From Ylistrum balloti (taxonomy: Eukaryota): DNA of 64,000 nucleotides. The stretch lies in the NCBI RefSeq assembly GCF_031769215.1, contig NW_026782376.1, positions 1,302,001-1,366,000 of the forward strand, in the 5' to 3' direction. The translations under genes were made by a program, and so were the position numbers. Every line of letters starts with the position of its first letter. The first letter of the stretch is position 1. The notes under the pieces were generated by a model. The model saw only the letters and a list, made by a program, of their open reading frames with translations, was not told the origin of the DNA and ran no database searches. Positions 1 through 64,000 of the stretch are shown piece after piece.

Positions 1-171
1 GAAATCTCGAGAGTTATAGCACAAACAACAACAGCCTTCATGCTTACATTGGCACAAAATGAAACACAAGGACTTCTTTCCATATATGAATCACATTTGC
101 ACTTTGTGGTCCCATGGATTCCTTGGACCCTCTGTGAGGTATATTCAATTTTTGGTTTTAGCTGTCACAAA

Positions 172-19911
<19,740 letters not shown>

Positions 19912-20256
19912 ACTAATACCTAGTTTTAAAATGATAGTGATTCTAACTAAAAGTGTCATATGTTAAATGTCCCAAAAAGTTACCAACGTGACAACTCAAC
20001 CGGAAGGAATCGTCTTCTTACTTTTTCTTCATTTTCGCGTCTTTTTCTATTTTTCCGCACATTGAGATAGAAACAAAGCTAGCAATATTTGTTTGGGGAA
20101 AATTTTATGACCAGACTACATCACCATTCGTATAATTCTAGCTTCTACATTTCGTCAGAAACATTGAATTATATAAATTCGTTGGTCTTTAATTTTCAAT
20201 TTAATGACATACACAAAGTGAAAGTAGAATACGAAACTTCATTACAAGTCATAAAA
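19912..20256. promoter_or_regulatory. Probable bidirectional promoter, DDX43 / MRGBP
   Basis: Divergent ATGs 345 bp apart, CpG present, ETS-like CCGGAAG at 20000-20006. The TSSs are not known. Confidence 0.6.
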
Positions 20257-23200
20257 ATGGCGGACGCAGAAACGGTGGAGATGGAAGTCAGTCTTTTCCA
20301 TGCAATGAGAAGGCACAAGCCTGTAGGTAAGGAAATATTTGTACCGGTTTGATAGTTATTAGCTTTCATACTTATTTTATTTTATGTTGCTCCAGTCCCA
20401 GGTGATATTTGAGAAGTAAATGAAACCAAAAACTCACAAAGCGCCAGATCGTTGTATCATAACGAGTGTTCATTGCTATCATTGCTGATGTTTAAACAAC
20501 TGTACAATACGTTGCATTTCTGTGATACTGTAAATACCAAAACCTTACATCATACAAATTTTCATATTGAAAGCACGTGTACAGAATACTCTTATGATTT
20601 GACTTATTCATTTTAACTTTAGTGATTACCTCCCTTGGAGTAATTCTGCGACCTGTATAAAAATTCTCTTTTAGAAACTTTTACAATCAACTTCAATACA
20701 ATGACTCCCAATAAAATGTGCAAATTAAACATAAGTACACTAGATTAGATGATGTTTGGATATTAGAACTTTGATTTTTCAAATAAATTGAAAGCGAAAA
20801 TAAATTCTTCAATAAGTTTAAAAATGGTTGATATTAAATGATTTTGAAATATATCATTGTTAGGTGAAAAAGGCTATGACAAAAATCCTTTGGATCTAGA
20901 AAACCTGAAATCAACACATTGACCTAGTTTGCATTGCATCCACGAGTATTGAAATGTAAATAGGTTTGGAGATAGTTTTACAACCACTCAATAACTTGAG
21001 TGAAAAACACACTTATGGTGAAAAATGCTTTATATCTAATTACAATATTGTAGATATTGCAATACAGCATGTCTTAAATGATTATTATAATATAAAAAAA
21101 ACCATTCAAGATGTATTTGGATGTTGTGTAATACTAAAGCAAGTCGAGCAAAGATGAAAAATCCTTCAGGAGCCACTGTAGTCTGAAGGGTTCAAGACAA
21201 AATAAAATCATGGATAGTTAGTCAGAACCCTTCCAGCTGGAGCCACTCCTGTCCAGCTCTTCAAGCTTGTATGTAAAATAAAGCTACTGAACTACTCTTA
21301 ATATGTTGCTGTGCTCAAACATTCAGATACCTAAATTAAAAAAAGAAAGAAATTGGGCAAATATATGTACATACAAACTGTTGGCCTAAATATCAAGGTT
21401 GCAGTTGGTGTACATGTAAGCAAAGAAAATGGTGTTCAACTAAGAGTCAATACTTTATTACATGTATGTTGATTCAAACATCTTATTAATAAACCTTTAT
21501 AATAGTATACTTTGAACATCATTGGACCTTCAATTAATTTCAGGTGTTAATCGACATTTCCAAATGCTTGTCATCCATGATAAGCTAAATAACTCCTTCA
21601 GCAGAAAAGTTACATCTAAGCAAATATGGACTCGGCTTTTCACCATGTATGACCTAACAGCTCTGGTAAGTAGGCCTCCTAAGATTGTATGCTTCCCAAG
21701 TAGGAGGTCTGTCAGCTTCATATTTTCAAAAGAGTGTCACATTGAGAGCAAAATTCCTGGTGGTTGAAATTTGACAAATTTATCTGTTTTCCTTTTCATA
21801 AATCTTACTTGAGGGTGATCAGTATAAAAGGCAACCTGTCTATGAATATCACTTTTCTCTTCACCTTTGAGTGCTCATTATGGATAGGATTGACGATTAG
21901 TGTAACTGTGATGAGATTTTTAAAATATTCTTCCATCATGTCTTGTTTTCAGATTATAAATTGATGTTGTCAAGAGCATGTTTGAAACATCAATTTAAGT
22001 TGCACAAATTGGTAGTACATTTTTAGACAATTGTGAATTAATAATGTAAATTATGATTTTATTGAAGAAAACAATTACAAATCCCAATCATAATATCTTT
22101 GTACATTTAGCTTGTAAGATGTAGAAAATAAGGCCATCACTTTCAGAATATTATTATGAAGTTTCAAATTAGAAATTAGTTTTAAAAAATCTTGCAGTAG
22201 AAAATCTAAGTGCTTTATATACAATAAACAGCCAAACCATTACAGAAATTGTGGCAACGGTAAACTGTACATCTTTTTTCTGGTTGAAATAAAAATATGA
22301 AAACAAGAAAAAGATAACAAAAAGTGATAAATTAAGAAAAAACAAGTGAAAAATCCAAAAGCCAAACAGGGGAAATGAAGAGCTGTTCACATATTTTTAT
22401 TGTTTAAAATGTATTTTTCAGAATGAATCAGAGATTTTGCCATTTCCAAACAAAGATATAGACTTTGCCTTACCAGGTGAAGATTTTTCAGATCTTTTTA
22501 ACAAAGAGTTTCCAAGATCTCATTCCACCTCACATAGATCCCTGGATGACAGTAAAAGTGACAAGTCTGATGCTTCTTCCAAAGACACCCATGTTTCAGG
22601 TTGGTTTCATTTCAAATATTTTAATATTGTATTTATTTAGCATGAAGCCCTTGCTTGCTAATATTCCCATCCAGATGTATAATCTATTCAGTAAAATTAC
22701 AAATAATTACAAATTCATTGTCCCGAGTTTAGTCAGTATGTTGACCTTCTGGTCTTGTTTCAGGCAAAACAGGATACAGGTTATCATTTCAAATGGAAGT
22801 GGCTCAAGAAAAGGGCCCACAGCATGCTTTTTAAAATACTTAACATAAATATCATTTCTGTTTTAAATGTGAAAGTTCGTCTTAAGCATAGGTAGTAAAA
22901 TGCCATTTTTGGGAATTGACCATGAAGAAGCTTTGAAATTTAACAAAACCAAAGGCTTGTTAATTTCAAAATTCTTGGTTTGGTTTTTGTCATGACCTTA
23001 ACTCCTGAACTTTAAAATCATTTTCTCTCATTCAGATCGCTAGAAATAGGCCTGAAAACATGAAAGGTCATCTAAATACTTAAAGGCTTTTTCTCCGCTG
23101 ATAAGATGAAAACAGTTGCAAATATTGACAAGTAAATGATAATCTAAACTTTATTTCTTAAAGTAACAAATTAATGCTATCCATATTACTGTAACTGTAA

Positions 23201-23667
23201 GAGTACAGACAAACCTTGTTATCTCTGAAAACTTTGAGTTATCTGATGATTCAATCTTTAAATAATGTCAAATGTTTCATGTAAAATTTGGCCAGAACCA
23301 ACAAAATACTTCAAATTATACAGGGTCTTTGAGTTATAAGAGATAATAAGGTTTGACTGTATTGCATTTTATTTTGATGTATCAATTTTAATATCTTCTC
23401 TTTATGTGAAAAAGCATTTTTGATGGTGATATACAGATATACTGTTGAGTGCTAGCGGGCACTATATTACAATAGTTTCTTTTCTTTTCAGTTTCAAAAC
23501 TAACAAAAGCAGAAAAACATGAATCAAAGCCAGAAAATAAACATACAAGTAATGTGTTACATGGAAACACTCCTGAAAATTCTCCAAAACGGAAACGTAC
23601 ACGACAGACCCATTCTACTCACACCAGCCCTGCTACTCCAGAAGTGCCAAGTAAACGCAGGCGATGA
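20257..23667 (+). CDS. MRGBP: MRG/MORF4L-binding protein (Eaf7 family, NuA4/Tip60 subunit)
   Basis: Exons 20257-20326, 21544-21665, 22422-22599, 23492-23667, GT-AG and in frame. Translation EVSLFHAMRRHKPVGVNRHFQM...QIWTRLFTMYDLTALNESEILPFPN matches the Eaf7 domain; basic C-terminus PKRKRTR...PSKRRR. Confidence 0.9.
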
Positions 23668-24772
23668 CAAGAGATTCAGACATTCATGTGTGTCTCAGTG
23701 TGTCAGAAATGAGAGAAAATATTGAAAACAAAATGTAACTGTATGCATTGGATTATGTTAGGAGAATGTGATTTCAGAAAGGATGAGAATGAGATGCAAG
23801 ATAGGATTTGACTGTGAGACAGGATTTATAGACAGTATGTAATGTTAAATGCTTTGTGTGCTTTGTATTTCAGTACATGTATAAGGAATACCATAATTGT
23901 AAAAATTGCTAGAAATGAATTGTCTTTTAAAAAAATAGAAAAGATAAAACCAATTTAAAAGGAAAAAAAAAGAAAAAAAAAACAATAGATAAAAAAATTA
24001 ATAAAACTTTTAAAACAACAATCTACCTTTTAGTGTTTTTCTGACAATGGATCTAGATACGGTTAACCTTACACATACATCACTTTATGAGATGAATTCC
24101 TTGAGATGAAGTGGTAGAGGAAAGTGTACCGGTAATTGATTTGTGAAGAGACATTCCTTTCATTTCAAACTTTTGGAAAAGTAAGAAATTTGGGGCCATT
24201 GAAAAGGAAAAACAAACGAAAACAAAAACACTTGAAGTAAAAGTGAACATTTGGAAATTGGTACTAGTGATGTTTTGACGTGTGACAATATCCAGGGCAG
24301 ATCTTAAGACTGCATCCTCTCCCAGAGGACATGATATCTGAAAAGTGTGGACAATTTCTAAAACTAGATAAATATCGGGAAAACCAAGAATTAATTATTT
24401 GTCATAGAACATAATTTATGTCTAGTATAGAGGATTTCTGTCCTGCTCTAGATATAAATCTGATCTTTGTTTATATTCTATGTATAACATGTTCGACCTG
24501 AATGAGCTGCCATATTGGTCTCCATACTGTCCAATTAGTCACAAGTAAGGCAACGCCCATTCAAAGAGAGTAATATCAGTCATTGCAATATTGACAAACT
24601 AAACAGGATTGCAAACCCAAAATAAATGTAGTCAACAAACACTGATAATCACTGTTAAGTTCAATGTGACTTCATTATACATAAATAGGTAACACTCTTT
24701 GGTACTATAATCTATATTTACTGTACTTGAAAGGCCATCAAGTGGCCTATTTCAGATATAGAGACTTGTAAT

Positions 24773-24942
24773 AGGTCACACTTAAGTATCTTGTCACACC
24801 CTTTAGGTCACACTGAAGTATCTTGTCACTCCCTTTAGGTCACACTGAAGTATCTTGTCACTCCCTTTAGGTCACACTGAAGTATCTTGTCACACCCTTT
24901 AGGTCACACTGAAGTATCTTGTCACACCCTTTTGGTCACACT
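24773..24942 (+). repeat. 32-bp tandem repeat x5, followed by degenerate related units to about 25300
   Basis: Unit AGGTCACACTGAAGTATCTTGTCAC(A/T)CCCTTT. Downstream there are recurring TACTCC..ATAGGAGG.CAC.GTCTGGTGA motifs. Confidence 0.9.
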
Positions 24943-26939
24943 GGTGACTTTCACTCCATTTGTAAATTTAGTTCTTCCTCTCGGAGACCACAGTCTGGTT
25001 ACCTTCACTTCAATTGCAATCTATGTACTTCCTATAGGAGGTAACACTGATGACTTCAGTAGCTCAATGTACCCCATATATGGTCACACAGATGAATGCC
25101 AATCCAGTCCTAACTTAGACACTCCTTATAGGAGGCCGAAGTCTGGTGACCGTCACTGATACTCCCTTTAAAAGGCTAGTCTGATGAACTTCTCTTTATT
25201 AGTAATATAAATACTCCCAATAGGAGGTCACGGTCTCGTGACTTTTATTTCAATTTGAATCTAGGTACTCCCCAACATGAGGACACAGTCTGGTGAATTT
25301 CATTCTAACGTCACCGGAATGGTTAGTTTTTTCGTGAAAAAATCATTAAATAGTGTTTTTAAAAAGTTACGGTGTATTGCATGATGTACAAATGTCATTA
25401 TTTCTACCTGTAAACACCATAGGAATTTGTAAAATCTAGAGTTATTTCCCCTCTGAAAATCAAGGATTCTCATTGGCCGATCGTTTGTGACGTCATTTTC
25501 TGCCACCAAACATATATTCATTGTAGAGATTTAGAAGACTGTGTACGTTGAATCGGTTATATTCGATTAAAAAAACATGTCCATCACCATAAAATGCCTA
25601 AGAAAGTACATAACAGTTTGAGTCTCGAAGTAGCTAGACGATGTCCAGTAATAATTCATGAATTTTATCCTAGCCTGGCCGACGCCAGCAAAATATTTAG
25701 GCATACAACAGAATTTTGATGAATGATAACGCAAATTTAACATATCTTAACTTCAATCTATTCACATTTATATTTACATATGAGTGACAACTTTCGTTTT
25801 TTTCATATTCTATATTTTGTATGTTATTTGCTGCTGTTAAGTCCCAAATGCCCCGGACTACCGAAGTATAAACCTAGCCGTTGGGGTACTGTCGGTCAGA
25901 GAGGATTAGTGGGCGTGACAGAACACTAATTAGTTAATAGTTAATTGGGCTGTGATTTCATACGGATAATGCAGAAGGACAGCCAGTTTCATATGTATTG
26001 AACTTCAATATATGAATTACATAGCGAATGAACTCTCGACTCATATTTCAACAAGATATATCAAATAATTAGTTTTTCCCCCGCAAAAAAAAAACCAAAA
26101 AAAAAAAACTCACTATTTGATCGCCAGTTTTATTTCTGTACCAAAATGCGATATTTTGTGTTATTTTGCCACGTGCTTCACTTTTCTTATGCTTACTGAC
26201 ACTGTATTACATATATTGAATTCCTACTGTTTTTGTCAGTAAACACATGGTGTGTAGCTGTTTTGATTTACTTCTGTAATTTTATCGTGATTGAATGTTT
26301 CATTTGTAGATTGTTTATGATTGGTTATATACGTAAATCAACTCTACAGAGCGAATGTATTTTTATCTGTACATAAACGATTGTCAAAAAAATAAATATT
26401 ATAACTTGTATTCCACACGTAGGACAATAAACGTGTAACTATATATGTATCATACATGTATGATTAATATTCGGTGTTCGCCAGTTGTTATCCTAGAACA
26501 AGCAGACTTAAATCAAAAGCTACCTTATAGTCCAGTATTAACAGCACAAACAACATATTTGTTTGTACACATATACTTTTTCAAAGATAGCTTTGGATTC
26601 TTCATAAATGCAACCAACGAGCAGGGATCAATGTATACGTATTATCTGTCCCTGCAATAAGTAAACATTTTATAACATACTATGATAATGAAATATTTAA
26701 ATGTGTAAATGGTAGAATATATAACTATTCTGTCAGAAGTTTTATCTACATATTAGTTAATATAAGGGTTTATAATAATGGTACATTATTCACTCTCTAA
26801 GCCTGCTTATAAAAATATATAGGTACATAACACACCTTGAGACCACGTGGTGACCAAGGACATACACTTCTTTATTTATGACATAGAATCAGAATTGACT
26901 GAATCTAATTGTAACAATTATCACATTCAACTACTCAAT

Positions 26940-27700
26940 CTGTTTTAATTATGTATGTAGATAACAGAGTGTTATTCTCTGAAGATATCGATGAGCTTCA
27001 AAATAGTCGACTATTTAAACAGGTATTCGGATCGTTGGAATTTGACTGTAGATGTAGATAAAACTAAAATATTGGTATTAAGAAAGAGAATGTTATCAAA
27101 TGAACATATGAAATTTGATGGAAAGACGTACCGGGTAGGTGTGGTAGATCAGTTTTGCTATTTAGGCTTGATATTGAATTATAATGGTAAATTTGTTATT
27201 GCACATAATAATATTACTACACAAGACAAAAAACATACTTTCTGCTTTGTTGAAAGGTATAAACGTTTATCTCGAACGAAAAGACCAGGTTGGCATTATT
27301 TTATACTTATACATCACGTATTCTGGATTACGACTGTGGGGTCTGGTTGATTGTTATTAATTTTTCATGATGATATTGAAATGAACGATATTGATCTACA
27401 CGAGATATTTTTTTGTAAATTACACATACAACTACATCAATATCGAACCAAATGTAAATTGACTCACGAGACCCTAAAAAACTTCAATAATCATCAAAAA
27501 TATCTTTATTATCACCAACAGTCGTCAGTACTTGTCACCTTATTAATCCATAATCAATATGAGACTGGTACTCCTTTACAGGCCTTGAGCACATCACCAC
27601 GTATCAGAATACTATAAATGTTTGTAGCTTTAAATCTCTAAAAAAAGATATTACGCATATTTATCTACACCAGTTGCCTGATGTACCATATTAGAATATA
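26940..27700 (+). mobile_element. Old, degenerate non-LTR retrotransposon fragment (3' part of RT, CR1/L2-group-like)
   Basis: MYVDNRVLFSEDIDELQ (decayed YADD motif), frameshifting to YLNRYSDRWNLTVDVDKTKILV and FCYLGLILNYNGKF, then YDCGVW. Stops and frameshifts are present. Confidence 0.75.
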
Positions 27701-28029
27701 ATTAATACTTTACACTTCATTAAATATACACGCCTATACCCGTCCCAGACAAGTGGTTGGAGTTAGTTATTTTGTATTACATCTAAGAACTTTGTATACT
27801 GAGTATTTCATTGACTTTTATATTTCATACTGATGTTTACACCGTCATCTTGTATGTTAAGCTTTTCATTCACTTCTATATTTTACACCGATGTTTTACA
27901 CTGCCGGCTTGTATGTTGAGCTCCTTCCTGTTTTTTTTTTTTTTTTTACTCTCGTCACATTTTGGCCCTTACACATTATATCCATTGGTATCTCTATGTA
28001 AAATGTCACTGATATCTACTTGTTGTTCA

Positions 28030-28560
28030 TTACTGTTACGTTTGTAAGCCAGAATTGCATTTGAACGATGGCCAAGATTGTGTTAAACTTACACTCATTT
28101 CCCTTTCTGTTCCGCACCTCTCCCACAAAGACAGACAGGGCTTCATCCGATAAGGAATCAGACAGTCGTAGGATAGGACATGAAAACGATTGTACATTGG
28201 TCACTCTTTCTCCCTGTACTTGCCATCAGTTCAACAGGTTAATAGCCCCACCGAGTCTTACTCTCAGTTGTCGTGGACTTTCCGGCTCCTACCACATTTT
28301 GTAAATCTAATGTCTGCAATGGTGACCGGAAACGATTTTCAGAATTCTCCATTTCCATTGAACATCGCAAAAGATCATCAACATCAGCAATATCCGAAAT
28401 AACATTACTTTTCAGTTCAATGGATGCCAACTGTTTGACAACGTGTCTAAAATATCGCTTAGAATTCCTACAGTATCTGAACCGTTCCCTTTACGGCACC
28501 AAAAATGTTCCCTCCTTGTACAGATTGAGTAATAAATATGGAGTCGGAATCAGAAGACAA
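28030..28560 (-). mobile_element. Decayed 5' fragment of a Crypton-like (tyrosine-recombinase, DUF3504-associated) DNA transposon
   Basis: Minus-strand frames give SDSDSIFITQS, RFRSPLQTLDLQNVV...TESKTRW(A)INLLN*W and LSDEALSVFVGEVRNRKGNECKFNT. These resemble the RF.P / T..KT.WA.NLF..W / L..F..EVR...G.EY pattern of Crypton N-terminal domains, recalled and not searched. Confidence 0.55.
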
Positions 28561-28867
28561 TTCAAAATACACTCAGATTAAGAATCGAAAGAATATAATG
28601 ATATTCCACTTGAAAATCATGCATTTTTTTCTCTATGGTGTTCTGGTGTCTCAACTACACGCCTAAATTATTACGCTTAAGTGTAGCGTACACTTTTACC
28701 TTTACCTGTCCAATATGTTTCACGGTTGGATGATCATTTGCTGGCCAGTGTTTTTCATTTCATCATTCTTAAAACAAAGTACTATCCATTATTTTCACAG
28801 AGATGTTATGTTTTAAGTAGGAGAAAGGCCTGTACATTCTGAGACAGAAAGATCTCGGTCCTACGGA

Positions 28868-29018
28868 AGTGCACCTACCCTACCTTTTTCTACTGAAATT
28901 CTAAAAACTAATGATATTCAGCAAGTTAGTTTCGGACAGGTACGGCTATATCCCTCGAACTGTACGTACCAAATATTCCGCAGTCCAGCCTCGGTCCCAG
29001 TCTGTACCTGGTGTTTTT
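28868..29018 (+). repeat. About 150-bp interspersed repeat, copy 2 (inverted relative to 4664-4818)
   Basis: Direct alignment to the reverse complement of 4664-4818. Confidence 0.75.
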
Positions 29019-29517
29019 CTGGCAGGTTCAACCGGTGCAAACGCTTCAACTGCTTACGCGAAAGTTTTATGTTGATGTTCATACATTTAATGGTTTCGAT
29101 CTTTATCCATATACAATCATACAATCGTGTGTACAACTCGACAAAAGTTCAATAAAATGTATGCAGATCTAGATTTCTCTTTCAGGAACATCCATATACA
29201 TTGTACAGTATCACAATGTTTATTTAAATACATACAGATGCCACTGTGTTACTATGTATTGTGTCCTGAGGAATCTAAATAGTGTTTTCTTTAAGAAATT
29301 ACGACTTTATCAAAGAAATCATAACAACCGATTTAAATTTTTTTCTTTACCGAATGAATACCATACATTCGAAACATACATTCCACCGTGCTCCGATGCA
29401 CGTGTCACACGGGTAATAGCTACGAGCAGCGGTGTAAGAAGGAGCACGCGCGACTCGGCGTACATATATAGTCCATTTCTGTAGCTGTCGTCATCACCGG
29501 TCCGCCACAGATCAACG

Positions 29518-32500
29518 ATGTCTTCACAGTCCAGGTTCTTATGGATATTTGTACATGTTTCTTTAAATGTTAACTCTTAACAGAACAATATATGGGGATT
29601 AATACCTCTACTCTCTTCATTCTCCCACACCATTATGTTCACATATTCTACCGCATTGACAAATCAATAACGTGTCAGATCTGAAATTTGGCGGAACTTC
29701 TTGGAGTTAGGGTTGTTTTTATTTACACATCTGTTTTTTTTTTTTATTATTATTCTAGTAATTCTTCCATGAGCAATCCGTGTCATTTTGAGGTAGGTTT
29801 TCCTTGTAGTAGGTTGTGACTCCCCATTGAATACCATTCGGAATTTCCGCATGCTATCCAGGGTTTATACAATCGTGTACGGCACAACATGACGATCTAA
29901 GTTATCTGAGGAAATTTGAAATGTGATAACGCACAGAGGACTTAAATCGTCATCCTCTCCCCTTTTGTTTAGAACACTTTTCTTAATACAAAGCAAACTT
30001 TCTTCGGATATTTGCGATATGCTCGACATTGAACAGTCTTAGTACTGGGTTTGAGGCTATAATATCCATTTCTTTTTAGCAAAACGTTGGCAGGGAAGAC
30101 TCTATTCATAACAGGAGCCAGTCGTGGAATTGGGAAAGCTATAGCATTGAAGGCAGCGAGAGATGGAGCTAACGTTGTCATAGCAGCAAAGACAACAGAA
30201 CCACACCCCAAGTTACCAGGCACCATTTACACAGCAGCCAAGGAAGGTATCCCGGATTTTCATTAAACAGAAGTAATGTGATGTTTTCGTTTGACAACAT
30301 GTATCAGGATTTTGATTATGAATTATGATTTTGGCATAATAACGTTTTTTGCGCCGTTTACGGAAAGTCGGAATCTTCCGTCATTATTTTCGTTTCGTTA
30401 TTAAGGTTACCTGGACAGTGTAGGTCATGATGACCTATTGCGATCATTCTTCGTCTGTCGAAATGCATTAACTTTTTCTTGAGTACACGATAACTTGAGT
30501 AAATATTTGAAAATGGAACCGACTGGATATTTACAGTTATGGTTCTTTGCAGTTTATTTCCATTGGACCAACTGAACACGATAACTTCAGTAAATATGAA
30601 CAGTTTTTAATGAAGCTTGTTAAATAGCCTTTTATGAATAAGACCTCTGATACGTGCTTACAGAGTTATGGCTTTTTAACGATGGAAGTTTTTGGGGATC
30701 ATTCAGATAACCGTTTAGACCGATGGACCTCTTGCTATTAATGTCAAGGTTGAAACGCTTTACGTTGCGTCACATTACAGGATGTAAAAGTAGGTCACTG
30801 TCGCCCATTTTTCATGAATTTGTTTTTCATTACATATACATGTAGTACCCTAGCCTTTTCGTTTCATTATATATGCAACAGTGGAGGAAGCTGGAGGGGC
30901 GTGTCTAGCGTGTCAGGTGGACATCCGATATGAAGACCAAGTTAAGTCAGCCGCGGAGAAAGCAGTAGCAAAATTTGGAGGGATCGATATCCTGGTTAAT
31001 AATGCTAGCGCTATCAGCATGACCGGAACACTTGAAACCGAGATGAAGAAATTTGACTTGATGACGGAAGTAAATGGACGGGGCACGTTTCTATGGTAAC
31101 TACTAAAAAATATGATACCGTCCATACTAAATTACCTGTTTACATGACCAATTAAGTGGAATTTTACATAGAATATTCGTTCCGGGCGGTGTATGGAGGC
31201 TGGTACATGTCCGCTGATAAATAGCATCTTTTTCTCTCCATATCAATATCAACTTGCTTAAAGTCAGTATGACAATGAAAGATGAACGCACCAAGTGATA
31301 CTAACGCACAGGGCGTCACTGATCTGTGGCACTAAGACAATGAAAGATGAACGCACCAGGTGATACTAACGCACTGGGCTTCACTCATTATCAATCAATC
31401 AATCAATATATTTTATTTGAGTGTCACATATCACAGTACATAGTAATAAAAACAATATTGAACAGTTATTAATAAAAGTGATACCCAGCCGATATCGGCT
31501 TATGAGACACTATATAGTTAAGCATTAAAGTTATGGTTAAAACAATAAAAGTTACGATTATAATGTCCTGTATTGATAATTACATGTAGACCTAGTCAAA
31601 ATATACTGATATTTCCTACACAAGTGAGCGCCGGTACTTAAGCATTAAAAAGACTGTTTTGGCTAATAAAAACTGAATATCCGGCATCTCCATTAACCTT
31701 ACAAATTTTTCACACGAAGTTAATAAAAGAAAGTTTGGTAAAATGGCTGTAGCTTCATTAAAAACATCACTTCTAATTTCATTAAAAACTGGACAGTCAC
31801 ATAGAAGATGTATCTCGTCTTCGACTTGACCACTCTCACAATGTTTACACAGGCGGTCATCTAGAGGAATGTTTGTATATCGACCTGTCTCTATGGAAAG
31901 GGGGAGACAACCCAAACGAAGACGCGACAATGCACGACGATAATTTCTTGGAATAATAGACGTCACGTAACTATCGGATATCATATCTTTCTTAAAACGT
32001 CGATGCGTTCGCAGTTTGTTGCCATTTATTCCTTTATCTGTCCAGAGTTTTGTGAACCACACAGCTTCATCGTGGATACGAAGGCTTCGCCCGATGTTAC
32101 ACATTTTCCACCTATTACTATTAGCACTGTTTATGATATCTCTAATGTTAAGTTTTGATGCTAGGCGTTTAACTCTAGCTTCCCACGAGTTTCCTCTTCT
32201 TATAGACCATTTATGAATTTTGTGAAGAAGACGATATGCGTCCACATTTTGTAAACGAATGTATTGACGAAAAACCCCCATCCTTTGTTTTGTTACTAAT
32301 GAAGTCCATCCCATATCTCCTAACGAACCCAAGTTTGACGCACGTTTACCGACACATAAGAAGAGTTTCATGGCACGCGTTTGAATATTGTTCAATTTCC
32401 GATGCTCCGTATGTCCCCATACTGCAGCTCCATACAATAAGATAGGTTGTACAAGTGATTCAAAAAGTTTTGTAAATACCTTATATTCCATACCTCCTAC

Positions 32501-34981
32501 ACTCAGGAATTTTGTAGTGAGGGCACCTAAGGCTCTACTTGCTGACTTGGATAATTCCTGGATTGCTACTTTGAATGTGAGATGTTCGTCGAACCAGAGA
32601 CCTAGATATTTATATCTATCTGAGATAGTAACTGTGGTACCGTCGAGTGTAAAATTACATGTAGTGCGAGGTTGGTTAATATGACGGAAATGGACCACGT
32701 TAGATTTTCCATAATTAACTTTTAAATCCCACTTTGCACACCAATCACCGACGTGGTTAATTACACGTTGTAAATTCTCAGCAGACGGAGCTAACAACAC
32801 AATATCATCAGCGTAAAATAACGACGCAATATTTGTATTATCCACATCAATTCCAAGATTCAGCTGTCGAAGCTCCTTGATCAAATCGTTAATGAATATA
32901 GAGAATAGTGGCACTAAGACAATGAAAGATGAACGCACCAGGTGATACTAACGCACTGGGCGTCACTGATCTGTGGCACTAAGACAATGAAAGATGAACG
33001 CACCAGGTGATACTAACGCACTGGGCGTCACTGATCTGTGGCACTAAGACAATGAAAGATGAACGCACCAGGTGATACTAACGCACTGGGCGTCACTGAT
33101 CTGTGGCACTAAGACAATGAAAGATGAACGCACCAGGTGATACTAACGCACTGGGTATCACTGATCAGTGGAACTAAATACAAACGGGAACATCATCGTT
33201 CGGATAGAATAATAGTGATCGGAGTTTATAATTACAACTTTCTCATCATAATTTTATTATACTTATTGACCAACCGCACAATAAGTCGATATTTAGAACC
33301 TTATACTGCAAATATGCTTGAAACATTATTCGAAACAGCTTGTTTACTGATTATGAAATTAGAGACCCGAGCATCTCCTTTTCGGACTCATTAAAAGAAA
33401 AAATAAGCCAGGACAGATACAATTTGTTGGTAGATTTGAAGAAACCATTTATATCACACCATTTTATCAATACAAATTGTTTTCGTTTTAGTTCAAAAAT
33501 ATGTCTTCCCTACCTGATGAAAAGTGACAACCCACATATCCTCAATATCAGTCCCCCTCTCAATCTCAGCAGCCACTGGTTCAAAGATCACGTTGGTGAG
33601 TGCGCTTGAGGGCAGGTGTCTTTGATTAAAGGTTATGATAGGCGTTTCCCATACAAATTACAGGTAACATAAATTCATAAAGAAAACTTATTAACATAAA
33701 ACCAACGGGCAAAGTGAAATCAAAACCATGTCAATTTTTTTCTTTCATTCAAACAGTGAATTTACACTTGTTGTATTCAACTATGAATTCCATATTTTAC
33801 CTCGGATCGATAAATGTGCTACTTTTTGCAACTTTTGTATTATTGCTTGACAGCGTATACAATGGCGAAGTACGGGATGTCGATGTGTGTCCTTGGAATG
33901 GCGGAAGAGTTCAGATCCAAGCACGTGGCTGTAAATGCCCTTTGGCCGAGAACTGGTCAGTGTGATGCCTTTTCAAAATTTACATTTCCATTCTATACAA
34001 TATGCAATATTAATTACGAAAGAATGTATGCACATTTTACTTTTTATTATTTTCAAATTTGGAGAAAATCACCTTTATAATCGAAAGTTTTCGGTCTCCG
34101 ATAATATAAGAGACATATGTAAAGCACACATGTATGACATTTATGACAGCATAACTAAAGTCACGGTCTGTGATGTCATATCGATTGTGACGTCATAATT
34201 ATTACATTGAAGTTCTAAGACCAGGCTGAAAACAAACCATACAGTGGCAAATATACTGCCATAACTGCAACATGTTGTAATTGATTTTCAATGTATATTT
34301 TCGTAAACAGCAATATACACAGCTGCTGTCCAGATGATTTGCGCAGACAATAAGGAAATCATTCAAGAATGTCGAAAACCGGAGATAATGGCCGACGCAG
34401 CTCACAATATTCTGACAAAAGACAGTAAATCTTACACAGGGAACTTCGTAATTGACGACCAAATTCTCCGTGATGCTGGGGTGACGGATCTCGACAAATA
34501 TGCCTGTGTACCCGGTAGGTTAATTTGATGGGGGAGAGAGAGAGAGCGCGCGCGCGAGAGAGAGAGGCAGAGATCAAGTGCGTGCGTTGTTTACCACACA
34601 TAACTGTACGAGGTCACTTTTACCATACCGAAAAATGTGTGAATTGCACTTTTTCACTGTCTTAAAATATTACCTCCAGACACAATATGTTCTTGGTAAA
34701 TACACAATAGATAAATAAATATAAAGAAAAATAAATAAATTGATATAAATAAATAGATATTTCGTATTTACTCTTGTTCTCACTAAGAACAAATGCAGAA
34801 AAATAATTAAGCACATTTCTTTACTCTGAAGAATACATGAATATTTGGTTCTCCATCTCTAACTACCATACAATCACAAATATTTGATCTATTTTTCGTC
34901 TTTGATGCAGGGGGGAAACTGTCTCTAGACTTTTTCCTGGAGGGAGACATTCCGGGTCAAGAGCTCATACAACCTGCTTAA
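29518..34981 (+). CDS. HSDL2: HSDL2-like short-chain dehydrogenase paralog, SDR domain only (about 292 aa; no SCP2 domain, no PTS1)
   Basis: Exons 29518-29534 (tentative; MSSQS, phase 2, weak donor), 30080-30246, 30882-31095, 33492-33595, 33854-33955, 34311-34514, 34911-34981, in frame. Motifs TGASRGIG, NNAS, NISPPL, AYTMAKYGMS (YxxxK), NALWPRT; ends LDFFLEGDIPGQELIQPA*. Confidence 0.85.
30401..30735 (+). mobile_element. Internally deleted non-autonomous Helitron-like repeat (same family as 39418-40590)
   Basis: Shares a 5' TGACCTATTGC motif and a 3' ACCGTT(T)AG.CC..TG..CCT motif with 39418-40590. The family assignment is an inference. Confidence 0.45.
31271..31385 (+). repeat. 65-bp tandem array, left part (one partial copy plus one 60-bp copy)
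   Basis: GACAATGAAAGATGAACGCACCA(A/G)GTGATACTAACGCAC unit, the same as at 32908-33177. Confidence 0.92.
31386..32907 (-). mobile_element. Recent 5'-truncated LINE (CR1/L2/Crack-group-like), RT C-terminal half, antisense in intron 3 of the short HSDL2 paralog
   Basis: About 430 uninterrupted codons: LFSIFINDL, FYADDIVLLA, YKYLGLWF, RLRLGCLPLSIETGRY, RLCKHC...EDEIHLLCDCP. The 3' UTR has AATAAA and a (TTGA)4 tail near 31390. Confidence 0.93.
32908..33177 (+). repeat. 65-bp tandem array, right part (4 copies plus a partial)
   Basis: Units start at 32908, 32973, 33038, 33103 and 33168; the first three are identical. Confidence 0.95.
34530..34572 (+). repeat. Compound microsatellite (GA)n(GC)5(GA)n
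   Basis: GGGGGAGAGAGAGAGAGCGCGCGCGCGAGAGAGAGAGG. Confidence 0.85.
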
Positions 34982-36033
34982 GAGATCCGACTTTCTTGGT
35001 GGAAAAATAAAGTGTTTTGTTCTGGACAACTGATTGATTTTTTTTTAGTTTTTACTGTTCAAAGTTGCATCCCTACTAGTGGTTCAGAATTTACTACTTT
35101 GAGGCAAGTTTGGGGTCCTTGCAAAGCTACAGACAGCACGGAGGTATCTATCTTACTGATGACGGGCAATCTTTGGCGATTTAGTTTTAGAGTGGTGGAT
35201 GCACCTGGACTTATGACAGAAAAACGTTTCCAAAAATCAGTCTATGAGAAGTGATTTTTTCGCTCCTCTACGGGGTCAGGAAAATTATCGAAAATAACAC
35301 ATGTAACTATACTTGAAGTATAACAGCTACTTTGTTGTGCAACATTCATATAAGATAATTTCTTACAATACAATATTAAACATGTGACTTTTTTGTACTG
35401 CTGTAAAAAATCATTAATAATAGAATACAAGAGAAATTATTGCATTGACCGAAAACAGCATTAAACGTCTCAGATCATCCTATGAAATTTCACTCGTGCA
35501 AGGTTAAAAAAATCACGTTCCACGATTCTGAACAACGCAGATATCTTTATTTTACGATGATTTTTATGAAACCACACCGCAAACTAGCTTTTTCTACGAA
35601 ATACGATTTAGTTTATCATTATTAAACCTAATCAATTTTATTGAAAATTACGTATCCTCTATCTCCAGTCTCGCATGAAAATTCGCACCATCGTTAATGA
35701 AAGCCCGGTGATACTTTTCTGGTTTGTATTGATGTGAAATAGTATTCAAAGTTTAATCCAAAGTTTAAATAAATAACCATGTTAAATTTACAATTCCTTG
35801 ATTAAAAAAAATAGATGAAGTAAAACAAAAAATGTTTGACTTTCTTTTTCTAACTCGTGGATTTTTCAAACGATTCAATCAAATCTGCATGAAGCTAGGC
35901 GGTTCTGATCAACCTGACTTCATTAATTGTTTAATATACATCTTAACCAAAAGGACTCTCTGGTGAAAATTAGTTTTTTGGCGACCAATACAGATACCAT
36001 ATTTTCGTGTATTTTTTTCTAAATCAGTATTGA

Positions 36034-36069
36034 CAGAGACGTATATAACATGTGTTATATACGTCTCTG
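36034..36069. other. Perfect 17-bp inverted repeat with a 2-nt spacer, upstream of PIGW
   Basis: CAGAGACGTATATAACA-TG-TGTTATATACGTCTCTG. Confidence 0.9.
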
Positions 36070-36365
36070 GTTTTGATAATGATGAATTTTAAATATCGTA
36101 ATTCAGCAAAGCTAAGGTATGTTTGGCATGGTTGTTTTTAGCAATATTCATGGTGCAATATTTTTTCAGTGTGATAGGTCATGTTGACTACCTTTTCCGT
36201 CAAAGTATTATTATAGTGAGAAATGTTGAAGTATTGATTTTTATCGCCAACATTTGCTAAAATGAAGCATTTATATTTCCCGCCATTTGGTAACTCAAAT
36301 TTAAGCGTATATTGGACTAAGATCATAATAAAACATGTCAGCCTCCTGTACTGGAGGTAATCGAG

Positions 36366-39300
36366 ATGTCTACTGGAAATTCGTCATACAAAGAGCTGCA
36401 CGAGCAGTTTGTGAGCGACCATGTTGGTACAACATCTACGGAAGTCTCTGCTCTTTTATCTGCAACTGGAATAACAGTGTTTGCCCGAGTTTGTGTACAG
36501 ACTTTCCTATGGAAAACGACACCTCGTTTCACATGGTAATATTATCTGTCAAATCAGATATAACAACATGTCAAACTCCCACGGCTTCCTTCCTCTCGTA
36601 TAAATTTGATGTTGTATCAACATGTAAGACAAACTAAATCCATTCGGTTTCGGGAATATGAGAAATTTATGACACAGTAAAATGCTATATCAAGATAGTT
36701 ACAACATAAAAAAAATCAGTACATTGTAAGCATTTTGTAACGTAGTAAAAATAGAGCGTACCATTGTTTACAAAAGGATCGTATATCCTGTTTCCCGAAA
36801 CAAAGTCCTTGTGAAACTAACAGAATTCTGCTCCTTATTCCCTTGCTACTAATCTCCACTATACCGAAGGACAGAAATGTATCAAATTGATGAATACCGG
36901 TTGTTCTGTACAATAGCATTCTGTCCAGTTGTCTCATTCCAAGCATTTGGTTGTTATCCAACAAAATTTTGGTCAAGTCACAATTACACCAAAGCCAAGT
37001 CAATATGTACCACTATATGTCCTCACCAACAAAACTGTTGGAGTCCTTACATGATAAAGATATAAAGTTGTACCCAAACTTATTTACTGTGCAACTTGAT
37101 TTGCCCATTGTGTAATATATTTTGATTGGTTGAAGGAAAGCAACCTTCCCATTTTTGCAAGCAAGCATTGCTGCATTTACCTACATTCATTTAGTTTTTT
37201 GTTTTAATCTCTCTCCACCATTTTGTATAGATCTGTAAAATCAGACTGAATGGCCATGATCAAAAGGCCAAAGAAATAAATGCATTTATACAGAATTTTA
37301 TAAATTTTTAAATAACAGAATTTTTTGCTGGCTTTTGGAATTATGAGTACCTACATGAATTATAACAAGAGTAAACTCTACAAAATTGATTTCTAACTTG
37401 ACGCGACTTTTATGATTTAAATGTAAGGTCTGATATAATAGCATCATTACATTAAAATTTGTCTGCAGGATAGGAAATCGTAAAGTTCACGATTCTGAAC
37501 ATCAAAAGTCATTTTTATTAAAAAATATGTATCCTTCTACTCTGTACCCAAAATGTTGATTTTCATACCAATTTTATTTTAGATGTCCTAATATAAAATT
37601 TTGAAATATATATAATTTGCTATGTTACATAACAACCAAAACATAGGTACTTTACTACTTTTGATTTTTTGTATGAAACAACTGGTATGGACAGATTTTG
37701 GTAAACAACTGGCACAACAAAGCAACCCCATCAATATACTGCGCTTTATCTTTTGCAACAGAACATGAACCTTTGTGACAAATGCTTCAGTTAAAGATAT
37801 GTTTGATTTAGTTGGATAGATTGATAAATAATATTTCTTTAAATAACCTGCTAAGTTGACGTTTTATTCATTTAATACAAACTAGATCACCTTTTCTGCT
37901 CAGGTGCAGCTCAGGTAGAAAATACATTGTTTGCTTCTGTTTTTTAATGATATTTTCTGTTTATATAATTAGTCATATTAAAAATGCTTCTGTTTTAGGT
38001 ACACAGTGGCCATTGATCACTTATGCCTGGTGCTTCCCCTTCAACTTTTCTTGACACTTTGGAATGAATATATATTCCTGTGCCAATCATGTATCCTGTT
38101 ACTATCACTGACAGCTGTGATATTAAAACTGAACTCACGACATTTAAAAACCCAATGGCTCAGTTGGGGTGAAATACGAGAAAGACATATTGATCCACAA
38201 CTTTCTTTTATCAACAATTTCCGGGCATATGTGCTCGTCTATACTGCTATTTCCATTCTTGGTGTAGATTTTGTGATATTTCCACGACGGTTCTGTAAAG
38301 CAGAAACCTATGGCACTGGTGTCATGGATACAGGAGTAGGACTATTTGTCATCTCCAATGCTATAGTTTCACCTGAGGCTCGTGGCAAATACAGAAATCC
38401 TGGGTAAGTTTTTTACCTCCATTTTTCAGTCTTAGATGAAACTGAATTGTTATAAGAACTCTTTCTTGTAGTAATAACAATTTATTTTTGAAATATAATG
38501 AAATCATTTGATCAGATTGGGCAGCATGTTGGTTTAAACCTGTGTTTTAAGTGCAAGCTTTAGACAGAGTCCTGGCAGTCTAGTATAGGTAACATGAATT
38601 TCAGCCAATTTTAGATACCACTTAATATTTACATAGAACAAACTTAGTATATATTTATCCAGCAATAAGCCCATGCCTGGTGATAAGCCCATCAATATCC
38701 AATGCTATTCTGAAGAATTAGCAACCAATGGTGTTCCATTGTGTCCTGTAAAAAGCCGACTCAGACTCTGAATTAGAGGTGATATGCTAGCTTTCTGGTC
38801 TTTATTATGACAGTTCCTTAGAAATTTCAAAGAATAAGCAAACAGAAGTTAGAACAATCACTGTGCTTATGGGAAAAACAAATGAGAATATATTTTTTTC
38901 CTCCAAAGAATTTCTGTAAGGAAAAAAGTCAATTTGGCGTATCAGAAAGTTAAATTCAGGGTTTAGACATCCAAAAAAAGTGTTAGCTGTTAATGTCATA
39001 ATCTGCTTATCACATTTTCACCTGACTGCTTATATATAAATGTATGTTTTATAATTGATAGGGTTCGTTGCCTTGTGAACTGTCTCATCTCCTGTTTACC
39101 ATTACTGTTCCTGGGACTGTTGCGATTTGCTGTAACAAAGGGAGCTAATTACCATGAACATGTTTCTGAGTATGGCGTACACTGGAACTTTTTTATCACC
39201 CTGGCTGCTTTGAAGGTCAGTATCAAGATCAAGATGTATCAAGAACAGAATATTAAAAAACAGAATGCTTTAATGTTATGAAATTTAATTATCATTTTCA

Positions 39301-42300
39301 GAATTAATGGTTTATTGAATATTACTTGTACATAGGAATATTCTTGATATGAATATCATCTCCCAGCAGCTTGCAGTACATGTTCAATGAATTCTTGATT
39401 TGCCTAAATAACTAACTTAAGGTCAGCTTATGAGGACACTTGAGGTAAAGTCTCATGGTGACCTATTGCAGTCACCTTTGTCCAGCATCATGTGTCCATA
39501 AACTTTTTAACATTTTTAACTTCTTCTCAAAAAACCCTGAACCAATTTCAATGAAATATTGCAGAAACCTTTCCTAGCCTAAGATGAACCTAAAAAGTGA
39601 ATTGTATGATCCCCTCCCCACTCTGGCCTGAGAGGTTGGCCAAATGGGTCAAATTGACACAAATTTCAAAAATCTTCTTCCCAGGTATGGTAGAATCAAA
39701 TGATCTTCATGAATGGAAGTGTCTTAAGGAGCTTAACCAAAATAGTGAATTTCATGGCCCCAGGGTCTCACATTTCCCCATGGGGAAGGGGGTTAAGTTT
39801 ACTAAAGTTCATATAGGAAAGATAGAATTTTGAGCATAATATGTTTAATTTCTATTAGAAATATTTCAAACTGTTTTAGAAGTATAAGTGTAGGATGGCG
39901 ATTTGATGGTATGCAAGTTTTTAAAAATGAATGACCTTGAATTACTTTCAAGGTTACAGGGGTCAAACGTCTCAGGGTGCTGATATTGGGCCTGTAGCAT
40001 GCTGGGATGAAGGGCTGCCAAGTTGGTTCATATTATTGACCTTGACATCACTTTCATGGTCACAGGTGTTAAATATGTCGAAATCTTTAAACAACTTGTT
40101 ACCAGTAACCAGAAGGCTGAAGGTGCTGAAATTGGGCCTTTGGCATGCTGGGATGAATTGTTACCAATTGTGTTCATGTGATTGACCTTTAAAGATCTTA
40201 AAGATCACAAGCGTATGTTAACATCTTCAAATGACTTCTTAAAAATATAAAGGTCCACTGTTGATAATGATTCTTTAATATAAGTGGATGAAGGTCTACA
40301 GATTTGTTCAAATAATTGACCTTGATATTTAAGATCTCATTTGTTAAGTGAATTGAGATCTTAAAATTCCTTTTTCAACAAGCAAAAGATTTGGTGTAAT
40401 GGCATTAGCGAAGTAGCCTGTATAAAGAAAATGGTGTAAAGTTTGCAGAAGATATTTTTATTAACCAACAATGTCTTCTTTGTAAGCTGTAGAGTAGTTG
40501 AGCAATTTGTTTTAGGCCTATTAAGCCTTTTTCATAAAAAGGAGATACTAAGGTCATTATAGTAAGATGACCGTTAGGCCTGTGAGCCTGATTCCGACTG
40601 CTCTTTCTGGTGGACTACTAAGATTTTTTTCTTTGTGGTAAGTTAAATCATGCAGAAGATAAACTGAAAACTTGTGGCCAAAACAAGGAAGTCTTCTACC
40701 TGTAAGTTATAGTATTGTGCATACTTTTCTAATTTCCTTTGTAAATCATGATGTTGCTGGTACACATGAATTATTATTATTATTATTTTTATCACAGATT
40801 ATGTCAACATTGTTTTACATCTATGTACCCGAGTTCCTGTGGAGCCTGTGTGCTCTTGGTGTGGTAGTGGGGTACCAGTACAGTTTGGACTATGGGGGAG
40901 TAAAGGATTATTTGTTGTTGGGGGAGGACGGAAAAGGCGGCCGCGAGGGACTATTCAATGCCAATAGGGAAGGAATCTTCTCATGTCTTGGGTACTTCGC
41001 ACTTTATGTTTTTGGGACAGAAATAGGAAAAATGATTTTCAGATATGAAAGGTAAGAATATTTTTTATTATCATGGTAAAGTTATTGGTTGTGTAATATT
41101 TTATGTTTATGTATGTAAATGGATAGCATAGGAAGGGGAGATAACTTATGAAGTTTTTTTTAAAAATTGAAGGAACCTGTATGATTTTGTACATATGATC
41201 ATGTAGCCAAAGGACATAGTTCAGACCCTTTCTCTTCTACACGTGATATATTTGTTAGAGTTTTTGTTACAGGTTTCATTAAGTCCTCTGAAGTTTAAAT
41301 GGAACTCATGAAAAATTATAGCCCTTTCAATTTCATATTTAGAGTTTCCTTGTCAAAATCAATTTCTGCATAATTATCTTTGTACGTAAATGTCTTTTAT
41401 TTGTTATCCCATATATTGAAATTTAGTCATAGTTTATTGCTTGTATGAAAAGTTCTCATATGTACTTTAATAAACGTGCCTATTGTAAGTGAAGATACAT
41501 GTATACTGAAATGAAACATTGTACCTTTGTACCGACAGATGGACCATGTCAGCATGGAGAACTCTATTAATTGTCATGATGACAATGTCCGTATTTTTCT
41601 GGGCCATGTATAGTATATCAGCGCTAGCCTATGGAGAACTGGTGTCACGAAGATTTGCTAACCTCACCTATGTTTTATGGATTGTAAGTGACTAAATATA
41701 TCAGCTTAATTTGTTAAACTAGAACAAAAGTGAATTTGAATTAAAAGAATTATACTCGTTATATCCAAGGCTCCATTAAATCTTGTCAAGATGGAATACT
41801 GTATTTTCAAAAGTCAAAGGTAACATATTTGTTGTGAAAACTTGTAAGATGTTCCATGTATGAGGAAGTCCCATTATACTTTCATTTAATTATTTTCTTT
41901 TGTTTCATGAGGATAGTAAACATTACAACTTTAAGTTGTTTTTCCTTACCTATAACTTACAAAATAATTGTACAATACTTACATAAGATAATTAAACAAC
42001 CAGAATAAACTCACATTTCATCAGTAACTCAAAAGAACTGAAAACAACTTCCCTGCAGACATGCACATGCTCAAAATATTACAAAATAACATTCACAATA
42101 CATTACTTACATGTACATTTATCTTCTTTGATTTTCTCTTTTTACAGCTAGCACTGTCCACACAGACCATGTCTGTTTTACTGTTGGTTGATCTTATAGT
42201 GGAATACCTCAGAATTTCAGCAGGTCAGTGTGGTTTTAAAACTAATTCTTGAATTTTTGTGCTGAAATCTAGTTAAGATTCTGTTGGTATGATACATTTA

Positions 42301-43621
42301 GCTGAGGCAAATTTACATGTATATTTTTATGAGAAATTAATGTACTGGGTAACTGTTACATTATACACATGTGAACAATGACCATGTCTGTCAATAAGCA
42401 ATAAATAAGAACAAATGCTAAGAAATTGTCCTGTGGTAATTATTAGGAGTCATGATGTGATGTGTGCTTGTACCCCTGGCCTTCTTACTTGAAAAATATA
42501 GAAAATGTTATGATATACAATTATTGGCATTATTAAGATCACAGACTTTTCAGGGCAGCTTATAGATAGATAGGCCTGCATGCACATAATTACAGAGTTA
42601 TTGCACTTTGTTAAAATTTGTGTTCAGACCATAGCTTTGCTTTCATTTAAAGTAGGATAATGAGACTTGTATATGCTTTAATCATACTAAGAGGCTTTGG
42701 AGAGTACCAAAAGCATGGCCTGCAACCCCTTAATTACAGAGTTATTGCCCTTTGTTTTGTGTTCAGAGCATAACTTTGCTTTCATTTAAGTTAGGATAAT
42801 GAAACTTGGTGGGTATATTGGTTGTACTGATAGCATGCACATTATACTATGTTCAGTGCTTGAAACCCTGTAATTTCAGAATTGTTGCCATTTGTTAAAA
42901 ATTTTTTGACCAATAATGTGGTTTTTGGAGAGCATTCGTCAGTTTTACTATAATAGGAAGATTTGAGAAAAATGATATTCTACCCTGGTCCTGAAGAATG
43001 TTACCTATCTTTCGATCTTTTTATTAATGTAAGAAAATGGCCAATTATTGTATTTGTTTTATGACAAAGCCTTTAAAATGTTCGAATTTAAGCTAAAAAT
43101 AATTTGGTTTTTATTCTAGGTTGTAATTTTGTGATGATTGGAAATTTTCTGTACTATTTCAGATTAGGTAATCAATTTAAAATATTCTCTTGTGTAGGAA
43201 TTTGTCAGTTTCAGATTAAAACCTGCACTTTGTCAAAACCTTTGGGAGACCCTTCACCAATCATAGAACAGTTTTCTCACATAACAAAATGTTTGATTGC
43301 TCATACAGCCACAAATCTATTTTATGTCAGTTTGTACACATCATGACAAAAATTTCCACTTCATGCTGACAAGATCTATCTTGTATTACAGGTGTGACTA
43401 TGCAGACGTTGCCAACCAAAGGTCTTCTCAATGCCATCAACTACAATGGACTCTTTTATTTCCTGTTGTCAAATGTCCTAACTGGATTGGTCAACATCTC
43501 CATGGCAACCATTCATATGACACCGTTGCCAAGCTTCCTCATTCTCACTTTGTACATGTCTAGTCTGTCAGCCATATCTGTTTATTTGTTTGTAAGGAGA
43601 GTAAGATTAAAGTTTTGGTGA
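36366..43621 (+). CDS. PIGW: GPI inositol acyltransferase (GWT1 family), about 477 aa, 7 coding exons
   Basis: Exons 36366-36535, 37999-38403, 39062-39215, 40798-41051, 41539-41683, 42148-42223, 43392-43621, in frame. Motifs [93 protein letters not shown]. Confidence 0.93.
39418..40590 (+). mobile_element. Non-autonomous Helitron-like element with degenerate internal satellite-like repeats, in PIGW intron 3
   Basis: 5' GGTGACCTATTGC...ACATTTTTAACTTCTTCTCAA, internal repeated GCTGA.ATTGGGCCT...GCATGCTGGGATGAA and TTGACCTT motifs, 3' GACCGTTAGGCCTGTGAGCC. Confidence 0.55.
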
Positions 43622-45477
43622 ATCTTGTAGAATATTAAGTGTTGGTTTTTATATACTTGTATTATTGGACTTGGGGGTCATTTTGCTTCTGCCTTTTCCA
43701 AAAAATTCATATCCAAAAATGTTATGGAAAAGTTCTGAAAAATTGTCAATGCAGTGGAGTAGAATTTAGAAAAAGATCCGACATGGCACACCATGGATAA
43801 CCCACAAAATATCATAGTTGTCATGTTTTGTATTATGCCTCTTACAAATTTGTATCCAAGCACTTCTTGGTATGGTACAGTGTTGCATACTATAATCTGA
43901 TAATGTGCCTGACTCGCAACTTTTGGAACATGGCCATAGTTTTATGACCAACATTCTGCCAAATCTTTTGTCTCAACATTCTTGTCACAACTGTGTCACT
44001 AAAATCATGGAGTTGATAACAAAAACAATCAATCAGACCAAAGCAGATTTCAAATATCCTCATCTTGTTTTGAGTAATACACCAAACTATCTAGACCTAT
44101 GGAGGAAAACATTTACTAGTGCATGTTTATGTCTTTGCATTACTTTCCATTTTTGTGCAGTGTTGTGTGCTGAAGTGTGTGGAGTGTACTTTTCAGCTAA
44201 TATGTCAAACGTTAAATATTTTAGAAAAAAATATCATCTTCTTAGGAAACAGGAGATTGATGAAACTGTATATTTATACTGTAGTTTTGATCAGTTTGGT
44301 GGCTGGGTCTAGGTGCTGGTGAAGAGGTGATTCCTAAGCCCTGTCCCTTCAATACGAATCAGCTGGGAGCTTGCCACACACTATCATCTGATCTTTTTTT
44401 TCTTTGTGAGTGGGATCTGATCCCATCTTTTCTCTTCTTTTCTGCTACTTTTGCTCTTAATTGAATTCCCCTGAGAAATGGTGATAGCAAATTAAAGATC
44501 GTTGCCTGTCAGACATTTTCTGATTTGTCCAAAATCAAAAGGGCGTAACTATATAAATATTTATATATATGGGGACCGAGTGAAAATTAAATATGAAGTT
44601 AGAAAAAGATACATCCAGGATCCAAGAATTGGCAATCACCAGAATTGTTTTAAGATGAATATGCACAGCAATTTGAACTAACCATCTCATGATGGGCTAA
44701 AAACTAGAATTAAAACATCAAATTCATCCCAAAATTTTATTGTACAACAGTATTGTATCAAATGTACAATATTCAACTGATGATATACCAGTAAAAATTG
44801 CTACCTTATCAACAAAGTGATTTTGATCACACTTTTTTATAACATAAGTACCTCTGAGTTTTACAGCACAAGGAACATGTTATGCTGTACAATCAAATGA
44901 AATGTACAATGTAATGATTTTATAAAAAAACCTTTTAATCATGAACCTTAACATGTAACTATTTGATATATATATATATACATAGATTTGATAAATAAAT
45001 TGTCACTCAGCACTATCAACTCACGTTAGTATTCAAAACACTCATCAGAACTGAAATGTCACTCGCTTCCTATAAATTTAACATACAATTTTTTTTTCAT
45101 AGACTTCATCACTGCAGACAATCAAAACCTTCCACAGCAATTTTACATCACCATTCATGTAATAATCTAAGATGAAATAGAGTGAATTACACTGTGTAAT
45201 AGCATCTATTTTCGAGAATAATAGGAATTGCAAGGTTTACTGGCAAATTGAAGTAGTCAGGAATATGAGGATTTCAAGAACTGCTACATCAATACACTAA
45301 TTCATTCTTGGTATCTTATCAGAATCAGTCCTTATACACTACTCACTAACGAGCACATTAGATTTAAATATTATATCAACACATTTTCTCTTACACTAGA
45401 AATTCATTTGGTCATCTTCCCTGAAAAATTTTTGTTTTCATTTAGTAGTGTCTGAAAGTTTGCTGGTGGGAAAAACT

Positions 45478-48400
45478 TTATAATTTTGGTGACATTTTAT
45501 TCATAAGTTTTTCAAGCTTCATGGCCATAGCCATATCTCCTTTGATTTTAAGTTTTCCCGACATAAAGGCTGCAACAGGTTTGAGCTCGCCTGCAAACAT
45601 CTTCTGGAAATCAGCACTGTCCATGCTCATTGTACAGTCAGCTCCCATTGGGGGCTCACCTGGTCCCAGGCTTCCAGCACCAGATTTCAAGTTGATGAAC
45701 CACGTACTATCATCAGTACCTGCAACAGATTGGCAATGCACCCTAATATTGTACATTACTGATACCTTACACACACCATGGCCAGTTTTGTTATTGGATT
45801 GAGAATTTAAAACCTTGTGACTACATACTGATCCCCTATTACAGAATTCTGTAAAATCACATATTATCGTTGGTCTCAATTTTCATGATTATTAAAAAAA
45901 ACTGAAGCTAATTTCAAAAGTTTGTGAACACACCAATTCAACAACAGTACCCACAAAATCAATGAAAATCAAACCCTGAGAAAATTGATGGTTTTACAGT
46001 ATACATTTCATTTTAATTTTTAATCATTAGGCACTGTCAAAAGCAGATTTCCATAGACAATGCAGTGAAAATCTCAAACTGCATTAGAATTGGTATAAAA
46101 CAAAGATACAAAATGATATTTTCAATACTGACAAACGTATTTAGAGTTGACATCTATATTTCATCATGTAACTGGCCTGTACAGGTTATACATTGACCAA
46201 ATCATTCACTTGGAGGTAAATACATACCTGACAGATTGAATTGGAAAACACCTCCTACACTTCCCACTAGATCCTCACTAAGCATAGACTGGATGGTTTC
46301 AAATGTCTTGGCTGGTCCACTGGTCCCAGCGGTTCCACTAAAAGCAGGTGTGGCACCTCCTTCACTCATTTGCTCCCTCAGTGTGTTGGCATCGACATCC
46401 AAGAAAAAGTCTGGGAGAAGTTTGCTGCCTGAAATAGTTAAAGTTAAGGTATGATTAGATGAGTCAGTTTTATACTCATGATAGATACTTCACTGAAACC
46501 TAAACAAACTATAAGGTAAGAATATTTGAATATCATTTACGTGTTTCTTTGTGGTAATAACCCCATGCCTGATAATAAGCATGTCTATGTTTTACTATTC
46601 AATAGAATTATAAAGGTATGTTACTCAATCATGTGATAGTGTGTCAGGCTTGGTATGGTTACCCTCTTGGTTGTTGCAGAATAACAGAATACAGTAATAG
46701 AATCCTTCACCTCTGTGTAGTGTAGACAGAGTTTTCTCAACCTGATATATATAAAGTTAAGTATGAAGCTATGCTAAACTTTGTAAATATTATCCGAGGG
46801 TTGAGATAACATTGTCCATATCATACAGAAATGATTGACTATTTTTCTCTCACTCTTTTCCATCAAAAAATGTCTTTGGGAATTGTACACACCCTGCTAT
46901 CATCAATTGCCCATAAAATGTGTGTTGAAATTGATGACGGTATCCATATCTGACATGGTTACCCTAACAAAATGATGTTTATCCCACTGTAAGTGGTGAT
47001 GTCAAAAGGCTTTTGTAAGCTGTCTTTTTCTCGGTTCCTAATCTTTCCCTGTAAACACAGGACAGCACCTGCAAAGTGTAGATGGATAAATGTGGTTTTA
47101 CAATATTAACTCACAAGACAATAAAATCTTTCTTTTTACCTTTTACCCAGCTATACTCCTCCATATCACTAACTCCAGCAGCTGCGAGTACTTCATCATC
47201 GATAGCAAAGTTTCCAGTGTAGGACTTGCTATCCTTAATCAGCATCACATAGGCAGCATCTGACATGATCTCAGGCTTACGACACTGCTTGGCTACCTCA
47301 TCTCCTCCACCTAACATCTCCATGGCAGCAGTGTAGATGGCTGGAAAAGAGTAACATTTCAAAGTAATCAATTGTTAGCAGTGTAAGTTATTCAAGGTTG
47401 ATAGAATTTTTAGCCCCCTTTACCATGAGATGGGGGATCTCAACCTGAGGGGGAGATTACTAAGTTGTTAAACCCGAGGTTTACCTAATGTTTGACAGCT
47501 GAATAATCTTCCCCGAGGGTATAGATCCCCATATCTCACCCTAAACAGGATGAATGATTATTTTTTTCTTACCCTATATTTCTTGCCTGAATGCAAGATA
47601 AGTGTTTTGTGTGTAAACAAAAACTCAAGGATGACATATGAATAGTGATGAGACATCTCACACATTGTGATTTAATCCTACACAAAATGTGATTCTAGTG
47701 TACATGCCAATAAAACGTTAGATATATTTTTGGTAAGCTGTAGATTGAGTTTCAATGTTGATGACAGCACAGGATTTCCAGATTTGAGGTAACACAGGAT
47801 TTCAGTAGCAGATGAATTGATCTGTGTACGTGACCTAATAAAAGTAGTTTAGGGACGTCACTGAAATTGTTTACAGAACGTGCAAAGAGCATGTGTACAA
47901 AACAAGGAAATCTCACACTGGGAAAAAATCTAGATTTACCTTACCAGGGTAAGAGAAAAAAAATAACACAGTATGGGGCTGATGAGAGTTAGTCATCACT
48001 GACCATATCTGATAGCACTTTTGATTAATTTCTGTCATTTTACCAATTCTTGAATTTATTACATATTTTTTGTTTTTATATTCTACATACATGTAATCTA
48101 CTCTATAAATAAATATGTGTAAATAGTAAGATTAAACTACACATTATTTACATGTTTGTTATTTCTTATATGTTTTGAGAATTGCATAAAAACTTCTTAC
48201 AAGCAAATTCAGTGAAAACTGTATTTTTGCAACATAAATATAAATTAAGAACTGTAAATTTTCACATTTCTCTTACAGTGGACAGCTTCAAATTTTAGAT
48301 TTCAAAACACTTTACAAGCAGTACAATTGCCACTCAATGCTAATTTTCATTGACAATTTTTGTAAATTCACCTAGAACAGTACATTTTTAGCCCTCACTA

Positions 48401-51400
48401 GATTCTACAGAGACCCTGGTAACCACAACCACATAAATAGGCAGTAGTTGAAATGTTCTTGTACTAACTAGAATTATTACACAACTTGAGATAATAGCAG
48501 TCATGCACTCAAAATTTTCACAAGCAAGTTACTCCAACTATCCATGGTTTTCCATAATGTACATGTATTTCTGGCATTAGAAAATATGGTTTGATTACTA
48601 CTCTTTCAATTTCCATCAGATATATGTAATCTGCCATCATTATTACTTGAAAATCAGATGAAGTACAATTTAAAATACTCTAAAAACTAATATGTTAATG
48701 GAAATCTTATTTTGGCACTTTTTGTGGTGAAAGTATTGTCCTAAAATAAGATAGCACTAATTGCTGCTCAGACAGTAATTATTATAAATTTGTAATTGCG
48801 CTTATGTAACAGAAAGGGATTATGCACTAAATTTCAATTGCACAAAGTTATGCAAAACAGAAACTCATTTATTCTCCAAAAACAGTACCTAATTAAGATT
48901 ATCCTGCAAATCACATGTGATGCTTCTCCACCACAGATCTAATATACTTACCTGTCCTTGGCCAGAGAGCATTAACAGCAACTCCATCAGGTTTGAACTC
49001 CTCAGCCATTCCCAAGACACACATTGACATTCCATACTTAGCCATGGTATATGCTGAAAAATATTATCATCATAGTGTAAATATATCAAATTGAACCAAG
49101 AGGTGAATTCTGAAAGTCATTTTTAGCGAATTTTGTAAACACTGGAGATCCACTGGGCCTTGATTGCACACTTATATTTGTTTGGCTAATTGTTTCATCC
49201 TTACGAAAGGAAAAGGAATTCTAAGCGTTTCTTTTTGTTTCCAATTGAGGTCCATCCATCTGCTCCTAAACCATGTCTATAAAAGAATCCTTCATCCAGA
49301 TATACTTCAGACCAAATGGATTTTAAAGAATTGACTCTATTTCCCCTATTGGACTTAGCACCTCCCATCCTAGGGGGTCCTCCAAGACCCACTATGTATA
49401 CAAAAAAGTATTTTCCATCAAAGGGTACTTCAGACCAAATTGGGACAGAATTCTGATATTCCTACAGAGAAAAGAGGATTTCCCTTATAAGGTTCTGACC
49501 TCATGCCCCAGGTGGCAGAGACAACTGATTATACAAAAGTGAGTCTCCGTCACCTAAGAATGCTTCAGACCCAACTAACAGAGAAAGTCCAGACATTCAA
49601 TGTAAAATTTAAGAATAATGACAGGACTGAGAAGGGTTAATTTTAAGATTATCTTAAGTAACAATGACCTTGTTATTGAGGCTGTAATATTCAAGCTCAA
49701 ATGTATTCTTGGAAATAAGCCCCTGTATAAGATTTAGAATAAGAGTTTGTAGAAGGAAATGATTCAGGAAATCTATTTTTAGTAATAATGAACTTGACCT
49801 TAAGCTAGATGTCTGATATGAGAAACTGTTTGAGCTATTTTTGGTAGTGAACCAGCAATGTATGATGTTTTATGGAAGCTGGATAATATTTGTAAAAGAC
49901 AACAAAAGTTTGATTGATGGATGATGCCTCAGGGTAAATAAATGATGTCTTGTTTTTAAATCAAATGACCTGGGAATAAGTTTACTGTTGATGTAAAGAA
50001 ATCCTAATCTCCTAATCTAAGTAATAAATCTGAAGTTTTGGCACTTGACACTCACCTACATGTCCCTTGAACCAATCCTTGTTCATGTTAAGTGGAGGGC
50101 TGATGTTCAAAATGTGAGGATTAGAACTCTTCAGGAGGTAAGGTAAGCATACATGAGAACTGAAATCAAAGAGAAAGTACCCAGGACTCATTTCATAAGT
50201 TTTGGAAAATGGACTAAAAGGGAAATGGAATCTCAGATTATTGAATCTTGATTTTGTTTTTTCATTGTTTCTGTGCTTTATTTTTCACACCATTTTGAGT
50301 CTTGAATTAAGTTTACAGGATGGAAACCATCAAGTTCATATACAATCTGCTATCATAATATATACATCAAGAGAAGTGATAAAAGACATATTTCCAATAT
50401 GAATATGTGCTTTACGTCACTAACAATATCAGAGACAATGTGCCCTGGTTAATATTAAATAAATAACATCCACTACATTTACAGACCATAGTTCACATCA
50501 CATATAACACTCACCAGAGGTAAGTACCCCTGCCATTGATGTTCATCATTAGGTCATATTTCTTCATGCCTGTTGACAGCGTGCCTGTGAGGGAGATGGC
50601 GCTGGCATTATTGACAAGGATGTCAATCCCTCCAAACTTGGCTACAGCCTCCTCTACTGCTTTCTGCACCTGTTCTTCATTTCTGATGTCTACCACACAG
50701 GGCAGACATTTCCCTCCAGCATCTTCAACTGTAATATGAAAATGATTTATCAATATCAGAGGCCCAGAACATCAACTTACCTGCAGAGTCTGGGGGTAAA
50801 GTCAGGATTTTATTTATCAGCAGCAGTACTTTTGGATTACAAACAAGTCACAATTTAATGGTTATTGATTATTGTACATCTGTATACTATTGTTTTACAT
50901 ATTTAATGTAACTACATTTATTTTGTACTTTCCTGCTAATATTGCATAATTAATGGAGGGAGTGGGGATGATGGGAGAGAGAAAAAAACGAAAAAAAAAT
51001 CAAATTAATTCCCAATATATAAGATAATCTGACATTGAAAATGTGTGTTTAAACTGTTTCATTTCAGACAATGGTGATATTTGGTTTAAACATGGTTTAT
51101 CCTGAAACATATGTAAGTCAATGAACAATATATATTAGAGGAAAATTGGGACATTTATTTACAGAAATATGATAAAAATTTGGGAATTTTACAGTAAACC
51201 TCTGCTCAGTTCAAATAACAGGTTGTTTGAACATGTAATTTCTTCAACAAAAACAATAATTTTCTGTCTAGTGACAGTTTGAACCCTTTCTAGTTTTGTG
51301 TCATTTACCATTTGAATTGTTCAAACATATTGTCAGACCACATGTATTGGTAAAGATATTAGCAATAATTACTTCATGTTGTCATTACTCACATCAATGT

Positions 51401-54166
51401 TAAAATATGGGTAGTGGGATGTAAATATTCATTGTAAGCAATCGATAGTGCCCAATTATACACATACAAGTCACTTAATTAGCATTGATTCAGCGTGATT
51501 TCTTTCACATCTTGCCATGCCACTGTGCTTGTAACAGCTGACATAACTTGAGGCCTGTAATACCAGTGCTTGCTTCATCAGTGTAAATGGACTACAGAAT
51601 ATTGGCATGTATATTGTCAAAGAGCACTTAACATAGTAATTATCCCTATTTATTATGTCAAATAACTGTAGGAGTCATAGTGCATTTTAACAAACATGAA
51701 TCCATTGTCATAAATCTCAATCCACACTTCATATAATGATATGAGAATGCTTTTTTCGACCTACATTTAAAATGGGTTTCTTTGTCGCAATATCCATTGT
51801 GATGAAGAACAAAATAATGATTTTATTAACAGTCAACTAATATCTACAGCAAATGTTTCAAAAGATAATCTCATTGTAATCAACATCTTTTTTCCAGAAA
51901 ATACCATAATAGATTTCCTGCCTAGTTTGAAAGGTTCTGACTATCTATCTGCGACTTTGTTCTTGTCTTGGTTGCAGCTCATCCATTACAAGAGGAAAAA
52001 AAATTGTGCATAGATAGTCAGAACCCTTCACACTATTTCCTGCCTTGCTAAGATGCTTTTTTTAATAATTTGTAATGATTATTGGGCACTGTCAACTCTG
52101 ATAATTTGAACTTCAGTTTATTTTCACGAGAAGAATTTCATACAATTGAAAGAGTTAAACAATATTTATTTTATTTTTGTTCAAAATGACTGCAGGTTTA
52201 CTGTAATTCCTTTAGATAATGTAAAACAAGTTTTTATTAAACAGCTGTCATCTATTTATTTAAGTCACATACAAATATGATCTTAAGATGCTAGGTGAAA
52301 AGTAACAAATTTTTTTGTTATATAGCACACCTTCCTTGGCCGCTGTGTAAATGGTGCCTGGTAACTTGGGGTGTGGTTCTGTTGTCTTTGCTGCTATGAC
52401 AACGTTAGCTCCATCTCTCGCTGCCTTCAATGCTATAGCTTTCCCAATTCCACGACTGGCTCCTGTTATGAATAGAGTCTTTCCTGCTAAAAGCCTGAAA
52501 CAAAGACAAATTCTATTTACATTGAAATATCAAATAGCTTTTTAATGTGATCGTTTTAGGTGAAAGAATGGGATCATTGTCTCTATGGTATAAAAACTGT
52601 ACCTCTTCAATATTTCATAAATATGAAGTGAATAAATTTAACCATTATCAAAATGTTGAGTAACTGATATTTACAGCATTCATCAGTAAACCTTATACTG
52701 AGCATTTATGTATTCAACATATACATGCATAATGTATCTTACATTAATTTTACCTGAAAAGTGTTTATTATATGCCTTTATATTGTATTAGTAACTGATA
52801 AATATATATACAGGATATTTATATGACATGACATGTTGTGGTGCAGTATACTAGCCCTGAAGGCTCAATAAATGTTCATTAACTTTGTCCGGAGTTGATC
52901 TTCCATGCTCAGTAATTAAGTGATGACACATTTTTGATTAATTTTAATGGGCTATTACACAGTTAATTTTTGCTCATATTTGGTACAAAATATTTAAATA
53001 ACATTAATACATTTATTACAATATTTCTCCAAACTTATCATACTATATATATCTTTCGAAGACCGTTGCATTTCTAATAAACTGTATTTAATTTTTTTTT
53101 TTTTTTTCAAATTTGAGATAAAGAGGAGGAGAGACAATCCATTTAAGTTATTCTTTAAACAATAAAGGATCAAGAAGGCCATATCATCATCCATCATTCT
53201 GGTAAAGTGAAGACAGTCAGTGGCACAGCAATAAGGTATGCTTGTACACTCAAAACAATGATTATTGTTAAAAAAAAATATTACTGCATTTTTTCAATTT
53301 TTATTGAATAATATGTGTTGGTGTAAATAGAAAAGGTATCTCTGATTAGCTAATACCTGTCAGGTTCAGGGGGGCTTCTCCCCTGGGCCCTCTCTTGAAA
53401 GCATACACCCCTAAAAAACGTTTGCTATGCCACTATATCTGTATCTATCATATATATTTATAAACCATATACTAGATTTCATTTCTTTTAATTTTGCTTG
53501 ATTGGAAAGTTTGGTAACTAAAACCAGATAGATATATCTCTGCTAGACAATAAGGAAAATTAACAAACCAAATTTTTTGGCCCTACAATGAACAGCGCAG
53601 TTTTGCATGGATTGTTGAGTTCCATGTGGTAACATCAAAATAAAAAACTCAGAAATAAAGTTACAAACAGGTAATGGCATTAATTATGATAGGAAGTAAT
53701 ATGGTTACAAAATTGCCCTGCTTCCAAGGTTTGAACAAGCAAAACAGAAAGCCCCACTAGGCAAGGCAACCTTTACTCTCAACTTCCATGTGCTTAACAA
53801 TAAGAATGTATAATAACTTCTTAAAATAAGTGATTATTTCAATATATTTTTGTGTAAATCAGGGGACTAAGGTATATTCTTATTGGCAGAACATCAGACT
53901 CCTCTGGTTAACAAGACTTATAAACTGTTGAATGTTTAGTGCAAGGAAATAATGACAACTTCAATCAGAGACGTATAAAACATGTGTAAGATATAAATTC
54001 ATAGTGACTAGACACATACTATTTCATTTTTTATCTAAGCTTATCACAATACCACTTGCACAAAGTAGCCTACAAATAAATTGCAATAGATATGATTCAA
54101 GTTGACGAATATTATGTAACACAGAACACTGTTTCACTACCGTCACCTGTCATTGAAATCCTGCAT
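45478..54166 (-). CDS. HSDL2: Hydroxysteroid dehydrogenase-like protein 2, full length (SDR, linker, one SCP2 domain, PTS1-like PKL), about 415 aa
   Basis: Exons (minus) 54166-54147, 52494-52331, 50728-50515, 50159-50056, 49053-48952, 47340-47140, 46428-46228, 45719-45478; 1248 nt in frame. Motifs TGASRGIG, NNAS, AYTMAKY; SCP2 segment ...AFMSGKLKIKGDMAMAMKLEKLM; ends SPKL*. Confidence 0.93.
45847..46001. mobile_element. Tc1/mariner-type MITE copy (TACTGTAAAA.CA TIR family)
   Basis: TTCTGTAAAATCA ... TGGTTTTACAGTA ends, the same family as 63600-63805. Confidence 0.55.
47427..47537. repeat. Imperfect inverted repeat of about 33 bp (MITE-like hairpin); related sequence near 46705-46850
   Basis: GAGATGGGGGATCTCAACCTGAGGGGGAGATTA versus the reverse complement of TAATCTTCCCCGAGGGTATAGATCCCCATATCTC. 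Confidence 0.55.
49270..49600 (+). repeat. Degenerate satellite-like repeat, period about 125-135 bp
   Basis: T(A/G)CTTCAGACC(A/C)AA recurs at about 49303, 49427 and 49561. Confidence 0.45.
53218..53435. mobile_element. Possible hAT-like MITE
   Basis: Inverted termini CAGTGGCACAGC / GCTATGCCACTA. No target-site duplication found. Confidence 0.35.
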
Positions 54167-54550
54167 ATGAAACAGTATACGCGGCGCCTGTCAACCGCCG
54201 AAAGATCGAAAGTGACGTAAAATACGTTAAATATACTCATTAGGTACACTCATAAGTACTGTCAAAAGCTTCTTGTCATGTTGAATGAACGTTGACCTGT
54301 CAAGGTACAAGCCTTCGTGTATCTAATATATGCAACATTTCGATTGAAAATGACAAATAGGACCAATGACAATAAAATATTCTGTCGTCTGCACACCCTC
54401 CTCTTAAAGCATAAGTGCACGCTGTACACACCCGGTGTTTGCAGCCATGATTCGGAGTCCTATGTAAGTTCTCAGTAACAAGACTCAACACACAACCGGC
54501 AAGTGAACGGACTTTGTATCTTGTTTAACATATTTTTAGTCAGGTATATA
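54167..54550. promoter_or_regulatory. HSDL2 promoter, possibly shared with the divergent SCPx-like thiolase gene
   Basis: Local CpG/GC-rich patch (GCGGCGCCTGTCAACCGCCG, CRE-like GTGACGTAA). The thiolase ATG at 57484 is preceded by a splice acceptor at 57452-57453, which implies an upstream non-coding exon. Confidence 0.45.
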
Positions 54551-57483
54551 AAAGCGGAAAGAAACTATAATAATTGTACTAAAATAATTGATTTATGTTG
54601 TTGATCCTTAGAATATGAAGATATTTTCCTCAACATGTTTTATAAAATCAATATGCATTGCTATCATACAGGAAAAAATCAAGAAAAATTTGGAATTCAT
54701 TTCATATTACAACAAACTGAAACGTACTAGTTCAGCAAATTATATTAATCAGTGTTTATCAAGGGAGAATACTCTAAAAGTTGTCTGCAAAAAATGGTAT
54801 TCCAGGCAAGGGGGTATGTCAGGTGAGTTTTGCATCTGCATAAGAAAGATCGTTCATCGGTTGAAGGACAGATTTAAACTTGTGTAATATTGTTAAAATT
54901 TTCTTTGGAAATTAGTTGTCTGGTGAAATAAGCCTAGTTTTCTATGCCGTTTTGTCGATTCCCTGCAGTCATTATATTGCATTTCATTTGCCAACTGTTA
55001 ACCCAGCTGTCATGATAAAAAGTGATACTCAATACAGTAGCTTAATCTGTTGTCCCAAGACAAACTATACTTTTAACCAATGTGCCGTAACTACTGAAAT
55101 TTCATCAATGAATGAAAATATTTTTCTCTGTTTTTTTTCAACAGGGACCAAAAAATATTAAGATAAGATTATTTCTGGTTAAGGACTATCAGAGTCCTCT
55201 ATAGACTATACCAGACTCACAATAAACAAATGAATTCATAAAAAAAACCCCGGTAAACATGTACATTAATGTCTCATACCCAGTTATTTAATTGTTGCTT
55301 TGTAATGAAAGAAAAGTTATTTTTAAAGGTGTTAGGATTTAATGCTGATACAACATTTTCTAACAATTAATTCCAAATTGACATTGTTCTGGATGATTTT
55401 TTTTCTGAACATATTTATGGACCGCTTAGGGAATATGATATTAATGTGTCCTCTGCTATTTTGGCAATCAGCAGCATTTTTCCGTAGTTTGATAGCATTA
55501 AAAAATTCATTATCATAAATTTGACTTGTTATTTTGTACAGTTCTGTCATTGTATAATGCATTGTACATCCCTGGTTTCAAGAGTCAGAGTTTCATGCAT
55601 CCTCATGGTAAATACATGTTGTTTAGAAATTGAGGGTACAGGTCTGCTTATGATAAATTGCCTCTATTCTGGGGTATTTCCATTTTAGTCAAGTGTTACA
55701 GTGTCTGGTGAGAGATCACAAGGTCACTAGATCAAACCCCAGCCTTACTCTTTCCTACTACATTTATGGTACCATTGACCACTTAAGGATATAGCTGAAG
55801 GAGAATGAAATGCTTCTTTGGAGATATGAAAGCTTGGTAGAGTTATTTTAAGGCGAAATACTTGTGAAGGAGGGAGTACTGTTAAAGTTGAAATGTTGCC
55901 TTACCAACCTCATATTTGTTGGAATGAATTCCCATTTAGTCAACTGATAGACTCTCCAAAGTGTGGCTAGTTCAGACTCGATCAGGAGCAGGTATTTTTT
56001 CATTACTCCTTCAAATTTAAAAAGCAAATTAATTGATAGCAACAACAAGGATGGGTATATACAGATGTGTCTCAGACGTGACTTTCAGTATATTTTATTG
56101 ATTTCCAAAGGAGCATATAACTGTTGCTTTGTCCGTCCTTCTATCTGTCTGTCCTTTTCATGTCCTTGCATAACTTTGCCTGCAGAGAAGCATGGATCTT
56201 GAAACTTGGTTTGTACATCAATTACACTAAGGCAATATATAGTGTACTAAATTGAAAGTCCATGGCCCAAGACTTAGAGAGTTATTGGTCTTTGGCAAAA
56301 TTTCATACATGGAGCATAACTTGTTTGTTAGCATTTAAACTAGGATAATGAAATGGTCATACTAGGACAACGTGCAGTGTACCCAAATCAGGGTCCCCTT
56401 AAAGCGACCAAATGGTTAGATTTCTTTTCTATTTTTTCTCATGTGTTTGATTTCGGGAAAACATCAAAATACTTAAAATTAGACTTTTCACAAAATCAAA
56501 ACACTCTCTAAGAGAAATTGATAAAGATTATCAGCTTCATATTAATACTGGTTGACTCTTGCTGTTGTGTCTACCACCCATCTCTGTTTTGATCATAGAT
56601 AGCCGAGTTCATCACCTGACCTTTCGGAGCCTCATTTTAACCTGCCATTTTGTTATGATTTCATACGATGTATAATACTAGGATTAGTCAAAACTAAATT
56701 TGCCAGCCATTTTGCTATTCTTACTTTGTAAAATGACCACTTATTCATGCTATTTGTGTGACAGAGCAAGATAAATGAATTTGAATTAATCTGAATCAAA
56801 AATTGCATGCCCAAAGTCATTGTTGACAATCTCTGAATGATAATGATATGAATTAGTGTTGGGTCGCTCCTATTTTATTTTAACTTTTTGATGTTGTAAT
56901 AAAATGGTTATGCAAACTTTAAAATATCATAATTAACAGAAAATACACAATTTTTATCAGATATTTGAATGTTAAAGTGCTTTTACCATTTATGAAATGA
57001 ATATCTAACCATTTAATCCCTTTAATTATAGAATCATTGTCCTTTGTTAAAATATTGTGTCAGGAGGATAAGTATTTTTTCAAATTAATGCCTGTAAGTA
57101 CATTTTTTGAAAACAGTTTCAAAGCCTATGATATTTGAACATCTTATTATCTCCAGTACAAATAACAATACTAAAATGTTCATAAACACACATACTAGTA
57201 ACAAACATTGCATATAGGTGACATGCACATAAGTATCAGACAGATGAAATGTGCCCTTGCTTTCATAGCTCATCAGTAACACATATATGTAACATGTTAA
57301 AACATTATTCTGTCCAAACTCTCACATATTTTTACAGAGAGGTGTCATTAACATAATGAAATACAAAATTCAGAGACAAAAAAATAACCTGATAAAGTTG
57401 TTTTTGTGGTGCATTTATCAGATCCATTGATGTACATGTGTCATTTTTCACAGGTTTATTCTTTAAAAGTTCTAGCTTGTGAA

Positions 57484-60400
57484 ATGGCAATGAGTTTACT
57501 CCGCAACAAGATGAGAACATTTGTGGTTGGTGTTGGGGTTACAAAGTTTGAAAAGCCATTGACTAAAGCATGGGATTATCCAGATATGGGCAAGGAAGCA
57601 GGTAAAGAACCACAATGCATATTCAAAAGAACTCTATTTTCATGTTTTGTACATGTATATCTGGTCCAAACTATTCAGACCTTCTGATGAATTTATATAT
57701 TTTCTCCCACAGATGTTAGAAAATTGATAAAACGTCAGAATAATTGAGACTAGAATGTAGAAATTAATGGGCTACTTTCATTTTATTGTTTGATCAGTTG
57801 AACAAGGGTTGTTCTTAATGATTTTATTTTACTTTCTGATGAACTTCAGTTATGTCTTTCCGGGCTTATATTAATATTTGTAGATCTGTTGCATTTTATG
57901 ACTGATTTTTTATTGCTATTTCTTGATAAGTACTGGATGGAAACCTTCTCAAATTGCATATGTATGTTTTCCTTGGACCCTATTTGTGCTCATTTACTTT
58001 TAGGACTGATCAAAAATAGGAAATGACTGACAGGCAGCCATCTTGGATTTTTTCAATGAAGTTTATTATTGCTTGAAAAGGAAGAGATGGATCTCTCTCA
58101 AATTTCATATGTAGGTTCTCCTTGGTCTCTTGTTGTGCCTATGTCAACTTGGGAACTTATCAGAAAAATGAAATGGCTGACAGAGGGCCATCTTTGATTT
58201 TGACTTTGAAAGTTTATTATCACTATTTCTTGACAACTATTATATAGACCTTTCTCAAATTTCATATGTAGGTTCCCTTTAGTCCTTAGTTGTGCTTATG
58301 GAATTTTGGATCTGATCAGAAAAACATAATGGCTGAAAGGGGTCATCTTTGATTTTGATTTATAAGATTGTTATTGCTATTTCTTGAGAAGTAAAGTAAC
58401 TTGAGAAGTAAAGTAAAAGTTTGTTATCAGTATTTCTTGACACTTACTCAATAGATCTTTCTGAAATTTCATGGACAGGTTCCTTTAGGTCCCTAGTTGT
58501 ACCTGTTAGAGTTTGGGACTGATCAGAAGAAACAAAATGGCTTCCAGTTGTCCATTTTGGATTTGGCAGGTAAAGATTATCATCCCTATTTTTGCAAAGG
58601 AGCAGATACAGAGAAAAGAAGGGAAAAGTCCAACTTATAAAGATCAAACAATGGTGGTGCTCAGATCCCTCTAGGTTCTCTTGTGTTGTATTGTACAAAC
58701 TTTCATGGGAAAAACTGGTTGACCAACTCAAGATAAAGTTATAAACCATTCCCTATCACCTATCGTGATTGATCCATAAAAACAAATGTAATTTTCCTAT
58801 CAAGCATCTGCATACCTTTGGGTATTTAAATGAGGTTCTAGGAACCAATTATCATCCATTGAAGACATGAAAGGATTAGCTTTATACCCCATGACTTGTA
58901 TAAAACTTAATTAATAAGAACAGTTATAACTATCTGAAGGGATTTACACTTGATTTATCAGGTGAAGAAGCTTTGAAGGATGCAGGACTGCCATACAGTA
59001 ATGTTAAAGCTGTGGTTGCCAGTTACTGTTACGGAGAACCAACCAGTGGTCAGCGAGCTGTGTACAACCTCGGACTCAGTGGTGTCCCAATCTTCAATGT
59101 CAATAACAACTGTTCCTCAGGATCCAGTGCTCTGATGTTGGCAAGGCGTATGGTCCAGAGTGGAATGGAGGACTGCGTCATGGCTCTTGGTACTTTCCGT
59201 TTCTCAGTTTTGTGATGTCTGGCAAATGTTATGATTGGACAGTTCCTGATGCGAGACAAATCTAAAATTGTTGAAAGAAAATTTGATGCCAATTACACAT
59301 TTACCTCACAAGTATTGATATAAGTAGATTTTTACAACTTTTAAAAATCTGTTCTTTGAATCAACATTCTTTTTTAAATGACACAATTTGAACCAGAGTT
59401 GGTTTAATTATTGACTGTTTTTGAAAAAGACATGTTATTTCATTGATTGATGTTAAAATAATTTTGCATGATGCAGGTTTTGAAAAGATGGAAAGAGGTC
59501 TATCAGAAAAGTACACTGACCGGACATCACCAGTCAAGCGTCATATGGATCACATGGTGGAAATTGGGGCTGAGCCAGGTCTTATACAGCCACGTCTGAA
59601 TCAGATGACATCAGACGTCGTTAAATTGTATGCATATGCTGCTCGAGAATACCTGCAGAAATATCCTTATGCCACTTTAGATGATATGGTGGAAATATCT
59701 TACAAGAACCACAAACAGAGTTTGAACAACCCCAAGGCAGCACTACAGAGAGTTATTCCACGCGAGGACATTAAAACAAAGATACCTCTCTGTGATCCAA
59801 TCACTTTTTGGATGTCGGCTCCGACTGCTGATGGTGGTGCAGCAGCCATTGTGTGTAATGAGGATTTTGTGGTGGCAAATAACCTCCAGCACCATGCTGT
59901 GGAAATCATTGCACAACATATGGTCACTGACATGAAGTCATCTTTTGGTCAGAGTTTCCAAGATCTCTCTGGTTATGGTATGGCCAAGGAGGCTGCTAGA
60001 CGCTGCTATCAGGACTCTGGGTTGACTCCGGAGGATGTGGATGTGCTCGAGGTCCATGATTGCTTCTCGTGTAACGAGCTCTTCATGTATGAAGCTCTTC
60101 AGTTATCAAAGGAGGGAAGAGGCGTAGACCTGATTCGTGATGGAAAATGGGTTAAGAACAAAAATGGAGGAGAAATCTGCAAACTTGCTGGAAAATGGGT
60201 TGTAAACCCTTCAGGAGGACTTGAGTCAAAAGGTCATCCCATAGGAGCAACAGGTATTTGCATATTTGATTCCATCTTCTTTACAGTTATCAATTGTTTC
60301 TTAATTTCTGTCTAGACTAAAACAAAGAGATAATTGGCATGGCTTTGTTAGTAAATTAAGGACCTATATTTTGTTCCTTATCATACTTTATTCAGATCGT

Positions 60401-61356
60401 GTGTACAATTCATTCAGGGTATTTAGCAATTTGTTCAGTATTGAGATTGAAGAGTTAATGAATCAATTCCTTGCCAAGAGATGATACAAAAAGGGCTTCC
60501 TGTAATCCATATGTGCATAGCATATTATGGTAGACAGATTGATGTTATGGCCAAGGTGAGGCCTGAAATAATCTTTAGAGAGGAGTGGGGGTGGGGGGGA
60601 TATGACTATGCATAGTAAGATGTCATAAAAAAATTCAGTGTCCAAAACATTTGCAATATTGATGTCTTGAGAACGAATCTTATACATTTGTTTGCAGTAA
60701 AAGATCAATTTTAGTAAATAATACATAGGTTTGATTAGCTTGACTGAAGGTTTACATTGCATTAACTTTGTACTTGTACATGTTAGATAATTTGGCATCT
60801 TATCTCTCATACTTCATTCCTTACAACTTTGAAAGTGTTGATTACTAAAACTTGGTCTCATACCCCATGAATAACAGAGTTATAGCCCTTTGTAAATTTT
60901 GCACTCTTAAAATTAGGCAGTTCTTTATCACCCATAGTTACCTGTGTAGTGATACACATTTTTGTTGGTCATTTAGCAAATGGCATAAAAGTCACATGCA
61001 TGTCAATTGTTACTTATGATATAAGAAAATATTGTACAATGTATATAGTTATGATCCCTTCCTCATTTTTGAAAACACAATTATATATGTAAGAGTTTGG
61101 GTTGAGCTTGCTGATTCAATACCTTGTCATGTCATTTTTAACAACCTGAGGCCATTTTTTTTATTATTATTTGTTTTGTTTCATTTCAGGTCTGGCACAG
61201 TGTGCAGAGTTAGTGTCACAATTGCGTGGGACAGCCAAGCTCAAACAAGTTGACGGAGCGAAAGTCGCACTCCAGCATAACTTCGGCATTGGTGGTGCTG
61301 CTGTTGTTACTATGTACCAACGACCTGGACAGCTGCAGAAGCAGTCAAAGTTATAG
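57484..61356 (+). CDS. SCP2: SCPx-type (SCP2-thiolase type 1) peroxisomal thiolase without the SCP2 domain, about 429 aa, ending in SKL
   Basis: Exons 57484-57601, 58962-59189, 59477-60253, 61190-61356; 1290 nt in frame. Motifs [21 protein letters not shown] (catalytic Cys), [44 protein letters not shown]; C-terminus QSKL*. Confidence 0.9.
57905..58565 (+). repeat. Degenerate satellite, period about 150-160 bp, about 4.5 units, in thiolase intron 1
   Basis: CAAATT(G/T)CATATGTA...CTGATCA...ATGGCTGA...CCATCTT.GATTTT recurs at about 57951, 58099, 58256 and 58465. Confidence 0.7.
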
Positions 61357-63599
61357 TTGACCTTAGTTCTGAAAGTTGATGACCAAATAATCTGTTTTTG
61401 TAAAAGTATAGCCAGTAAATTGATTAAAGACATAACAAACTCAGACTGGGATTGAAAGTATGGTAAATCTTTGGTGAAGGGTAGAGTGAAATAAAGCTAA
61501 TGCCAGTATGTTTAGTGTTTCAAAGAAATGGTCAGCCTTCATATGCTGCTGTGAAGCACATTTCTGTCAGTATTCTCCTTCAAAGCTGACATAGTAACCA
61601 AATGACCAAATGTAAGAGGTATTACAAATGAAATCATTCATTATATACTTGTAGTCATGTATTTTTTTTTTTTTTGGTATTGAAAGGAAGAGATCAAAAT
61701 TTTGTCATCTGATTACCAAGACTTATGGCAGTATTGACCTCCATCATATCAGATGACCAAAAAAAAAAAAAAAAAACCTAATATAAGGTAGTGACAAAAG
61801 AATTATCAATTATAATGTTTTACCTGATTTGCTACATAATTTATATGTAATTAACATCTACACAACTTTATATGTCTTTGCCTTATCAATTTTCTTGGCC
61901 CTCTGGCCTTCTTATAAAATCCTAGTGATATGTTTACTGGGTACTGTTGGCCATATATTTGACCTCATTAGATTATTGAAAAAGTGTGAAGTGTGAATTT
62001 TTTGAAAACCTTTTTGACTTTTTCTATAACAACTTTTATCTGTTCATCTTTTTGTGGACATATGAATTTTTGTACATAGAGTACTGATGAATTCAACAAA
62101 AATAAATCCCCCATAGAATTGATTATTTTACAGTAAATTCAGAATATGTTATTAATTACCTCTACTACATCTACATTTGTTACCTCAACTCATTTATCAT
62201 ATTAATGAAGACAATTTTACTCCTCATAATAAATCAGTATTAATTATTTTCCATTTTCCCGGTGTTTCACGTATTTTGAAAAGAATTAAAATCATGCTGT
62301 TGGTGCATACAAATATTTATCATGAGGACTAAATAATTATTTCTTAACACAATCATATAGACATGTCTACATGGTCCTGTAAAAGCCAAAATGATCAATA
62401 TATATCTGTTGTGGCTAGCTATAGGTCCTATTAAAAGACATTAATGAGGTTTCAATTGAAAATTAAAAAGCAAAGAATCATTTGGAGACCATTATTTGGG
62501 GAACTTTACCTATATGTATTTCAAAAATAGTCGTTGATTTGTTCAAAATGTATACTATACAGTGATCTGTTTATTTTCTTCAAATACCAAAAGTTCTCCA
62601 ATAATATATCTAATATACAGTTATCCTTAAAGAATAAAAAATGTTAAACCTGACTATGAGGATACCAGGTAATCAAAATGTGGCACCAAATATCTATTGT
62701 TTTAATCAGTGATAAGTGCTCCAGGTTGAACAGTTCAGAGATATATATGTCAGAGCTTGATAGACCTTATAAAGGTTAATAGAAGGGCTGATGTGTAGAC
62801 CTTTTTATTGTAGTACTAAATGTAATGACTGTATACAAGATCTTCTGGATAGCAGACATTGATATTGTAGATCAAGATCAAGAACTAGTGTTTTCAGGCT
62901 TTTTTAATGAAGTACTGATAAATCATGTTACCAATTTTGATCCCACAGTATTGTTACAAGGAAAGATCAAACGAGTACTAGAATAAATATCATTGGATAT
63001 TTTGATTGTTTTAATGCCACACCAATAATTTATTTGAAATCTGAGGTAAAAACATTATCATGTATTTTTGCTTGGTTTAACCATTTGAAAGCTCATTTGA
63101 TGTGAATCTATCAGTAATTTTTGTAGGATTTTTTCTGGTAAGTCCAGAGCACTGTTTCAAAAGTTTTGATGAGACCAGTTACAAAGCAGGTTCCAAAAAT
63201 TTGATTCCCACAGGAAAAGTAGGAGTCCAGGATGCAAATATTTGTATCCCAAAAATTACTGATCTATTATGATCCAAATTGATTTGAATATATTGGAAAC
63301 TGTGATGTGGATTTTTATTGATCCAGTTCTGTAATGCTGTAGACTTTGTATATGTCTACAATAATTTGTCCATGCAGAACCACATGGATTTGGCAGGAAA
63401 GGCACTATAATACATATGTGAACTGTGGGTCAAGAATTTGTGCCAAATCCCTGTGTCAAGTAGTTGAGAGTATTCATTTCATTCATGATTGAATTCTATA
63501 AAGTGTGTGGTAATATTTTGTTATTTTATATGATTATGGCGATGTACGACAATAAACTGAAATCACTACTTCTTTGTTTCTCATCTTTCTCTATTCAAA

Positions 63600-63805
63600 T
63601 ACTGTAAAATCACTCATTTTTTAGGTGGATTTATTTCCTTTTATTTCATGGTTACTCTCAATCCACACATTCATACAAACTGATAAATCAAGTACAAGTA
63701 AAGTTATTACACTATATTTATCCACGTAAATCAACTGTCCACAAAATAGTAATTTTTGAAAAACTGTAAAAATCAAGTCTCATGAAAATGTATGATTTTA
63801 CAGTA
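63600..63805. mobile_element. Tc1/mariner-type MITE, 206 bp
   Basis: Perfect 13-bp inverted termini TACTGTAAAATCA / TGATTTTACAGTA, including the terminal TA (probable target-site duplication). Confidence 0.7.
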
Positions 63806-64000
63806 TAGAAGATATGACATAATGATAAGGATGATGATAGTTTAAAAAAAAATCAAAATCATTTCTGATGAATATATATACAATAACTGATTCATATGAT
63901 GCTTACCACAGGATAGAAAAAAGCTATCAATTTTGTTAGTTGTATGGCCTTGGATAACAGAGGCGCTTATTACAGGGGAAAGAAAACACATTTGTTGGTA

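Follow-up and report, generated by a model that had tools for sequence, protein, structure and literature searches.

In the genome of Ylistrum balloti, two HSDL2-type genes that diverged long ago share a single exon that is nearly identical at the DNA level, very probably through a recent, short-tract and non-reciprocal interlocus (ectopic) gene conversion between convergent paralogs, with transfer likely from copy B to copy A. The genes lie in a window of 64,000 nt (assembly GCF_031769215.1, contig NW_026782376.1, positions 1,302,001 to 1,366,000, forward strand), to which all coordinates below refer. The exon-2 sequence occurs in only two copies in the whole 648-Mb assembly, both on this one contig, and a retrocopy is absent from that assembly. 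Copies A (+) and B (−) point towards each other on one chromosome, with exons of GWT1/PIGW between them (38.0–41.1 kb) and an SCPx-type thiolase gene beyond copy B. Recent gene conversion of this Rossmann exon had been proposed in a sequence-only reading of the same DNA, and that proposal is now backed by per-exon dS, a permutation test, a comparison of silent sites across species and the absence of an RNA element.

Gene models were built from a translated self-comparison of the window together with splice-site reading. The exons of the two copies are colinear, with canonical AG/GT borders throughout, matching phases and open frames; exon 1 was located for neither copy, and both models begin at exon 2. 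Exon 2 of copy A (30080–30246, +), flanked by an AG acceptor and a GT donor, encodes the Rossmann segment with the TGxxxGIG NAD(P)-binding motif and covers positions 1–39 of Pfam adh_short. It is followed on the same strand by exon 3 (30882–31095), exon 4 (33492–33595), exon 5 (33854–33955), exon 6 (34311–34514) and the last exon, exon 7 (34911–34981). The copy B counterparts are all encoded on the minus strand: exon 2 (52331–52494), exon 3 (50515–50728), exon 4 (50056–50159), exon 5 (48952–49053), exon 6 (47140–47340), exon 7 (46228–46428; linker and start of the SCP2 domain) and the last exon, exon 8 (45478–45719), which encodes the SCP2 domain and terminates in SPKL before the stop codon. 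Copy A exons 2, 3 and 5 match adh_short (PF00106) in Pfam, and a search with copy A exon 3 returned 3KVO as the best solved-structure match (E = 1.6e-22), the structure of human HSDL2 (hydroxysteroid dehydrogenase-like 2). The Pfam and PDB scans of the SDR exons are those of copy A, to which the copy B exons are 57–100% identical in protein sequence; the SCP2 domain of copy B matches PF02036 with 76.5 bits.

The first reading described both genes as HSDL2 paralogs, which suits copy B fully and copy A only in part. Like HSDL2, copy B combines an SDR domain, a linker, a C-terminal SCP2 domain and a PTS1-like end (PKL). Copy A, in contrast, terminates behind the SDR domain with LIQPA and a TAA codon; it lacks both the SCP2 domain and a PTS1-like end, and its exon 6 contains an insertion. 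There is no SCP2 match on the plus strand between the end of its last exon (34981) and GWT1, and an AATAAA signal lies at 35006, 25 nt downstream of the stop. The same LIQPA ending and stop are found in L005, the only A-type ortholog contig, which comes from a Logan assembly of another species (1.4 kb, without exon 2; the gene lies at 112–1330). The exon 6 insertion (ICADNKEI) is specific to the A type and is present in L005 as well. In a protein tree of exons 5 and 6, copy A and L005 form a pair (97/97), with copy B and three B-type orthologs placed apart, and dN between copy A and L005 is 0.05–0.11 with saturated dS.

Because copy A groups, outside exon 2, with the A-type gene of another species, the duplication that separated A from B is old. 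The low dN at saturated dS, the shared ending and stop, and the tree pairing together identify copy A as a selectively maintained old paralog and not a pseudogene. Since it is devoid of SCP2, a property not mentioned in the earlier reading, copy A is better called HSDL2-like than a full HSDL2, and with no PTS1-like end its predicted product is probably a non-peroxisomal SDR-only enzyme. Two further contigs, L008 and L009, may represent the A-type exon 2 of another bivalve, although nothing connects either contig to other exons of a gene. Several structural features were also seen around these genes and their relatives. A compound (GA)n(GC)n(GA)n microsatellite (34530–34570) lies directly 3′ of the exon 6 donor of copy A, and just upstream of copy A is one arm of an inverted pair (4618–4818 on the plus strand and 29064–28868 on the minus strand; 80% nucleotide identity, 76% over 37 aa, about 24 kb apart). 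Farther upstream is a GA-rich tandem array with a 41-nt unit (12913–15027, about 52 copies, 89% match). In the B-type ortholog L006 of another species (8342–8775), the first ~40 codons of exon 6 occur three times in tandem; coverage of this contig is low (1.95x), and the triplication may be an assembly error.

The near-identity of exon 2 covers 30087–30246 (+) and 52490–52331 (−), which differ at 3 of 160 nt, at 30089 (G/A), 30095 (G/A) and 30236 (A/G). Each of these is a synonymous transition, and for this reason they may be mutations that arose after conversion. Between them lies a stretch of 140 identical nucleotides (30096–30235, corresponding to 52481–52342 in copy B), in agreement with the figures of the sequence-only reading. 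In a blastn comparison of the window with itself, the exon is recovered at 98.1% identity over 162 nt (30087–30248 against 52490–52329), including the shared GT donor; apart from this, the two genes match each other only in exon 3 (71.8%). The introns on either side of exon 2 cannot be aligned between the copies.

The edges of the shared tract differ in kind. At the 3′ end, the difference at 30236 is followed by ten identical exon bases and the GT donor, beyond which alignment fails, in agreement with the earlier observation that identity stops at the splice donor and that the introns are unrelated. The 5′ end of the exon, in contrast to the exact boundary claimed at the 3′ side, is unconverted: the first 7 nt of copy A and the first 4 nt of copy B differ, including a one-codon indel (C-AAA-ACG in copy A against G-CTT in copy B), and two of the three differences (30089 and 30095) sit just inside this edge. 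The unconverted 5′ end is a new observation. In copy A, the minimal conversion tract is therefore the 140 identical nucleotides at 30096–30235 (+), and the maximal tract spans 162 nt (30087–30248, +); the tract is exon-bounded rather than exon-exact.

Evidence for conversion comes from silent sites, for which the per-exon dS comparison suggested by the first reading was carried out. By the Nei–Gojobori method, exon 2 has a pS of 0.073 (3 of 41 synonymous sites) and a dN of 0, whereas exons 3–6 are saturated (pS 0.73–1.16), with a pooled dN of 0.21 and 60–76% nucleotide identity between the copies. Fourfold sites are identical at 28 of 30 positions in exon 2 against 14 of 63 in exons 3–6 (Fisher p = 3e-11), and synonymous codons are identical in 50 of 53 cases against 47 of 134 (Fisher p = 1e-14). 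Exon 3 was said to be diverged as well, and its 71% nucleotide identity and pS of 0.73 bear this out. The control proposed for exon 5 also holds, as the shared residues AYTMAKYGMSMCVLGMAEEF are encoded with differences between the copies at 9 of 16 degenerate codons. When the 205 differences were shuffled over the 768 aligned sites, the longest identical run in 20,000 permutations reached at most 49 nt, compared with the 140 nt observed. Exon 2 thus stands above the background of its own alignment, is homogenised at silent and fourfold sites as well as in protein, and retains locus-specific flanks, as is typical of a converted patch and not of a new duplication.

Conservation of the protein does not account for this likeness. 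At the protein level, no other exon comes close to exon 2 in conservation, with 47–52 of 53 residues and the exon end kept in ORF fragments from many animal assemblies. Even so, third-position agreement with two distant species that have 52 of the 53 residues is limited to 13–16 of 50 sites, and nucleotide identity to about 75%. The B-type orthologs L006 and L007, which have the same exon structure, show an exon 2 pS of 0.74–0.96 relative to the window, and exon 2 of the B-type ortholog L010 is 77–78.5% identical in nucleotides; silent sites are saturated against the window in every relative found. Since silent sites are randomised between species despite the conserved protein, protein constraint alone is insufficient to explain the DNA likeness, as had been argued from the two copies. 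Equal conservation of silent sites across species, which had been named as the observation that would speak against conversion, was looked for in these relatives and was not found.

The two loci also differ sharply in CpG composition. In 2-kb bins, the CpG o/e ratio is 0.88–1.03 across the copy A locus (26–36 kb) and 0.09–0.35 across GWT1 and the copy B locus (38–54 kb). The introns of copy A range from 0.71 to 1.26, and exons 3–6 have a ratio of 0.88 in copy A and 0.16 in copy B, where 29 of 112 and 5 of 110 synonymous CpG opportunities, respectively, are used. The contrast is old, as the orthologs show it too: CpG o/e is 1.07 in the A-type contig L005 and 0.21 in the B-type contig L010. GC3 does not separate the copies (0.50 in A, 0.49 in B). 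Across the region 26000–54000, the switch from 0.9–1.0 (copy A) to 0.09–0.35 (GWT1 and copy B) is sharp and falls at about 36–38 kb. In invertebrates, a low CpG o/e marks gene bodies that are methylated in the germline and belong to broadly expressed genes, and the switch looks like a border at which neighbouring genes pass from an unmethylated into a methylated germline domain.

Exon 2 of copy A departs from this pattern of its own locus. Its CpG o/e is 0.32 and it uses 3 of 42 synonymous CpG opportunities, a rate that sets it apart from the remainder of copy A (Fisher p = 0.013) with no significant difference from the remainder of copy B (p = 0.69), and a binomial likelihood ratio of about 100 favours the B rate. 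Because the exon carries a B-like CpG footprint, copy B is most likely the donor and copy A the acceptor, a polarity that has its basis in these 42 opportunities and that was not part of the earlier reading. The divergence of exon 2 between the copies (pS 0.073, falling to zero within the 140-nt core) amounts to a tenth or less of the saturated divergence between copy A and L005, which makes the conversion much younger than the split between these two species.

The probable course of events begins with a DNA break within one copy's exon 2, which would have been repaired from exon 2 of the other copy, leaving a tract of 140 to about 162 nt. Since the introns share no homology, the exon would be the only homologous block, which may be why the patch is exon-bounded: only a tract that starts and finishes within the exon could resolve. 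The donor in this transfer would be the canonical, CpG-depleted and SCP2-bearing copy B, and the acceptor the old, CpG-rich and SCP2-less copy A. Efficient conversion requires more than 80% identity, and mean tract lengths are on the order of 10–100 bp (PMC3924818). The identity before conversion would have been only about 75%, below the ~80% level (PMC3924818), and an initial event must then have been rare, except where earlier conversions had kept the exon similar.

In its outline, the exon 2 patch agrees with interlocus conversion of linked paralogs as recognised by GENECONV-type tests (PMC3924818), which likewise appears as a non-reciprocal patch of near-identity, silent sites included, shared by neighbouring paralogs of the same chromosome, on the order of 100 bp long and with diverged flanks. 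It differs in its background, which is saturated at silent sites (about 70% nucleotide identity) and thus below the usual efficient range, and in the limitation of the patch to one exon between non-homologous introns. Another parallel is found in newts, where short conversion tracts occur between old sodium-channel paralogs and duplicated exons (PMC8476164). As here, short tracts, below 100 bp in the newts, homogenise one functional segment between otherwise diverged paralogs, with permutation-based evidence. The newt tracts carry adaptive resistance substitutions, whereas the exon 2 protein is identical in the two HSDL2-type copies and no adaptive change is visible; in addition, the newt breakpoints were verified with reads (PMC8476164), while the HSDL2 tract is known from assembled sequence. 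The HSDL2 exon 2 patch is a new instance of a known process and implies no new mechanism.

The single recent event preferred here has to be weighed against a longer history, in which exon 2 alone has undergone concerted evolution, with repeated re-homogenisation since the duplication, while the other exons escaped. Such a history avoids the difficulty of starting conversion at about 75% identity, and the most protein-conserved exon, with 50–52 of 53 residues kept across many animals, is a setting in which conversion can persist. However, a conserved protein still leaves silent sites random between species, again at about 75% nucleotide identity, and the B-like CpG footprint of exon 2 in copy A fits one event equally well; we regard recurrent homogenisation as possible but unlikely. 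A broader version, in which the cofactor-binding exon of the SCP2-less paralog has been overwritten repeatedly across scallops by the canonical HSDL2 exon, with free divergence elsewhere in the gene, so that the two enzymes in effect share one NAD(P)-binding module, appears still more doubtful. If exon 2 were such an island of concerted evolution, the CpG footprint would offer a general readout of conversion direction between methylated and unmethylated invertebrate paralogs.

A recent conversion could in principle have been templated by a cDNA or RNA copy of the copy B transcript during repair of a break in copy A. The restriction of the tract to a single exon is in keeping with this, and the sequence-only reading had pointed to a nearby reverse-transcriptase ORF. 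That ORF does exist in intron 3 of copy A (31616–32938, −), but it matches only positions 129–204 of the RVT_1 profile, that is, the C-terminal part of the domain, and the hint drawn from it falls away with a dead element and a cDNA template that is unnecessary; the ORF is a bystander without a role in the mechanism. It is flanked by a 65-nt tandem repeat (31265–31388, 4.2 copies, 98% match) and a related copy (32908–33177), and the two may have served as terminal repeats of this dead retroelement. An exon-bounded tract is predicted equally by a genomic template, both flanking introns are kept in both copies, divergence in exon 3 begins at its very first base, the first 4–7 nt of exon 2 are unconverted, and the genome lacks a retrocopy. 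Neither locus, nor the 648-Mb assembly as a whole, bears any sign of retro-conversion in the form of a tract across an exon junction, intron loss or a retrocopy, and a cDNA template is accordingly very improbable.

The remaining accounts would do without conversion. In an assembly or polishing artefact, the consensus of one copy's exon 2 would have been replaced with reads that belong to the other copy, but reads from a copy that is about 75% identical would not cross-map, the patch is flanked by unique introns on a single contig, the three differences between the copies persist, and there is neither a haplotig nor a third copy, all of which leaves this explanation with hardly any probability. 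Purifying selection on the nucleotides of exon 2, through an RNA element or a splicing code that holds silent sites in place, is the least credible reading, because silent sites in this exon are random between species, including B-type orthologs of the same structure, a search of the region against Rfam gave nothing at E <= 1, and its RNA fold is no better than that of shuffled sequence (z = 0.06).

Recent interlocus conversion of exon 2 provides a very clean natural example of the process between paralogs that are otherwise saturated at silent sites. Conversion patches of this kind mislead both the dating of paralogs and gene trees, and annotators of the Ylistrum balloti genome should expect to meet them. 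Where paralogs lie in opposite regimes of CpG depletion, as these two HSDL2-type genes do, the patch retains the composition of its donor, and the direction of transfer becomes readable without an outgroup.
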